NCBI GenBank assembly: GCA_049645265.1
Contig: JBARTN010000303.1
Coordinates: forward strand, 7,907-71,906
Origin: Polyangiales bacterium
Lineage (GTDB): Bacteria > Myxococcota_A > Polyangia > Polyangiales > Houyiibacteriaceae
Length of the DNA stretch: 64,000 nucleotides
Direction: 5' to 3'
Positions 1-64,000 of this stretch are shown one piece after another. Each line of letters starts with the position of its first letter. Positions within the stretch are counted from its first letter, which is position 1. Under the pieces are notes generated by a model. That model ran no database searches. It saw nothing but the letters and a program-made list of their open reading frames with translations, and was not told where the DNA came from. The position numbers were made by a program, and so were the translations under genes.

Positions 1-463
1 TGCGAAGGGCCTTCTCGTAGCTTGCAAGGCTGGAGCTGTAGATGGGATCCATCTGCTCGAGCATCCGGTCGAGGAACGCGCGCCGCTTATCCGCCGGACC
101 CGATGCCAGCACCAAATCTCCCGGATGGAAGAGCACCATGCGAACGGCCTGATACCAGGCGCTGGTCGAACGCGGACGTTTGCCATCGAGCTCCAGGCGT
201 CTTCGCTGCGAACGGCTGATCTCGATCCGCAGCTTGTGGGGCGCCGGCCCTCCTTCGAGCCTCGCTTCGAGCAAGGCCTCGTCTGCGCTGAGTGTGATCA
301 GGTCTTCGGTTTTTGCGCCGCGAAAGCTCTTGAGGGCGCCCAGGTAATGAATCGCTTCGAGAAGGTTCGACTTTCCGGCTCCGTTGTCTCCGTGGATGAC
401 GTTGAAGTGCGAACCCGGCTCGAACGCCGGCAATTGGAGATTGCGAAAACCTCGAGCACGCAT
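1..463 (-). CDS. recF: DNA replication/repair protein RecF, N-terminal part (gene runs off the left edge)
   Basis: Manual minus-strand translation from the ATG at 463-461 gives MRARGFRNLQLPAFEPGSHFNVIHGDNGAGKSNLLEAIHYLGALKSF..., with Walker A GxxGxGKS. It lies directly downstream of dnaN in the canonical dnaA-dnaN-recF order. It is absent from the ORF track because it is open at the window edge. Confidence 0.85.
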   Translation of the reverse strand, partial: MRARGFRNLQLPAFEPGSHFNVIHGDNGAGKSNLLEAIHYLGALKSFRGAKTEDLITLSADEALLEARLEGGPAPHKLRIEISRSQRRRLELDGKRPRSTSAWYQAVRMVLFHPGDLVLASGPADKRRAFLDRMLEQMDPIYSSSLASYEKALR

Positions 464-528
464 GGCAGTCACCCGGCTTGGCGTTTCAGCGCTACGCGAG
501 TCGGAGGTCAACGCCCTGTCCTGTTCTA

Positions 529-1665
529 CTAGATGCGCATGGGCATGATCACGCCGATGAAGTCGGAGTTGTCTCCAACTGGCTTCAGAACGCCAGGGTC
601 GCGCTCGCCGCTGAGCTCGATTGCGATTTCGTCGTGCGTGAGTGCACTCAGTGCATCCAGCAAGTATCGCGCGTTGAAACCGATTCGAAGCTCGTCACCA
701 GCGTAGTCGACGTCGACCTCTTCGCTGCCCTCTCCCACTTCGGGGTTCTGGCTCTGCAAACGCAGCACACCAGGCTCGATGGTCAGCTGCACGCCACCGC
801 TCTTGTCGTTGGCCACCAAGCTGATGCGCCTCAGCGCCTCGACGAGTGGTCCACGCGCGGCAATGACCGTCCGACTTTGCTTGCTCGGAATGACCTTGTC
901 ATAGGGCGGAAAGTTTTCGTCTGCGAGCTTTACGTTTAGGCAGAGGTCATCCCGAAGAAAGAACGCATTGCCGCCCGCCGTGGCGACTCCAATGGTGAAA
1001 GGCTCTTCGCCTTTGCCCTTGCCCCCTTTGACATCATCGAGAAGCCGCTTGAGCTCGCTGATGCCCTTGTGCGGAACGAGCATACTGAAGTTCATCATCG
1101 AGCCTTTTCCACTGATTTTGCGCTCGGCTTTCGAAAGACGATGGCCATCGGTGGTGACCATGCGGACCATCTTCCCATCGCCTTCGAACAGTGTCCCTGC
1201 GAGGTGCGGCCGCGTATCATCGTGAGACATCGAGTACTGGGTCAGCGAGATCAGCTCTGCGAGAACCCCCGCATCGAGATGGGCGAAATCTGCATCACCC
1301 GGATTCGGCAATGGTGGAAAGTCTTCGCCGGGCATCGCAGGGATGCGATAGCGGACCTTGCCGCAACTGAGCTCGACTGCATGGCTGTCGCTGAGCTTCC
1401 AGCTCACCTCACCATCTGGAAGGTTCTTGACGATGTCGAACAGCGTTCGTGCTGCAACTGCAATCGTTCCGCCCTTCTTGATGTTTGCTGGAACGACCGC
1501 AGTGACTCCAAGATACAAATCGGTTGCAGACAAACGAAGACGGTCGGGCCCTTCGGCCGTTAGCAACACATTCGACAAGATGTGCATCGAGCTTTTGCGG
1601 TCAGCTACACCGTGAGTACGCACAAGGCCACGGAGGAACTGCTGCTTATCGATCGTGAGCTCCAT
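529..1665 (-). CDS. dnaN: DNA polymerase III beta sliding clamp
   Basis: 378-aa ORF of typical length. It has a DnaN-like N-terminus (MELTIDKQQFLRGL...ILSNVLL...LRLSATDL) and C-terminus (...IGVIMPMRI). It sits between dnaA and recF. Confidence 0.95.
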   Translation of the reverse strand: MELTIDKQQFLRGLVRTHGVADRKSSMHILSNVLLTAEGPDRLRLSATDLYLGVTAVVPANIKKGGTIAVAARTLFDIVKNLPDGEVSWKLSDSHAVELSCGKVRYRIPAMPGEDFPPLPNPGDADFAHLDAGVLAELISLTQYSMSHDDTRPHLAGTLFEGDGKMVRMVTTDGHRLSKAERKISGKGSMMNFSMLVPHKGISELKRLLDDVKGGKGKGEEPFTIGVATAGGNAFFLRDDLCLNVKLADENFPPYDKVIPSKQSRTVIAARGPLVEALRRISLVANDKSGGVQLTIEPGVLRLQSQNPEVGEGSEEVDVDYAGDELRIGFNARYLLDALSALTHDEIAIELSGERDPGVLKPVGDNSDFIGVIMPMRI

Positions 1666-2009
1666 GTTTCGTTCACTTCCTAGAAGACTGTGTCTGTGTA
1701 TCCACCGCGTTAGATCTATTAATTTAAAAATTCGTAGTCGTCTTAACAGCTGTGAATTGTGGATGAAGCAAGGTAAGCGGTTGAGAGAACAGGGCTTTGG
1801 CTGGTTTTCGAACCGGGGGTTGATCCTGAGCGAACCGGGGATAAGCGAACCCTTGGTCAGTCCACAGGGGCCTTCCCCAGCTTGATCTCAGCTTGAGCAC
1901 AGGCGCTGGTATACACCAAAATCCGGCTGAAGGCTCAGGCCAGCGAAGCCTCCCCTAGAAGCCTGAAGTGCTACGGAAACGCTACTCATCGGACGGCTGC
2001 GCCTGCGCA
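1666..2009. promoter_or_regulatory. dnaA-dnaN intergenic region with an AT-rich tract and DnaA-box-like sites (candidate oriC/DUE or dnaN control region)
   Basis: 344-bp non-coding gap. The AT-rich tract tagatctattaatttaaaaattcg (1711-1734) is exceptional for this GC-rich window. DnaA-box-like 9-mers: gtatccacc (1698-1706, 2 mismatches to TTATCCACA) and tgtggatga (1758-1766, 1 mismatch to TGTGGATAA). Confidence 0.4.
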
Positions 2010-3368
2010 TCAGATGCCAAGCTTGCGCTCGATTGCACCTACGGCGCCGAGGACACGTTCGTCCTGGTCTTCCATCAGCCCACCGATCTTTCGAACGGCG
2101 CTGAGGACCGTGGTGTGATCCTTGCCACCGAAGCGTTCGCCAAGCTCGGGGTAGCTCGTCCCAAGGCGCTGCCGGCAAATGTACATCGCGATCATTCGGG
2201 GAAAGCTCACGGCACGGTGGCGCCGTCGGGACTTGATGTCGGCGAGACGGATCCCGAAATAACCGCATACGATCCGCTGAATGTCTTCGACCGTCATTGC
2301 CGTGTCCTGATTCGGCAACACCGCCCGCATCGTTTCTTTGGCCAGCTCGAGGTCCATGGGAAGGCCCAGGAGCTCCGCCTTCACGGCGACCCGAAGAAGG
2401 GTGCCTTCGAGCTCGCGAACGTTGCTACGGACGGTTTGGGCCAAGAAGAGAGCGACCTCGCCCGGAAGCTCGATGCTCTCGCTCTCCGCCTTCTGCTGCA
2501 GGATGGCAATTCGGGTATCGAGCTCGGGCGCCTGGACGTCGGCAACCATGCCGGACTGAAAGCGGCTGACCAAACGTTCCTGCATTTCAGAAATCTGGTG
2601 CGGATATACATCGGACGTCACGACGATCTGTTTGTCCGAGTGGTAAAGAGCGTTGAACGTGTGGAAGAACTCCTCTTGCGTCTGCTCGCGGCCCGCCAGG
2701 AACTGGATGTCGTCCATGAGTAGAACGTCGCACTGCGTGCGGTACCGCTTCCGGAAAGAGTTGATTTCGTGGTTTTGCAAGGACCAAATGAACTCGTTGG
2801 TGAATCGCTCCGCCGAGACGTAGAGGGTTCGTGCGCGCGGATTTCGCTGCAGGATCGCATGGCCGATCGCATTGACCAAATGCGTCTTGCCGAGGCCGAC
2901 GCCTCCGTAGATGAAGAGCGGGTTGTAGCGACGTCCAGGGTCGGAGCCACAGGCCACGCTCGCGGCATGCGCGAGTTGATTGGCAGGGCCGACGACGAAA
3001 TTCTTGAAGCGATACTTCGGGTTGAGGTCCGCGGAGTCCGGAGGTTTTGGTGTTGCTCGCGGCGCGCGCGGAGCCGGCGGTGGGGTCGTTTCGCGTGCAG
3101 CCTGTGCCTTTTCACGCAGGGATTCGTCGAGCTCCCAGCGAACCTTTTTCGGCATGTGTGTTTCGCCAGCCTCGGCTTGCAAGGTGTCGAGAATCAGGTC
3201 GAGGTAGTGCGCTGCAATCCACTCAGCGAAGAACTGATTCGGAATCTTGAGAACGATGGAGTCACTCTCGATGCCACCGAATTGAACGGGCTGTAGCCAG
3301 GTTTCGAAGTTCTCGGCCGAGAGTTGCGCCTTCAGAGTGCCCAACGCTTGTTCCCACAGTTGTTCCAT
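2010..3368 (-). CDS. dnaA: Chromosomal replication initiator protein DnaA
   Basis: 452-aa ORF with Walker A GGVGLGKTHL, Walker B LLMDDIQF, and a C-terminal DNA-binding domain (...IAMYICRQ...SYPELGERFGGKDHTTVLSAVRKI). Confidence 0.97.
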   Translation of the reverse strand: MEQLWEQALGTLKAQLSAENFETWLQPVQFGGIESDSIVLKIPNQFFAEWIAAHYLDLILDTLQAEAGETHMPKKVRWELDESLREKAQAARETTPPPAPRAPRATPKPPDSADLNPKYRFKNFVVGPANQLAHAASVACGSDPGRRYNPLFIYGGVGLGKTHLVNAIGHAILQRNPRARTLYVSAERFTNEFIWSLQNHEINSFRKRYRTQCDVLLMDDIQFLAGREQTQEEFFHTFNALYHSDKQIVVTSDVYPHQISEMQERLVSRFQSGMVADVQAPELDTRIAILQQKAESESIELPGEVALFLAQTVRSNVRELEGTLLRVAVKAELLGLPMDLELAKETMRAVLPNQDTAMTVEDIQRIVCGYFGIRLADIKSRRRHRAVSFPRMIAMYICRQRLGTSYPELGERFGGKDHTTVLSAVRKIGGLMEDQDERVLGAVGAIERKLGI

Positions 3369-3816
3369 CGAGCCCTAACCCTCCAATAACGCGCAGTTGC
3401 GCGTCCACGTCCACAAGCAATCCACACCTTGCTAGCGACGAGCAATCATACCCGTTCCATTGATTTCCGCCGACCTTGGCGACCGCCGACCCGTCTCATC
3501 CGACTGAAGGGCGCCGAAGCTAGCAGTGAGTCTCGGAGGCGTCTACGAGGATCGACAAACTAATTTCTAACCACTTGTGATCGCGAAAGATTCGCACGCA
3601 GTTTTTTTGACAGAAGCCCGTGTTGCGTTACGCGTTGTTTCACAGCTGTTGACAAGCTGTTGCAATCATTCCGAATTACGTCTTGTTATCGTTTGCGCAA
3701 CATGCGTCACATCACGACACTCATTTCTTCCACAAGTCTTTGCATTTTTCGACTGGCGAGATCGCTCGCGAACGACGCGACTTGTGGCTCTCTTCCACAG
3801 CTTATCCACTGACTAC
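3369..3816. promoter_or_regulatory. Region upstream of dnaA with a DnaA-box cluster (dnaA autoregulation and/or oriC)
   Basis: 448-bp gap that looks lower in GC than its surroundings. DnaA-box-like 9-mers: caatccaca (3418-3426), tcttccaca (3726-3734), tcttccaca (3791-3799) and ttatccact (3802-3810, 1 mismatch). ORFs predicted here (for example 3577-4035) have no protein-like features. Confidence 0.45.
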
Positions 3817-4806
3817 TCACGATATTTCCGTTGGGTTTCGTACGAACGCGTTCACCTTCTCCCACTGAGCGTAGAGCCAGCGCAGCCGTTCATCCACCGC
3901 CGTAGGAATGTCGTTTGCGTCCACACGCCACAACTGAACATGCACTGTCGACCCAACGATTTCGCCGCTCAAGAGGTCCTTGAGTTTCGCAAATGCTTCG
4001 AGCCCAGTGTGACTGAGGACGACGCAGTCAACTGAAGGGAGCTCTTCGAGTAGGGTCAGCACGCCGGCGGGCTTCGGTGGAAGCACGTGGGTGAGCTCGC
4101 GCGCCGCAGCGAAGAGCGGCGAAGCCTCCGCTTCGAGCTTCCGAAGCGCCTTTTCACGCTTTTTGGCGGAAAAACGGGTTCCCTCGGGGAATATGAGCAC
4201 GCCGTCGGGTCCGAGATCTTGGACCAGCGCCCGCATCCCTTCGAGCTCTCGTTCAACGTCGCCGGTCCGGTCTACGAAATAGTTGGGCAAGGCGTTGCCG
4301 ACGATGTCGATACAAGGATCGAACAAGAGCTCCTGCTTCAGGACATAGCGAACCCGATAATCATGGGGTCGCTGAACAAAGACGCTTGGCAGGAGCGTAT
4401 CGAGAATGCTCGCATGGCGAACCAGCAGAATCGTAGGCCCGGGCATCGCGCAGTCGGCACCGGCGACGATGAATTTCATGTGGAGCGCCCTCGCGGCGAC
4501 GCTCAAGCTCAAGTTCGCCCACCAGGCTTGGAGTCGATAGAGACCACGTAGGCGCGGCTCGCCGCTTGTCCGCGTCACAAAGGTCCACGCAATCAGCACT
4601 AGCGCTATCAGCTCCACGCCGAAGTAGAACCAGGCAAAGAGCAAGAGCCTCAGAACGATGAACGAGCGACGCCGGGCTAGACCGACCAGGAGCGCAAGCA
4701 CGAGCCAGAGCGGGCTCAGCAAGGTGAGCGAGAGCCACGACAGCGCGTAGATCGACGTAGTGACCACGCGCCGTCGGATCGGACCGCGCTTTGCTGGCTT
4801 CACCAT
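3817..4806 (-). CDS. Lysophospholipid (1-acyl-sn-glycerol-3-phosphate) acyltransferase family membrane protein
   Basis: 329-aa ORF with N-terminal TM helices. It carries the acyltransferase motif I HxxxxD (VRHASILDT) and motif III FPEGTR. Confidence 0.8.
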   Translation of the reverse strand: MVKPAKRGPIRRRVVTTSIYALSWLSLTLLSPLWLVLALLVGLARRRSFIVLRLLLFAWFYFGVELIALVLIAWTFVTRTSGEPRLRGLYRLQAWWANLSLSVAARALHMKFIVAGADCAMPGPTILLVRHASILDTLLPSVFVQRPHDYRVRYVLKQELLFDPCIDIVGNALPNYFVDRTGDVERELEGMRALVQDLGPDGVLIFPEGTRFSAKKREKALRKLEAEASPLFAAARELTHVLPPKPAGVLTLLEELPSVDCVVLSHTGLEAFAKLKDLLSGEIVGSTVHVQLWRVDANDIPTAVDERLRWLYAQWEKVNAFVRNPTEIS

Positions 4807-4815
4807 GCCTGCAGG

Positions 4816-4956
4816 CTAGCTGGCTTCAGCAAGGCCGGACAGGGTGCCGGCCCAGCCCGGGTGCATCGAGTGAACCACGACCCCACGCTTTCGCAGGGCC
4901 TCCACCCAAAGCTCGGTCAAGATGACCTGCCCGCGATTTCGCAGCGCAATGCTGTG
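4816..4956 (-). pseudogene. Short-chain dehydrogenase remnant (DHRS12-like C-terminal fragment)
   Basis: The last ~46 codons of ORF 4816-5154 read HSIALRNRGQVILTELWVEALRKRGVVVHSMHPGWAGT. This resembles the post-YxxxK/HPGW(A/V)DT block of SDRs, but the Tyr/Lys positions are substituted. No Rossmann TGxxxGxG lies upstream, and the ORF ends ~10 aa after HPGW. Confidence 0.35.
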
Positions 4957-5060
4957 CTGGGAAGAATGCGCGGCGCCCTGGCGTTCATGTCTTTGTTGCG
5001 TCGGGGTCGACAATTTGGAAGGGTGATCCATCGCTGTTAGCTTCCGCGGGAGTACGACCC

Positions 5061-6011
5061 ATGGGGGGAACACAAGCTTTCTGGGCGACGGTGATCGTTG
5101 GTCTCCTGTCCGCCCTGTACCCGGCGACATCCGCGCTGGCGCAGACGCAGGCACCTTCGGGTGCAGGTGGCCCAGGGGATCCTGCGCTCGTTCCCACTGA
5201 GGACACGCTCGAAACCACCTACGGCCTGGCGATGGGCGCGGGTGTACGCGCAGGCGCCACGGCGATCTCCGCGCTTGCGTACAACACGTCGAACATGGCT
5301 GCGGTCAGCACCTACCACGTCGAGGCCTTCAGCCAGATCATCCCAGGTAGCAAAAGCAATGGTGGAACGTACTGGACCATCGGTAGCTCGATCACGGACT
5401 CGACCACCAGCAAAAAGATCGCGATGGGCACGAGCTTCCGATACATATTCAGCGGCGACCGTCGGAACTATGAGGGCTGGGATTGGCGCTCCGGCATCGG
5501 GGTTCAAGCCATCCCCCAGCTCGGCCTCGGTATAGGCTTTCGATGGGGTCGGTTGAAATCGAGCCGCTTCGAAGGACAGCGCCTCGGACCTTCGTTCGAC
5601 GGCATCACACTCGACGCGTCGATCACCATCACCCCCATCCCCTGGCTCAAGCTCGCGGGCCTCGGGTACAACCTGATCAAGACATACTCCGCGATCGCGC
5701 CGCAGATGGCCGGCGGCAGCGTCGCCCTCACCCCGATCGAGGCCTTCACCATCGGCGGTGACATGCTCTTCGATTTCACGACCTTCCAGAAGAACGAGCT
5801 GATCGCGGGAGCGGGCGTGAGCTACATCGCGGCCGAGATGGTCCCGCTTCGCTTTGGCTACCGCCGGGATCAAGGCCGCAACCTGAACCAGATCACCGCC
5901 GGCGCTGGCTTCAACAAGGGTAAGGTCGGCGCCGAAATGGCGCTCCGGCAGGACATCGGCGCACGCAAAGAGACCTACCTGCTCTTCATGTTCCGCTTCG
6001 TCGTACAGTAG
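5061..6011 (+). CDS. Secreted protein, putative outer-membrane beta-barrel
   Basis: 316-aa ORF with a signal peptide (...LLSALYPATSALA/QT). The mature part is Gly/Ser/Thr/aromatic-rich with an alternating pattern, and the C-terminus is aromatic (LLFMFRFVVQ). No family recognised. Confidence 0.5.
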   Translation: MGGTQAFWATVIVGLLSALYPATSALAQTQAPSGAGGPGDPALVPTEDTLETTYGLAMGAGVRAGATAISALAYNTSNMAAVSTYHVEAFSQIIPGSKSNGGTYWTIGSSITDSTTSKKIAMGTSFRYIFSGDRRNYEGWDWRSGIGVQAIPQLGLGIGFRWGRLKSSRFEGQRLGPSFDGITLDASITITPIPWLKLAGLGYNLIKTYSAIAPQMAGGSVALTPIEAFTIGGDMLFDFTTFQKNELIAGAGVSYIAAEMVPLRFGYRRDQGRNLNQITAGAGFNKGKVGAEMALRQDIGARKETYLLFMFRFVVQ

Positions 6012-6014
6012 CCG

Positions 6015-6818
6015 CTACGGTGACGACTGCTTGCTTCGAGTGAAGCCTAAATGGAGCAGCCCGGGCATGTGGCGGCCGGCAAACGCCGCGGCCTTGCCGT
6101 GCACGGTGAAGGTGAACTCGCGTTTGCGTTTCGCGATTGCATCGACCATCACGCGGGCGGCTCGATCGGCGGGCCACATCAGGTTCTTCGGGCGTCGGTC
6201 TTCGCGCGCGCCATCGAACCGTCCCTGGTTGTCGACTTGAGCGATCTCGCTTTCGATGTAGCCCGGATGGATGGTCGTGCAGCTGACGCCGCTACCGTGA
6301 AGCTCCATGGCGAGCACCTGTCCGATGGCACGCACCGCGTACTTCGATGCCGAGTAGGCGCCGGCTCCGGGCGTGCTCATCATCGCGGTCACGCTGCCGA
6401 TGAGCGCAAGGCGGCCCTTGCGTTCTCGCAGGTGCGGGATCGCGTATCGCGCGGTCATCGCGGCGCCGATGACGTTGACGTCGAGCTGGCGCCGCCAGTC
6501 GGCAGCCGAGAGCTTTTCGATCCGCCCTGCGACCGAAAAACCGGCGTTGGCAACCGCGACATCGAGGCCGCCTAGACCTCGCACCACCTTTCGAACCGCT
6601 TCGGCGACCGACGCCTCGTCCGCGACGTCACATCGGACGGCCAGCCCTTTGGCTCCCAGTGATTCGAGCTCCTGGACCACTTCTTGAAGCCGTTCTTCGC
6701 GCCTGCCGGACACCGCGACCGCCGCGCCTTCTTTGGCGAAAGCCACCGCAAGCGCACGGCCGATCCCGCTGCCCCCGCCGGTGATCCAAACGACTTTGTT
6801 TTCGAAACGCTTGGCCAT
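6015..6818 (-). CDS. Short-chain dehydrogenase/reductase (SDR)
   Basis: Rossmann motif VVWITGGGSGIGRA, NAG motif VANAG, and catalytic Y-x3-K (YSASKYAV). The likely start is MAKRFENK (6818) rather than the ORF-track start at 6854. Confidence 0.9.
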   Translation of the reverse strand: MAKRFENKVVWITGGGSGIGRALAVAFAKEGAAVAVSGRREERLQEVVQELESLGAKGLAVRCDVADEASVAEAVRKVVRGLGGLDVAVANAGFSVAGRIEKLSAADWRRQLDVNVIGAAMTARYAIPHLRERKGRLALIGSVTAMMSTPGAGAYSASKYAVRAIGQVLAMELHGSGVSCTTIHPGYIESEIAQVDNQGRFDGAREDRRPKNLMWPADRAARVMVDAIAKRKREFTFTVHGKAAAFAGRHMPGLLHLGFTRSKQSSP

Positions 6819-6867
6819 GATCTGCGCGTAGCAGCTCCCCGAGCGGCTTGCCACGGGCCGGGGCCGG

Positions 6868-9800
6868 CTATTCTGCCGTCGTATCGATGGGCTCGTCTGC
6901 GGCCGCGGCGCCCGGGTCGGTAGCCCAGCGGGTCAGCGGCGCGAACCGATGCGAGAGACGCCGGGCGATATCGACGTCGAGCCGGTACAGGCAGGGAACC
7001 ACCAATAGCGTAAGCAGCGTCGAGAAGGTCAGGCCGTAGACGATCACCTGGGCCATAGGCGCCAGGTGAGGAAGGCTTTCGGTCGCCAGCGACAGAGGAA
7101 AAAGCCCTGCAATCGTGGTGATGCTGGTCAGGAAGATCGGCCGAAGGCGCAGCTTCGCGGACTCGACGATGGCCTCATCGAGCGTCAGGCCGCGAGCCCG
7201 CCGTTTGTTGATGAAGTCGACCAGCACGAGCGAGTCGTTGACGACGATTCCGGTGAGCCCGACCACACCGACCAGTGCGATCAAGCCAATCGCATTGGGG
7301 CTGAGCAAGACGCCACCGGTTACGCCGATGAGCGACAGCGGAATGGCGGCCATCACGACCAGGGGTTGGGAGAAGCTCTGAAACTGGGTCGCCAAGATCG
7401 TGTAGATCAGCAACATCGCGACGATGAACGCTCGGAAGAGCGAATCCACCGACTCCTGCGTCTCCTCGAACTGCCCGCCGTACTCGAACCGAATGTCGGG
7501 GTTCGCAGCTTCGAGCGTTGCCAAGTTCTTCTGGAGCGTCGAATTCACCTCTCCGCTGTTGGTCGCGTCCTCGTCGATTCCGGAAAGAACGCTCACGACC
7601 CGCTTCTGTTGGTAGCGGCGGATCACACCCGGGCCCCGGCCGTGTGAGATTTCTGCAATTTCACGAATGGCCACTTCATCGCCGTTGGGCGCGATCAGTT
7701 GCAGGGAGGCGATGCGAGCAGGGTCTTCCTGCACGTCTTCTCGCAGCTGGACGAGGATGTCGATCTCGTCGTCGCCTTGGCGCAGCGTCGATGCGGGAGT
7801 CGCTCCGAACGCGCTGCGCAGCCACCGGCTGACCATCTCCGGCGTGAGGCCATGAAGCGCCGCGCGCTGCTCGTCGACTCTGATCTGAAGCTCCTGCTTG
7901 CCGAGCTCGTAGTCGTGGCTCGCGTTGCGCGTGCCCGGAGTGAGGCGAACCTCGGCAAGCACCTGCTCGGCCAGCTCGACCAGGCGTTCGTAGTCTTCCC
8001 CGCGGATACGCACAGCGACCGGAGCGCCCCTCGGCGGACCGGCTCTCACTTCGACGATCTCGAGGCGCGCCGGGCCCACGACGTCGTCGTAGAGCGCGCT
8101 GACCTGCGCGACGAGATCACGACCGGCGTGCAGGCTGCTGCGTTCGGTGACCGGAACGACGAAGACCGTAACCATACCGAGATGGTCGCCCGAGCTGAGC
8201 CCCATGTCGGTGCGGGTCATGCCGCGAACGGCCACGGTGGCTTCCACGTCTGGATTCTCGAGGGCCATGATGCGCGCGTCGAGCTCGGCGAGAAGCGCCT
8301 CGGTTTCCTCTTTGGACGCGTCGGTAGGCATGTGGATCCGAACGTCGAACATGTTCGGATCGCCTTCGGTCAAGAGGATCACGTCCTTCACGTTGAACGC
8401 AATGGCAACCATCAACGCACAGAGGGCGTACGTGGCGAAGACGACCCTCGCCCGATGCTGAAGCGACCAGCGGAGCGTCCGTTCGTAGGCGACCAGAATG
8501 CGAGCGCTGGCCCGCTGTAGGCGGGTTTTCGGAGGAGCTGACTCGCTGTTCTTGGGATGGGAAAGCTTTCCGAAATCGGCCATGTGGCTCGGCAGAATGA
8601 ACATCGCTTCGATCAGCGATGCTGCGAGCGAGGCTACGACGACCTTGGGAATGATTGAAAAGGCATCTCCCAGAACGCCTTCCATCATGAGCAGAGGCAA
8701 GAACGCAGCCCAGCTGGTGAGCGTGGAGGCGACGACGGGCCAGAAGACTTCCTCGGTGCCGAGGACGGCGGCCTTCCGCCTCGGCATCCCCTCTTCCATG
8801 TGCCGGTAGATGTTCTCGATGATGATGATCGCGTCGTCGACCACTACGCCGAGGCACAGGATCAAGGCCATGAGCGACATCATGTTGATCGTGATGCCCA
8901 TCATGTGCATCGCGATGACCGCACCGGCTAGCGCGACCGGAAGACCGATGGCAGCCATCATGGCGTTGCGTGCGCCGATCGACACCCAGAGGAGAAGCAG
9001 AACGAGCAAGAGCCCCAACCCAGCGTTCGTGTAGAGCGTGCCGAGGGAGTGCTCTACCTCCGCGGCAGCGTCGCCGAACAAGTCGATCTCGACTCCTGGC
9101 GGAAGGCTCGGGCTCATGCGAGCGACCAGCGCACGCACGTCCTCGCTTATCTGAACACTGTCCGCCTGCTCTTCCTTGCGAACCGTGAGGACGATTGCAG
9201 GCTCGCCGTTCACCCGTCCGCTGAACTTGCCAGCCGCAAAGGTGTCCGAAACTTCGGCAACGTCGCCAACCCGAACCGAGCCACCAGCCGGATCGGGTCG
9301 GATCACCACGCCGGAAAGCTCGTTCACGTCGTCGACTCGGGTCATCCCACGCACGAGCCGGGCATCGCCTTCACCCTTCGTCGTCCCCGCGGGAACGTTG
9401 GCAGCCCTGAAGCGAAGCGCATCGCTCACCGCGGTGAGGGGAATCTGGTACGCGGCAAGCCGGTCAGGATCGACATCGACCCGGAATTCCCGGTCTCGAA
9501 TGCCATTGCGCCAGATGCCCGACACCCCAGGCAGCCGTTCGATTCGTTCCGCCAGGTCTTTGCCGACTTGGCGCAGGACGACTTCCGGCACCTCGCCGCG
9601 AATCGCAACCGCGAGCGTGGGGAAATCGACTTTGACTTCACGCACGACAGGGCGCTCCGCGTCGACCGGCAAATCATCGATGCGGTTGATCTCGTTCGAG
9701 ATCTCCATGATCGCGCTGGTAATGTCCTCGACGTCATCATCCAAATGGAAGCTGACGTACGAAACGCCTTCTTTGGACACGCCCCAAATCTCTTCGACCT

Positions 9801-10026
9801 TGTCGACGTCGCCGACCGCGTTTTCGATCGGGATCGTGACCAGCTGTTCGATTTCTTCGGGCGAGGCACCCACGTAGATCGTGGTGACGTTTCCCCAACC
9901 GGTTGGCAGCGTCGGCAAGGACTCCCGGTGCATCACGCTCATGACCATCGCTCCGACCAGCACGGCCGAGATCGCCACGATATTGACGAGCACGGGCTGG
10001 CGAACGGAGAAGGCGGGGATGCTCAT
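6868..10026 (-). CDS. RND efflux transporter permease (AcrB/CzcA superfamily)
   Basis: 1052-aa ORF with the 12-TM/two-large-loop RND architecture. The N-terminus is typical (MSIPAFSVRQPVLVNIVAISAVLVG). It overlaps the upstream MFP gene by 4 nt. Confidence 0.93.
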   Translation of the reverse strand: MSIPAFSVRQPVLVNIVAISAVLVGAMVMSVMHRESLPTLPTGWGNVTTIYVGASPEEIEQLVTIPIENAVGDVDKVEEIWGVSKEGVSYVSFHLDDDVEDITSAIMEISNEINRIDDLPVDAERPVVREVKVDFPTLAVAIRGEVPEVVLRQVGKDLAERIERLPGVSGIWRNGIRDREFRVDVDPDRLAAYQIPLTAVSDALRFRAANVPAGTTKGEGDARLVRGMTRVDDVNELSGVVIRPDPAGGSVRVGDVAEVSDTFAAGKFSGRVNGEPAIVLTVRKEEQADSVQISEDVRALVARMSPSLPPGVEIDLFGDAAAEVEHSLGTLYTNAGLGLLLVLLLLWVSIGARNAMMAAIGLPVALAGAVIAMHMMGITINMMSLMALILCLGVVVDDAIIIIENIYRHMEEGMPRRKAAVLGTEEVFWPVVASTLTSWAAFLPLLMMEGVLGDAFSIIPKVVVASLAASLIEAMFILPSHMADFGKLSHPKNSESAPPKTRLQRASARILVAYERTLRWSLQHRARVVFATYALCALMVAIAFNVKDVILLTEGDPNMFDVRIHMPTDASKEETEALLAELDARIMALENPDVEATVAVRGMTRTDMGLSSGDHLGMVTVFVVPVTERSSLHAGRDLVAQVSALYDDVVGPARLEIVEVRAGPPRGAPVAVRIRGEDYERLVELAEQVLAEVRLTPGTRNASHDYELGKQELQIRVDEQRAALHGLTPEMVSRWLRSAFGATPASTLRQGDDEIDILVQLREDVQEDPARIASLQLIAPNGDEVAIREIAEISHGRGPGVIRRYQQKRVVSVLSGIDEDATNSGEVNSTLQKNLATLEAANPDIRFEYGGQFEETQESVDSLFRAFIVAMLLIYTILATQFQSFSQPLVVMAAIPLSLIGVTGGVLLSPNAIGLIALVGVVGLTGIVVNDSLVLVDFINKRRARGLTLDEAIVESAKLRLRPIFLTSITTIAGLFPLSLATESLPHLAPMAQVIVYGLTFSTLLTLLVVPCLYRLDVDIARRLSHRFAPLTRWATDPGAAAADEPIDTTAE

Positions 10027-11141
10027 GGCTGGTTGGTTTGTTCAGCGGCAGAGAGGCTGGCCGAGTCGAGCGGCACCACTTGGACTTTCGAGCCGTCCAC
10101 GACGCGGGTCACGCCTTTTACGACGACGGTCTCGCCTGGCTCGACGCCGCGTACGACTTGGGCGAAGCCCGCACCGACGGAGCCGAGCTCGATGGCCCGG
10201 CGCCGGGCAATTCCGTCCTCGATGACGTACAGGTGTTGGCTGCCAAAACGCTCGAAAACCCCATCTAAGGGCACTCGGATCTCCAACTTCGGCTCGCCGG
10301 TGACGACCTCGAACTTGGCAACCAGTCCGGGTCGCAGCCGCCCGCCGTGATCGTCGAGCTCGATTTCGACGGGAAGCCGCCGCGTTCGTGGATCGATGAC
10401 TTCGCCGACCCGCACCACCTTCCCTGTGAAGACCTCCCCCGGCCGCGCGTAGACCGAGATGGTCGCCTGCGAGCCCACGGTTACGTCGATCGCCTCTCGC
10501 GGGTCGAGTAGAACGCGTGCCTTCAAGAGGCTCGTGTCGGCCAAGCTGAGCATGGGGCTTCCTGGTGCCAAGTACTCACCGAGCTCGACCATTCGATCGA
10601 CCACCGTTCCGCCGAACGGAGCGCGGACCACTGCATCGGTGAGACCCCGCCGAGCGAGTCGGGCCTCGGCGCGTGCCACATCACGGGAGGCGGAAGCGAG
10701 ACGGACCGCATCCTTGGCGTCGTCTAGCCGTTGTTCCGGCAGGCCTCCCGTTCGAACGAGCTTCTTGGTTCGCTCGAGCTCGCGCGCCGCCTGCGTCAGT
10801 CGCGCGTCGCTTTGCTCGACTGCCGCATTTGCGGCCTGGGCGGCGGAGGCCGGTCGACCGACATCGAGGCGGAGCAGAACTTGACCCTCTTCGACCCGCT
10901 GGCCCGCTTCGACGAGGACCTCGACGACCCGTCCTGCGGTCTCCGAGCCGATGTTCGAATGACGATTGGCGAGGATTTCTGCGGTCGCAATCGAGGTAGG
11001 CGTCACCCTCTGGGCCTCGATCGTTGTTGCGTGTACCGGTGGCGGAGGCGCCTCGGTTGCGGCAGGGGCGGTACCCGTGCAGCCAGCTGCCCAGACCAGG
11101 GGCATCAGCAAGCCGGATAGAAACGAAATACGCGCCACCAA
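10023..11141 (-). CDS. RND efflux periplasmic adaptor (membrane fusion protein, HlyD/AcrA family), lipoprotein
   Basis: 372-aa ORF with lipobox VWAAG/C. It has coiled-coil and beta-barrel segments typical of MFPs (...RLDVGRPASAAQAANAAVEQSDARL...) and is translationally coupled to the RND gene. Confidence 0.88.
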   Translation of the reverse strand: MVARISFLSGLLMPLVWAAGCTGTAPAATEAPPPPVHATTIEAQRVTPTSIATAEILANRHSNIGSETAGRVVEVLVEAGQRVEEGQVLLRLDVGRPASAAQAANAAVEQSDARLTQAARELERTKKLVRTGGLPEQRLDDAKDAVRLASASRDVARAEARLARRGLTDAVVRAPFGGTVVDRMVELGEYLAPGSPMLSLADTSLLKARVLLDPREAIDVTVGSQATISVYARPGEVFTGKVVRVGEVIDPRTRRLPVEIELDDHGGRLRPGLVAKFEVVTGEPKLEIRVPLDGVFERFGSQHLYVIEDGIARRRAIELGSVGAGFAQVVRGVEPGETVVVKGVTRVVDGSKVQVVPLDSASLSAAEQTNQP

Positions 11142-11195
11142 GGAACCCTGTGTTTGGATCGATCGTTCGGCAAGAAGAAAAACCTCTGCGCTTTT

Positions 11196-12035
11196 TCAGC
11201 GCAGGACTGCATAGGCGTTGCTCAAACAGGGTTGGTCCGGCCGTTCCGCGGTGCTGACGGCCAGAACCACGCGCCCTCCCTCGTTCCAGCTGCGGACGAC
11301 GAGCGTCTCGCCGGGGTAAACCGGGTTGCTAAACTGCCCTCGAAACGTCGCGAGCTTGTTTGGATTTCCGCCGCACGCACCGCGAAGCAGAGCGCGGCCG
11401 GCGTACCCATAGGTGCACAGCCCATGCAGAATCGGCTTGTCGAAACCGACGTTGAAAGCGAACTCCGGGTCGGCGTGGAGCGGGTTGTAGTCACCACTCA
11501 AACGGTAGAGAAGCGCCTGCGTTGGCGCGATCTTCTCGCTCGATTCGAAGTCCGGCTCACGATCGGGCAGCGCGACGCGTTCGGTCTTCGGGGGCCGGGC
11601 ACCACCAAAGCCGCCGTCGTTTCGCAGGACCAGCGTGACCTCGCCCCGAATGATCAGCGCGTCGTTTTCATCGAACGCTTCGATCGCAAACACCGACATC
11701 GCCAATCTTTTCAAGTCATACAGGCCCGATACGCGGCCCATCACGCGGAGCTGGCCGTTCGGGCGAAGCGGCGCGAGCAGGTCCATCTGCTGGCTGTGGT
11801 GCACCATCCCGCGCCGGTCGCAGCCAACCCGATCGACTAGGGCATCGAACACGGCAAAGGTCGGAATCGTGCAAAACGTGGGGAGCACCTTGGGCCCCCG
11901 GTCTTCGTAGAGATAATCCAGCTCATCGTCGGCCGACGCCCCAACGCCGAGCGCGTAGAGCACCGTGTCGCGCCAGCTGTAATTGAACTCGATAGGTGGG
12001 GCTTCATAGCCCAAGCTCTCGGGGTCGATGGCCAT
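11196..12035 (-). CDS. MaoC-like (R)-specific enoyl-CoA hydratase/dehydratase, double hot-dog
   Basis: C-terminal hydratase-2 motif ...YRLSGDYNPLHADPEFA...FDKPILHGLCTYG. The likely start is MAIDPESLGY (12035). The longer ORF to 12227 would run antisense into pfp. Confidence 0.8.
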   Translation of the reverse strand: MAIDPESLGYEAPPIEFNYSWRDTVLYALGVGASADDELDYLYEDRGPKVLPTFCTIPTFAVFDALVDRVGCDRRGMVHHSQQMDLLAPLRPNGQLRVMGRVSGLYDLKRLAMSVFAIEAFDENDALIIRGEVTLVLRNDGGFGGARPPKTERVALPDREPDFESSEKIAPTQALLYRLSGDYNPLHADPEFAFNVGFDKPILHGLCTYGYAGRALLRGACGGNPNKLATFRGQFSNPVYPGETLVVRSWNEGGRVVLAVSTAERPDQPCLSNAYAVLR

Positions 12036-13446
12036 CTCGCTCGGACCGAGTAGAGCGCCTGCTGGCGAGGATGGCAATCCGGCGCTCCGAAGCCTAGAGT
12101 TCGGCGTGGGCAAAAGAGTGAGCAGAGTTGCGATCGTTTTCTCAGGAGGCCCCGCCCCGGGGGCCAACGCGGTCATCGCCGCGGCGACGACGTCATTCTT
12201 GGAGGCCGGCATCGAAGTGCTCGGCATCTTTCACGGGTACACCAATCTTCAGGGCTACGACCCGGTCAACCATCCCATGGTCCCCTTGGAGCACTACCGC
12301 TCGCTCGCGCCTGCCGACATTCGCGGACTCCGCAATACCCGGGGCATCATCATCGGCACGGCGCGCGTCAATCCCGGCGCAGCGATAGAAACTCCCTCGG
12401 ACCTCTTCGACCCACAAAAAACAGAGCGTCTCGCGATGATTCACCACGCTCTTGCCGACCTCGGCGTCGATGCGCTGATCTCGATCGGCGGCGACGACAC
12501 TCTCAAGACGGCAAACTATCTCTACATGTATCAGCAGCATCACGTTGCCGAAGAAAATCGGGTTCGCATCGTCCATTTGCCGAAGACGATCGACAACGAC
12601 TATCGCGGCATCGACTTCACCTTTGGTTTTTTCACCGCGGTAGACGTCATGGCCAAGGAGCTCTTGAATCTCCGGGCCGATTGCATCGCGACGAGCAGCT
12701 ACTTCATGGTCGAAACCATGGGCCGCAAAGCCGGCTGGCTTTCTTACGGCGTCGCGATCGCCGGCGAGGCCAGCATGGTTCTTTCGACGGAAGACGTGCA
12801 GGGCGACTTGGCGATCGAAGAGACCCGTGTCGACCCGGTCACCGGCGAGAAAACGGTGGAGCTTCGACTTTCAATCACCGCCCTGGTCGACCGCATCGTC
12901 GACATGATGCTCGAGCGCGAACGCCGCGATCAGTATTACGGGACGGTCGTCCTGGCGGAAGGCCTCGCCGAGCTCTTACCGCAAAATGCCTCGGCCGGAT
13001 TGCCTCGTGACGAGCATGGACACATTCGCCTGTCGGCCTTCGACTTGGCCAAAGTGGTCTCCGATCGTGTCCAAGTCCGCTACGAGGAACGTACCGGCAG
13101 GCGCAAGAAGGTTCGGCACATCCAACTAGGCTACGAGTCGCGATGCGCGCCACCGCACGCGTTCGACGTCATGCTCGCGAGTCAGCTCGGCATCGGCGCC
13201 TACCGTGCCTTGGTCGAAGAACAGCTCGACGGCCACATGGTGAGCGTCAGCGGCCAGCTGGAATTGCACTACATCGCGTTCGCAAAACTGATCAATGCGC
13301 AGACCTTACGGACCGAGGTGCGCTTCATCCCGAGCGGAAGCGACTTCCACCGCCTGGCACGGTTTCTCGAGGCGCAAACCGGCCGCTTCCATGCTTGGAG
13401 CCCAGGTCAGCGTTTCGAGCCAGAAAGCGAAAAGCCTTCAGAGTAA
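12028..13446 (+). CDS. pfp: Pyrophosphate-dependent 6-phosphofructokinase
   Basis: PFK fold with VAIVFSGGPAPGANAVI. The diagnostic GGDD (SIGGDDT) and Lys-containing PKTIDND replace the GGDG/GTIDND of ATP-PFKs. The true start may be the GTG at 12118 (VSRVAIVF). Confidence 0.85.
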   Translation: MAISLGPSRAPAGEDGNPALRSLEFGVGKRVSRVAIVFSGGPAPGANAVIAAATTSFLEAGIEVLGIFHGYTNLQGYDPVNHPMVPLEHYRSLAPADIRGLRNTRGIIIGTARVNPGAAIETPSDLFDPQKTERLAMIHHALADLGVDALISIGGDDTLKTANYLYMYQQHHVAEENRVRIVHLPKTIDNDYRGIDFTFGFFTAVDVMAKELLNLRADCIATSSYFMVETMGRKAGWLSYGVAIAGEASMVLSTEDVQGDLAIEETRVDPVTGEKTVELRLSITALVDRIVDMMLERERRDQYYGTVVLAEGLAELLPQNASAGLPRDEHGHIRLSAFDLAKVVSDRVQVRYEERTGRRKKVRHIQLGYESRCAPPHAFDVMLASQLGIGAYRALVEEQLDGHMVSVSGQLELHYIAFAKLINAQTLRTEVRFIPSGSDFHRLARFLEAQTGRFHAWSPGQRFEPESEKPSE

Positions 13447-13462
13447 CTCCGAAGGCTTCATT

Positions 13463-13696
13463 TCAGAACGCGCGTTCGGTGATTTGACGAACGCGCTTCC
13501 GACGGCGGCGTGCAGCCTCTGCGGCCTTCTTCCGCTTCTTAATCGAAGGCTTCATGTAGTGACGGCGGCGCTTGAGCTCGCGGAGAATGCCTTCGGTCGC
13601 CATCTTGCGCTTGAGGTGCTTGACCGCACGCTCGAGTCCACGTTCACCAACATGAACTTCGATAGGCTTGCACTGTACGGTTTCAACCATGAACAC
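13463..13696 (-). CDS. rpsU: 30S ribosomal protein S21
   Basis: 77-aa basic ORF (...LERAVKHLKRKMATEGILRELKRRRHYMKPSIKKRKK...). An AAGGAG Shine-Dalgarno lies 5 nt upstream of the GTG at 13696. The ATG at 13690 is an alternative start. Confidence 0.9.
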   Translation of the reverse strand: MFMVETVQCKPIEVHVGERGLERAVKHLKRKMATEGILRELKRRRHYMKPSIKKRKKAAEAARRRRKRVRQITERAF

Positions 13697-13801
13697 TTCT
13701 GCTCCTTCTAAGAGCGCCGGAGGCTTACACAGTGTACACGGGGGCGCAAGGCAGCCCGGTTTTTCCGGGGGCAGGCCTCGTAAATGCTCGTAAGAAGGAC
13801 G

Positions 13802-16411
13802 TTATTCGGCTCTGAGGCTCGTTTCGGCCCCGCCCGCAGCATTTGCCCTTTCGAAAACGAGCTTTCCATCGGCCGCATCGACGCGAATCGTGTCGCCCGC
13901 GCCGAATCGCCCCGCCAGGATGTCCTCGGCTAGGCCGTTTTCGAGGTAGCGCTGGATCGCGCGCTTGAGCGGACGGGCGCCGTAGGTCGGATCGTAGCCC
14001 ACGTTCGCCAGAAAGCCCTTGGCATCGTCGCTGACGTCGAGCTGCATGTCACGCTCGGCGAGACGCTTCTCGAAGATTCGGAGCTGTACGTCGACGATGC
14101 TCCGCAGCTGCGCGCGGTCGAGCCGGTGGAAGATGATCGTCTCGTCGAGTCGATTGAGGAACTCAGGTCGAAACGCGTCGCGCAGATCTTCGATGACCGC
14201 CTCGCGCATCGCCTCCTCGTCGTCGAGAGCCATGATGTGATGTGAGCCGACGTTCGACGTGAGAATGATCACGACGTTCTTGAAGTCGACCGTGCGCCCT
14301 TGGCCATCGGTCAAACGACCGTCGTCCAAGACCTGCAGAAGAACATTCCAGACATCGGGGTGCGCCTTTTCGACTTCATCGAACAGGAGCACGGCGTACG
14401 GACGTCGCCGCACGGGCTCAGTCAATTGGCCGCCTTCTTCGTAGCCGACGTATCCAGGAGGTGCGCCGATGAGACGCGCGACCGCGTGCCTCTCCATGTA
14501 CTCGCTCATATCGAGCCGGATCATCGCCTTGTCGTCGTCGAACAGGAAGTCCGCAAGCGCGCGCGCGAGCTCCGTCTTACCGACTCCGGTAGGCCCGAGG
14601 AACAGGAACGAACCAATCGGCCGATTTGGTTCGCTCAAACCTGCTCGCGAACGCCTGACGGCGTTGGACACGGCCACAATCGCCTCATCCTGACCGATCA
14701 CGCGCTCACGGAGACGGTCTTCCATCCGAAGAAGCTTGTCCTTCTCGCCTTCGAGCATCTTGCTCACGGGGATACCGGTCCACTTGGAAACGACCTCGGC
14801 AATGTCCTCGTCCGTCACTTCTTCCTTGAGGAAGGAGGCGCTGGTCTGCACCTCGGCGAGCTTCTGCTGGGCCTGGGTGACCGCCGATTCGGCAGCGGGA
14901 ATTTCCCCGTATTGCAGGCGCGCGGCCTGCTCGTAGTCGGTCGTGCGCTCTGCGCGTTCGAGGTCTATGCGAAGGGTTTCGACCAGCTCCTTCTTCTCGC
15001 GGATTTCCGTGATCAGCTCTTTTTCACGGAGCCACTGCGCGCGCATGGTGTCGCGCTGCTCTTGAAGCTCCGAGAGCTCTTGCTCGAGGTCCCCGAGACG
15101 CTTCTTGCTCGCGTCGTCTTTCTCCTTCTTGAGTGCCTCTCGCTCGATCTCGAGCTGAGTGAGCTTGCGCTCGACCGTGTCGATCGGCGCAGGCAGAGAG
15201 TCGATCTCCATCTTCAGTCGCGAAGCCGCTTCGTCGACGAGATCGATCGCCTTATCGGGCAGAAAACGATCCGTGATGTACCGCTCGCTGAGCGTTGCCG
15301 CGGCGACAATCGCGGAATCTTGAATCCGGATGCCGTGATGAATCTCGTAACGCTCCTTGAGCCCACGCAGAATACCAATCGTGTCGGGGACCGAGGGCTC
15401 GCCGGCAAAAACAGGCTGGAACCGCCGCGCGAGTGCAGCGTCCTTTTCGATGCGCTTTCGGTACTCGTCCAGTGTCGTTGCGCCCACGCATCGCAGCTCT
15501 CCGCGCGCCAAGGCTGGCTTGAGCATGTTGCTCGCGTCCATGGAGCCCTCGGCCGCGCCTGCGCCGACGAGCGTGTGCAACTCGTCGATGAAGAGAATCA
15601 CCTCGCCTTTGGCCTCTTCGATCTCGTTGAGAACCGCCTTCAGCCGCTCTTCGAACTCGCCGCGGTACTTCGACCCGGCCACCATCGCGCCCAGGTCGAG
15701 CGCCAGAAACTTCTTGTTTTGTAGGCTTTCGGGCACGTCGCCCTGCATGATCCGGTATGCGATTCCCTCGGCGATCGCGGTCTTCCCGACACCGGGCTCG
15801 CCGATGAGCACGGGGTTGTTCTTGGTGCGGCGCGAGAGAACCTGCATGACGCGGCGAATTTCTTCGTCACGGCCGATCACCGGGTCGGTCTTCCCCTGAC
15901 GCGCGGCTTCGGTCAGATCGCGCGTGTACTTTTCGAGCGCCTGGAACTTCCCCTCCGGATCCGGGTCGGTCACTCGTTGAGTGCCTCGGACCTCTTGCAC
16001 CGCCTTGAGCAGCGTTGCGCGATCGACTCCCTGAGCAACGAGTGCCTTCTTGAGCTGGCCGTCGCTGTATGCAGCAAGGAGGACGTGCTCAGCCGAGGTG
16101 TACTCATCCTTGAGCGCTTCGGTTTCTTTCCAAGCGTTGTTCAGAAGGTCGCGAAGGCGTGACGCAATACCGGGCTCCGCGCCGCCCGCGACCTTCGGCA
16201 TGCGGTCGAGGATCGCACCTTGAGCGCGGATCAGACCTTGAAGATCACCCCCGGCCTTTTCGAGAATGGCAGGCGCCAGGCCGCCGGCCTGGGCGAGAAG
16301 CTCCAAGAGCAGGTGCTCCGGGTAGACTTCTGGATTGCCGCGATCGCCCGCATTTTGCTGAGCGGCAACCAGGGCCTCGCGCGTCTTTGTGGTGAGTCGG
16401 TCGAGTCGCAT
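13802..16411 (-). CDS. clpB: ATP-dependent chaperone/disaggregase ClpB
   Basis: Two AAA+ modules ([13 protein letters not shown]; [17 protein letters not shown]) separated by a long coiled-coil middle domain. The Clp N-domain starts at [14 protein letters not shown] (start 16411). The ORF track extends to 16447. Confidence 0.96.
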
Positions 16412-16486
16412 TTCGGCCCAAGTTAAGCACGGCATAGGGCCCGTCAATAGTTAGACAGCATCCGAAAACGAGGCAATAACAGCCGG

Positions 16487-16972
16487 GTGCGCCCGCTGAT
16501 TCTCGCCGCCCTCGCCGTTCTGCTTATCGCCTCCTGCAAGAGCGAGCCAACGCCGAGCGGTTTCGAGTCGCCGAGCGCCACCATCGACTCGCTCTTCCGT
16601 GCCTATGGCGTGCAAGACATGTCTCAAGACGAAGCCCGCCGCCGGCTTCAAGCGCACGAGCGATTCGAGCTCCTCGATTCGAAGCTCTTCCGAACGTGCT
16701 TCTCGGATTGGCAAGGAGAGCACGATCAAGCCTTGGGTGGTTTCATCTTCGGGCAGCTGGTAGCGGGGAAAGACGAGCTCGAGATCAGCCTCGAAGGCGA
16801 CATAGCAAAGATTCGCGCCGCTTCCGCGGCGGTCGAGCTTACACCGGTCGTTCTAATCAATCAGGATCGAGCCTGGAAAATCGATCTTCGCAAAAGCGTG
16901 CCCCCGCAAGTCCGTCAGAGCCTCTACGAGGTCTACCGTCGTGCGCGCCGGGCCGAGCGCAAAGCGCGCTGA
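16487..16972 (+). CDS. Hypothetical lipoprotein
   Basis: 161-aa ORF with signal peptide and lipobox MRPLILAALAVLLIAS/C. No family recognised. Confidence 0.6.
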   Translation: MRPLILAALAVLLIASCKSEPTPSGFESPSATIDSLFRAYGVQDMSQDEARRRLQAHERFELLDSKLFRTCFSDWQGEHDQALGGFIFGQLVAGKDELEISLEGDIAKIRAASAAVELTPVVLINQDRAWKIDLRKSVPPQVRQSLYEVYRRARRAERKAR

Positions 16973-16981
16973 GCATCTCGC

Positions 16982-18808
16982 TCAATGAATCGTAAATGGT
17001 GTGACGTCGATCCTCTCGCCAGGCGAAGCGTTCTTCAACGCCTCTTGCAGCATCAGCAGCTCCCTCGGGTAGGGATTGAGAGCGAGGCCGGCGCGCACGG
17101 TTCGAAGCGCAGCGTTCGTGTCGCCGATGGCCGCAAAATAGAGGGAATCAGTGTAATGGCGCCAAATCAATTGGACCTCGGTGTGCGGGTCGATCGGTTG
17201 GCCAATCCGTTGGTACAGATCTCCCCAAAGCGCAGTGTGTTCATGCATCGCCCGCGCCTCGTCGGTGTTGGTCGTGTCGGCCGTCAGCACGCGATGGTAT
17301 AATTGCTCGGGAACGAGCAGGTCCATCATCTCTTGGGTCACTCTCACGTCCATCTCGACGTAGACCGGCCGAAGCGCAGCAAGGCTTTGGAGCTCCGGCG
17401 CGCTCAGGGTGCCGTCGAGGACGTAGCTTCGCAGAAGTGGCTTTAGCTCGGGCTCGTCTCTCACGTAGCGGTCCACGAGCTTTGGGTAACTGAGCAGGGG
17501 GAGCGGGATCATCGTGACGTCCGGCCGATTGAGCTCCTCGGCCTCGCCACCCCAGTAGCGAAAGATCGTCTGCGGGTTGTGTACCAGGACGATCGAACGG
17601 GCGGGTAGCGAGCGTCGAAGCCCATCATCGAACACGTCCGTATCGACGAAGCTCGCGAGTGTCGAGGCATCGAGCGAGCGAACGAATTGGAGGGACGCCG
17701 CGATCGCAAGGATCCCCCCGAGCACGGGCGCCAGCTTCGGCTTGCTCGGCACCGCTTCGGCGAGGGCAGACAGCAAAACGCCAATGGCGAAGACCGCGAA
17801 GATCGAGAGCGATGCATACGAAACCATGAAGTAGGCAATCGCGTCGGGGTTGCCGCGAACGAAGCCCAGCGTGGCGCGACCGAGCACGTACACCAGCCAG
17901 AGGGTCAGCCAGAAAAGACCGAATTTTCGGGACGAGCTGACCCGGAGCATGAAGTAAGCGCCGAGGAGCGCCATCACGAGCGTCAGGACGTGGAGGTCCC
18001 GAGCCATTGCGATCAGAATGTCGGCGAAGGTCTCTCCAAATGGCGCGACGGCTTCCGGTGAGATGCTCTTTTGAAAGGCCTGCGCGGTGATGACCCAAAC
18101 GAAGCGTCCAGGGCTCGATGGATCTCCGAGATTCAAGAACGGTTCTTGAAGCGCTCGCAATGGCAGGTAGAGGTAAGTCATCAATCCAGCGCTCACGAAT
18201 CCGGTCGACCATGCGAAAGGCCGCCATCCCCAAGTCTTCCAGATGCCCAGCAAGAGCCAGAGTGATGGCACGATGGCGAGCAGGGCGATGAAATGGTGGT
18301 TGGCGAGCGCGAGGCCGAGCGCCAAGGCGGCTTGGTACAGCGGACGGACGTCGCCCTCTTGCCCCGAAATCGAAACGCGAAGCAGACGCTCCATCGCGAT
18401 ACAAAGGAGTGCGGCTTGAAGGGCGTACACCTCCGGTCGCACCGCTTGAAACCACCAGCCCTGGCTTCCGGCAACCCACCAGCTTGCCGCGAGCGCGAGA
18501 GGGAAGCGCAGCGAGGGCCGGATCGCATCGCTCACCTTCAAGCTCGTCTCGAAGGCAAAGAACAAGGCGACCGCGGCAATCGCAAGAAGAACGGCGCAAA
18601 TCACGGCGACACGAAAAGAGAGCGGGCCGATGGGCAATAGATTCGCTGCGCCAAGGACGATCGACGCCAGTGGATGGCCGGGTGGGTGCGAGATGCCGAA
18701 GTCCGCTGCCGCCGCGACGAACTCGCCGCTATCGAGCCAATGCGCAAACCCCGACGCGGTGCTCAGATAAGCAAGGAGCGGTGGAACGCCAGCCAGAAGG
18801 CCCTTCAT
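16982..18808 (-). CDS. DUF2723-family polytopic membrane protein (glycosyltransferase-like) with C-terminal TPR-like region
   Basis: Characteristic N-terminal block WLDSGEFVAAAADFGISHPPGHPL, followed by >10 TM helices. The ATG giving MKGLLAGVPPLLAYLS (18808) is preferred. The ORF track starts at a TTG at 18877. Confidence 0.75.
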   Translation of the reverse strand: MKGLLAGVPPLLAYLSTASGFAHWLDSGEFVAAAADFGISHPPGHPLASIVLGAANLLPIGPLSFRVAVICAVLLAIAAVALFFAFETSLKVSDAIRPSLRFPLALAASWWVAGSQGWWFQAVRPEVYALQAALLCIAMERLLRVSISGQEGDVRPLYQAALALGLALANHHFIALLAIVPSLWLLLGIWKTWGWRPFAWSTGFVSAGLMTYLYLPLRALQEPFLNLGDPSSPGRFVWVITAQAFQKSISPEAVAPFGETFADILIAMARDLHVLTLVMALLGAYFMLRVSSSRKFGLFWLTLWLVYVLGRATLGFVRGNPDAIAYFMVSYASLSIFAVFAIGVLLSALAEAVPSKPKLAPVLGGILAIAASLQFVRSLDASTLASFVDTDVFDDGLRRSLPARSIVLVHNPQTIFRYWGGEAEELNRPDVTMIPLPLLSYPKLVDRYVRDEPELKPLLRSYVLDGTLSAPELQSLAALRPVYVEMDVRVTQEMMDLLVPEQLYHRVLTADTTNTDEARAMHEHTALWGDLYQRIGQPIDPHTEVQLIWRHYTDSLYFAAIGDTNAALRTVRAGLALNPYPRELLMLQEALKNASPGERIDVTPFTIH

Positions 18809-18875
18809 CAAGTTCGAACGCAAAGCCCCGCCATGATCCACTGATGCACCCAACCGGGTCAAATCCCCGAACAAC

Positions 18876-19087
18876 AACCATACGATCGGAGAACGGCTCG
18901 CGATGGGCGTGCTCGGTCGCGGGGTGCCCGCTCGGCTGGCTCCCTAATGCACCTCACGTCTGGCCTCGCCCCCCACTCCCTGTGCTGCCCATCCCGAGCC
19001 GTTCGATGGAACCCCGTGACGCGTTTTTCCGTGCCCCGCTACGCCCGCGAGCACGCCCGTCCCTAGCCGTTCTCCGGTTGTATGGTT
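18876..19087. repeat. Long imperfect inverted repeat (40-bp arms, 132-bp spacer) in a divergent intergenic region
   Basis: Left arm 18876-18915: aaccatacgatcggagaacggctcgcgatgggcgtgctcg. The reverse complement of the right arm 19048-19087 is aaccatacaaccggagaacggctagggacgggcgtgctcg, matching 35/40. A further complementary pair extends the stem: gtcgcgggg (18916-18924) with ccccgctac (19034-19042). Confidence 0.7.
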
Positions 19088-19137
19088 GGCCGGTGCGGGG
19101 GTGTTCCGCGCTTGTGCATTTGTGACATAGTCTGCCG

Positions 19138-19623
19138 ATGCCGAAGCGTGCCGTGAAGTACTGGCTCATGAAGAGCGAACGCGAGAGCTATTCGATAGAT
19201 GACCTCGAGCGCGACGGCCGCGAGCCATGGGATGGCATTCGAAACTACCAGGCTCGCAACTTCATGCGCGAAATGGCCGCAGGTGACCTCGTCATTTTTT
19301 ACCACTCCAGCGCAAATCCCCCTGGTGTCGCAGGCATCGGCCGCATCTGCTGCAAGGCCTATCCAGACCCGACCCAGTTCGACGAGAAGAGCAAGTACTA
19401 CGACCCCAAGTCCAAGAAGGACGATCCCCGCTGGTCCCTCGTGGACGTCGGGTTCGTCGAAAAGTTCGCCGAGGAGATTCCACTTCAAACACTGAAGGAC
19501 CACCCGGCCCTAGAAGGAATGCGGGTCACGCAAAAAGGCTCGCGCCTCTCGGTCCAGCCGGTGGAGAAGAAGCACTTCAAGCGGGTGCTGAAAATGGCGG
19601 GGGCGAAGACGAAGTTGCCGTAG
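19138..19623 (+). CDS. EVE (PUA-like) domain protein
   Basis: 161-aa ORF. KYWLMKSE...YSIDDLERDG...WDGIRNYQARNFMR...GDLVIFYHS matches the EVE/ASCH-like pattern. Confidence 0.8.
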   Translation: MPKRAVKYWLMKSERESYSIDDLERDGREPWDGIRNYQARNFMREMAAGDLVIFYHSSANPPGVAGIGRICCKAYPDPTQFDEKSKYYDPKSKKDDPRWSLVDVGFVEKFAEEIPLQTLKDHPALEGMRVTQKGSRLSVQPVEKKHFKRVLKMAGAKTKLP

Positions 19624-19783
19624 GGCGTGGGGATGCTGGCGTTCAAGGGGGCTTCGATCTAGACGGCGAAATCACGCTGCCACCGCCAACGTTCATCACG
19701 CTCGGATGGCTGGCTGGCTTCAACACAATCGACGCCGCTCTCTCGGCAGCACAAACGCAGCCCCTGGGCGGCTAGCGTGACCC

Positions 19784-20668
19784 CTAGACCCAGAGGTCTT
19801 CGGCGGACGTGGATTTTGGGCGGATCGCGAGCCTTACGTGGTGGCGCTTTTTCGTTCCGTTTTCCTTGCGGTGTCGCGGGACTTCGGCGGCGTTGACGTA
19901 GAGGACTCCGTCTTGCGTGATTTGCGCCGGGCGTCGCTTTCCCGACTTCGTCTTGCGGTGCATGTGGCCGGCGACGGTCGCGAGCACGGTCCGGCCACAG
20001 CTCTTCGCGTACTGCACCGCCTCTTCGAGATCCCGGTCGCCCCAGTCTTCTTCTTTCTTGCGAAAATCACAGCCCCAGATCGAGTCCGCGCGGTCGCCTA
20101 AACCCGTGGGCCCGTTGTGCGCGAGGAACAAGATCGGCGCGTCGTCGCAGCTGTCGACCAGACCCTTCAATCGCGCGGCCGATGCGTCCATCGAGTCGAT
20201 GCCGTACCGTTTTGCGAGATAGCGAAGGCAGGCTAGGCGCCTTCCACCGATCGAATGCGGTCGACACACCACGATGTTCAATGGAACCCCGGCGGGGGCG
20301 ATGCGGCGTCGGCTGTATCCGAGAAGCTCGACGTCGCCCAGCGCGCGCTCGAGGCTTGCGCAGCGACCGGCCTGACCTTGGCAAAACGCGTTTCGAAGGC
20401 GGTGTGCGCGGGGTGCGATTTCCGCGCCGAGTTGAAATGCGTGAAGGCCGTCGTGGTTGCCGGGAATGCACATCGCTGGCACGCGAAGCTGGCGGAGCGA
20501 ACGCGCGACGCGGCGCCCTCGCAGTTGCGTATATCCCGCCAAATCGCCTACAAAAAGCAATAGATCGTACCCACCGCGGTTGAAGAAAGCGACGTCGGCG
20601 TCGTCCCAGAAGAGATGAACATCACCGATCACAGCAACGGTTGCCACTTGCGCGCTGTCATCGTCCAT
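19784..20668 (-). CDS. Calcineurin-like metallophosphoesterase
   Basis: Motifs VIGDVHL, VGDLAGY, GNHD and GHMH appear in the canonical order. Confidence 0.8.
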   Translation of the reverse strand: MDDDSAQVATVAVIGDVHLFWDDADVAFFNRGGYDLLLFVGDLAGYTQLRGRRVARSLRQLRVPAMCIPGNHDGLHAFQLGAEIAPRAHRLRNAFCQGQAGRCASLERALGDVELLGYSRRRIAPAGVPLNIVVCRPHSIGGRRLACLRYLAKRYGIDSMDASAARLKGLVDSCDDAPILFLAHNGPTGLGDRADSIWGCDFRKKEEDWGDRDLEEAVQYAKSCGRTVLATVAGHMHRKTKSGKRRPAQITQDGVLYVNAAEVPRHRKENGTKKRHHVRLAIRPKSTSAEDLWV

Positions 20669-20721
20669 GGGACGAAACTTAGCCGACCTAGAGCCGCGCG
20701 CGAGCGGGAAGGGACCCTTCG

Positions 20722-21144
20722 ATGACAGCTCCGAGCATCCACAGACGTGAACCTGCCCTGGTGTTGGTTCTCAGCGTCGTCACCTTTGGGCTCTATCTCC
20801 CTTTTTGGTACCACGGAATCTACGAAGACCTCAAAGCGCTCGATGGACGCACGCCGACCGGTCACGCGTTCTGGCTCGACTTTCTCTTCGTGCTCCTCAC
20901 CTTCGCAATCTACGGCATCTGGGTCGACTACCAGATCTCACAGCAGATCGCCGAGTTCGAAGAGCGCAATGGCCTCGGTCCCGTGCAAGACACCTCCATC
21001 ATCGCGGTCATTCTCGACGTCGCCTCTTACGCCACCGTCTTCGTGACCAACTTCATCACCAGCGCGATTCAACAAGACCAACTCAATCGCGTCGTCGAAA
21101 AGCTCGAATCGCGCCTCCCGAGCGACGCGGGGCTTCCGGCCTAG
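20722..21144 (+). CDS. DUF4234-like small membrane protein
   Basis: 140-aa ORF with TM helices. The block LVLSVVTFGLYLPFWYHGIYEDLK resembles the DUF4234 signature. Confidence 0.6.
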   Translation: MTAPSIHRREPALVLVLSVVTFGLYLPFWYHGIYEDLKALDGRTPTGHAFWLDFLFVLLTFAIYGIWVDYQISQQIAEFEERNGLGPVQDTSIIAVILDVASYATVFVTNFITSAIQQDQLNRVVEKLESRLPSDAGLPA

Positions 21145-21150
21145 GCGGTC

Positions 21151-21735
21151 ATGCTGGCGCCGCCGCTCCTTGCAATTTTCGTCGGGGGAAAGTCGCGCCG
21201 GATGGGGCAGCACAAAGGGCTCCTCTCGATTCCGGGCAGCCCTGAGCCGATCCTCGAAGCGCTAATTCGCCGCGGCCGCGAGGCGGGTTTCGACCGCGTG
21301 CTCGTCGGCGAAGCGGCGCCCTACGCAGGGCTCGCAGAGGGCGTGCTCCGCCTCGACGACGATCCTCCGGGCGCTGGTCCACTCGCCGGCCTTCATGCCG
21401 CCTTACGTCACGCGTTGAAAACCCATCGGTCAGAGCTCGTCGCGATCGCCTGCGATATGCCTTTCGTCAGTTCCGAAGCCCTCGCAGAGGCCCGCGACTA
21501 TCGCAGCACTGCCATCGTGGTCGCCCCGAAGCGGGCAGCGGATGCGCCCTGGGAGCCCATGCTCGCTCGATACGACGCCCTCCGTCTTGCCGACGCTCTG
21601 GCCGAAGCCATTTCGCGCGGTGAGAGGTCGTTTCAAAAGCTCTTCGCGTCGATCGAGGTGGAGGCGCTGCCGCTCAGCGAGGCGGTAGAGCGGGCGCTCG
21701 AGGACTGGGACCGCCCCGAAGACGTGGCTCGATAG
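21151..21735 (+). CDS. mobA: MobA-like NTP transferase (molybdenum cofactor guanylyltransferase-like)
   Basis: The N-terminal LLAIFVGGKSRRMGQHKGLL matches the (L)AGGxSxRMGxDK pattern. The length (194 aa) is typical. Confidence 0.6.
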   Translation: MLAPPLLAIFVGGKSRRMGQHKGLLSIPGSPEPILEALIRRGREAGFDRVLVGEAAPYAGLAEGVLRLDDDPPGAGPLAGLHAALRHALKTHRSELVAIACDMPFVSSEALAEARDYRSTAIVVAPKRAADAPWEPMLARYDALRLADALAEAISRGERSFQKLFASIEVEALPLSEAVERALEDWDRPEDVAR

Positions 21736-21770
21736 GCCTCTGCACGAGCCGCCTGCTAGGCTCCGGAACG

Positions 21771-22862
21771 ATGGCCGAAATCGCCCGTGCACTTCGCGAC
21801 ACGCTGCTCGCCCTCACTCGGATTCCAAGCCCGATCGGAGAGGAAGCGGAGATCTGCGATCACGTCGAAGCTCGACTGACGAGCAGCTTGGGCGGCGAGC
21901 CGATCACGCGTTTCCACGACAGCTTGATCGTTCATGCGGCAGCGCGGAAAGACGCCCCACGGATTGCGCTGGTCGGTCATCTCGACACGGTGCGCACCCA
22001 GCATGACGGGCCGCCGCGCATCGAGGGCAACCGTCTCTATGGCGCGGGCGCGGCCGACATGAAGTCCGGCTTGGCCATCATGATCGAGCTGGTCGAGCGC
22101 CTCGATCTCGATGCGCTGCCCTGCGATCTCACTCTGATCTTCTACGAGCGGGAAGAAGGCCCGTTCGAGGAAAACCGGCTCGGCCCGATCCTCGACGCGC
22201 ACCCTGATCTCCACGATCTCGACCTAGCGATCTGCCTGGAGCCGAGCGACAACCAGATGCAGCTTGGCGCGATGGGCTCGATTCACGCGACGCTTACCTT
22301 TCACGGACGAACCGCCCACAGCGCACGGCCCTGGCAAGGGGACAACGCACTCTACAAAGCTGCGAATTTCATTCGCGAGCTCGAGCGACGGGAACCACAC
22401 GACGTCGAGCTCGATGGTTACGTGTTCCGCGAGGTGATGACTCCGACCGTGGTTCAAGGCGGCGGTCCGCGGAATGTCGTTCCCGGTCAGGCAGACCTCA
22501 ACGTCAACTATCGCTTCGCCCCGGGGCGCACCCCCGAAGAGGCGTTCGCGGAGCTACGCGAGCTCGCAGGGGACCACTGCAAGATTCAGGCGACGGACCT
22601 TTCGCCCGCGGGTCGTCCGCACGCCACCGATCGCTACATCCAGCACTTGATGCGCTGCGGCGTGGACGGCGTTCGTAGCAAGCAAGCGTGGACCGACGTG
22701 GCACGCTTCGACGCGATCGGCGTGCCTGGGGTCAACCTAGGTCCCGGTACCGCGGCTCAGGCTCATCAACCGAATGAATACACCGAGCTCGACCGCTTGC
22801 TCGACGGGTACGCGATCTTCGAACGCTTCTTCAAGAAGAGCGAAGACAACCCGCTCTACTGA
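21771..22862 (+). CDS. dapE: M20-family metallopeptidase, succinyl-diaminopimelate desuccinylase-like
   Basis: Metal-ligand blocks LVGHLDTV, GAGAADMKSGLA and HGRTAHSARPWQGDNA. The ~360-aa length matches short DapE forms. Confidence 0.65.
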   Translation: MAEIARALRDTLLALTRIPSPIGEEAEICDHVEARLTSSLGGEPITRFHDSLIVHAAARKDAPRIALVGHLDTVRTQHDGPPRIEGNRLYGAGAADMKSGLAIMIELVERLDLDALPCDLTLIFYEREEGPFEENRLGPILDAHPDLHDLDLAICLEPSDNQMQLGAMGSIHATLTFHGRTAHSARPWQGDNALYKAANFIRELERREPHDVELDGYVFREVMTPTVVQGGGPRNVVPGQADLNVNYRFAPGRTPEEAFAELRELAGDHCKIQATDLSPAGRPHATDRYIQHLMRCGVDGVRSKQAWTDVARFDAIGVPGVNLGPGTAAQAHQPNEYTELDRLLDGYAIFERFFKKSEDNPLY

Positions 22863-22880
22863 ACGCGCGCTACTCGCGCA

Positions 22881-23213
22881 TTATTTTTTGCACTCGCCAA
22901 ACGCCTTGAATGCGCGTGCCGGCGAGACCGCGCGGACCAGGACCTCGGCGGTGCCCTTGGGCTCCACGGCGACCGACTGCCGCGGCGACGGATCGACGTC
23001 GGTCCAAACTTCGCATTGAAGCGTCATGTCGCAACGGTTGGTCACGATGACGATGTGCTTGTACGCTAGTGCGCCGTAGCGAGCTTCGCCCCGAATGTTG
23101 TAGCAGTTCTTAATGTCCTGACCCCCCTCTTCGCCCAGGGCCGGCAGGGCCGTGGTGAGAACGACTAGGGCGGTGAACAAACTCGTGACGACGGCTTTCA
23201 TGATGCTTCCCAT
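22881..23213 (-). CDS. Small secreted cysteine-containing protein
   Basis: 110-aa ORF with a signal peptide (...VVLTTALPALG/EE) and four Cys in the mature part. No family recognised. Confidence 0.55.
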   Translation of the reverse strand: MGSIMKAVVTSLFTALVVLTTALPALGEEGGQDIKNCYNIRGEARYGALAYKHIVIVTNRCDMTLQCEVWTDVDPSPRQSVAVEPKGTAEVLVRAVSPARAFKAFGECKK

Positions 23214-23458
23214 TGTCCGGGATTACAGACGTAGCGCAAGTTCCGGCTATTCAACTGGGGTAATTGCGTGGGGCGGGGGGTGGCTGGGGGCGTGATTTGG
23301 TTTAGTTACACCGCCCGCCCGCCCGCACCCGTAGTCCTCCCTGCCGCGGCATTCGCTATGCTTTGCCTTGGCGGCGCGTTGCGCCGGGCTTCGCCCTGCG
23401 GGCTCGCGCTGCCGCCTGCTGTTTGGGGACCTTGGTCTTGATGGCCGCGCCCAGGTGG

Positions 23459-25330
<1,872 letters not shown>

Positions 25331-25496
25331 TTGAGGCCTCCTTCAGCCCGGTTTTTCGGGCGCGGCGGGAAGGTAGCCGCCCGGCACCCCGCGTCAAGTA
25401 CGCTCGGATCCCCTCGCATGTACAGGCAGTTGCGCTCCGGCGGTCCGCCGTAGACAATGCGTCCCGGGGACACGCGACAAGTCGAGTGAGGGAGAT

Positions 25497-26069
25497 ATGG
25501 CTGCCGAAGAGATCGAATGCCACGTATGTGGAGCGAGCAATCCCAAAGTTTCGGAGCGCTGTCGCTCGTGTGGAGCGCGTCTGTCGGAGCTCGCGTCGGA
25601 GCTCAGTGAAGAGGAGCTTTACGCCCGTCGGAATCAGCCTGACGAGTTCGAGCTCCGCTGGGTGTTCATCTCGTTTGGTCTCTTCCTCGTGATGGCGGCG
25701 CTTGCCCTGGCGCTCTTGCCTCTCATCATCTCTGCGTACGATCCGCAGGGCTTTGCCGGCATCGTCATCATCATCATCCTTTGGTTCGTCGGCGCCGGGG
25801 TGATCAACTACGTCTCGCCCGGGAAGAACTTTATCGAGCCGCCGGTTGGAGGGTTCCTCGCCGCGATTCCCAGCATGGTCTACCTCTCGAGCATCGCGGA
25901 CGTGTACCAACTCTCGACGGGCGCCTATGTGCTCGGCGTCTTGATGGCCACGATGATGGCGCTGATGGGTGCTTTCGTCGGCAACCTGCTCCGGAGCGAT
26001 GAACAAAAGCCGCAGCCGAAGAGCAAGCGCTCGAGGCCACGGCGATCGCGCCGGCCCAAGGCCGCCTGA
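25497..26069 (+). CDS. Zinc-ribbon membrane protein
   Basis: N-terminal CxxC-x10-CxxC (CHVCGASNPKVSERCRSCG), followed by about four TM helices and a basic tail. Confidence 0.6.
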   Translation: MAAEEIECHVCGASNPKVSERCRSCGARLSELASELSEEELYARRNQPDEFELRWVFISFGLFLVMAALALALLPLIISAYDPQGFAGIVIIIILWFVGAGVINYVSPGKNFIEPPVGGFLAAIPSMVYLSSIADVYQLSTGAYVLGVLMATMMALMGAFVGNLLRSDEQKPQPKSKRSRPRRSRRPKAA

Positions 26070-26083
26070 GCCGCGAGAGCGCG

Positions 26084-26812
26084 CTAGAGGCGCAAGCGTA
26101 GCCCGAAGCCGGGAATCAGTACAAAGCCGCCGCGGTCGAGCGAGCCTCCAGCGTGGTTGATGAACCAATGTTCGTACGCGGCTGTCAGCTCCACCAGCGC
26201 ATGAATCCGGCGTACGCCGAGCGCCATGCCGATCACGGGCCCCAGTCGGACGCCCGCTCCGCTGGCCCTTTGCTCGGAGCCTGTGACTTGGAAGTCGCCA
26301 AAGACGTACTCCCCACTGCCGCGCGCTCCCAACCAGAGCTCGTAGATCCCTCCGAAGTCGACTCCGTAGACAAACGGAACCTCGAACCCGACGCGCCCGC
26401 CACTGCCTGATCGATCGCGGTCGGGAATCCATCCCCCGTACGGCGCAAGGCCTACGATCAAGCTCGATCGGGTGGTCCCTTCCTGCAGCACCCTCTCGTA
26501 GCGCGCCTCGGCTTTGACCGTGGAGCCGGAAACCATCAAGCCCAGGTCCCAGTTCCTGGCGATTCCGTAGCGTCCGTACGCCATTGGCACCACACCGCCC
26601 GCGTCTGCTGCGTAGCGGTATTGCGATTCGCCCGGGTCGAGCACGGCGGGGTCCTTCAAATCACCGAGCGGCACCCGCGCAGCACCACCCAAGCCGAGGT
26701 CGGTTCGGTTCTTCGGTGTCGTCGACCCGCCGCTCATCGCTGGCACCGCGGTCGCACAGCCGTTGAGAGCTACGAGCGACGCGAGCACGAGAGCGAGCCC
26801 AGTCCACTTCAC
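26084..26812 (-). CDS. Lipoprotein, putative outer-membrane beta-barrel
   Basis: Lipobox LVALNG/C. The mature part is Gly/aromatic-rich and strand-like. It overlaps the rimO stop by 4 nt, which implies the same operon. Confidence 0.5.
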   Translation of the reverse strand: MKWTGLALVLASLVALNGCATAVPAMSGGSTTPKNRTDLGLGGAARVPLGDLKDPAVLDPGESQYRYAADAGGVVPMAYGRYGIARNWDLGLMVSGSTVKAEARYERVLQEGTTRSSLIVGLAPYGGWIPDRDRSGSGGRVGFEVPFVYGVDFGGIYELWLGARGSGEYVFGDFQVTGSEQRASGAGVRLGPVIGMALGVRRIHALVELTAAYEHWFINHAGGSLDRGGFVLIPGFGLRLRL

Positions 26813-28215
26813 GGTACGGTTCGTAGCTTAACTTTGGGTTGCCTGGGATCTTTTGCGTCGGCGGGTGCGTCGCGCCCGCCCGGAGCATCGATGAAGTCGC
26901 CCATCAGGTCGTAGTCCGCGGCGTCGGTCACTAAAACTCGCCGTATTTCGCCCGCCCGCGCCGTCCCATTCGCCAAGTATACGCTTCCGTCGACCTCGGG
27001 TGCCTGGCCCCACCAGCGCCCCTGGAGCAGCAAGTCGCTTTCGTCGCTGACTCCTTCGACCAGCACGTCGAGCTCGGTGCCCACACGCAGATCCAAGCGC
27101 TCACGGCTGATCGGACGCTGTACGTCCATGATCGCATCGCGCCGCGCTTCCGCGACATCGGAATCCACACTGTCGGCCATGTCACCGCTCGGGGTGCCTT
27201 CCTCCGGCGAGTACAAGAACACACCGACATGATCGAACTCGGCCCATTCGACGAAGCGCCGAAGCTCCTCGAAGTCGGTCTCCGTTTCGCCAGGGTGTCC
27301 GACGATGAACGTGGTTCGAAAGACGAGATCGGGAATCGCGCGGCGCAAGCGCTCGACCACCTTGTACATGCGGTCGCCACCGTGTCCGCGCCGCATGACG
27401 CGCAGCATCGAATCCGACGCGTGCTGAAGCGGCATGTCGATGTAAGGGAGAACCTTCTCGTGCTGCGCGATCACTTCGATGAGTGGGTCGGTGAGCTTTT
27501 CAGGGTAGAGATAGTGAGCGCGAATCCAGTGAATACCATCGACCTCCGCGAGCGCCGCGAGGAGCTCGGCAAGCGACTCTCGTTTGGCAAGGTCGCGTCC
27601 GTACGCAATCGTGTCCTGGCTGATCAGATTCAGCTCGACCACCCCTGCGGCCGCGAGGATGCCAGCCTCGCGAACCAGATCTTCGATCGTGCGCGAGCGT
27701 TGCTTGCCGCGGAATGACGGGATTGCGCAGAAGCTACACTCTCGGTTACAGCCCTCGGCGATCTTCACGTATGCGCGATGGGTCTGGCCTGAGAGGACCC
27801 TTGGGTCGTCGGCGCGCATGGTGTACTGCGCCGGGTTGCCCACCAGCATCCGTTCTTTGGCACCGTCGAGCACCGTCTTCAACTTCAGCATGTCGCTCGA
27901 ACCTAGGAAGTGGTCGACCTCCGGAAGCTCGCGGGACAGCTCTTCGGGGTAGCGCTGTGACAGGCAGCCGGCCACGACCAGCTTCTCGCAGCTGCCGCTC
28001 GCCTTGTGGGCGCTCATCTCGAGGATCGTCTCGAGCGACTCCTCTTTGGCGGGCCCGATGAAGCCGCAGGTGTTGATGACGATCACTTCGGCCTCGGCGG
28101 GGTCCTCGACGATCTTGAAGCCGGACTGGTCGCTCACGCCAAGCATGACCTCGGTATCGACGCGGTTCTTCGCGCATCCCAGCGACACGAAATGAATGGT
28201 TCTGGACTCCCCCAC
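26809..28215 (-). CDS. rimO: Ribosomal protein S12 methylthiotransferase RimO
   Basis: MTTase N-domain (IHFVSLGCAKNRVDTEVM), radical-SAM CxxxCxxC (CNRECSFCAIP), and a C-terminal TRAM-like domain. Confidence 0.9.
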   Translation of the reverse strand: MGESRTIHFVSLGCAKNRVDTEVMLGVSDQSGFKIVEDPAEAEVIVINTCGFIGPAKEESLETILEMSAHKASGSCEKLVVAGCLSQRYPEELSRELPEVDHFLGSSDMLKLKTVLDGAKERMLVGNPAQYTMRADDPRVLSGQTHRAYVKIAEGCNRECSFCAIPSFRGKQRSRTIEDLVREAGILAAAGVVELNLISQDTIAYGRDLAKRESLAELLAALAEVDGIHWIRAHYLYPEKLTDPLIEVIAQHEKVLPYIDMPLQHASDSMLRVMRRGHGGDRMYKVVERLRRAIPDLVFRTTFIVGHPGETETDFEELRRFVEWAEFDHVGVFLYSPEEGTPSGDMADSVDSDVAEARRDAIMDVQRPISRERLDLRVGTELDVLVEGVSDESDLLLQGRWWGQAPEVDGSVYLANGTARAGEIRRVLVTDAADYDLMGDFIDAPGGRDAPADAKDPRQPKVKLRTVP

Positions 28216-28376
28216 ACCGCCTGATTACCGGGAATTTCGCGGCTAAGCTAGCCGGCCGCCCGGGCCTTCGATGCTGGTTTCCGGGTCAATTTGCCTCCCC
28301 CGCAGATTGCCGTATAAGGGCCGCCTCGCGCGGGCCGTGCAAAAGCTCAGGGATTTCGCGCCAGGAGCCTTTATAG

Positions 28377-28997
28377 ATGTCTCGATACACAGGACCCAGG
28401 GTAAAGCGCATGCGGGCGCTCGGCATCGACCTTCCCGGTCTTTCACGCAAGACCATGTGGGATCGTCCGTATCCCCCGGGCGTCCACGGGCCGAAGTCGG
28501 CTCGCCGCCGAAAGATCAGCGACTTCAAGAAGCAGCTTCTCGAAAAGCAGAAGCTGCGTTTCAACTACGGGCTCAATGAAGGCCAGTTCCGGGGGCTCTA
28601 CCACGAAGCGGTGCACAGCAAGGCCCCTTCGGGTGACAAGCTCGTCGAGCTGCTCGAGCGTCGCCTCGACAACTTCGTTTTCCGCTCCGGCTTTGCGCCG
28701 ACGATTCCTGCCGCGCGTCAGCTCGTTTGCCACGGACACTTCCTCGTCAACGGCAAGCGCCTCGATATCCCGTCGTACCGCGTCCGAGAAGGCGATGTCG
28801 TGAGCCTCCGCGAGCGCAGCCAGGAGCTGTCAACTGTTGTCGCATCTCTCGACGACGTGCGGCTCGCGCGCCCGGATTGGATCGAGTTTGATGAGGCCAA
28901 GACGACGGCCACGGTCAAGGGCGCCCCGAAAGTCGACTCCGTGCCCTTCGCGCTCGAAATCGACCTCGTCATCGAGTACTACTCGAAGCAACTGTAG
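28377..28997 (+). CDS. rpsD: 30S ribosomal protein S4
   Basis: MSRYTGPRVKRMRALGIDLPG... together with an S4 RNA-binding domain (RLDNFVFRSGFAPTIPAARQLVCHGHFLVNG). Confidence 0.97.
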   Translation: MSRYTGPRVKRMRALGIDLPGLSRKTMWDRPYPPGVHGPKSARRRKISDFKKQLLEKQKLRFNYGLNEGQFRGLYHEAVHSKAPSGDKLVELLERRLDNFVFRSGFAPTIPAARQLVCHGHFLVNGKRLDIPSYRVREGDVVSLRERSQELSTVVASLDDVRLARPDWIEFDEAKTTATVKGAPKVDSVPFALEIDLVIEYYSKQL

Positions 28998-29018
28998 GAG
29001 CTCCGCCTGCGCGAACCG

Positions 29019-29738
29019 GTGCTCCGTTTCGCTCGCCGCCGTAGGCTCACGTTGTCCCGCATCGACGTCATCATTCCGGCTCTAAACGAAGAGGCGGCCC
29101 TCCCCCGGGTCCTGCGCGAGATCCCGCGCCCGCCGGTCCGACGAGTCGTCGTTGCCGACAACGGCTCGACCGATCACACGGCGGAGCGGGCCCTCGAGAA
29201 CGGCGCCGAGCTGGTCCATGAGCCCGAGCGCGGATACGGGGCGGCCTGTTTGAAGGCGCTTGCTCACCTCGCGGACGACCCCCCGGAGATCGTCGTCTTT
29301 CTCGACGGCGACTACAGCGACCATCCGAACGAAATCGATGCCCTCATCGCACCGATCGTGACGGGCGATGCAGACATGGTGATCGGTTCCCGTGCGCGCG
29401 GCTCCCGGCAGCGGGGTGCGCTCAGCCCGCAGCAGCGTGTCGGCAATGCGATCGCCTGTGCCGCGCTCCAGCTCTTCTACGGCGTTCACTACAGCGACCT
29501 CGGTCCGTTTCGCGCCATCCGTTGGCAGACCTTGCAGGCCCTGGATATGGTGGACCGCAACTACGGTTGGACGGTCGAGATGCAGATCAAGGCCGCGAAG
29601 CGCGGCGTACCGTATCGCGAAGTGCCCGTCTCGTATCGGCGTCGAATCGGTGTCTCGAAAGTCAGTGGCACCGTGCGCGGCTCATTCGGTGCGGGCGCGA
29701 AGATCCTCTGGCTGCTAGGTCGCTACGCATGGAGCTAG
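29019..29738 (+). CDS. Family 2 glycosyltransferase
   Basis: IDVIIPALNEE...VVVADNGSTDHT...FLDGDYSD (DxD) is typical of GT2/DPM1-like enzymes. It overlaps the next gene by 10 nt. Confidence 0.8.
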   Translation: MLRFARRRRLTLSRIDVIIPALNEEAALPRVLREIPRPPVRRVVVADNGSTDHTAERALENGAELVHEPERGYGAACLKALAHLADDPPEIVVFLDGDYSDHPNEIDALIAPIVTGDADMVIGSRARGSRQRGALSPQQRVGNAIACAALQLFYGVHYSDLGPFRAIRWQTLQALDMVDRNYGWTVEMQIKAAKRGVPYREVPVSYRRRIGVSKVSGTVRGSFGAGAKILWLLGRYAWS

Positions 29739-30397
29739 CGCAGCTCGCCGTATTCGTCCGGCCGCCGACCTCACGACCGGTGAAGACCCGGCTCGCGACA
29801 CGTTTTGGAGACGCCGGCGCCGCGCGGCTGTACCGGGCCTTCGCCGAGGACACCATCGCGCTCTGTTCTCGCGTTCGCGCCGCGGGACGTGTGCACCTGG
29901 CACTTTGGTCCGCCGGCTCAGACGAGACCGTCTCGGATTGGGCGAAGCGCCTCGGGACCCCGCTACGGCTTCAGCCCGAGGGTGACCTCGGTGTGAGACT
30001 GACAGCAGCCTTCGACGAAGGTCTCCGCGACTACGAACGCGTCGTGATCATCGGTAGCGACATGCCCACTCTGCCGATCCAGCTCATCGGCGCCGCCTTT
30101 GATTCCCTCGAAAACAACGCGTTCACGCTCGGTCCAGCCCAGGATGGAGGCTACTACGCGATCGGGGCTTCCCGGCGCGTTCGCCCGAGGTTCGAAGGGG
30201 TCCGCTGGTCGACGGAAAACGCTCTTGCAGATACCGTCAAAGCGAACGCTCCACGGCGGCCCGCGATGCTCCCTCCTTGGTACGACATCGACGAGCCCGA
30301 AGACCTGGCCGTGCTTCGCGCGCATCTTTCCATCGATTCCGCCGCGGCTCCCGCAACGGCGAGCTGCATGGCCGAGCTCTCTCGCGCTCAAAGATAA
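29729..30397 (+). CDS. DUF2064-family (TIGR04282-like) putative glycosyltransferase
   Basis: From the ATG at 29729 the product reads MELAQLAVFVRPPTSRPVKTRLATRFGDAGAARLYRAFAEDT, which matches the DUF2064 N-terminal signature. The ORF-track extension to 29522 overlaps the GT2 gene. Confidence 0.75.
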   Translation: MELAQLAVFVRPPTSRPVKTRLATRFGDAGAARLYRAFAEDTIALCSRVRAAGRVHLALWSAGSDETVSDWAKRLGTPLRLQPEGDLGVRLTAAFDEGLRDYERVVIIGSDMPTLPIQLIGAAFDSLENNAFTLGPAQDGGYYAIGASRRVRPRFEGVRWSTENALADTVKANAPRRPAMLPPWYDIDEPEDLAVLRAHLSIDSAAAPATASCMAELSRAQR

Positions 30398-31848
30398 GGC
30401 GTCATCAGCCGCGCGGTCCCGTCCCGCAGCTTGCGAAAGAGCGAACGGCGGTCGAGCTCTTCGACCGTCAGTAGCCGCGCGTCGATCAAGCGATTCCGAA
30501 CGTGATCTTCGAGACCTTGCCCGAGCCCCTCGTCGTAGCACTCCAAATTGAACTCGAAATTCAGACGCAAGCTGCGCGGATCCCAGTTTGCCGAGCCGAC
30601 CGACGACCAGTACCCGTCGACGACGAACAACTTCGAATGATCGAAAGGCGGCGGTGTGAGCCAAAACCGCACCCCTTCGTACAGCACCTGTCGGTAGTGA
30701 CCCCACATCGCCCATCGTACGACTGGAAGGTTCCCGACCTCTGGCACGATGATGTCGACCTCGACCCCGCGTTGCGCCGCGAGGTGAAGCGCCTTCATCA
30801 GAACCGCGTCCGGCAAAAAGTAGGGCGTCATGATCCGAATCGAGCGCCGTGCCGCGCCGATCGCTGCGAGGAACATCCATTGAAGCTTGTCGATGTCCCG
30901 GTCGGGGCCGTCGTTGATGCCCCGCGCAAGAGTCTCTCCCGCTGGTGCAAGCTCGGGAAACCAGCGTCGCCCTGCCAGGCGCTCGCCGGTAGTGAAGGTC
31001 CAGTCCCGAGCAAACGCGTCTTGGAGCTGCGCCACCACCGGGCCAAGGACTCGAAAGTGTAAGTCTTTGGTCGGATAACGTGGATTGGACGCCAAGACCG
31101 AGTCTTGCCGAATGTTCATCCCGCCCGTGAACCCTACGCTGCCGTCGACGACGAGGATCTTGCAGTGGTTCCGCAGGTTGAAATGAGTGAAGGACCGAGG
31201 GAGCAAGGCGGGTAGGAAGTTCGCAACCGGAACGCCTCGCTTCTTCAACACGCGATGGATGCGCGGTCTGGCGTAGCGCACGCCGACGTCGTCTACCAAG
31301 ACGCGGACCTCGACACCGCGAGCGATTGCGTCAGCAAGCACGTCGACCAACTCCGCTCCCACGCCCTCCGCTTCGAAGATATAGCTCATGAACGAAATCG
31401 ATTTCTTCGCTTCACGAATCGCGGCGACCATGGCCGGATAGGCTTCATCCCCATCGACGAGGAGATCGAGGTGATTGCCCACCAACAAGGGCCGCTCCGT
31501 GACGCTCGCGACGACGCGTGCAAGCTCGATCATGCGCGCCCGGCTGCTTCCGAGCTCGCGATCCAAATCCGCCGGAGAGCGTGGGGCCTCGTCCAAGGGA
31601 ACGCTGTAATCGGTGGCGCCAGACTTGAGCACCTTCGCGCGCCGCTTGATCCGATTGATGCCGAGGAAGATGTAGAGAATCGAGCCCAAGAACGGAACGA
31701 GCCAAATCAGCGCAACCCAGGCTGTCGCCGCACGGGTGTCACTCTTGTTCAGTATGACGTGCGATGAGGCGGCCAGCGCCAAGAGGAAGTCGAGCACCAC
31801 GCCCAACTCCGGCGCGAATTCCTGCACTTGCTGCCAGTCGAGCGTCAT
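30388..31848 (-). CDS. cls: Cardiolipin synthase (PLD superfamily)
   Basis: Two N-terminal TM helices and two HKD motifs (HCKILVVDG...; HSKLFVVDGYWSSVGSANWD). Confidence 0.92.
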   Translation of the reverse strand: MTLDWQQVQEFAPELGVVLDFLLALAASSHVILNKSDTRAATAWVALIWLVPFLGSILYIFLGINRIKRRAKVLKSGATDYSVPLDEAPRSPADLDRELGSSRARMIELARVVASVTERPLLVGNHLDLLVDGDEAYPAMVAAIREAKKSISFMSYIFEAEGVGAELVDVLADAIARGVEVRVLVDDVGVRYARPRIHRVLKKRGVPVANFLPALLPRSFTHFNLRNHCKILVVDGSVGFTGGMNIRQDSVLASNPRYPTKDLHFRVLGPVVAQLQDAFARDWTFTTGERLAGRRWFPELAPAGETLARGINDGPDRDIDKLQWMFLAAIGAARRSIRIMTPYFLPDAVLMKALHLAAQRGVEVDIIVPEVGNLPVVRWAMWGHYRQVLYEGVRFWLTPPPFDHSKLFVVDGYWSSVGSANWDPRSLRLNFEFNLECYDEGLGQGLEDHVRNRLIDARLLTVEELDRRSLFRKLRDGTARLMTPYL

Positions 31849-31927
31849 CGAAGCCCCTCGACGAGATTACGGCCTATCAATCTGGCGGTCGACTTCGCAG
31901 CGGGGTACATTGAATGTCGGGGGAAGG

Positions 31928-32554
31928 ATGGCGAGTCAGTCCATGACTGATAAATTTGGCGTTCGTCTTTCCGGGGGCACGACGGTCTTTCGTCAGGGCG
32001 ACCCTGGGGGGTCGATGTACGTGATTCGAGCCGGAAAGGTTCGCGTCCTCAAAGAGGCGCATGGCAGACAGCGGGTCGTGATGACACTCGGCCCCGGGGA
32101 CTTCTTCGGAGAAATGGCCGTGGTCATGGGTCGCCCTCGGACGGCAACTGTGGAGGTGCTCGAAGAGGCGGAGCTCTTGAAAGTTCCTGCGGCCAAACTC
32201 GAAGAAATGGTCGCCCAAAGCGGAGAGGTTGCGATTCGCTTGATTCGGCATCTCGCGGAACGCATCGAGAACGCGAACCGGTTCATCGATCTTCTTCTCG
32301 AAGACGATATGACCGCGCGTGTGATCCTCGAGCTTCAGCGAATCCTCGAGCAGGCCAATGGCTCTGCCGCGCCCGACGTCACCGACGCAGATCTGGCGCT
32401 GGCGCTTGGCGTCGAAACAAGCGAAGCGCGCACAGCTCTACGGCGGCTCACCCGCGTCGGCGTAGTGGAGGTCTCGGGAGGCTTCGTCCTGATCAAGGAC
32501 GTACAGCGGCTCAACGAGTTCCTCGATTTCATCCGAAATTCTGGGGCTTCTTGA
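31928..32554 (+). CDS. Crp/Fnr-family regulator with cyclic-nucleotide-binding domain
   Basis: From MASQSMTDKF (31928) the cNMP-binding signature is FRQGDPGGSMYVIRAGKVRV...GPGDFFGEMAV...RTATVEVL. The C-terminus has a wHTH-like segment. The upstream ORF extension (31736-31927) overlaps cls. Confidence 0.8.
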   Translation: MASQSMTDKFGVRLSGGTTVFRQGDPGGSMYVIRAGKVRVLKEAHGRQRVVMTLGPGDFFGEMAVVMGRPRTATVEVLEEAELLKVPAAKLEEMVAQSGEVAIRLIRHLAERIENANRFIDLLLEDDMTARVILELQRILEQANGSAAPDVTDADLALALGVETSEARTALRRLTRVGVVEVSGGFVLIKDVQRLNEFLDFIRNSGAS

Positions 32555-33321
32555 TGCAGCTCCGCGTGCTCGGTTGTCATGGCGGCGAAACACCCAAGCA
32601 TCGTACTTCGAGCTTCTTGGTGGGCGACACCGTCGCGATCGATGCGGGCGCCATCACGAGCTCTCTTTCGCTCGACGAGCAGGAGCGCATTCATTCGGTC
32701 CTGGTGAGTCATCCCCACATGGACCACGTCCGCGACCTCGCGACGCTCGCGGACAACCGATGCCAGCAGGGCGGTTCGACGCTCGAGATCGTTGGGATCC
32801 CCGAGACCATCGAAGCGCTCCGGAAGCATTTCTTCAACGACATCATCTGGCCGGACTTCACGCAGATCGACGCCAAGGACGGGCCGACGGTGCGCTACGT
32901 CGAGGTACAAGCAAACCAAGCTTCCGACGTCGAGGGTTACGAAGTGACACCTGTCCTGGTGAACCACACCGTCGACACCTCCGCGTTCATCATTCGTCAG
33001 AATGGCAAGAGCATCGTCTATGGTGGAGACACCGGACCGACCGAAGATCTCTGGACACAAATCAACGCACTCGATGATCTTCAAGCGCTGATGATGGAAG
33101 TATCGTTTCCGAACGACGAAACCGGCCTCGCATGGGCGTCTCGTCATCTCACCCCCGAGATGCTTTCGTCGGAGCTCGATAAGCTCACGCAAAGCGATGC
33201 GCTTCCGATCCTGCTCTATCACATCAAGCCCACGTTCGAGGCCAGGGTGCTTCGAGAGCTTGCGCAGCTTCGCGGCCGCAACCTTCAGATCTTGCAGCTA
33301 GAAGACGAATTCCTGCTCTGA
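32551..33321 (+). CDS. MBL-fold hydrolase resembling class II 3',5'-cyclic-nucleotide phosphodiesterase
   Basis: HPHMDHVRDL fits the class-II PDE signature HxHxDH[LIVM]. The ATGA overlap with the preceding cNMP-binding regulator indicates translational coupling. Confidence 0.7.
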   Translation: MMQLRVLGCHGGETPKHRTSSFLVGDTVAIDAGAITSSLSLDEQERIHSVLVSHPHMDHVRDLATLADNRCQQGGSTLEIVGIPETIEALRKHFFNDIIWPDFTQIDAKDGPTVRYVEVQANQASDVEGYEVTPVLVNHTVDTSAFIIRQNGKSIVYGGDTGPTEDLWTQINALDDLQALMMEVSFPNDETGLAWASRHLTPEMLSSELDKLTQSDALPILLYHIKPTFEARVLRELAQLRGRNLQILQLEDEFLL

Positions 33322-33454
33322 GTCCGTTCTGGACTTGGCGCGATCGGGCGTAGCGGGTATCTTGAAGGCGTGAGTGGCGTTGCCCGAAAAAGGGTTCTCC
33401 TTTTTGCGATGCGACTCATCGCTGGCGGCGGTTGGCTAGATTGTCCCGCACTGG

Positions 33455-33700
33455 TGCGAACTCCGAAAGGAAACTCGCTGCCGTGAATTGGCCCTCGATA
33501 TCCGTGGGTCTAACCACCAAGGAACGCTCCGCGTGGTCTGGGCATGCTGCTCAGAGACCCAAGAGCGCCGGCATCGCCGGGGGAGGAATGCGCATATGGA
33601 AAGCAATTCTAGAATCGGACTCGCACCGGAGGTGCGGGCGAGTTAGCCCTTAGGCGAGCTCCCCCCCTTGGTGGGAGTCCGGATCAACGAGGGCCGGCGC
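33455..33700 (+). ncRNA. ssrS: Candidate 6S RNA (long irregular hairpin); ends uncertain
   Basis: The closing stem pairs ggccctcg (33490-33497) with cgagggcc (33689-33696). Further pairs are ccaccaagg (33514-33522) with ccttggtgg (33667-33675), and atccg with cggat, with large internal loops. The segment cgatatcc...accaccaagg-aacgctccgcgtgg...gggcatgctg resembles E. coli 6S as I recall it (CGAUAUUU...ACCACAAGAAUGUGGCGCUCCGCGGUUGGUGAGCAUGCUC). A small hairpin, ggcgcc-tttgat-ggcgc, follows. There is no credible CDS here. Confidence 0.45.
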
Positions 33701-33771
33701 CTTTGATGGCGCTGGCCCCATCTTAATTGTGCACCGTGATCGTCTTCCCAGGTGCGCGGCCTACCCGGGCC

Positions 33772-34218
33772 TCAGAGGGTACCCGCCTCGTCGTACTCGA
33801 GGACCCTCTTGGTGAAGAAGCGCACCAGCACATAGAACAGAAGCCCGACGGGTCCGACCATCAGCGTCGTGACTAGGCAGGGGATGACCAGGAGATGAGG
33901 GACCCCGCGCCGCTGCGCGTCGCGAGCCTCCCAGGCGCCAACGAATAAATTGAAGATCAGATAGTGAATCCAACCCGCGACCACGATGTGCGGCACCGAG
34001 AAACCCACCATCACCCCATAGAGCGACCCAAACTCCATGCCTTCGGGCGGCGTTCCGTAACCGAAGAGCATGTAGGCGTAGATTGGCGTCAGAAGCAAAA
34101 GCACGACTGGGCCGTGCACCCATCGCTGCGTCCAGGACCAGCGTGGCGCGAAAATCAGAAGCAACCAGAATGGGACGACCGAGTAGTTTGCGACTTTGAA
34201 CAAGGTTTCGAGCGGCAT
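33772..34218 (-). CDS. DUF4281 (ABA4-like) membrane protein
   Basis: From MPLETLFKVANYSVVPFWLLLIFAPRWSWTQRWV (start 34218) there are four TM helices. The pattern resembles the ABA4/DUF4281 family. Confidence 0.65.
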   Translation of the reverse strand: MPLETLFKVANYSVVPFWLLLIFAPRWSWTQRWVHGPVVLLLLTPIYAYMLFGYGTPPEGMEFGSLYGVMVGFSVPHIVVAGWIHYLIFNLFVGAWEARDAQRRGVPHLLVIPCLVTTLMVGPVGLLFYVLVRFFTKRVLEYDEAGTL

Positions 34219-34325
34219 TGCGGCGTCCTCCGGGGAGGGGCAAGACTTGCGCCAATCGCATCTCTCCGTCAATTGACTAGGAGTCAGTTGACCTTTTGTA
34301 TTCCAGCGCCACACCCACCAGGACG

Positions 34326-36104
34326 ATGAGACGAATGCCGAAACCCAGCTTCGCCTTGCTTGCCTTGACCACCATCTGTTCGTTCGCCCTCGCCGCGTGC
34401 GGCTCCGAATCGAACAGCGGCACCACTCTCAAGGACTGCAACTACGCAAACACCTACGACGCAATCCAAGCGACCATCTTCGAGGCCAAGGGCTGCACGG
34501 CGAGCACCTGTCACGGCGACGCGATGCTCGGTGGGCTCGACCTCCGTGCGGGAGCGTCCTTTGATGCCTTGGTCCGCCAGCCGAGCACGGTCGACGCATC
34601 GATCGAACGGGTCTTCCCCGGCGATCAGGGGCTCAGCCTGCTCTACCTCAAGCTCGAGGCTGGCACCGGAGGCACCGACCTCGGCGATCTCGGCCAGGCG
34701 ATGCCCGTCGATGAGGAGCCGCTCAGCGCCGACCAGCTCGCAGCGATGCGACTTTGGATGAGGGCGGGCGCCCCTTCGGATTCCATCGTCGGAGGAACGC
34801 TCGAGCTCCTCGGCTGCGCTGGCAGCTTCGAGCCGGACCCCAACAAGATCAATCCGCTCCCTGCTCTCCCGCCGGATGAAGGCGTGCAGTTCTACGCAGG
34901 GGGTTGGGGCCTCGAAGGCGAGTCCGAAGACGAGGTTTGCTTTGCGTCCTATTACGACTTCACCGACGACGTGCCGGCCGAATATCAAGTCGACTGCGAC
35001 CAGTTCGGCGAGGGCCGGAAGTGCTTTGCATTCGGCCGCAACGAGCTCGCCCAGGACGGACAGTCCCACCACAGCATCATCAGCGTGTACACGCCCGAGT
35101 CCGATCCAAACGGTGGCGACTGGGGCCCCTGGACCTGCCTCGACGGAGACAAGGCCGGTGAAACCTGCGACCCGACGGTAGCCGGTGCCTGCGGCGCGCG
35201 AAGCCAGTGCACGACTCCGGCGGTCACCTCGGTCGCCTGCGTACAATACCGGCACGCTCCGCAGGACTTCGGTTTGGGGGGCGGCCTCGGCGGTCCGGGC
35301 GGAGACAAGTTGATTCCGCTTGGAGGCGCCCAGGAGTCGACCTCGATCGACGTGCCTCCGCCCGGGGTCTACTCGATCTTGCCGCTCAAGGGCTTCGTCT
35401 CCTGGAACAGTCACGGGTTCAATCTCACGAAGAAGGCCTCTTCGATCGAGCAGTGGGTGAACCTGACCTTCGTACCGGAGTCCGATCGGGTGTTCATTCG
35501 TGAGCAGATCTTCGAAGCCGACAACATCTTTTCGATGAGCACTGTCAAGCCGTTTGAGAAGCGAGAGGTCTGCATGACCTGGACGCTGCCTCAGTACGCG
35601 AAGCTCCTGTCGTTGAGCTCGCACATGCATGCTCGTGGCGAGCTGTTCCGGATTTGGTTGCCACCCAACGAACCGTGTAACGACGGGACGATCGGTTGCC
35701 TCCCTCCAGAAGCCCCGCCGGACTACGAGAGCAGGCTCTACGATGACCCCCTCTACACGTACTACGACCCGCCGATCGACTACTCCTCTTCAGCCGAGGT
35801 AGACCGCACGCTCAGGGCATGCGCGGTCTACGACAACGGCGCCGACAATCCACTCGAGGTCAAGCGGGAGTCGACCAAGCCGAATACACCGACCTGCTCT
35901 TTCTTTCTCGCGAACTGCGGTTGTACGGCCCGAGAGCGCGTCTGCCTCGGAGGCGACAACCAGGGGGCTGCCTGCAACGGTGACGACTCGGTTTGCGGTG
36001 AGGGCGGCGTCTGCGACGCCTGCCCGCTTCACGGCGGTGTGACCACCGACGACGAGATGTTCATCCCACTCGGCTCCTATTTTGTAGCGGAGCCATCACC
36101 CTAA
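34326..36104 (+). CDS. Lipoprotein: PSCyt1-like CX4CH module fused to a PHM/DBH-type copper monooxygenase-like core (paralog 1)
   Basis: Lipobox FALAA/C. The N-terminal block IFEAKGCTASTCHGDAMLGGLDLR...FPGD..LSLLYLKL...MPVDEEPLSADQLAAMRLWMRAGAP is PSCyt1-like. The core carries HH (QSHHSII), H (WNSHGFN), HxH (SSHMHARG) and M (GGVTTDDEMFIPLGSYF) in the PHM order. Confidence 0.8.
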   Translation: MRRMPKPSFALLALTTICSFALAACGSESNSGTTLKDCNYANTYDAIQATIFEAKGCTASTCHGDAMLGGLDLRAGASFDALVRQPSTVDASIERVFPGDQGLSLLYLKLEAGTGGTDLGDLGQAMPVDEEPLSADQLAAMRLWMRAGAPSDSIVGGTLELLGCAGSFEPDPNKINPLPALPPDEGVQFYAGGWGLEGESEDEVCFASYYDFTDDVPAEYQVDCDQFGEGRKCFAFGRNELAQDGQSHHSIISVYTPESDPNGGDWGPWTCLDGDKAGETCDPTVAGACGARSQCTTPAVTSVACVQYRHAPQDFGLGGGLGGPGGDKLIPLGGAQESTSIDVPPPGVYSILPLKGFVSWNSHGFNLTKKASSIEQWVNLTFVPESDRVFIREQIFEADNIFSMSTVKPFEKREVCMTWTLPQYAKLLSLSSHMHARGELFRIWLPPNEPCNDGTIGCLPPEAPPDYESRLYDDPLYTYYDPPIDYSSSAEVDRTLRACAVYDNGADNPLEVKRESTKPNTPTCSFFLANCGCTARERVCLGGDNQGAACNGDDSVCGEGGVCDACPLHGGVTTDDEMFIPLGSYFVAEPSP

Positions 36105-36230
36105 AGGCCCAATAATTCCGCTCAGGAATCCTATTTATAGTGAGCACGACTCAGATTTTTGCTTGCACCGATAGGCTCATCAGGAACAATCGGGCCCTAA
36201 CTTAGCCTGAAACCCCGTCTGGAGTGACTA

Positions 36231-38156
36231 ATGAAACCCGTTCAATACGCGTTCGCAGTGATCGTGGTTGCAACCCTATCCGCATGTGGAACCGATAGCT
36301 CGAGCGCGACGTTGGCGAAGTGCAATACCGACAGCACGTTCGCGCAGGTGCAGCAGCAGATCTTCGACGCGCAGGGCTGCACCGCCTCGGCATGCCACGG
36401 TGAAGCCGCCAACGCAGGTCTCGACCTTCGACCCGAGAACGCGTACGCGAACCTGATCAACGTCGAAGCAACCTCGGGAGACTACATGCGTGTGTTTCCT
36501 GGCGAGCAGGATCTCAGCATCCTCTATCAGAAGGTTGCTGCGAAGACCGAGGGCTTCCAACTGAGCGCACTACCGAACCCGATCTCCGGTGGCGCGATGC
36601 CGACCAGTAACGGCGTGTTGAGCGAGGACGACTTGGCTCTTTTGCGCGCTTGGATTCGCGGTGGAGCCCCCGAGACCGGCATCGTGGCGGGCTCGGAGCA
36701 ATATGCGTCTTGCGAGCTACAAGGCGACCTCGCGCCAAACAAGATCCAACCGCTTCCGGCCCCGGCAAATGATGAAGGCGTGCAGTTCTACTCCGGCGGC
36801 TGGACCGTTCCGGCCGAGGGTGAAGGAGAGGTTTGCTTCGTTAGTTACTACGACTATTCCGATCAGATTCCCGCGGAGCTCACCGTCCCCTGCGGCGAGG
36901 CTCAGGGCGGCCCAGGCCAGGATTGCTTCGTCTACGACCAAATGCTCCTCGCCCAGGACCCGCAATCTCACCACAGCATCATCGAGTTCTACGTCCCGCC
37001 GCGCGTCTGTGTCGGCGGGGACAACGACGGCGACTCCTGCGATCAAGACGACTCGGTTTGTGGCGACGGCGCGGTCTGCGCGCTCGATCCGGACCACCTC
37101 GACCCGATGAATGAGGTTTGGAAGAATTGGCAGTGCCTGGGTGGAGACCGCTCAGGCACGTCGTGCACGCCCGGAACCGACGAGTGTGGGCCCCGCGGCC
37201 AATGTGCGACGGAGCCGCTGACCACGATCGCATGCATCAACTATCGAAATGCGCCGCAAGACTTGGGTACGATTGCAGGCTTCTTTGGCCGGGCGTCGGT
37301 TCGGCAGAACCTGGCGACGGCTCAGGAGTCGAGCTTCCGGGAGACCTTTCCGCCCAACGTTTTTGCAATGGTTCCGGTCAAGGGCTTCGTCGTCTGGGAC
37401 AGCCACGCGTTCAACCTCACCAAGGCCGACACGACGGTCGAGCAGTGGATGAACCTGACCTTCGCGCCGCCGGATCAACTGCTGTATCCCCGCACTCAGA
37501 TCTTCGACGCCGACGACATCTTTGGAATGGGACGTATCGAGGCGTATTCATCCAAAGAGGCGTGCGCGAGCTTTGAGATCCCACGGTACGGCCGTCTCAT
37601 GACGCTGAGCACCCACACCCATCGGTTCGGCAAGGATTTCCGCGTGTGGTATCCGCCGAACGAAATTTGCGACGCTAGCGGCAATCCGACGGCGCCCAAC
37701 GATGACCCCTGCACGCGCCCCGATCGGCAGGCGGATTACGTGAGCTTCGACTACGCCGACCCGCTCTACCAACGGTTCAACGGTGACGACATCCTTCGCT
37801 TTGACAGCCCGAACAAAGAGGATCGCACCTTCGTCTACTGCTCGGTCTGGGACAACGGCGAAAGCAACCCCTCGGAGGTGCGCAGGGAGTCGCTCAAGCC
37901 GGATGCTGAGACCTGCGAGTTCGTCGACCAGTTCGCGCCGCTCGCCAACCAGGCCGGCCTCGGTCTGTTTACTTGCGGCTGCGTGCCCGAAGATCGCTCG
38001 TGCTTTGGCGGACCCAACGAGGGAATGCCCTGCAACGGCGACGACGCGATTTGCGGCGAAGGTGGTGTCTGTGACGCCTGTCCCGTCGGCGGCGGAGTTA
38101 CAACCGAGGAAGAGATGTTCATCCTTCTCGGCTCGTACTACGTCGAGAAGCCCTAA
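36231..38156 (+). CDS. Lipoprotein: PSCyt1-like CX4CH module fused to a PHM/DBH-type copper monooxygenase-like core (paralog 2)
   Basis: A ggag lies upstream of the ATG, and the lipobox is TLSA/C. The blocks are the same as paralog 1 (GCTASACHG; QSHHSII; WDSHAFN; STHTHRFG; GGVTTEEEMFILLGSYY). It carries an extra Cys-rich insert at residues 260-284. Confidence 0.85.
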   Translation: MKPVQYAFAVIVVATLSACGTDSSSATLAKCNTDSTFAQVQQQIFDAQGCTASACHGEAANAGLDLRPENAYANLINVEATSGDYMRVFPGEQDLSILYQKVAAKTEGFQLSALPNPISGGAMPTSNGVLSEDDLALLRAWIRGGAPETGIVAGSEQYASCELQGDLAPNKIQPLPAPANDEGVQFYSGGWTVPAEGEGEVCFVSYYDYSDQIPAELTVPCGEAQGGPGQDCFVYDQMLLAQDPQSHHSIIEFYVPPRVCVGGDNDGDSCDQDDSVCGDGAVCALDPDHLDPMNEVWKNWQCLGGDRSGTSCTPGTDECGPRGQCATEPLTTIACINYRNAPQDLGTIAGFFGRASVRQNLATAQESSFRETFPPNVFAMVPVKGFVVWDSHAFNLTKADTTVEQWMNLTFAPPDQLLYPRTQIFDADDIFGMGRIEAYSSKEACASFEIPRYGRLMTLSTHTHRFGKDFRVWYPPNEICDASGNPTAPNDDPCTRPDRQADYVSFDYADPLYQRFNGDDILRFDSPNKEDRTFVYCSVWDNGESNPSEVRRESLKPDAETCEFVDQFAPLANQAGLGLFTCGCVPEDRSCFGGPNEGMPCNGDDAICGEGGVCDACPVGGGVTTEEEMFILLGSYYVEKP

Positions 38157-38215
38157 CTGTAATAGTACTGTAAACAAACTGGCCCATCCCTCGGCCGTGC
38201 GCTACATCGCCGTCG

Positions 38216-38743
38216 ATGGTTCGGTACGACGCCTACAACTCCAAATGTCTTCTTTTCTCCTTCAAAGACGGGCTGCTTTCCCGACTTGCGCACGATTTGA
38301 AGCTGCAGGTCGAGCGCTTTTCCATCGAGGTCGACGAAACGACCCATCAAATCAAAGCGACCTTCGATCCGAGCAGCATTCAAGTCGTCTGCGCGATGGT
38401 CGATGGGCGCGACGACCCGTCGACGCTGAGCAAGGGCGACAAGAAGAAGATCTACGACAACGTGACCAAGGATGTGCTGCGCACGCGCAAACACCCAGAG
38501 ATTCGATTCGATTCGACCAAGGTGGTGGAACGGGGCGAAGGGTTTTCCGTCGAAGGCACGCTGGAGATGTACGGCAAGTCGCGGAGCATTCAGACGAGCG
38601 TGCGCGCCCAGGGCGATCGCTGGCTCACCGAGGTCAACATTCATCAGCCGGACTTTGGCATCAAGCCCTACACGGCGGCCTTTGGAGCTCTGAAGGTCAA
38701 ACCCGACGTCCAGGTTCGGCTCAGCGTTCCGCGGGAAAGCTAG
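38216..38743 (+). CDS. YceI-like domain protein (no signal peptide seen)
   Basis: 175-aa ORF. The blocks ...FSFKDGLLSRLAHDLKLQVERFSIEVD..., DVLRTRKHPEIRFDSTKVV...GFSVEGTLEMYGKSRSI... and ...FGALKVKPDVQVRLSV follow the YceI lipid/polyisoprenoid-binding barrel pattern. Confidence 0.6.
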   Translation: MVRYDAYNSKCLLFSFKDGLLSRLAHDLKLQVERFSIEVDETTHQIKATFDPSSIQVVCAMVDGRDDPSTLSKGDKKKIYDNVTKDVLRTRKHPEIRFDSTKVVERGEGFSVEGTLEMYGKSRSIQTSVRAQGDRWLTEVNIHQPDFGIKPYTAAFGALKVKPDVQVRLSVPRES

Positions 38744-38779
38744 TCCGGCGCGCGCTCGGCGCGTATGGTCGGAGGCAAG

Positions 38780-38875
38780 ATGCTTAGCCGATCGTTCGTT
38801 GCCCTGTGTCTTTCATTTGTGCTTTGGAGCTGCTCTTCCACGTCGATAACCACGGGGCGAACGAATACCTGCTGA
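38780..38875 (+). CDS. 31-codon ORF encoding a lipoprotein signal peptide plus a 13-aa tail (small lipoprotein or gene remnant)
   Basis: GGAGG (38771-38775) lies 4 nt upstream of the ATG at 38780. The product is MLSRSFVALCLSFVLWS/CSSTSITTGRTNTC*. It is below the ORF-track length cutoff and was found by manual translation. Confidence 0.3.
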   Translation: MLSRSFVALCLSFVLWSCSSTSITTGRTNTC

Positions 38876-39119
38876 TCGAGGTGAACGTTCTGTAGCCGCT
38901 CGGAATCACAAGCCTTTGATCGTTGGCCCCGCTCCCCCTGGAACGCAACGACCATCCGCTCGCCCAAATGCCACCAATGGGGAACCTTAAGCCCATGCGC
39001 CTGATAACTCTATCAACCATCTTCACTCTCTTAGTCATCGGCTGTGGCGAAAGCAGCAGCCCCGAGTTCGCCGGAACCGCTGGAAGCGGCGGAAGCGGCA
39101 AGTTCACCACGACCCGCAG

Positions 39120-40091
39120 ATGCTCGAGCGCGCAGAGGAGACCTCGATCTACTGTCAGAGCTGGGTGCTTGGCAATGAGGAGCCGGTCTACGTGACGAAA
39201 GTTCGGCAGACCAACGGGGGGGGCTGGCATCACTCGAACTGGTTCTTCGTCCCCGAGGCCGCGTACCCCCCGAACGAGAGGAACGAAGGACCCGACGCCC
39301 AGCTCGGAGGCACCTGGCGTTGCAGGGACCGGGGTTTCCGTGAGTACTTGGCGGCAGCGGCCGGAGGCGTTTTCTTCGCCCAGTCGACCCAGGCTTTGGA
39401 CGAGCTCCAGGCCTTTCCCGAGGGCACCGCCCTCGAGATTCCTCCGCGGAGCGTGATCGTAGGCAGCACCCATCTTCTGAACATCACCGCCGGACCTCTC
39501 GAGACCGCGATGACGATGGAGGTCGAGGCCGTGCCTGCCGAAGACGTGCAGATTCGCCTCACGCCGTTCAGCTTCGCCATTGGAGACCTCGCGATTCCGC
39601 CGGCCGTCGATGGCGTTCCGACCGAGTCACGGACCTCGATGATGTGCGACCTCACCGAGTCGTCTCAACAGCACCTCGGTGAAGACACGGTCGACTACAA
39701 CATCTACTACGTGCTCGGCCACTATCACCAGTGGGGCAAGTCCTTCAACCTGAGCTTCGTCCATGAGGACGGGAGCATGCAGACGGTTTTCGACATCAAG
39801 AACAAGATCGGCGAGCCGATCGGTTCGATCATCGACCCTCCGATGAATAACAATGGCGCGGCTCGATTGCGGTCGGAGTGCGGATTCATCAACAACACCG
39901 ATGAGACCCTGCGACGCGGGCTCCAGTACGGCGAAATGTGCGACTTCCTCGCCTACACCGATGCGAACCTGAAAATCGGCGCCACCGGAATCAACAATCA
40001 GGCGATGGGCGAAGACGAGGACGGCATCGCCCTGTTCGAGACCGACTGCGGCGCGATCACCGGGTTCAGGGCCTATCCCGACGAGCTCTAA
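39120..40091 (+). CDS. PHM/DBH-type copper monooxygenase-like protein (paralog 3, no PSCyt1 module); N-terminus probably disrupted by a frameshift
   Basis: HH (GWHHSNW), H (GSTHLLN), HxH (GHYHQWG) and M (YGEMCDFLAY) appear in the PHM order. A matching lipoprotein signal peptide (MRLITLSTIFTLLVIG/CGESS) is encoded at 38995-39195 in a different frame. Confidence 0.7.
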   Translation: MLERAEETSIYCQSWVLGNEEPVYVTKVRQTNGGGWHHSNWFFVPEAAYPPNERNEGPDAQLGGTWRCRDRGFREYLAAAAGGVFFAQSTQALDELQAFPEGTALEIPPRSVIVGSTHLLNITAGPLETAMTMEVEAVPAEDVQIRLTPFSFAIGDLAIPPAVDGVPTESRTSMMCDLTESSQQHLGEDTVDYNIYYVLGHYHQWGKSFNLSFVHEDGSMQTVFDIKNKIGEPIGSIIDPPMNNNGAARLRSECGFINNTDETLRRGLQYGEMCDFLAYTDANLKIGATGINNQAMGEDEDGIALFETDCGAITGFRAYPDEL

Positions 40092-41191
40092 ACGTTGAAT
40101 CGGAAGTGCATGATGTCGCCATCCTGCACCACGTAGTCTTTGCCTTCGATCCCGAGCTTGCCGGCGGCCTTCACCGCCTGCTCCGAGCCGAGCTCGAATA
40201 GGTCTTCACACTTCATGACCTCCGCGCGGATGAAACCGCGCTCGAAGTCGCTGTGGATCGTACCTGCGGCCTGCGGTGCTTTGGTGCCCCGGTCGATCGT
40301 CCAGGCGTGAACCTCGGGCTCGCCCGCGGTGAAGTAGGTGATCAGGTCTAGCGTGGCGTAGCCGGTTCGAATCACTTTGTGCAGACCTGGCTCATCGAGG
40401 CCGAGCGACTCGATGAACTCCGCGCGCTCGTCTTCGGCGAGCTGCATGATCTCGGACTCGATCTCTGCGCTGATCACGACCACCGGGACGCCTCGCTCCT
40501 TGCCGAGCTTTTGGACCTGAGCGACGAGTGGGTCCTCGTCGAGGTTGGCGAGCTGCTCGTCCTTCACGTTGGCGACAAAAAAGGACGGTTTGTTGGTGAG
40601 CAAGAACATGTCGCGGATCACAAGGGCTTCGTCGTCGTCGTTCGGCTCGATCGCGGTCGCCGGCTTTCCTTCGTCGAGGGATGCCGCGAGGCGCTTGCAG
40701 ACCTCGAGCGCCTTCTTCTCGAACGTGTCCTGTCCTTTCGCGGCACGCTCGGCCTTGTCGAGGCGCTTCTGAACGCTTTCCAAGTCCTTGAGGATCAGCT
40801 CGGTTTCGATGGTCTCGATGTCGGCCAGGGGGTCTACACGGTTGTCGACGTGTAGAATGTTCTCGTCCTCGAAACAACGAACGACATGCGCCACCGCATC
40901 GGCATCCCGGATGTTGCTCAAAAAAGCGTTGCCCTTTCCTTCGCCTTTGGAGGCGCCCTTGACCAGGCCCGCAATGTCGACGAACTCCACGCTCGCCGGC
41001 ACCACCTTCTTTGGGCCGTACAGCGCGACCAGCTCGTCGAAGCGCGGGTCGGGCACCGGGACGATCCCGACGTTCGGGTCGATGGTGCAAAACGCGTAGT
41101 TCGCCGCTTCCGCTTCCTTCTCGGAAAGGGCGTTGAAAAGCGTCGACTTGCCGACGTTGGGCAGGCCGACGATGCCGACTGACAGAGCCAT
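40088..41191 (-). CDS. ychF: Redox-regulated ribosome-binding ATPase YchF
   Basis: MALSVGIVGLPNVGKSTLFNAL..., with a TGS-like C-terminus ending DGDIMHFRFNV. Confidence 0.96.
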   Translation of the reverse strand: MALSVGIVGLPNVGKSTLFNALSEKEAEAANYAFCTIDPNVGIVPVPDPRFDELVALYGPKKVVPASVEFVDIAGLVKGASKGEGKGNAFLSNIRDADAVAHVVRCFEDENILHVDNRVDPLADIETIETELILKDLESVQKRLDKAERAAKGQDTFEKKALEVCKRLAASLDEGKPATAIEPNDDDEALVIRDMFLLTNKPSFFVANVKDEQLANLDEDPLVAQVQKLGKERGVPVVVISAEIESEIMQLAEDERAEFIESLGLDEPGLHKVIRTGYATLDLITYFTAGEPEVHAWTIDRGTKAPQAAGTIHSDFERGFIRAEVMKCEDLFELGSEQAVKAAGKLGIEGKDYVVQDGDIMHFRFNV

Positions 41192-41226
41192 GGGCCGTGC
41201 TTAGCGCGTGCGCGCGATGGCGGCCA

Positions 41227-42474
41227 CTAGTTCAGCCAGAGCCTGCCGATGACGAATAGACCGGCCGCCAAAAGGGCGGTGAAGGGCACGGTGATGAACC
41301 AGCTGGCCACGATTCCGGTCACGACTTTCGTGTTGATGGCTCCGATGCCGCGCGCGAAGCCTACGCCGATCACGGCGCCGACCAACGTGTGGGTCGTGCT
41401 CACCGGAAGTCCCAGCTTGCTTGCCATCACGATCGTGGTCGCGGCCCCGAATTCAGCCGCGAAGCCTCGCGACGGCGTGAGCTCGGTGATCTTTTTGCCG
41501 ATCGTTGCCATGATCTTGTAGCCGTAGGTCGCCAGTCCGATGACGATGCCCACCGCGCCGATCAAGAGGACCCGGTAAGGAACCGCGACCTTGGCTCCGA
41601 GCTCGCCCGAGGTGGCGCCAAGAACTGCGGCCATGGGGCCGACCGCATTGGCCACATCGTTGCTGCCATGTGCGAAGGCGACGAAGCAGGCCGTCATGAT
41701 CTGCAAGACGAGAAAGACCCGCTCCGCGCGGTGCATGCTGTCCGCTCTGTCCTCGGAGGCGATGACGGTGAACCTCCGAAGGAGCGGGACGGACACCATG
41801 CTGGCCAGCAGCCCGGCCGCCACGGCGATCCCGAGCGAAGGCCCGAAGGCCAGGTCGAGCTTCAGCGGCTTGAGCCCTTTGAACAGGACGCTGAGCGTGA
41901 GAATCGCGAAGATAGGGAAGACCATAATCGGACCCCAGCCCCGCAACGCAAGCAAGGGTCTGTCCACGTTCAAGATGCGTCGCTTGATGAAAACGAAGCC
42001 GAGGAACCCCAAGAGCCCACCCAGAAGCGGAGAGATGACCCAGCTTGCCGCGATCTTGGCCATCGTCAGCCAGTTCACGGCGCTGAAGCCTCCGGCGACC
42101 AGGCCGAAGCCAACGACTGCGCCGACGATGCTGTGGGTCGTCGACACCGGCCAGCCAGCATAGGTCGCGATGTTCAGCCAAATGGCCGCGGCGATGAGAC
42201 AGCAGGTCATTCCAATGGCGATCACCATTGGATCTCCGCCCAGCGCGTCGAGGTCGACAATGCCCTTGCGGATCGTCTGGGTGACCGTGCCGCCCACCAA
42301 CATGGCGCCACCAAACTCGAAGATCGCGGCGACGATGATCGCGCGCCTGATCGTCAGCGCACCCGAGCCGACCGACGTGCCCATGGCGTTCGCCACGTCG
42401 TTGGCTCCGATGTTCCAGGCCATGTAGAGGCCCGCGATGGCCGCAACGGCCAGGACGATCGTCGTTGGCTCCAT
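41227..42474 (-). CDS. pit: Inorganic phosphate transporter, PiT family
   Basis: A polytopic membrane protein with the duplicated PiT signature GANDVANAMGTSVG / GSNDVANAVGP. Confidence 0.92.
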   Translation of the reverse strand: MEPTTIVLAVAAIAGLYMAWNIGANDVANAMGTSVGSGALTIRRAIIVAAIFEFGGAMLVGGTVTQTIRKGIVDLDALGGDPMVIAIGMTCCLIAAAIWLNIATYAGWPVSTTHSIVGAVVGFGLVAGGFSAVNWLTMAKIAASWVISPLLGGLLGFLGFVFIKRRILNVDRPLLALRGWGPIMVFPIFAILTLSVLFKGLKPLKLDLAFGPSLGIAVAAGLLASMVSVPLLRRFTVIASEDRADSMHRAERVFLVLQIMTACFVAFAHGSNDVANAVGPMAAVLGATSGELGAKVAVPYRVLLIGAVGIVIGLATYGYKIMATIGKKITELTPSRGFAAEFGAATTIVMASKLGLPVSTTHTLVGAVIGVGFARGIGAINTKVVTGIVASWFITVPFTALLAAGLFVIGRLWLN

Positions 42475-42484
42475 CGAAGTTTGC

Positions 42485-43159
42485 TTAGCCGGCTACGAAA
42501 AGCCTGAACTGATCCCCTACGTTCTCCGCGTGATTGGCCATGTCACCAATCTTGTTGAGGACCTTGGTCCACATGAAGACCGCAGTCGGGGGCATCGAGT
42601 CCTCTGCCTTGAACAGAGCCCTAGCGCATTGATCTTGGATCTTGTCGGCCTCGTGCTCGGCGCGGCCAAGAATCGCCGCTTGCTCGAGGACCCGCTCCGC
42701 CGGCGGCCCCGAGAACCCGGATTCGACCAAGTCGTCGATCAGGTCGATGAGCTTTGCCGCCTCCTGAATCGTACCCAAGACTCGATCCACGAAAAGCTCG
42801 AGAACGGACTTCATGCCTTCGGGCACGGTCAGCGGGCGAATCGTCAGCAGCACGCCGACATCCTCGGCGCAGTCTGCAATGGCGTCGATCTGGCTGATCA
42901 GCTTGAGCACGTCACGGCGATCCACTGGCATCATCAAGCGGACGGGCATCCTCGAGCGGGCCGCATTCTTTGCGTCGTCGGCCTTCCCTTCCATCGCGCT
43001 GATCTCTTTGGCAACGCGTTCGACGCCCGCCTGGTCGCCGGCTGATAGCAACTCGATCAGCACCCGAACTCGATCGCTGGTCCGGATCACCTCGGCCATC
43101 AGGTCGCCCACCTTGGGCAAGGGATTGCGCGCAAGCAGGTTGGCAAGTGGTATTCTCAT
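42485..43159 (-). CDS. DUF47/PhoU-like PiT accessory protein (TIGR00153-like)
   Basis: 224-aa helical protein located immediately upstream of pit, which is the conserved pairing. It contains PhoU-like repeats. Confidence 0.75.
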   Translation of the reverse strand: MRIPLANLLARNPLPKVGDLMAEVIRTSDRVRVLIELLSAGDQAGVERVAKEISAMEGKADDAKNAARSRMPVRLMMPVDRRDVLKLISQIDAIADCAEDVGVLLTIRPLTVPEGMKSVLELFVDRVLGTIQEAAKLIDLIDDLVESGFSGPPAERVLEQAAILGRAEHEADKIQDQCARALFKAEDSMPPTAVFMWTKVLNKIGDMANHAENVGDQFRLFVAG

Positions 43160-43305
43160 GACACCTCGCGGCCCACCTTCTCATCCCTTCTCGCCCAGCT
43201 CAAATGATAAGTCCGATAGGCAGAATTCACTGCAATTTGGGGTCGATCCGCGTTGTGACTTGGCCGGCGCCGTGTAGACTCGGGGTTGCTCGCTTGGAAC
43301 GCGGC

Positions 43306-43323
43306 CGTCACAGGGACGTCACG
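43306..43323 (+). promoter_or_regulatory. Pho-box-like direct repeat upstream of the phoB-like gene
   Basis: The sequence cgtcacagggacgtcacg contains CGTCAC twice with exactly 11-bp periodicity, 30 bp upstream of the ATG at 43353. Confidence 0.35.
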
Positions 43324-43352
43324 AGGGGTGAGCAAGCTTCTGGCAACTGAGT

Positions 43353-44042
43353 ATGGGTTCGCGAATCCTAGTCGTAGAGGACGAGACCGACCTGGCCGAG
43401 TTGGTGGCAATCAACCTTCGAGGCGCTGGGCATGAGGTCACCGTCGCCCACGACGGCAAGACCGCCTTGGCCGAAATCCAACGGAGCCAGCCGGACTTGC
43501 TCGTGCTCGACGTGATGTTGCCAGACATCTCAGGCATCGAAGTGTGCCGCCGACTGCGACGAAGCGCCCAAACGGTTCGTCTTCCGGTGATCATGCTCAC
43601 CGCGCGAACCGACGAGGTCGATCGCGTCGTCGGTTTCGAAGTGGGCGCCGACGACTACGTCCCCAAGCCGTTCAGCCCGCGAGAGCTCGTGCTGAGAGTG
43701 GAGGCGATTCTCCGTCGAACGATTCCCGCCGCCGAAGGGGTTGGCCCTCAGGTGATCGCGCTTGGCAATCTCGTCATCGACGTTCCGGCCCACAGAGTCG
43801 AAGTGGAAGGCGAGGAGATTCTCCTGACGGCGCTCGAGTTCCGCTTGCTTCTCGACTTGGTGAGCCGCGCAGGACGCGTCCAGTCTCGGGACGCGCTTCT
43901 CGAGCGCGTCTGGGGGTATTCGCCGAACGTCGAGACGCGCACCGTCGACACGCACGTCAAAAGGCTTAGGGAGAAGCTCGGCGCGGGCGCCGCTCACATC
44001 GAGACCGTTCGAGGCGTAGGCTATCGCGCACTCAAATCCTAG
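43353..44042 (+). CDS. phoB: OmpR/PhoB-family response regulator
   Basis: Receiver domain (ILVVEDE...DLLVLDVMLPDISG...) and winged-helix domain (...TVDTHVKRLREKL...VRGVGY). The assignment is supported by its position next to phoR and the pst genes. Confidence 0.85.
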   Translation: MGSRILVVEDETDLAELVAINLRGAGHEVTVAHDGKTALAEIQRSQPDLLVLDVMLPDISGIEVCRRLRRSAQTVRLPVIMLTARTDEVDRVVGFEVGADDYVPKPFSPRELVLRVEAILRRTIPAAEGVGPQVIALGNLVIDVPAHRVEVEGEEILLTALEFRLLLDLVSRAGRVQSRDALLERVWGYSPNVETRTVDTHVKRLREKLGAGAAHIETVRGVGYRALKS

Positions 44043-44078
44043 GTTGGTCAGGGGCCCGAGCCCGCGTATTCTCCCATC

Positions 44079-45449
44079 GTGATTCGACGTTACACGCTGC
44101 TAGGCGGGGCCATTGCTCTGATGATGGCGGTTTTGTATGCGCTTTGGCGCGGCGTCGCCCCCGACTTGCCGGCCTGGGCGGTGCTGTTCGCGGGCCTTGC
44201 GCTCGCCTGTGTCTTCGCTTGGATTGCAGCGCGCGGCGATGCCCGGGATTTGCGGCGCGTTCAGCAGCTGGTCAACGCGCTTTCAGAGAGGGATTACGGC
44301 GCTCGGGCTCGAATGCAGCGCCAAGGCGCCGTCGGACACCTCGGGCGTTCACTCGACGCCCTGGCTGAGGGGCTGTCGACGAGCGAGCTTAAGAAAAGGA
44401 GCCGCAAGGATCGCTTGCGGACCATTCTCGACGCCATGTCCGAAGCCGTGATGGTCACCGACGCGGGCGGCCACATCACGCTCAGCAACGAAGTCCTGGC
44501 CGACCTGATTGGCTTCGATCCCGAAGGAAAGACGGCCGTCGAAGCGATCCGGCACCCGGATTTTCATCGAGCGGTCGAAGATGCGCAGCAAGGCTTTTCC
44601 GGAGTGCTCGAAATCGAGCTCGACGGCTTGCTGGCGGGCGGACGCCGCAGCCTTCGAGCATCCGTCTCGCCGCTTCGAAATCACCAAGGCGTCGTCGCAG
44701 TCTTTTACGACATCACGGCCGAGCGGGAGGCCGATCGGGTTCGAAGGGACTTTGTTGCCAATGCGGGTCACGAGCTCCGCACTCCCCTGACCGCAATTCG
44801 TGGCTTTGCCGAGACTCTCCGAGAAGGAGCGATCAACGATCCGGAATCCGCCAAGGACTTCCTCGACGTCATTCTGCGGCACGCTCGACGCCTGCAGGCT
44901 TTGGTCGACGACCTCGCGGACCTGAGCCGATTCGAAGGCGAGGAGCTGAAGCTCGACTTAGAGCCCGTCCGTGCCGGAGCCCTGCTCGACCAAGTCGTTC
45001 GGGGGCTGGAGTCCCAGTCGAAGGCGAAAGGCTTGAAGGTCATCTGCTCGGGCCTGGACGATGCGCCTCCGGTCTTGGCTGAACAGCGTGCGCTCGAGCA
45101 AGTGCTGGTGAACCTCGTCGACAACGCGATCAAGTACACGCCCACAGGGGGAGAGGTGCGGGTCGAGGTTGCCCCGGAAGGGGAAGATGTGTTCATCGAG
45201 GTTGCCAACACGGGCCCCGGGATTCCCAGCAAGCACCTTCCTCGCGTCTTCGAGCGCTTCTACCGGGTCGATGCAGGCCGGTCCCGCGAGCTCGGGGGCA
45301 CGGGACTCGGGCTATCGATCGTGAAGCATCTGGTGTCTAAAATCGGTGGTGAGATCAACGTCGATAGCAGTGACGGATGGACCCGATTCCAGCTTTCCAT
45401 ACCCCGTGCAGATAGCCCCAAGAGCGACACACGCGTGTCACCAAGCTGA
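44079..45449 (+). CDS. phoR: Sensor histidine kinase, PhoR-like (TM-HAMP-PAS-HisKA-HATPase)
   Basis: H-box FVANAGHELRTPLTAI, N-box LVNLVDNAIKYT, and G-boxes NTGPGIP / GGTGLGLSIVKH. A PAS-like segment precedes the H-box. Confidence 0.85.
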   Translation: MIRRYTLLGGAIALMMAVLYALWRGVAPDLPAWAVLFAGLALACVFAWIAARGDARDLRRVQQLVNALSERDYGARARMQRQGAVGHLGRSLDALAEGLSTSELKKRSRKDRLRTILDAMSEAVMVTDAGGHITLSNEVLADLIGFDPEGKTAVEAIRHPDFHRAVEDAQQGFSGVLEIELDGLLAGGRRSLRASVSPLRNHQGVVAVFYDITAEREADRVRRDFVANAGHELRTPLTAIRGFAETLREGAINDPESAKDFLDVILRHARRLQALVDDLADLSRFEGEELKLDLEPVRAGALLDQVVRGLESQSKAKGLKVICSGLDDAPPVLAEQRALEQVLVNLVDNAIKYTPTGGEVRVEVAPEGEDVFIEVANTGPGIPSKHLPRVFERFYRVDAGRSRELGGTGLGLSIVKHLVSKIGGEINVDSSDGWTRFQLSIPRADSPKSDTRVSPS

Positions 45450-45476
45450 CACATTTGGCGCGTAACACGCGGGCAA

Positions 45477-46961
45477 ATGACACCGACCCGCTTCATTTTT
45501 CTCGCTTTGCCGGCCCTCCTGGCCCTTAGCGTAGTTCGCCCCGTCTTGGCCGAAGATGCACCTGTTCCCGAGGAAAAAGCGGAACCTTCGACCGAAGGAA
45601 TGATTCAGGACCTTCCTCCGAAACAGCAGGAAGCCGTCGAGCAGGCGCTCGAGCAAGCCGAGACGCCGGAAGGGACGACGGTCATCGTGGTTCCGCCGCC
45701 GGAGGCCGAAATGCGGACGTACGATCCGAGCTCGGAGACCGACCAGGAAGCGGCCGCCGAAGAACGGGTTCGACATGACGTCCCAGGCGACCAGCTCCAT
45801 CCCAAGGGCGAAGACGAAATGATGGGAGACCACGTCGTCGACCGTGGAGACATCAAGTTCAGGCCAGGTAAGGGCGTCGAGATCAACAGCGCAGACGACA
45901 AGTTCCAGCTGCGCATTCGAGTCCGCGTGCAGATGCTCTACACCTACGTCCACGGCGACCCCGGGCCCAAAGAGGCCGACGAGCCAGACGAGAACCTCAA
46001 CGATTTCCGGCTTCGCCGCGCGCGCTTCGTCTTCCAGGGCCATTTCTTCGGCAAAGACAATCAGTACAAGCTCGAGATCGACCCGCTGCGCAAGGACAAC
46101 GTCGTCCTCGACTACTACCTCGACTTCACCCAGAACCGCGACATCCAAGTCCGTGTCGGCCAGTACAAGATCTCCTCGAACCGGCAGCGCGTGATTTCAT
46201 CGGGTAACCTGCAGATGGTCGACCGCTCGCGGGTGAACTCCGAGTTCTCGCTCGACCGAGACATGAGCCTCGACATTCGCTCACGCGACTTCCTCGGTAA
46301 GAACAAGATGCGCTACGTGCTCGGCGCTTCGACCGGCAACGGCCTCAACAACCCGCAGTTCACCGACTTCGCCATGGTGTTCTTGGCCCGCGTCGAGTAC
46401 CTGCCGATGGGCATCTTCCGCGATTACAGCGAGGTGGATTTCGCGCGAACGAAGCCACGCCTTGCCATCGGCGCTACGTATTCATACTTCGCCAAGGCGA
46501 ACCAGGACCGCGGTATGGTTGGCGTTCCCTTCGCCGACGGCGGCACGGCGGACTACCACTTCGTCTACGTCGATGCGATCTTCAAGGCGCGCGGCTTCTC
46601 GGCGATTAGTGAGCTCGCTTTTCGAACGGGCCAGCGCAACATCGGCGGCATCACGCCGACGGATCCCGACTACGACCCGGAGCTCCCGACCAATCCACGA
46701 AACGGCATCGGCTGGATGCTCCAAGCCGGCTATCTCATCCCCCACACCGGCTTCGAGTTTGCCGGGCGCGGGGCGCTCATCAAGAGTAACTCGAAGAGGT
46801 CGGCTACGAGCTTGAACGACAGCTACGGGACGACCTTCTCTCTGAGCTACTATTTCTTCCGACACCCTTTCAAGATTCAGGCCGATGTCTCGCAGATCTG
46901 GGAAGACACCTTCAAAGAGGGCGCGACGACCTTCCGTCTACAGCTCCAGGCCTCGCTCTAA
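45477..46961 (+). CDS. Phosphate-selective porin O/P-like outer-membrane protein
   Basis: Signal peptide (...LSVVRPVLA/ED) followed by an acidic linker. The barrel begins FRPGKGVEINSADDKFQLRIRVRVQMLYTY, typical of OprO/OprP-like porins. It lies in the Pho cluster. Confidence 0.6.
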   Translation: MTPTRFIFLALPALLALSVVRPVLAEDAPVPEEKAEPSTEGMIQDLPPKQQEAVEQALEQAETPEGTTVIVVPPPEAEMRTYDPSSETDQEAAAEERVRHDVPGDQLHPKGEDEMMGDHVVDRGDIKFRPGKGVEINSADDKFQLRIRVRVQMLYTYVHGDPGPKEADEPDENLNDFRLRRARFVFQGHFFGKDNQYKLEIDPLRKDNVVLDYYLDFTQNRDIQVRVGQYKISSNRQRVISSGNLQMVDRSRVNSEFSLDRDMSLDIRSRDFLGKNKMRYVLGASTGNGLNNPQFTDFAMVFLARVEYLPMGIFRDYSEVDFARTKPRLAIGATYSYFAKANQDRGMVGVPFADGGTADYHFVYVDAIFKARGFSAISELAFRTGQRNIGGITPTDPDYDPELPTNPRNGIGWMLQAGYLIPHTGFEFAGRGALIKSNSKRSATSLNDSYGTTFSLSYYFFRHPFKIQADVSQIWEDTFKEGATTFRLQLQASL

Positions 46962-46962
46962 G

Positions 46963-47289
46963 TTGAGCCGCCTAGCCGCCGCCTCGTTCGTGTTGCTGTG
47001 CTGCGCAGTTGCGGCTTGCAAGCCCGCAAGCACCGAGACCGCAGCCGACGTACGGATCGTGAACACCAAGCCTCGCTGCGAGAAGCTCGGCGTCGTCGAA
47101 GGCGCCGGAGGGAACGCCACGCACGCCAGGAACGACGCCCTCGAGCAGGCCGCCGAGCGTGGCGCAACCCACATTCTCCTCGAATCGGCGCACCCCGATC
47201 TCGAAGATGGAATGACGATCATCGTCACCGGCAGGATCTACGGCTGCCCGCCGCCCGACGAAGTGTACCCGCCGACCGGCTATCGCTGA
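46963..47289 (+). CDS. DUF4156-like lipoprotein
   Basis: A TTG start gives (M)SRLAAASFVLLCCAVAA/CKP. The block CEKLGVVEGAGGNATHARNDALEQAAERGATHILL resembles DUF4156. The ORF-track start (46885) overlaps the porin gene. Confidence 0.5.
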   Translation: MSRLAAASFVLLCCAVAACKPASTETAADVRIVNTKPRCEKLGVVEGAGGNATHARNDALEQAAERGATHILLESAHPDLEDGMTIIVTGRIYGCPPPDEVYPPTGYR

Positions 47290-47297
47290 GGACGCCC

Positions 47298-47996
47298 TCA
47301 GGCGCCGTGCGCGCCGTGTCGGACGTCCCGCCCGTCGACCATGAAGATCACCATCTCCGCGATGTTGGTCGCGTGATCGGCGATCCGTTCGAGGTACTTC
47401 GCGCAGTTGCAGATCCGCATGCCGTCCGGAATGCGTGAAGGGTCGTCCTTCATGTACTCGAGGCAGAGCCCCATGACCTCGCCGTAGATGTCGTCAACCG
47501 CGTCGTCTTGCTGAAAGACATCGCGCGCCTTGCCCGGGTTCTCTTCGACCAGCGCGTTGAGTGCATCGCGAAGCATGGCGCGGGCGCGTCGCGCCATTTC
47601 CGGAAGCTTCGAGCCGGGCGGGCTCAGACCGTCGGCAGGCTCCATCTCCATCGCGCGCTCCGCAATGTTGACCGCCTCGTCCCCGATACGCTCGAGGTCG
47701 GTCGTGGCCTTGACCGCGGCGACGGCGAAGCGAAGGTCACGGCCGACGGGCTGCCGAAGTGCCAAGATGCGAACGGCAAGATCGTCGACCTCCACCTCGT
47801 CCTCGTCCATGAGTTGGTCGGCCTGCATGACCTCGTTGGCCAGGCTCACGTCGCGGTCCTCGAACGCGCGCACCGCAACGCTGATCATTTGTTCGCATCG
47901 ACCGCCCATCGCGAGGAGTCGATCCTTCAGATTGCGCAGCTCCGCCTCGAACTCTTGGTGCGTGTGACTCCGCATCGGTTCGCTGGGGCGTGCCAT
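47298..47996 (-). CDS. phoU: Phosphate signalling complex protein PhoU
   Basis: 232-aa protein with two PhoU repeats (...DLERIGDEAVNIAE... / ...YLERIADHATNIAE...), directly downstream of pstB. Confidence 0.93.
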   Translation of the reverse strand: MARPSEPMRSHTHQEFEAELRNLKDRLLAMGGRCEQMISVAVRAFEDRDVSLANEVMQADQLMDEDEVEVDDLAVRILALRQPVGRDLRFAVAAVKATTDLERIGDEAVNIAERAMEMEPADGLSPPGSKLPEMARRARAMLRDALNALVEENPGKARDVFQQDDAVDDIYGEVMGLCLEYMKDDPSRIPDGMRICNCAKYLERIADHATNIAEMVIFMVDGRDVRHGAHGA

Positions 47997-48787
47997 TATC
48001 CAAACCTACCGGAAATATACTCTTCGGTACGTTTTCTGGTGGGGCGGGTGAACATGTCCTGTGTCTTGCCGTGTTCGATGAGCTCTCCCATGTAGAAAAA
48101 CGCCGTAAAATCGCTGACTCGCGCGGCCTGCTGCATCGAGTGCGTCACGATCACAATCGTATAGTTTTCGCGCAGCTCGCGGATGAGCTCCTCGATTTTC
48201 GCGGTCGCGATGGGGTCGAGGGCCGAGGCGGGCTCGTCCATCAAGATGACCTCCGGCCAGACCGCCAGACAGCGCGCGATGCAGAGGCGCTGCTGCTGGC
48301 CGCCCGAGAGCCCGAGCGCCGAGCTCTGGAGACGGTCCTTCACCTCATCCCAGAGCGCCGCCCCCTTGAGGGACTCTTCGACGCGCTGGGCGATCAGGTC
48401 CTTGTCCTTCTCGCCTCCGATTCGAAGCCCAAAAGCGACGTTGTCGAAGATCGACTTTGGAAACGGGTTCGACTTCTGGAAGACCATGCCGACCCTGCGG
48501 CGGACCTCCACCGGGTCGACGCCCCGGTCGTAGATGTTCTCGCCGTCGAGCAAAATGCGGCCTTCGAATCGGCAGCTGTCGATCGTGTCGTTCATCCGGT
48601 TGAGCGCGCGCAGGTAGGTGCTTTTGCCGCAGCCCGAGGGCCCGATCAGCGCGGTCACGCTCCGGTCGATAATGTCGAAATCGACGTCCCGAATGGCGTG
48701 GTTGTCCCCATAGTAGACGTTGACCCCTCGTGTCTCCATCTTCACGTCGTTGGGGGCTTCGGAGGCCGCTTCAATGAGCTTGTTCAT
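47996..48787 (-). CDS. pstB: Phosphate ABC transporter ATP-binding protein PstB
   Basis: Walker [10 protein letters not shown], signature [13 protein letters not shown], and Walker B ILMDEP. Confidence 0.96.
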
Positions 48788-49683
48788 GATCGAAGGGCTG
48801 CGCGCGCACGGGCTCGGATCATCACCGCCAGCAGATTGAGCGAGAACGTGAGTACGAGCAAGACGAGCACGGTGCCGAAGAGGGTCGGCCTCGCCGCGTC
48901 GACGTTCGGTGACTGCGTCGCCAAGGCGTAGACGTGGTAACCGAGGTGCATGAACATGTCGCGAAGGTCGGTCGGCAGGTAAGGCAGAAAGTTCGCTGCT
49001 CCGCAGAAGATGATGGGCGCGACTTCGCCCGCGCCGCGGCTTACCGCCAGGATCACGCCGGTCAGGATGCCGCCCTTCGCGTTGGGAAGGACGATCTTGT
49101 AGACCGTCTGGAAGCGCGTAGCACCCAGCGCGAGCGATGCGTCGCGGAACTCTTGAGGCACCGTTCTCAGCGCCTCTTCCGTCGTCACGATCACCACCGG
49201 CAGGGTCAGGACCGCGAGGGTGAGCGAGGCCCAGAGGATCGAGGGCTTCCCCCAGACGGGCGTCGGGTCGTCATAGAGGAGCGCGTCCATGCTGCCGCCG
49301 ACGAAAATGATGAAAAATCCAAGCCCAAAGAGACCAAACACGATGGAAGGAACCCCCGCCAGGTTGTTCACTGCGATGCGCACCATCTTGGCGATGCGCG
49401 ATCGCGGGGATGCATACTCGGTCAGGTAAATCGCCGTGGCGATGCCAACGGGCACGCCTGCGATCGTCATCAGGAGGGTCATGAAGACCGTGCCGTAGAT
49501 CGCCGGCCAGATGCCACCGCTGATCATGTCGGCGCCCGGACTCTGAGTGAGGAACTCGGCAGAGATGACGGGTGCTCCGTGCCAGACGATCTGCCCGAGC
49601 AGCACCGCCAGAAGCGTCAGGATCACCAGGAGCGAAGCTCCGGTCAGTCCTGCGAGCAGCCAGTCTTTCCTCGTGTACCTCAT
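48784..49683 (-). CDS. pstA: Phosphate ABC transporter permease PstA
   Basis: 299-aa six-TM permease with an EAA-like loop ([25 protein letters not shown]). It is third in the pstSCAB order. Confidence 0.9.
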
Positions 49684-50720
49684 GACGCGGTCAGCCTCTT
49701 CTGCAGTCGCTGGATGAACAGGTCGCCGAGAATGTTGAGGACGAACGTCACGGCGAAGAGCATGACGCCGAGCAAGAAGAGCACCCGCCAGTGCGGATCG
49801 CCCTGTGCGACTTCACCGAGCTCCGCTGCGATGGTTGCGGTGACCGTTCGCACACTGGTGCTGAAGTCGAAGAGCTCCATGACCGCGGCGTTGCCCGAAG
49901 CCATCAGCACGATCATCGTTTCCCCGATGGCGCGGCCGAATCCCAGGACTACACCGGCAGCAATGCCAGGTATTGCCGCTGGGAGCACGACCCGCAGCGC
50001 GACCTGGTATTTCCGGGCTCCGAGGGCGAGGGCTGCCTCGGTCAGGGTGCTCGGCACGCTTTGGATCGCGTCCTCGGAGATCGTGAAGATCACCGGCACG
50101 ATCGTGAGAGCCAGGCCCATTGCGGCCACGATGGCGTTCAATCTGAAGTGAAACCCAAAGGTCGCCTGAGCCCAGGACGCGAGCACCATCAGCGCAAAAA
50201 AGCCGAGCACGACCGATGGGATGCCCGCCAAGAGCTCGATCGCAGGTTTCACGACCTCACGGACGGCTCGCGGCGCATAGAGGGCGACGAACATCGCGCA
50301 GCCGATTCCGAGTGGGACGCTCATCAGCATCGCAAGCAAGGTCACCTTGAGCGATCCGACGAACAGCGGAACCACATTGAACTTGGCTGGCTCGCCCACC
50401 GGCTGCCATATGAACACCGGCTCGTCGTAGCCTCTCCATTCCTTGGCAAAAAAGAGGTCCCGAATCTGCACCTCTTCGGCAAACTCCGCCTCCCAGAGCA
50501 TCGGGACCGCTTCACGCGCGATGAAGATGAAGATGAGCGCGATCGCCAGAACCGCGGCCAGCGCGAGAATGGCGATCATGCGCTCTGCTACGCGATGCCA
50601 AAGCGGGGTGCGAAACGAGCTTGCTAACTTGGATTTGGCGGGCTGCGGGCGAAGGCTGATGCGCCGCTGGGTCTTCGGGACGCCGGTATGTTCGCCTGCC
50701 TGGAGCACCTGTTCGGTCAC
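49680..50720 (-). CDS. pstC: Phosphate ABC transporter permease PstC
   Basis: 346-aa permease with the loop SEDAIQSVPSTLTEAALALGARKYQ. It is second in the pstSCAB order. Confidence 0.9.
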   Translation of the reverse strand: MTEQVLQAGEHTGVPKTQRRISLRPQPAKSKLASSFRTPLWHRVAERMIAILALAAVLAIALIFIFIAREAVPMLWEAEFAEEVQIRDLFFAKEWRGYDEPVFIWQPVGEPAKFNVVPLFVGSLKVTLLAMLMSVPLGIGCAMFVALYAPRAVREVVKPAIELLAGIPSVVLGFFALMVLASWAQATFGFHFRLNAIVAAMGLALTIVPVIFTISEDAIQSVPSTLTEAALALGARKYQVALRVVLPAAIPGIAAGVVLGFGRAIGETMIVLMASGNAAVMELFDFSTSVRTVTATIAAELGEVAQGDPHWRVLFLLGVMLFAVTFVLNILGDLFIQRLQKRLTAS

Positions 50721-51631
50721 TCTGCCGCTGCGGTGGCTTCCTTGGGAAGCGGGTAGTAGCCGACGCCTTCCACGATCTTCTGGCCCGCGTCCGAGAGCAC
50801 GAAGTCAAGGTATTCCTTGGCGATTCCAGTGGCCTCGCCCGCGCTGTAGATGTTGAGAAAGCGGGAAAGCGGGTACTTGCCGCTCGTCGCGTTCTCCATC
50901 GTGGGCTCGACGGCCTCACCATCGGCCGGTGCTACCTTCACCGTGCGGACACCTTCGGCATACGCGATGCCGCCGTAGCCGATGCCTCCCGCATCCTTGC
51001 TGACGGCGTTGATCACAGCGGCAGTGCCCGGCAGTGTTTGTGCCGTCGCGGCGAAGTCGTCGTTATCGAGAACGTGCTCCTTGAAGTACGCGTACGTGCC
51101 CGAGTTGTTTTCGCGGCTGTAGAGCAGGATCGATTTGTCTTCGCCGCCGACGTCTTTCCAGTTGGTCGTCTGACCTCGGAAGATCTTCTTGAGCTGAGGG
51201 ATTGTGAGCGACTCAATCTTGTTGCTGGCCGGCACATAGACCGCAAGCGAGTCCAGGGCGACTCGGAACTCCTGTGCCTCGGCGTTGCGGCGCTTGGCGA
51301 GTTGCTTGCGCTCTTTGTCCTTGATCGGTCGGCTGGCGTTCGCGAGATCCGCGGTGCCGTTGATGAGAGCGGCGACTCCGGTGCCGGATCCTCCGCCGGA
51401 AACCTGGATCACCTTGCCCGGGTTGGCGGCCATGAAGGCCTGCGCCCAGTTCTGAGCGAGAATCACCATCGTGTCGGAGCCCTTGATGGTGAGAGTCGAG
51501 CTCCGACGCGTCTGTGCGGTGTCCTTAGGCCCGTCCCCGTCTTGGCGGCTTTTGCCCGAGGTGCACGACGACGCGAGGATGGCCCCTAGGAGAACCACGA
51601 AAGCCAAGTGATTTTGATACGCTTTTCTCAA
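50717..51631 (-). CDS. pstS: Phosphate-binding lipoprotein PstS
   Basis: PBP-like domain (TIKGSDTMV...VSGGGSGTG...). The TTG at 51631 gives (M)RKAYQNHLAFVVLLGAILASS/C, a complete lipoprotein signal. The ORF-track start at 51709 would place a Pho box inside the gene. Confidence 0.88.
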   Translation of the reverse strand: MRKAYQNHLAFVVLLGAILASSCTSGKSRQDGDGPKDTAQTRRSSTLTIKGSDTMVILAQNWAQAFMAANPGKVIQVSGGGSGTGVAALINGTADLANASRPIKDKERKQLAKRRNAEAQEFRVALDSLAVYVPASNKIESLTIPQLKKIFRGQTTNWKDVGGEDKSILLYSRENNSGTYAYFKEHVLDNDDFAATAQTLPGTAAVINAVSKDAGGIGYGGIAYAEGVRTVKVAPADGEAVEPTMENATSGKYPLSRFLNIYSAGEATGIAKEYLDFVLSDAGQKIVEGVGYYPLPKEATAAAE

Positions 51632-51669
51632 TGTACACGCTCCAATCGCCCCGACTCTGAGCCCCTTGT

Positions 51670-51687
51670 GTGACAGCCGTTTGACAG
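51670..51687 (-). promoter_or_regulatory. Pho box upstream of pstS
   Basis: The minus strand reads CTGTCAAACGGCTGTCAC, two 7-nt repeats (CTGTCAA/CTGTCAC) separated by 4 nt. This matches the E. coli Pho-box layout CTGTCAT-N4-CTGTCAY. It lies 38 nt upstream of the proposed TTG start. Confidence 0.6.
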
Positions 51688-51803
51688 CCGGGCGACGACA
51701 CGGCGTCACCTCTGCGTCACCGATTGTTCACCATCTCGGCACCCCGCGTGGCTCCAGGCTCGCATACGTTCGCAATCTCCGGAGAGTGCAGTAGCATCGT
51801 CGC

Positions 51804-52124
51804 ATGCAGGACTACCCGCACTTTCACAAGAACCGCACGAATCTGCTCCTCCACATCGTGGTGGTGCCGCTTTTCGTTTTGGGTGTCGTCTATGCCATCG
51901 TGGCGGCGTTCCAAGGGCGCTGGCTCGCGGCGCTGCTCTCCCTCGCTCTGCCACTCGTCTCCATCGCGGTTCAAGGCGTCGGCCACAAGAAGGAGGTCAA
52001 CCCGCCACTGCCCTTCGACGGCCCAGGCGAGTTCTTGACGCGGATCTTCTCCGAACAGTTTTACAAGTTCCCGAAGTTCGTCCTCAGTGGTCAGTGGCTC
52101 CGGGCGCTCCGCTCCTCCGACTGA
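51804..52124 (+). CDS. DUF962/Mpo1-like small membrane protein
   Basis: 106-aa ORF. HKNRTNLLLHIVVVP and GVGHKKEVNPP fit the H-x4-N-x3-H...GH..E..P pattern of DUF962. It has two TM helices. Confidence 0.5.
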   Translation: MQDYPHFHKNRTNLLLHIVVVPLFVLGVVYAIVAAFQGRWLAALLSLALPLVSIAVQGVGHKKEVNPPLPFDGPGEFLTRIFSEQFYKFPKFVLSGQWLRALRSSD

Positions 52125-52198
52125 GCACGTCTGGCTGTCTAGGACGGCGCGCGCCCGTTCCGTTTGTGTGGCCAAGTTGCGGTTCGTATGCTGAGGCC

Positions 52199-54784
52199 GT
52201 GCTTCGCTTTGTAGCTGTGTTCTTGCTCGTGAGCCTCGTCTCGAATGGGGCTGATGCGCAGAGCGGCTCCAAAGTCGCGCCCGAGGAAGAAAAGAAGCCG
52301 CTGATCATGCCGCCGAAGCTCATTCGCTTCGTCGAGGCCGACTACCCCGAGACCGAAGGCGAAGAGCCCGAGGAGACGGTGGTCGAGCTCGACATCGTCG
52401 TGGGCAAGGATGGGCTGGTCACCGAGGTGAACGTTGCATTCTCGGCCGGAGAAGCCTTCGACGAAGCTGCTCTCGCGGCCGCTCGCCAGTTCGTCTTCGA
52501 GCCGGCACGCACCGACTGGGAACCCATTGCCGCGCGCATTCGCTACCGATACGTCTTCGAGCTCAAGACGCCCCCCGAGGAGATCACGACGGGCTGGCTT
52601 TCGGGCAGCATTCTGCTCGCCGAGGATGACAGTGCCGCGGGCTCGGTCGGCATCGAGATTGCCAACGAGCGAGGCGAGCTCGTCCGAGATCTGGTTTCCG
52701 GATCGGACGGGACCTTCATCGCAACCGATCTCGAGCCCGGGACGTACGAAATCTCGATTCTGGGCGGCGAATACGGCGACCTGAACGTAGAAGAAGAGCT
52801 CGCCGCCGGGCAGGTCACCGAGGTCATCTACCGGCTCGGCGCAAAAAAGAGGTCCGCGTACCGAGGCTTTGGCGAAACTGCCGTTATCGATGCGCCGCCA
52901 CGCGAGGTTGTGAAGCGCACAATCGACAAAGAAGAGCTGACCCGCATCCCAGGGACCCGAGGTGATGCGCTACGCGCGGTCGAGCTCCTTCCCGGCGTGG
53001 CAAGGCCTCCGTTCGGAATCGGTTTGCTCATCGTGCGCGGCTCGGCCCCGCAAGACAGCGAGTCGTTCATCGATGGCATTCCCGTTCCGCTGATCTTCCA
53101 CTTCGGTGGCCTCACCAGCGTCTACAACTCGTACCAGCTCGAGAAGATCGACTTCTACCCCGGGAACTTCTCGGTCCGATACGGCCGCCGTACCGGTGGC
53201 ATCTTGGAGGTCACCACCAGGGACCCAGCCCAAGATAAGATCCACGGCGTCGCCGAATTCTCGATCATCGACACGTTCGTCACTCTGGAAGGCCCGATCA
53301 CCGACAAGATCAGCATTTCGGGCGGCCTTCGGCGAAGCCTGATCGACCTCATCCTGCCCGCGGTGCTCCCGGACGACATCGGCGTGCGGCAGGCGCCCGT
53401 CTACATCGACTATCAGTTCAAGCTCAAGTTCGCGCCGACCAAGCGAGACCGTATCCGCATCTCGGCGTACGGCTCCAGCGACCGGCTAGAGCTGATTCTG
53501 GAAGAGGCCGGAGGCGACGATCCAGCGATCCGTGGCAACGCAGGGTTTGCGACAAGCTTCTACAACAACCAGATCGACTGGACGCGCCGGGTCGGAGACA
53601 AGGTCGACCAAGAGCTGGCGTTCAACATCGGTCCTAGCAAGATCGCATTCGGCTTAGGCGACGAGTTCAGGCTCGACGGCAGGTTCCTTCAGACCTACGG
53701 CCGAGCCGAGTGGCGGTACCAGATCACCGACAGAGTTCGACTGATTGCGGGCCTCGACGTCTTCGTCGCCCCCGTCGACCTGACCTACGTTGGCCCGCAG
53801 CCGACCACGCAGGAGGGAGCAGGAAGCCAGCAGGGCTCGCTCGCCGGGGAGGAGAAGGTGTTCGCCGATGTGAATACGACGATCTACCGGCCCGGCGTCT
53901 ACCTCGAATCCGACCTGCGGCTCGGCAAGTTCACCGAGCTCATCCTGGGGCTTCGAGTCGACTATTTCGGGGACGTCGACGCATTTGTGGTCGACCCAAG
54001 GGTGACGACGATCTTCAGCGTGCGCCCGGACATGCGCGTCAAGCTCGGCGTCGGAATCTTCAGCCAGCCCCCGGAGTTTCAAGAGTCGGACCCGAGCATC
54101 GGAAACCCTGAGCTCGAGCCGATTCAGGCGGTCCACGTCGGCGCGGGCTGGGAGTACGACCCGATCCCCGGCTTCCGGTTTGGTGTCGAAGGTTTCTACA
54201 AGTACCTCTGGGACCGGGCCGTCCAAACACCGAACGGCGAAGCGCCCTTCTACGTGACCGGAGGCATCGGCCGGATCTACGGCGCGGAGTTCAGCGCCAA
54301 TTTCCGCCCTGCGATCGGGCGCAAGTACTTCGGCTACCTCTCCTACACGCTTTCGCGGAGCGAACGGAAGGACGGGCCCGACGAGCCCTGGCGTCTCTTT
54401 GATTTCGACCAGACGCACATTCTCACCGCGGCCTTCGTCTACAAGTTCCCCCGCAACTGGGAGATTGGCGGCACCTTCCGACTCGTGAGCGGCAACCCGA
54501 ACACCCCCGTGATCGGCTCGGTCTACGACGCCTTGAGCGACGTCTACATCCCGATCGATGGTCGAGTGAACACGCTGCGCAACCCTCTGTTCCACGAGCT
54601 AAACGTTCGCGTCCAAAAGGAGTGGTTGCTCAAGGGCTGGCGGCTGGCGTTGTTCCTCGATGTTCGCAACGCGTACAATCAGCAGAACCAAGAGGGCATC
54701 ATCTACAACTACGACTTCACCGAGCAAACCCCGCTCCTGGGGCTTCCGATCATCCCCTCGCTCGGGATCAGGGGGCAGCTGTGA
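52199..54784 (+). CDS. TonB_C-like domain, CarboxypepD_reg-like domain and TonB-dependent-receptor-like plug/barrel fusion protein
   Basis: The GTG at 52199 gives the signal peptide (M)LRFVAVFLLVSLVSNGADA/Q. The TonB C-terminal-like block is ADYPETEGEE..VELDIVVGKDGLVTEVNV..SAGEAFDEAALAAARQFVFEPA. An Ig-like block follows (GSVGIEIANERGELV...DGTFIATDLEPGTYEISI), then a plug (IPGTRGDALRAVELLPGV) and a long barrel. Confidence 0.75.
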   Translation: MLRFVAVFLLVSLVSNGADAQSGSKVAPEEEKKPLIMPPKLIRFVEADYPETEGEEPEETVVELDIVVGKDGLVTEVNVAFSAGEAFDEAALAAARQFVFEPARTDWEPIAARIRYRYVFELKTPPEEITTGWLSGSILLAEDDSAAGSVGIEIANERGELVRDLVSGSDGTFIATDLEPGTYEISILGGEYGDLNVEEELAAGQVTEVIYRLGAKKRSAYRGFGETAVIDAPPREVVKRTIDKEELTRIPGTRGDALRAVELLPGVARPPFGIGLLIVRGSAPQDSESFIDGIPVPLIFHFGGLTSVYNSYQLEKIDFYPGNFSVRYGRRTGGILEVTTRDPAQDKIHGVAEFSIIDTFVTLEGPITDKISISGGLRRSLIDLILPAVLPDDIGVRQAPVYIDYQFKLKFAPTKRDRIRISAYGSSDRLELILEEAGGDDPAIRGNAGFATSFYNNQIDWTRRVGDKVDQELAFNIGPSKIAFGLGDEFRLDGRFLQTYGRAEWRYQITDRVRLIAGLDVFVAPVDLTYVGPQPTTQEGAGSQQGSLAGEEKVFADVNTTIYRPGVYLESDLRLGKFTELILGLRVDYFGDVDAFVVDPRVTTIFSVRPDMRVKLGVGIFSQPPEFQESDPSIGNPELEPIQAVHVGAGWEYDPIPGFRFGVEGFYKYLWDRAVQTPNGEAPFYVTGGIGRIYGAEFSANFRPAIGRKYFGYLSYTLSRSERKDGPDEPWRLFDFDQTHILTAAFVYKFPRNWEIGGTFRLVSGNPNTPVIGSVYDALSDVYIPIDGRVNTLRNPLFHELNVRVQKEWLLKGWRLALFLDVRNAYNQQNQEGIIYNYDFTEQTPLLGLPIIPSLGIRGQL

Positions 54785-55854
54785 GTCGCCCGCTCGGTCC
54801 GATTCTGCTGTGCTTGATGATCGCATGCAGCGAGAGCTTCCTTCCGGCCTCGGCGGTCACCGACCTACGGGTCATCGGCGCTCGGATCGACGTCCAGGGC
54901 GCGCCCGGGCGTGCCAACCCGAGCCCGGGCGACGACGTGCAGGCTTCGATTCTGGTCATCGATGCGCCGCCCTTGGACCAGGAGGAGCCTGCGTTGACCC
55001 CGCCTGAGTTGACCTGGGCCTTCGTCGCCTGCGTTCCCACGGCGACGCGGATCGGTGTGCCGATCTGCGGCACCTTGATCGATGCCTGTGACGGGTGCAT
55101 CGGGCCGCCGCCCGGCGATCCGTTTGCCTTGCCCGTCATCCGTTTCCAGGTTCCTTCCGAAGAAGACCTCGACGCCGTCGAGGCCAGGGAGGTCCTTCTC
55201 CAAGGGGTGGTTTGCGGCGAGGGCTCGCCTTCGGCGGACGCGATTGTTCGGTTTCTTTCGGGCGAGACCGACGATCTCGCGCCTTGCGAGGGGCCCGATG
55301 GGCAGCCCATCGAGCACGAGGAGCAGCGCAGCGTTGGCCGGTTCGTGACCGTTCAGATTCCAATCCAGCGGGATGCCGAAGATCCCAACCTCAATCCCGA
55401 AATCGGGAACGTCTTCCTGAACGGAAGCGAGTGGCCGCCGCCCTACGCGCAAGAGGTGCCTCGAACCGCGCCCCGCACCGGTTGCAAGGCCGATCTCGAC
55501 GCGCTCAGCGAAGAAGACCGCTCCGAGCATCCGATTGCGGGAAGCGGACCTTCGACCATCAACCTCAGCGTGACCGTCGACAGCCTTCAGTCGTTCACGA
55601 TCGACGGTGAGGACCTCACCGAAGAGATCCAGGTGAGCTGGCTTGCGGATGGCGGTGGCTTCGAGGTCGCCTTCTCGTTCATCACACAAGCCCCGCCTTC
55701 GATTCTAACCCAGTGGCAGCCCTTCTCTGAGGCGCCCACGGACGGTCGCCTGATTCGTTTCAACTTCGTCGTCCGGGACGGTCGCGGAGGCCTCGATCGC
55801 GTCGAACGGGGGCTTTGTGTGCTCCCGCCGTCGCCGGCCGAATCTCCGCCCTAA
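54781..55854 (+). CDS. Hypothetical lipoprotein coupled to the TonB-dependent-receptor-like gene
   Basis: The GTG at 54781 overlaps the upstream TGA (gtga) and gives (M)SRPLGPILLCLMIA/CSES. The mature part is Cys-containing and acidic. No family recognised. Confidence 0.6.
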   Translation: MSRPLGPILLCLMIACSESFLPASAVTDLRVIGARIDVQGAPGRANPSPGDDVQASILVIDAPPLDQEEPALTPPELTWAFVACVPTATRIGVPICGTLIDACDGCIGPPPGDPFALPVIRFQVPSEEDLDAVEAREVLLQGVVCGEGSPSADAIVRFLSGETDDLAPCEGPDGQPIEHEEQRSVGRFVTVQIPIQRDAEDPNLNPEIGNVFLNGSEWPPPYAQEVPRTAPRTGCKADLDALSEEDRSEHPIAGSGPSTINLSVTVDSLQSFTIDGEDLTEEIQVSWLADGGGFEVAFSFITQAPPSILTQWQPFSEAPTDGRLIRFNFVVRDGRGGLDRVERGLCVLPPSPAESPP

Positions 55855-55925
55855 GTGTCGGTTTTCTCCAAACTTTTGGCGATCGTTGACACCGCCCGAG
55901 CCCCCCCCTAGTTTGATGGATCGCG

Positions 55926-57254
55926 ATGGTTGAGCGAATCGGAACGTGCCGCGTCCTGGGTCAAATCGGCAGCGGAGGCATGGCTGTCGTCTACGAAGCG
56001 ATCCAGGAGCCGCTCAATCGGCGGGTCGCGATCAAAGCACTCAAGCCGTCGATCGCGATCGACAGCCAGTTCGCCGCGCGCTTCGAACGCGAGGCGAACT
56101 TCATGGCATCGCTCCAGCACGAGAACATCTTGCACGTCATCGACTTCCTCAAAGATGGGCGCTCGATGTTCATCATCATGGAGTACGTCGACGGAATCGA
56201 CCTCTACGACTTGCTCGAGCGTTCGCCACGCCTTCCCGCCGACATCGCTGCCATCATCACGCTTCAACTCGTGCGTGGGCTCGACTACGCACACTTTCGC
56301 GGGATCATCCACCGCGACGTCAAACCCGCCAACATCATGGTCTCGATGCAGGGCGACGTGAAGGTCATGGACTTCGGCATTGCCCGTCACGAGCGTTTCG
56401 GCGATTTGACCGAAACCGGGACGGGCCTCGGCACACCCAGCTACATGAGCCCGGAGCAGATTCTCGGCGACAAGCTCGACTTTCGCAGCGACATCTTTTC
56501 GGTCGGCATCGTCCTCTACCAAATGCTCACCGGCCGAAAGCCGTTCGTCGAGGACGAGGCGCGCACGGTCATGCAGAAGATCCGGCTCGACCGATACGAG
56601 GCGACCAAGAGGCTAGGCGTCGAAGTGCCACGGAAGCTCGAGCGGATCATGGCGCGTTGCCTGCAAAAAATGCCCGCAAATCGCTATCCAACCACCCAGG
56701 CCCTCATCGACGACCTCACTGAGTTTCTCGCGTCCCGCGTGCAGATGAGCCACAACGCGCGCCTGGTCATGTTCCTGAACGAAATCGGCGTAATGACCGG
56801 CGACCAAACCGACGAAGTGCTTTCCGCCGTGGCTCCGCGCGCGCTTCGAAGCGGGCGTCGCAACGGCAATTTCCTCAAAAACATAGCGAAGTGGCAAGCA
56901 GCTGCGCTGGCCGTGCTCGCCATTTCGGGGCTCAGCGTGCAAGCGGCAAGCGGTCGTTGGTCGGGCCCGTCGCCCGGTCAGGCGCCTGTGACGCTGAACC
57001 CCGCGGAGTCCGGACTTCTCACCGTGAGTGCCGACCCTTGGGCGCACGTGCAGGTCGATGGGCAGCCAGTGCTGACGACCCCGGCGGCTCGGGCGATTCC
57101 CTTGCAGCCCGGCCGGCACTACGTGAAGTACAGCAATCCCTACTTTGCGCCCGTCGAGCACGAGGTCGTCATCGGGACGGGCGAGACGACGCACGACCGG
57201 GCGACTCTTACCGAGCCTATCACCGTCGCTGAAGAGCCGCAGGCGACACCATGA
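55926..57254 (+). CDS. Ser/Thr protein kinase with C-terminal TM segment and PEGA-like domain
   Basis: Hanks motifs GSGGMAVVY, AIK, HRDVKPANIM, DFGIAR and SPEQ. A TM helix (AALAVLAISGL) precedes a C-terminal PEGA-like beta domain (LTVSADPWAHVQVDGQPV...GRHYVKYSNP). Confidence 0.9.
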   Translation: MVERIGTCRVLGQIGSGGMAVVYEAIQEPLNRRVAIKALKPSIAIDSQFAARFEREANFMASLQHENILHVIDFLKDGRSMFIIMEYVDGIDLYDLLERSPRLPADIAAIITLQLVRGLDYAHFRGIIHRDVKPANIMVSMQGDVKVMDFGIARHERFGDLTETGTGLGTPSYMSPEQILGDKLDFRSDIFSVGIVLYQMLTGRKPFVEDEARTVMQKIRLDRYEATKRLGVEVPRKLERIMARCLQKMPANRYPTTQALIDDLTEFLASRVQMSHNARLVMFLNEIGVMTGDQTDEVLSAVAPRALRSGRRNGNFLKNIAKWQAAALAVLAISGLSVQAASGRWSGPSPGQAPVTLNPAESGLLTVSADPWAHVQVDGQPVLTTPAARAIPLQPGRHYVKYSNPYFAPVEHEVVIGTGETTHDRATLTEPITVAEEPQATP

Positions 57255-58171
57255 GGCGAGGGGTCGTCTCGGCGGTGCTGGTCGTCGCGATCAGCGCGCT
57301 TGCCGCCGTCGCCGGAGCGCAGCCGGTGTACACGCACGCCGTGCAAGATGGCGACACGCTCGCGTCGATCGCGCAGCGCTACTACGCAGACCCGACGCGT
57401 GAAGCGGTCTTGCGCGAGGCGAATCGGATGAAGGGGTCCGGGGGCAACGGCCTGGTGCCCGGGAGCTGGCTCTTCATTCCGATGGTCAGCTTCTATCGCG
57501 TGAGCAAGGACGAAACCTGGAAGTCGATCGCAACTCAGTTATACGGGCTGCCCGCGCGGTCGGCGACCTTGATCGAAGCCAACAATGGCAACAGGATTGT
57601 CGAGCCCGATGAAGGCGCCGAGCTTCTGATCCCCTACCCGCTCCGTCACGTGGTGGCGCCCGGCGAGACGCTCGCAAAGATCGCGAAGACCTACATGCCG
57701 GACAGCCCACTATCGGTCAAGCGCCTACGGAGATTCAACGCCGGCGCGCGGATCGAGCGTGGCGAGGTCGTGCTGGTTCCCTTGTTCGATCTCAGGCTGG
57801 CGGGCGAAGGAAAAACCCAAGCGTCGGCGGCGTTCATGCTCGCTGCGGGAGGCGGAGCCGCCAAAGCGGCACAGGATGAAGTCGAGAGCTCGCTACCGGA
57901 GCTCATCGAGCAGGTCGAGAAAGCCCAGTTTGCCGAAGCGGTTGCTCTCGGGAACCGGCTCCTCGGAACGCAGAGCCTCAGCTCGACGCAGGCGGTGACG
58001 ATCGAAAAAGAGCTCGCCGTGGCCTACGTCGCGCTCGAGCGAGCGGACCTCGCCGAAGCTTCCTTCCGCGCAGCGCTGGCCCTCCAGCCAAACCTCGAGC
58101 TCGACACGGTGCGCACTTCGCCCAGGGTCCTCGAGGCCTTCAATCGTGCCAAGCAGCCCGCGAAAGACTAG
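57251..58171 (+). CDS. Secreted protein with three LysM domains and a TPR-like C-terminus
   Basis: Signal peptide followed by three LysM-like units (HAVQDGDTLASIAQRYY; YRVSKDETWKSIATQLYG; HVVAPGETLAKIAKTY). An ATGA overlap joins it to the kinase gene. Confidence 0.8.
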   Translation: MRRGVVSAVLVVAISALAAVAGAQPVYTHAVQDGDTLASIAQRYYADPTREAVLREANRMKGSGGNGLVPGSWLFIPMVSFYRVSKDETWKSIATQLYGLPARSATLIEANNGNRIVEPDEGAELLIPYPLRHVVAPGETLAKIAKTYMPDSPLSVKRLRRFNAGARIERGEVVLVPLFDLRLAGEGKTQASAAFMLAAGGGAAKAAQDEVESSLPELIEQVEKAQFAEAVALGNRLLGTQSLSSTQAVTIEKELAVAYVALERADLAEASFRAALALQPNLELDTVRTSPRVLEAFNRAKQPAKD

Positions 58172-58177
58172 GCGAGG

Positions 58178-59179
58178 CTACTTCTTCTTTTTGATTTTCT
58201 TCGGCCGGTACTTTGCCGGGCGACTGTTCGCGGCCGTCGCCTGCGCAGCAGCATCCGCAGCTGATTCGAGCGCCCAGGGCGGGAGCTCGATGTCGCCCTT
58301 CTCCTCTGCGCGCTTCTTGAGGTGAATATACGCGATGATGCACAAGGGAATGAGTGCCAGCGAAATCAGTTGAGACGTCGAAAAACCAAAGGCAGAGCCG
58401 CGCTCGGGGTCGTCTCGTAGGTATTCGATGAGGAATCGCCAAAGGCCGTAGAGCCCGGCCACCGTGACGAGGACTTGGCCCCGAAACTTGCGGTGGGTGA
58501 GCAGCCAGGTGGCGAAGATGAACAAGAGCAGCCCCGCGAGCGATTCGTAGATCTGCGTTGGATGGACCGCGAGCGAGCTCACGCGCTCGACCATGAGGTC
58601 GGGATACTCTTGCAGGTGGTGCTGATACGCGGGCGAGCCATTGATCGTTTGGTCACAGGCAAACGCTGGGTACGCCCCGCTGTCCCATTTCGGAAAGGTG
58701 CCCGTGGATTGCAGCCAGCTCGGCGCACTGTCTTTGAGCGGGCGACCGTAGTCGCAGCCATAGAGGTAGCAGCCGACGCGTGTGAGCATGAGGCCCGAAG
58801 CGAGTGTAGGAACGGCGATGTCAGCGAAAGGGAGAAGCGGAATCTTTTTGAGTCGCCAAAACGTGAGCGCCGTGACGAAGCCGCCGAGAAAGCCGCCGTA
58901 CGCTACCAGGCCGCCCGAGCGAAGATCGAACCAGGACCCAAAGCTGTCGTAGGAGTCCAAGTTGGTGAGAATGTAGAGCAGGCGAGCGCCGGCGATGGCG
59001 CCGACGGCCGTCCAGGTGAAGCAGCTGGCGAGAAGCTCACGGTTGTAGCCCTCGACCTTCTTGCCCATGTACATGATGTAGTACCAGGCAAAGAGCAGGC
59101 TGCTTCCCAACATCACGCCATAGGAGTAGATCGGGATCGCGCCCCAGGGCGTCGGAATGCTGAACAAGACCGGATGCAT
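58178..59179 (-). CDS. lgt: Prolipoprotein diacylglyceryl transferase
   Basis: MHPVLFSIPTPWGAIPIYSYGVMLG..., GARLLYIL, GGLVAYGGFLGG and RVGCYLYGCDYG. It has an unusual Lys-rich C-terminal tail (YRPKKIKKKK). Confidence 0.9.
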   Translation of the reverse strand: MHPVLFSIPTPWGAIPIYSYGVMLGSSLLFAWYYIMYMGKKVEGYNRELLASCFTWTAVGAIAGARLLYILTNLDSYDSFGSWFDLRSGGLVAYGGFLGGFVTALTFWRLKKIPLLPFADIAVPTLASGLMLTRVGCYLYGCDYGRPLKDSAPSWLQSTGTFPKWDSGAYPAFACDQTINGSPAYQHHLQEYPDLMVERVSSLAVHPTQIYESLAGLLLFIFATWLLTHRKFRGQVLVTVAGLYGLWRFLIEYLRDDPERGSAFGFSTSQLISLALIPLCIIAYIHLKKRAEEKGDIELPPWALESAADAAAQATAANSRPAKYRPKKIKKKK

Positions 59180-59233
59180 TGGGCGGGAATCTCGCCGGGT
59201 TCGCCTCGGGGGTCAAGTGGCTTTGGTGAGGCG

Positions 59234-59524
59234 ATGAGCGAGCTACGCATTCGGGAACAGGGTGGTGCGGTCGTCTTCGAGGTGCGGGTTCTGCCGCGTG
59301 CGAGTCGCAGTCGTGTGATCGGGGTGCAAGATGGCGCTCTCAAAGTTGCGCTGACCGCGCCGCCGGTCGATGGCGCGGCAAACGAAGCCCTCCGGAAGCT
59401 TCTCGCCAAAACGCTTGGCGTCTCCAAATCAGACGTCGAGATCGTGCGTGGCGACCGCGCGCGAATCAAGGTGCTGCGCGTTGATGGCATCCGCGCTGCC
59501 GACGTTCACTTCGACCCGGGCTAG
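59234..59524 (+). CDS. DUF167 (YggU-like) protein
   Basis: From the ATG at 59234 the product reads MSELRIREQGGAVVFEVRVLPRASRSRVIGVQDGALKVALTAPPVDGAANEAL..., the YggU signature. The upstream part of ORF 58475-59524 is antisense to lgt. Confidence 0.8.
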   Translation: MSELRIREQGGAVVFEVRVLPRASRSRVIGVQDGALKVALTAPPVDGAANEALRKLLAKTLGVSKSDVEIVRGDRARIKVLRVDGIRAADVHFDPG

Positions 59525-59961
59525 TTGACGATCACGCGGCGAAGGATCCACTGATCGTTTTCGCGGCGGAGATCGAAGATCGTATTGGCCAGGCCCGCGT
59601 CCGTACGAAGCCGGAGTGCGATCCGGGCGCGCTCGCCGTCGAGCGAAATGCTTTCCTGAATCAGGTGAAGCCTCGAGCCTTCGAGAGACGCGAGCGCTTT
59701 GCGCGCATCGGGCTTGAGCGCCGCCGCGTTACGGTTGCTATAGCGCCGCCTGTGTCCGTCGTGCACGAGCTCCATCGTGACCTTCGACGGGTCGGCGTAG
59801 CGGAGCGCGTTGTCAATGCGGGATTCGGACACCTGCCCCGTCACCGAGTCGATGAACTCATCCATTCGCTCGCGGTCGGTGACCACGATGGCGTCAGTGA
59901 CCAGCGCAGCCCCGACCACGATCGATAGGATGACAAGGAGATAGATACCCGTCCGTCTCAT
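59521..59961 (-). CDS. Hypothetical membrane-anchored protein
   Basis: From MRRTGIYLLVILSIVVGAAL there is one N-terminal TM helix and a ~120-aa soluble domain. It is the last gene of the pspA-like operon direction. Confidence 0.5.
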   Translation of the reverse strand: MRRTGIYLLVILSIVVGAALVTDAIVVTDRERMDEFIDSVTGQVSESRIDNALRYADPSKVTMELVHDGHRRRYSNRNAAALKPDARKALASLEGSRLHLIQESISLDGERARIALRLRTDAGLANTIFDLRRENDQWILRRVIVN

Positions 59962-60058
59962 GACGTCTCTGGGCAATGCATGCCTCGTGCCAGCCCATCC
60001 GGTGCCCATTTACTCATTGATTTCGGTCAAAGAGCGACCGTTTTCCCGTCTTTGAATG

Positions 60059-61315
60059 TCATTGTGACAGGCTGGGCGAAGCGGCTTGGGACACATTGGC
60101 AGCTGGCGCGGCGTGACGAACCGCGCGTGCTCGGCGCTCCAGCCAGGCGGTCAGGCCGACCAGCGCGGAGCCGAAACCCGCGAGCGCGAGCCAACCACTG
60201 GGCTGGAACACCTCGATGGCGTGAACGACTTCGATGACGAAGCCAAAGCTGGCGAGTGCGATTCCAGAGTAGAGCGAAGGGCGACGACCCGTGACGAAAC
60301 CGTAGCTCGAGATGCCGAGACCCAGGGCGATGGCTTGGAGGGCCGCCCAGGGCCGTGGATCGACGAGCAGGGTGGTCATTGCGGTGGTCGCATTGAGAGC
60401 GACCGCCGCTCGAAGGAAGAACTCTTTGCTGTGAGAGCTCTTCCAGGCGAAGGCAAGCAGCGGGATCGACGACAGGAGACCATAGGCCAGCCACACGCTC
60501 GAGGCGGCTAGCGTTGGCCACCAGGGGCCCGTAGCGTCGACGAACGCAGCGGCCGAAAGGAGGGTCGGCACAATCGCAAATCGCTCGACGGTGGCGTCCC
60601 CGCTCTTCTTTCCAAGTGTGAAGAGAGCCAATGCGCCGGTTCCGAGAATAGCTCCCCAGAATGCGCTCGAGACGTCATAGAAGAGGAGTTGGCGCGCGGC
60701 GATGACCGCGGCCGGCGCTGCGAGGGAGGCGACCGCAAGCCGTGACTCCAGGGTCTGTGGCTTGAGACGGGCCGCACACGTGGCGGTTAATCCGAGAATG
60801 GGAACGACGGTCAGGGTCGCTGCAAGGGAGCTCCGATCGGGGACCAGCAAGAGCGCGTGACTTGCGACGCTAGCCGCTGTCAGCAGGCGCGCATGCGGTC
60901 GCGAGAGCACTCGAAAGGCCGCCCACATCAAAGGAATCAGAGCGAGTCCGGCGCTCGCAACGAGCAAGAGTGCCGCCGCAGGGCTGGGCGCGACCCATTG
61001 AGCCACCGGCCCGAGGCTCCCCGTTCCCGTTCCAAACTGCGACAAGACGAACCCGCCAAGTACGCCCGCATGAATCGGGATCAGCGCGAGCAGAGTCAGC
61101 ATCAGCACGCGCGCGCTCCGGCCCTCCTGCAAGCGGATGCCGCAGACATAGGCCAGGGCGGGGAGCAGCGCGGTGATTCCGAGCAACGTCAGATAGCGGG
61201 GCACATCCCCGACCTGATCCCAGCTCTGAACGAGGAACGTGCCCGCAGCAGCCACGATCATGGCGGCGCCGCACCAGCGTAGCGTTTGAAAGAGTTGTTG
61301 AAGTCTGGTTTCCAT
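60059..61315 (-). CDS. Hypothetical polytopic membrane protein (about 12 TM helices)
   Basis: 418-aa ORF that is hydrophobic and Ala/Leu-rich with regularly spaced helices. It lies 8 nt downstream of the pspA-like gene. No family recognised. Confidence 0.65.
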   Translation of the reverse strand: METRLQQLFQTLRWCGAAMIVAAAGTFLVQSWDQVGDVPRYLTLLGITALLPALAYVCGIRLQEGRSARVLMLTLLALIPIHAGVLGGFVLSQFGTGTGSLGPVAQWVAPSPAAALLLVASAGLALIPLMWAAFRVLSRPHARLLTAASVASHALLLVPDRSSLAATLTVVPILGLTATCAARLKPQTLESRLAVASLAAPAAVIAARQLLFYDVSSAFWGAILGTGALALFTLGKKSGDATVERFAIVPTLLSAAAFVDATGPWWPTLAASSVWLAYGLLSSIPLLAFAWKSSHSKEFFLRAAVALNATTAMTTLLVDPRPWAALQAIALGLGISSYGFVTGRRPSLYSGIALASFGFVIEVVHAIEVFQPSGWLALAGFGSALVGLTAWLERRARAVRHAAPAANVSQAASPSLSQ

Positions 61316-61323
61316 CTAGCCTC

Positions 61324-61959
61324 CTAGGATTCTTCTGCGCGTAGCGCTTCGAGCTCGAGCCGAAGATCCGCGCTTTCGTCGACCGCTTCGAGCTCGGCTT
61401 CGAACGCATCGAGTGGTTCAGCGCATTGCGATGCGATTTCGATCTCCCCGACTCGCGTCTCCCACCGATCGAAGACCTCTTCGAGGTCGCCGATCGGTCC
61501 GGTCGCGCTTGCCATTCCATTTGCGGCCTCCGCCCGCGACTGGCGCGTGCGCATCAAGTTCTTGCGTTCGGTGAGCTCGCGCAAACGAGCGTTCAGCATC
61601 CGGATGCCCTCGCTCAGCTCTTTGTGCGATCGCTCGTGTTCGGCCAGACGCTGGCGTAACGGTTGCAGCCGCCGCTCCGACGCTTTGAATCGGCGCATGC
61701 ATTCGAGGGCGACCCCTTCGTCGTCGGTCGACTTCGCCCGCCGGCGCCAGACTTCGATCGCGCGCTCTTCCTGAGCGAGGCTGTCCCTCAGGGATTGTTG
61801 GTCGCGCTCGACCCGCTTGAGCTGGACGCGTGCTCGCGCGGTGGATTGGCGAACCCGGCCGATCGCCGCACCGACGGCCGCTTCGTGGTTTTCGACCTGA
61901 GCCAGCACCCCATCCACCCAGCTCGTCACGCTCATGGTCCATCGCTTCATTCGATTCAT
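61324..61959 (-). CDS. pspA: PspA/IM30-family protein
   Basis: 211-aa coiled-coil protein. WVDGVLAQVENHEAAVGAAIGRVRQSTARARVQLKRVERDQQSL... is typical of PspA/IM30. AGGAGG lies 5 nt upstream of the ATG, and a sigma-54 promoter lies upstream. Confidence 0.6.
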   Translation of the reverse strand: MNRMKRWTMSVTSWVDGVLAQVENHEAAVGAAIGRVRQSTARARVQLKRVERDQQSLRDSLAQEERAIEVWRRRAKSTDDEGVALECMRRFKASERRLQPLRQRLAEHERSHKELSEGIRMLNARLRELTERKNLMRTRQSRAEAANGMASATGPIGDLEEVFDRWETRVGEIEIASQCAEPLDAFEAELEAVDESADLRLELEALRAEES

Positions 61960-61981
61960 CGAAACCTCCTATGCCCGATAG

Positions 61982-61997
61982 AGCAGGGAGCGTGCCA
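61982..61997 (-). promoter_or_regulatory. Sigma-54 (-24/-12) promoter of the pspA-like gene
   Basis: The minus strand reads TGGCACGCTCCCTGCT. TGGCACG-N4-CTGCT has the exact GG-N10-GC spacing of the consensus TGGCACG-N4-TTGCW. It sits about 25-38 nt upstream of the ATG at 61959. Confidence 0.7.
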
Positions 61998-62038
61998 GGC
62001 CCAATAGCCCGGAAATCATTGGGGAAATTCGTTCTGGG

Positions 62039-63604
62039 ATGCAGCTCATGTACATAAAATGCACATCTTGTGTACACTACTTGTACATGCTCGATTCAGA
62101 GACCGCCGCTCGGCTCGAAGCCATCGGGAAGCTCGGATTCACAAATCCCTTCGGGCCAGAACGGCCCATGCTCGAGGCGATCATCGTGGGCGAGCAGGTG
62201 GCGCGCTCCTCGCCGTGGAGCCGCTCCTTGGACTGGCCCCTCGGAGATCCGGCGCTCCCTGCGATTCAAGAAGAAGCCGAACGGCAAATGGCGGCTGCGC
62301 AGACCGGCTTCGAGCGCGGCGAGGGATACAGCGAGCAAGACCGCGACCTCATCCGCGGCACCGCCCTATACGTGCTCTACTATCGCTACGACTCCGAGCT
62401 GTACGAATCGATCATCGCCGAGGCCGCCGCGGAGACGGTGGCTTTCTACGACGCGTTTCAAAAGGATTTCAGCGCGCTGTTTCGGCATGTCGGTCCGCCC
62501 CCTTGGGCGAGCGACCCTGCCGACCTCTTCGCGCTCTTCTTTCAGACGCGGCGCGCCTTTCATTTCGTCTTTCATCAAATCCTCGGCAACTCGATCGCCG
62601 CCGCAAAGTTGCGCGCGAGCGTCTGGGAGTCCTTGTTTACGCACGACCCCTGGCGCTATCTGCACCATCTCCAAGGTCGAATGCACGAAGCGAGCACCTT
62701 GATTCTGGGCCCATCGGGAACCGGCAAGGAGCTCGTCGCAAGCGCGATCGGCCTCTCCTCGTTCATTCCATTCGACGGAGATCGCCGGCGCTTCGCTCGT
62801 GATTTCCGGACGGCATTTCATCCCCTGCATCTGGCCGCGATGTCCAATACGCTCATCGAATCCGAGCTCTTTGGTCACAAGAAGGGTGCATTCACAGGCG
62901 CAATCGCCGACCGCATGGGCCATCTGGAGGGCCGTACGGCGAGCGAGACCATTTTCATGGACGAGATCGGTGAGCTCGATCCGGAAGTCCAAGTGAAGCT
63001 TCTGAGGGTGCTTCAGTCGCGGACGTTTCACCGATTGGGGGACAGCGAACCAAGAAGCTTTGGAGGCAAAGTCGTAGCGGCGACGAATCGGGACCTACCA
63101 CGAGAAATGGAAGCCGGGCGTTTTCGTGAGGACCTCTATTATCGCCTCTGCTCGGACGTCATTCGGACCCCTTCGCTGAAAGAACAACTTGCTGGCGATC
63201 GTGACGAGCTTGCCCATCTCGTCGAGGTGTTGATTCAGCGCACCCTCGGCGCCGCCGATCGCGCGAGCTTCGAAGAGATCATGTCTGGAATCGACCGGAG
63301 CGTCGGCTTCGACTACCCATGGCCCGGCAACATGCGGGAGCTCGAGCAGTGCGTCCGCAACCTCTTGATACACGGCCGCTACGTTCCCGCGACGGCGGCT
63401 CCGGCACGCGGGGCCCTCGACGCGCTCATCGAGCAAATGCAAAACGCAAACGCCACCCTCGACCAGGTCATCTCCACCTACAGCACCTGGGTCTACCAAC
63501 GAGAAGGCAACTACACCCGAGCCGGCCAAATCCTCGGGGTCGACCGCCGCACCGTAGCCAAACACACAGGGGACACCCTCCACCCCCCCAAGCACCCGAA
63601 ATAA
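62039..63604 (+). CDS. Sigma-54-dependent transcriptional activator (bEBP) with a non-receiver N-terminal domain
   Basis: AAA+ core with Walker A GPSGTGKE, the GAFTGA loop (ESELFGHKKGAFTGA), and Walker B IFMDEIGEL. The C-terminus has a Fis-type HTH (RAGQILGVDRRTVAKH). In-frame ATGs lie at 62039, 62048 and 62087, and 62087 (MLDSETAARL) is the more likely start. Confidence 0.9.
   Translation: MQLMYIKCTSCVHYLYMLDSETAARLEAIGKLGFTNPFGPERPMLEAIIVGEQVARSSPWSRSLDWPLGDPALPAIQEEAERQMAAAQTGFERGEGYSEQDRDLIRGTALYVLYYRYDSELYESIIAEAAAETVAFYDAFQKDFSALFRHVGPPPWASDPADLFALFFQTRRAFHFVFHQILGNSIAAAKLRASVWESLFTHDPWRYLHHLQGRMHEASTLILGPSGTGKELVASAIGLSSFIPFDGDRRRFARDFRTAFHPLHLAAMSNTLIESELFGHKKGAFTGAIADRMGHLEGRTASETIFMDEIGELDPEVQVKLLRVLQSRTFHRLGDSEPRSFGGKVVAATNRDLPREMEAGRFREDLYYRLCSDVIRTPSLKEQLAGDRDELAHLVEVLIQRTLGAADRASFEEIMSGIDRSVGFDYPWPGNMRELEQCVRNLLIHGRYVPATAAPARGALDALIEQMQNANATLDQVISTYSTWVYQREGNYTRAGQILGVDRRTVAKHTGDTLHPPKHPK
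62049..62087. promoter_or_regulatory. Four phased TG(T/C)ACA hexamers (candidate enhancer/UAS for the sigma-54 activator)
   Basis: TGTACA at 62049, TGCACA at 62060, TGTACA at 62071 and TGTACA at 62082 have exact 11-bp periodicity in an AT-rich patch. They lie about 77-115 bp upstream of the predicted pspA-like transcription start. Confidence 0.55.
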
Positions 63605-63698
63605 CAAGCATCGTGATGTGCCGCTGCGATCTTTCTCCCAAAATCCATCCCATATCGGGTATTTAGAACCCCGGAGAGTGTCCCCTTCTGTTGCGACG

Positions 63699-64000
63699 GT
63701 GCGGTTGTTTACGCCTGCGGGTTGGGTGATTGGAACGTTGCATGTTCCTGCCGGGATGGGCTTGTTGCCGTTTTTGAATGGCGATGAGGCGTTCTTCCGG
63801 ATGACGAACGTCAGCATGTCCGCGCAACCCGAGACGATTCCGTTTCTGGCGTTGCAGCGTAAGGCGGTCTTGATCGTCGTGCCCGGCGAAGACGCCATGC
63901 TCGGCCTCGACGCAGACGATGGCCGCGCGCGTCATGAAGTGGCTTGCTTATTTTCCGGCGGCCTGGTGATGGGAACCCTCTCGTTGCCAACAGGCGTGCG
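63699..64000 (+). CDS. Hypothetical protein, N-terminal part (runs off the right edge); start uncertain
   Basis: Manual translation shows an open frame to the window end (...GWVIGTLHVPAGMGLLPFLNGDEAFFRMTNVSMSAQPETIPFLALQRKAVLIVVPGEDAMLGLDADDGRARHEVACLFSGGLVMGTLSLPTGV). Third-position GC is typical of coding sequence here. Candidate starts are the GTGs at 63618, 63678 and 63699. Confidence 0.35.
   Translation, partial: MRLFTPAGWVIGTLHVPAGMGLLPFLNGDEAFFRMTNVSMSAQPETIPFLALQRKAVLIVVPGEDAMLGLDADDGRARHEVACLFSGGLVMGTLSLPTGV

What the first reader, a model, noticed from the sequence alone, without database searches (positions are those of the whole stretch)
34326..38156. Tandem paralogous lipoproteins fuse a cytochrome-c-like (PSCyt1-like) module to a PHM/DBH-type two-copper monooxygenase core
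**Seen in sequence.** The two adjacent ORFs are clear paralogs. Shared blocks are IF.A.GCTAS.CHG, GLDLR, DEGVQFY.GGW, EVCF.SYYD, LAQD.QSHHSII, KGFV.W.SH.FNLTK, H.H..G..FR.W.PPNE and GGVCDACP..GGVTT..EMF..LGSY. Each starts with a lipobox signal peptide. The first ~110 mature residues follow the Planctomycete cytochrome C (PSCyt1) pattern as I recall it: C..CHG..GGL.L...PG...S.L...MP...LS...L..W...GA. The remaining ~430 residues carry HH / H / HxH / M in contexts that parallel rat PHM recalled from memory.
- DTVHHMLLF versus GQSHHSIIS
- VLQVHYG versus VSWNSHGFN
- YRVHTHHLGK versus LSSHMHARGE
- GGTSSDEMCNLYIMYY versus GGVTTDDEMFIPLGSYF

**Established knowledge.** In PHM/DBH these residues are the CuH (three His) and CuM (two His plus Met) ligands.

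**Inference.** These are envelope-anchored copper monooxygenases whose reducing equivalents come from a fused haem-c-like module rather than from ascorbate. I know of no characterised bacterial enzyme with this architecture.
Basis: partly seen in the sequence, partly recalled or inferred. Interest (0 to 1): 0.85.

Follow-up and report, generated by a model that had tools for sequence, protein, structure and literature searches.

The report
Haem-c-fused PHM-like copper lipoprotein pair
Two neighbouring genes of an uncultured myxobacterium encode envelope lipoproteins that join a small haem-c cytochrome to a copper-enzyme core built like the animal hormone-processing enzymes PHM and DBH. They belong to a large bacterial family that no database names and nobody has studied, and they probably hydroxylate an unknown substrate using respiratory electrons instead of vitamin C.

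Summary
pA (34326-36104) and pB (36231-38156) are tandem paralogues (44% identity, E 2e-179), and each has a lipobox.

- **Catalytic core.** An AlphaFold2 model of pA (pLDDT 88.6, pTM 0.85) matches human DBH and about 25 rat PHM entries first in the PDB (E 1.5e-8, probability 1.00).
- **Copper ligands.** The only invariant His/Met in the core are HH, H, HxH and M. That is the full CuH plus CuM ligand set, in PHM order and domain placement, in 82 of 83 diverse representatives.
- **Cytochrome module.** The N-terminal module is a PSCyt1-like class-I cytochrome c. Its profile hits solved c-type cytochromes and PSCyt1-positive relatives.
- **Correction.** The haem motif is CX4CH, not CXXCH.
- **Database status.** Pfam PF01082, PF03712 and PF07635 do not reach threshold on the window proteins. 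No named family, solved structure or paper covers this architecture.

The family is large (1,876 representatives at E<=1e-10). The closest relatives are all from Myxococcota MAGs, often with several copies per genome.

Still inferred: copper and haem binding, the direction of electron flow, and monooxygenase chemistry. The substrate is unknown. I could not measure the model's geometry.

Verdict: a real feature, a new variant of a known kind, interest about 0.7.

The parts
34326..36104 (+). pA gene: 592-aa lipoprotein made of a cytochrome c module and a PHM/DBH-like two-copper core
   Evidence: ORF. 431 homologues, all 'hypothetical'. AF2 model pLDDT 88.6, pTM 0.85. Foldseek ranks DBH/PHM first.
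34326..34400 (+). pA signal peptide ending in the lipobox LAAC (Cys25)
   Evidence: Sequence. C25 is at least 90% conserved in A1.
34431..34820 (+). pA cytochrome-c (PSCyt1-like) module, residues about 36-165. Haem motif C57-TAST-C62-H63 lies at 34494-34514; putative axial Met126-Pro127 lies at 34701-34706.
   Evidence: C57, C62, H63, M126 and P127 are near-invariant in 149 representatives; 99 carry CX4CH and 10 carry CXXCH. The module profile hits FoxE, hydrazine synthase alpha and cytochrome c6, with MP aligned on the axial Met. 12 of 20 modules hit PSCyt1. The module is homologous to the PSCyt1-positive CXXCH repeats of P0362.
34839..36101 (+). pA PHM/DBH-like core, residues 172-592. Putative CuH ligands: H248/H249 (35067-35072) and H363 (35412-35414). 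Putative CuM ligands: H433/H435 (35622-35630) and M578 (36057-36059).
   Evidence: Foldseek. Invariance. Local hhalign to PHM ligands. Sub-threshold PF03712 hit over HxH in relative P0336.
36231..38156 (+). pB gene: 641-aa paralogue with the same architecture. Lipobox LSAC 36276-36287. Haem motif CTASACH 36378-36398. Met123 36597-36599. HH 36969-36974. H392 37404-37406. H462/H464 37614-37622. M629 38115-38117.
   Evidence: BLASTP against pA gives 44% identity, E 2e-179. 746 homologues. Motif positions.
37008..37079 (+). pB extra Cys-rich 24-residue motif CVGGDNDGDSCDQDDSVCGDGAVC. It is an internal copy of the C-terminal motif at 38001-38072.
   Evidence: A regular-expression match finds both copies. 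The insertion shows as the gap in the pA/pB alignment.
38001..38072 (+). pB C-terminal Cys-rich motif, lying just before the Met-bearing strand. The pA equivalent is CLGGDNQGAACNGDDSVCGEGGVC.
   Evidence: Cys columns C540, C550, C557 and C563 are invariant.
34268..34292 (.). Candidate operator: palindromes GTCAATTGAC and GTCAGTTGAC spaced 15 bp apart, directly upstream of pA
   Evidence: It is the only site in the window; 0.3 are expected by chance. It is present upstream of pA in 22 of 46 orthologous loci.
33772..34314 (-). Divergent ABA4-like (PF14108) membrane protein gene, a conserved neighbour
   Evidence: Pfam E 3.9e-37. Synteny.
38216..38743 (+). YceI-like gene immediately downstream, a conserved neighbour
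   Evidence: Pfam PF04264 E 2e-13. Synteny.
38781..38895 (+). Remnant of the conserved 207-aa lipoprotein gene, with an internal deletion of about 508 bp
   Evidence: blastn against L004. The gene is intact in about 35 orthologous loci.
38996..40091 (+). ORF3: a third lipoprotein with a smaller PHM-like pattern and no cytochrome module. It is frameshifted near its N terminus in this window: the signal peptide is in the frame starting at 38996 and the body is 39120-40091.
   Evidence: Frames. The window is 43 bp shorter than L004 in the Gly-rich linker. The family has invariant HH93/94, H174, H257xH259, M329 and C310/C330. hhalign against the pA/pB core gives E 9.3e-5 with the His columns aligned.

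Best explanation
pA and pB are paralogous, exported, lipid-anchored enzymes of an uncultured Polyangiales-type myxobacterium.

**Architecture.** Each protein has three parts:
- a single-haem class-I cytochrome c module of the PSCyt1 type, with an unusual CX4CH attachment motif and a His/Met-ligated haem;
- a two-beta-sandwich core of the PHM/DBH type, which keeps all six ligands of the non-coupled binuclear copper site (CuH = His-His...His; CuM = His-x-His...Met);
- disulfide-rich inserts.

**Proposed mechanism (inferred).**
1. A periplasmic one-electron donor reduces the haem.
2. The haem passes two electrons, one at a time, to CuH and on to CuM.
3. CuM binds O2 and hydroxylates a C-H bond of a substrate that is still unknown.

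The fused cytochrome therefore does the job that ascorbate does for the animal enzymes.

**Shown here:** gene structure, paralogy, lipobox, fold similarity, ligand conservation, cytochrome homology, and family size and spread.

**Inferred:** metal and haem loading, direction of electron flow, oxygenase chemistry, and topology in the envelope.
For: - **Paralogy:** E 2e-179.
- **Model:** confident full-length model with pTM 0.85, which suggests a fixed arrangement of domains.
- **Fold:** Foldseek ranks DBH 4zel and about 25 PHM entries first, E 1.5e-8 to 1e-5, probability 1.00.
- **Ligand set:** H248, H249, H363, H433, H435 and M578 are the only invariant His/Met of the core. 82 of 83 complete representatives read HHHHHM. 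The one exception has lost all six ligands and also lacks the haem module.
- **Ligand alignment:** local hhalign puts HxH on PHM H242/H244, Met on M314 and HH on H107/H108. The PHM sequence was checked against PDB 4e4z.
- **Pfam hint:** sub-threshold PF03712 hits in 4 of 62 distant members. The one I located covers the HxH motif.
- **Haem module conservation:** C-x4-C-H plus M-P is invariant, and 10 relatives carry canonical CXXCH at the same columns.
- **Haem module homology:** its profile hits solved c-type cytochromes (FoxE E 1e-4, hydrazine synthase alpha 0.005, cytochrome c6 about 0.01), with MP aligned on the axial Met. PSCyt1 is hit in 12 of 20 modules. P0362 reaches 40 bits on a homologous repeat.
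- **CX4CH:** it is a described haem-c attachment motif (PMC11492766).
- **Coupling of the two modules:** 69 of 83 complete cores carry the haem module, and most of the rest are N-terminally truncated fragments.
- **Export:** even Cys counts (22 and 26 non-haem Cys) fit an oxidising compartment.
- **PHM precedent:** in PHM, CuM (H242, H244, M314) does the O2 chemistry. CuH supplies the electrons. Ascorbate acts as a one-electron donor, used twice per cycle (PMC9064607).
- **Tethering precedent:** cytochrome-c tethering to a copper enzyme is known in three-domain nitrite reductases (PMC6278305, PMC13324648).
Against: - PF01082, PF03712 and PF07635 give no hit at E<=1 on pA, pB or any of 81 close relatives.
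- Profile searches of the PDB by sequence never reach PHM or DBH.
- hhalign to PHM is not significant (E 0.08-0.3). In the extended alignment H363 did not fall on H172.
- Foldseek TM-scores are modest (about 0.5 on the PHM length) and rmsd is about 10 A.
- The isolated cytochrome-module model found no structural neighbour.
- The haem motif is non-canonical.
- I had no coordinates, so the clustering of the ligands, the Cu-Cu distance and the haem-Cu distance are unverified.
- PHM's peptide-binding Arg240 is not conserved (Ser at that position), so the substrate is not peptidyl-glycine.
- Neighbourhoods give no substrate clue.
Confidence: 0.6

Rival explanations
1. Same cofactors, opposite electron flow. 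The copper core oxidises a substrate as an oxidase or dehydrogenase, and the haem c carries the electrons away to the respiratory chain. No oxygen atom is inserted.
For: Fused cytochrome c domains serve as electron exits in many periplasmic dehydrogenases (established knowledge). The best PDB hit of the module is FoxE, an Fe(II)-oxidising cytochrome. No oxygenase-specific partner is found nearby.
Against: The His2Met CuM plus His3 CuH set is conserved intact. In every characterised member it performs O2 activation and hydroxylation with electrons flowing inward (PMC9064607). The FoxE hit reflects only the generic cytochrome fold.
Confidence: 0.15
2. The N-terminal module is a haem-free relic of a cytochrome fold. 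The copper core works with a diffusible reductant, or with a separate partner protein.
For: CX4CH is not the canonical motif. No Pfam cytochrome family reaches threshold on pA or pB. Foldseek finds no neighbour for the isolated module.
Against: Cys, Cys, His and Met-Pro are invariant over thousands of diverged relatives. The CX4CH and CXXCH forms align with a clean two-residue indel. CX4CH is a known haem-c motif. The module is retained with the core in nearly all full-length members and was lost together with the Cu ligands in P0358.
Confidence: 0.1
3. These are non-catalytic envelope proteins that use a double-jelly-roll scaffold. They could be copper-binding or homeostasis proteins, sensors, or binding proteins.
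For: Double jelly rolls such as PNGase F-like proteins and PRD1 P3 also appear in the Foldseek list. The family is expanded, with varied surface-type extra domains (DUF4215, PEP-CTERM, dockerin, TSP3). No activity is known.
Against: Those hits rank below all DBH/PHM entries and have lower probability. Keeping exactly the six catalytic ligands plus a redox module argues for redox catalysis.
Confidence: 0.08

Closest known systems
Peptidylglycine alpha-hydroxylating monooxygenase (rat PHM core, PDB 1PHM/1SDW/3MLL) and human dopamine beta-hydroxylase (4ZEL); Pfam PF01082 + PF03712
   Same: Both have a two-beta-sandwich core (Foldseek top hits). The ligands come in the same order and sit in the same domains: HH...H in the first domain and HxH...M in the second. 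The local motifs are similar: SHHSII against VHHMLL, SSHMHxxG against RVHTHHLG, and TT(D/E)(D/E)EMF against SSDEMC. Both are disulfide-rich and extracytoplasmic.
   Different: No Pfam hit reaches threshold. About 110 extra residues, with Cys-rich inserts, lie in each domain. A fused N-terminal cytochrome c stands where the animal enzymes depend on ascorbate (DBH has a DOMON domain instead). These proteins carry a lipid anchor. PHM's substrate-binding Arg240 is absent. The source is bacterial (Myxococcota).
PSCyt1 'Planctomycete cytochrome C' modules (PF07635) and small class-I c-type cytochromes (cytochrome c6, FoxE, the C-terminal haem domain of hydrazine synthase alpha)
   Same: The helix-CH...MP...W-helix layout is shared. 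The proximal His and the Met-Pro align with those of solved cytochromes. The module is homologous to repeats that pass the PSCyt1 threshold.
   Different: pA and pB, and about 90% of relatives, carry CX4CH instead of CXXCH. The window proteins fall below the Pfam threshold. No structural neighbour is found for the isolated module model.
Cytochrome-c-tethered three-domain copper nitrite reductases (e.g. Ralstonia pickettii RpNiR)
   Same: A copper enzyme carries its cognate haem-c electron donor fused in the same chain (PMC6278305, PMC13324648). This is the nearest functional precedent for the proposed haem-to-Cu electron delivery.
   Different: The catalytic fold (cupredoxin trimer), copper sites (T1/T2) and reaction (nitrite reduction) are unrelated. 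The cytochrome there is C-terminal.
ORF3 family in the same operon (375-aa lipoproteins; alignment A4)
   Same: It has the same His/His/HxH/Met pattern and is weakly but detectably homologous to the pA/pB core (hhalign E 9.3e-5, with the His columns aligned). It also has no Pfam family.
   Different: It has no cytochrome module. It is closer to PHM in size. It keeps a Cys pair placed like PHM C293-C315.

Membership tests
Copper type II ascorbate-dependent monooxygenases (PHM/DBH) | Significant match to Pfam PF01082 (N-terminal domain) | tested here: not met
   No hit at E<=1 in pA, pB, 81 close relatives or 62 distant relatives.
Copper type II ascorbate-dependent monooxygenases (PHM/DBH) | Significant match to Pfam PF03712 (C-terminal domain) | tested here: not met
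   None on pA or pB. 4 of 62 distant members hit at E 0.014-1. The best is 15.3 bits against a cut-off of 23, and it lies over the HxH motif.
Copper type II ascorbate-dependent monooxygenases (PHM/DBH) | Two-domain beta-sandwich catalytic fold | tested here: met
   Foldseek of the pLDDT-88.6 model ranks DBH and PHM first, E 1.5e-8, probability 1.00, TM about 0.5 on the PHM length.
Copper type II ascorbate-dependent monooxygenases (PHM/DBH) | CuH ligands His-His...His in domain 1 | tested here: inconclusive
   H248, H249 and H363 are invariant. HH aligns to H107/H108 only in a non-significant extended hhalign. The H363 to H172 equivalence rests on a shared PxG-hairpin-His motif read by eye.
Copper type II ascorbate-dependent monooxygenases (PHM/DBH) | CuM ligands His-x-His...Met in domain 2 | tested here: met
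   H433, H435 and M578 are invariant. They are the best local hhalign matches to H242/H244 and M314. The PF03712 partial hit covers HxH. Each alignment is weak on its own.
Copper type II ascorbate-dependent monooxygenases (PHM/DBH) | Two mononuclear Cu sites about 11 A apart across a solvent cleft | not testable with these tools
   The tools return no model coordinates. The PHM geometry is taken from PMC9064607.
Copper type II ascorbate-dependent monooxygenases (PHM/DBH) | Ascorbate-dependent O2 activation and C-H hydroxylation | not testable with these tools
   Needs biochemistry. The fused cytochrome argues for a different reductant.
PSCyt1 / class-I c-type cytochrome | CXXCH haem-attachment motif | tested here: not met
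   pA has CTASTCH and pB has CTASACH (CX4CH). Among the aligned representatives plus pA and pB, 99 have CX4CH and 10 have CXXCH at the same columns. CX4CH is a described variant.
PSCyt1 / class-I c-type cytochrome | Match to PF07635 at the gathering score | tested here: not met
   None on pA or pB. Homologous modules do hit: P0362 at 40 bits, P0242 at 22.1 bits against a cut-off of 22, and 12 of 20 isolated modules at E<1.
PSCyt1 / class-I c-type cytochrome | Distal Met ligand in a conserved MP motif and homology to solved cytochromes c | tested here: met
   M126-P127 is invariant. The profile hits FoxE at E 1e-4, hydrazine synthase alpha at 0.005 and cytochrome c6 at about 0.01, with MP on the axial Met.
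PSCyt1 / class-I c-type cytochrome | Covalently bound haem | not testable with these tools
   Needs haem staining or mass spectrometry.
Bacterial lipoproteins | Signal peptide ending in the lipobox [LVI][ASTVI][GAS]C | tested here: met
   pA has LAAC25 and pB has LSAC19. The Cys is at least 90% conserved in A1.

The most novel reading that the evidence does not exclude
pA and pB represent a large, previously unrecognised bacterial clade of non-coupled binuclear copper monooxygenases. It has thousands of sequence clusters and lies too far from PHM/DBH for Pfam to detect. These enzymes would be ascorbate-independent because a built-in haem c wires them to the respiratory electron pool. They would perform C-H hydroxylation at the cell envelope on substrates yet to be found. 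They could also shed light on the prokaryotic origin of the animal PHM/DBH enzymes.
Probability: 0.5. Interest if true: 0.85.

Novelty: new variant of a known kind. Interest (0 to 1): 0.7.

Why it matters
PHM, DBH and their relatives are the textbook non-coupled binuclear copper monooxygenases. All characterised members are eukaryotic and ascorbate-driven. How electrons enter at CuH and cross to CuM is still debated.

A bacterial version with a covalently tethered one-electron haem donor would give a self-contained system. Electron entry could be triggered and followed optically. It would extend this chemistry to the bacterial envelope. It would also put a hypothesis on thousands of 'hypothetical' or 'cysteine-rich repeat' proteins.

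The family's expansion in sediment and soil Myxococcota, with up to six or more copies per genome, hints at an ecological role in oxidising extracellular or envelope compounds.

Tried and rejected
**Searches that found nothing**
- Direct Pfam and NCBIfam scans of pA and pB: nothing except a weak cytochrome c551 hit, E about 0.006.
- Sequence and profile searches of the PDB with pB, A1 and A5: no PHM or DBH.
- hhalign of the family profiles against the single PHM sequence: only short or non-significant alignments. Global mode was useless.
- Foldseek of the isolated cytochrome-module model: no hit better than E about 5.
- Seven literature searches for a bacterial PHM/DBH-like enzyme or for this architecture: nothing relevant. 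The searched library is partial.
- Rfam: no RNA family in 33000-41000. The promoter/terminator scan was no better than shuffles.
- Cluster look-up for the taxonomy of distant members: only 'cysteine-rich repeat protein' or 'hypothetical protein'.

**Approaches that did not pay off**
- ORF3 family as a sequence bridge to Pfam: its 120 best relatives also carry no Pfam domain. Its link to the pA/pB core is modest (probability 59%, E 9.3e-5).
- Neighbourhood analysis to guess the substrate. The ABA4-like / YceI / 207-aa / 375-aa block is conserved only within one lineage, together with unrelated housekeeping genes. Solo paralogues have heterogeneous neighbours, including an esterase, GH2, an aldo-keto reductase, a beta-lactamase-like protein and gyrase. 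I therefore rejected an isoprenoid or carotenoid substrate as unsupported.

**Readings rejected or left open**
- A Tat signal, suggested by the RR in MRRMPKP, is rejected. There is no Tat consensus, the closest homologue starts at Met4 (P0121), and c-type cytochromes are Sec substrates.
- Measuring Cu-Cu and haem-Cu distances was not possible, because the tools expose no coordinates.

Full report
**1. What is there**

The + strand carries two adjacent ORFs. pA runs 34326-36104 (592 aa from the ATG). pB runs 36231-38156 (641 aa). BLASTP of one against the other gives 44% identity end to end, E 2e-179.

Both proteins begin with a signal peptide that ends in a lipobox: LAAC25 in pA and LSAC19 in pB. 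The long antisense ORFs (for example 34284-35630 on the minus strand) are what a 62% G+C sequence is expected to throw up. No Rfam family lies in 33000-41000.

**2. No curated family claims them**

- Pfam gives no hit at E<=1 for pA, pB or any of 81 close relatives.
- NCBIfam gives only a weak cytochrome c551 match over the first 70 residues, E about 0.006.
- Sequence and profile searches of the PDB do not reach any copper monooxygenase.
- The 746 and 431 database relatives are all 'hypothetical protein', from Polyangiales or Myxococcales metagenome bins.

**3. The catalytic core**

An AlphaFold2 model of pA was built on an 81-sequence alignment. It is confident: mean pLDDT 88.6, pTM 0.85.

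Foldseek against the PDB ranks human dopamine beta-hydroxylase first (4zel_A, E 1.5e-8, probability 1.00). About 25 rat PHM entries follow (E 6e-8 to 1e-5, probability 1.00, TM about 0.5 on the PHM length). Only below these come generic double jelly rolls such as PRD1 P3 and PNGase F-like proteins, at lower probability.

In an alignment of 68 sequences that share only 30-50% identity, the only invariant His or Met residues of the core are H248, H249, H363, H433, H435 and M578. Of 83 representatives with a complete core, 82 read H-H-H-H-H-M at these columns. The single exception, P0358, has replaced all six and also lacks the haem module.

The pattern matches PHM:
- HH and H lie in the first beta-sandwich; HxH and M lie in the second.
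- This is the order and placement of the PHM CuH ligands (H107, H108, H172) and CuM ligands (H242, H244, M314).
- The roles of these PHM sites are taken from PMC9064607.

I checked the rat PHM sequence I used against PDB 4e4z; it is identical. Profile-to-sequence alignments are individually non-significant (E 0.08-0.3), but each one picks out the ligand motifs:
- H433/H435 on H242/H244.
- M578 on M314, together with the preceding Asp/Glu-Glu.
- H248/H249 on H107/H108 in the extended alignment.

That same extended alignment did not put H363 on H172. I assign this equivalence from a shared motif, P-x-G-(strand)-(turn)-(strand)-His, visible in PHM (LPKGVGFRVGGETGSKYFVLQVH), in pA (PPPGVYSILPLKGFVSWNSH) and in ORF3 (FPKGSALEIPPRSVIVGSTH). 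That is an inference from reading the sequences.

Four of 62 distant family members give sub-threshold hits to Pfam Cu2_monoox_C. The one I located, P0336, aligns profile positions 33-67 to residues 401-434, which contain its HxH.

So the core has the PHM/DBH fold with a complete ligand set, but it lies outside what the Pfam models recognise.

**4. The N-terminal module**

Residues about 36-165 of pA carry invariant C57, C62, H63 and M126-P127. Among the aligned representatives, 99 have CX4CH and 10 have CXXCH at the same columns. The two forms align with a clean two-residue gap between the cysteines. CX4CH is a described, less common haem-c attachment motif (PMC11492766).

A profile of 20 diverse modules hits solved c-type cytochromes:
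- FoxE (5mab), E 1e-4.
- The C-terminal haem domain of hydrazine synthase alpha (5c2v), E 0.005.
- Several cytochromes c6, E 0.01-0.1, with the CH motif on CxxCH and the MP on the axial Met.

Other support for the cytochrome identity:
- 12 of the 20 modules hit Pfam PSCyt1, 8 hit Cytochrome_CBB3 and 6 hit the haem domain of CTI.
- The family HMM matches five tandem CXXCH modules of P0362 (i-E 1e-13 to 1e-15). One of these passes the PSCyt1 threshold at 40 bits.

Foldseek of the isolated module model (pLDDT 88) found nothing. I attribute this to a small haem-less helical model, but it remains a negative result.

'PSCyt1-like cytochrome c' is supported by homology. Covalent haem is not shown.

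**5. Family and distribution**

An exhaustive profile search of 1.84 billion representatives finds 8,256 proteins at E<=0.001, 1,876 at E<=1e-10 and 222 at E<=1e-30. Part of the weak tail matches only the cytochrome module.

- Many members carry N-terminal extensions of 200-300 residues with DUF4215 Cys-rich repeats.
- A few carry PEP-CTERM, dockerin or TSP3 domains, which points to envelope or extracellular location.
- Of 83 complete cores, 69 carry the haem module. Most of the rest are N-terminally truncated fragments. The fusion is therefore the rule.

In species-representative genomes, 435 stretches matched two narrow peptide patterns. The 80 best are all from Myxococcota bins (Polyangiales, Sandaracinaceae), and some bins hold several loci.

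The block PLD(-) / cNMP regulator / class-II phosphodiesterase / ABA4-like(-) / pA / pB / YceI / 207-aa lipoprotein / 375-aa lipoprotein / YchF(-) is conserved in about 35 loci. Some loci have three tandem copies, and some have pA alone.

Additional solo paralogues sit in unrelated neighbourhoods with no recurring partner. The enzyme therefore looks self-sufficient, and context gives no substrate.

**6. Mechanism**

Established for PHM (PMC9064607):
- CuM binds O2 and carries out the hydroxylation.
- CuH relays two electrons to CuM.
- Ascorbate supplies those electrons one at a time.

For pA and pB I propose the following.
1. A periplasmic donor reduces the fused haem c.
2. The haem delivers the two electrons sequentially to CuH.
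3. CuM hydroxylates an unknown substrate.

The high pTM of the full-length model suggests a fixed contact between cytochrome and core. The joint loss of haem module and copper ligands in P0358 suggests that the two work together. Cytochrome-c-tethered copper nitrite reductases are a precedent for the wiring (PMC6278305, PMC13324648). PHM's peptide-carboxylate ligand Arg240 corresponds to Ser in pA (the LSSHMH context), so a peptidyl-glycine substrate is unlikely.

My confidence:
- About 0.8 that these are haem-c plus two-copper proteins of the PHM fold.
- About 0.6 for the full statement, including inward electron flow and monooxygenase chemistry.

Rivals:
- Reversed electron flow, oxidase or dehydrogenase (0.15).
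- A haem-free relic module (0.1).
- A non-catalytic scaffold (0.08).

**7. Comparison and novelty**

The proteins work like PHM/DBH and share its fold and ligands. They fail the sequence-model membership tests. They also differ in architecture (fused cytochrome c, lipid anchor, Cys-rich inserts), in reductant and in taxon.

I found no curated family, solved structure or paper for this architecture. The paper library is incomplete.

I rate it a new variant of a known kind, interest 0.7.

**8. Limits**

- No coordinates were available, so the ligand clusters, the Cu-Cu distance and the haem-Cu distance were not measured.
- All sequence-level links to PHM are weak individually.
- No chemistry was tested.

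Noticed in passing
window 38996-40091 (+): A third gene, ORF3, encodes a smaller lipoprotein with its own PHM-like pattern and no cytochrome module. Invariant residues in the family are HH93/94, H174, H257xH259, M329 and a Cys pair placed like PHM C293-C315. It has no Pfam family. It is weakly homologous to the pA/pB core (hhalign E 9.3e-5)..
   Followed up: partly
window 38996-39120: In this window ORF3 is frameshifted. The signal peptide MRLITLSTIFTLLVIGCG is in one frame and the body starts at 39120 in another. The window is 43 bp shorter than its closest relative L004 in the Gly-rich linker. This could be a real lesion or an assembly collapse in a GGN repeat.
   Followed up: partly
window 38781-38895: Only the start (MLSRSFVALCLSFVLWSCSS) and the end (...NEYLLIEVNVL*) remain of a 207-aa Cys-rich lipoprotein gene. 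That gene is intact between YceI and ORF3 in about 35 orthologous loci. About 508 bp are missing relative to L004. The 207-aa family has no Pfam domain.
   Followed up: partly
window 34268-34292: Two 10-bp palindromes, GTCAATTGAC and GTCAGTTGAC, lie 15 bp apart just upstream of pA in the intergenic region shared with the divergent ABA4-like gene. This is the only such site in the 64 kb (0.3 expected). It is present upstream of pA in 22 of 46 orthologous loci. It is a candidate operator with an unknown regulator. A Crp-like cNMP-binding regulator gene lies at 31937-32554.
   Followed up: partly
window 37008-37079 and 38001-38072: pB carries an internal duplicate of the C-terminal 24-residue Cys motif CxGGxNxGxxCxxDDxxCGxGxVC, inserted after the HH motif. 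It accounts for most of the length difference from pA. From protein lengths, it appears to be confined to the closest pB orthologues (about 640-aa forms against about 610-aa forms).
   Followed up: partly
P0358 (family representative, 1458 aa): This is the only complete-core representative with all six copper ligands replaced (QRLFTF). It also lacks the haem module, so it may be a pseudo-enzyme offshoot.
   Followed up: no
P0362 and P0353 (family representatives): These proteins consist of four or five tandem copies of the same cytochrome module with canonical CXXCH. In P0362 they are joined to CHRD domains. They are multihaem relatives of the pA/pB N-terminal module.
   Followed up: partly
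window 31937-33321 (+): A Crp-like cNMP-binding regulator gene is directly followed by a class-II cAMP phosphodiesterase / metallo-beta-lactamase-fold gene. The pair is conserved upstream of the pA/pB block in all syntenic loci.
   Followed up: no
L018 and L048: Some relatives carry three tandem copies (pA, pB, pB') instead of two. Others (L040, L042) have only pA before YceI, so copy number at this locus varies.
   Followed up: no
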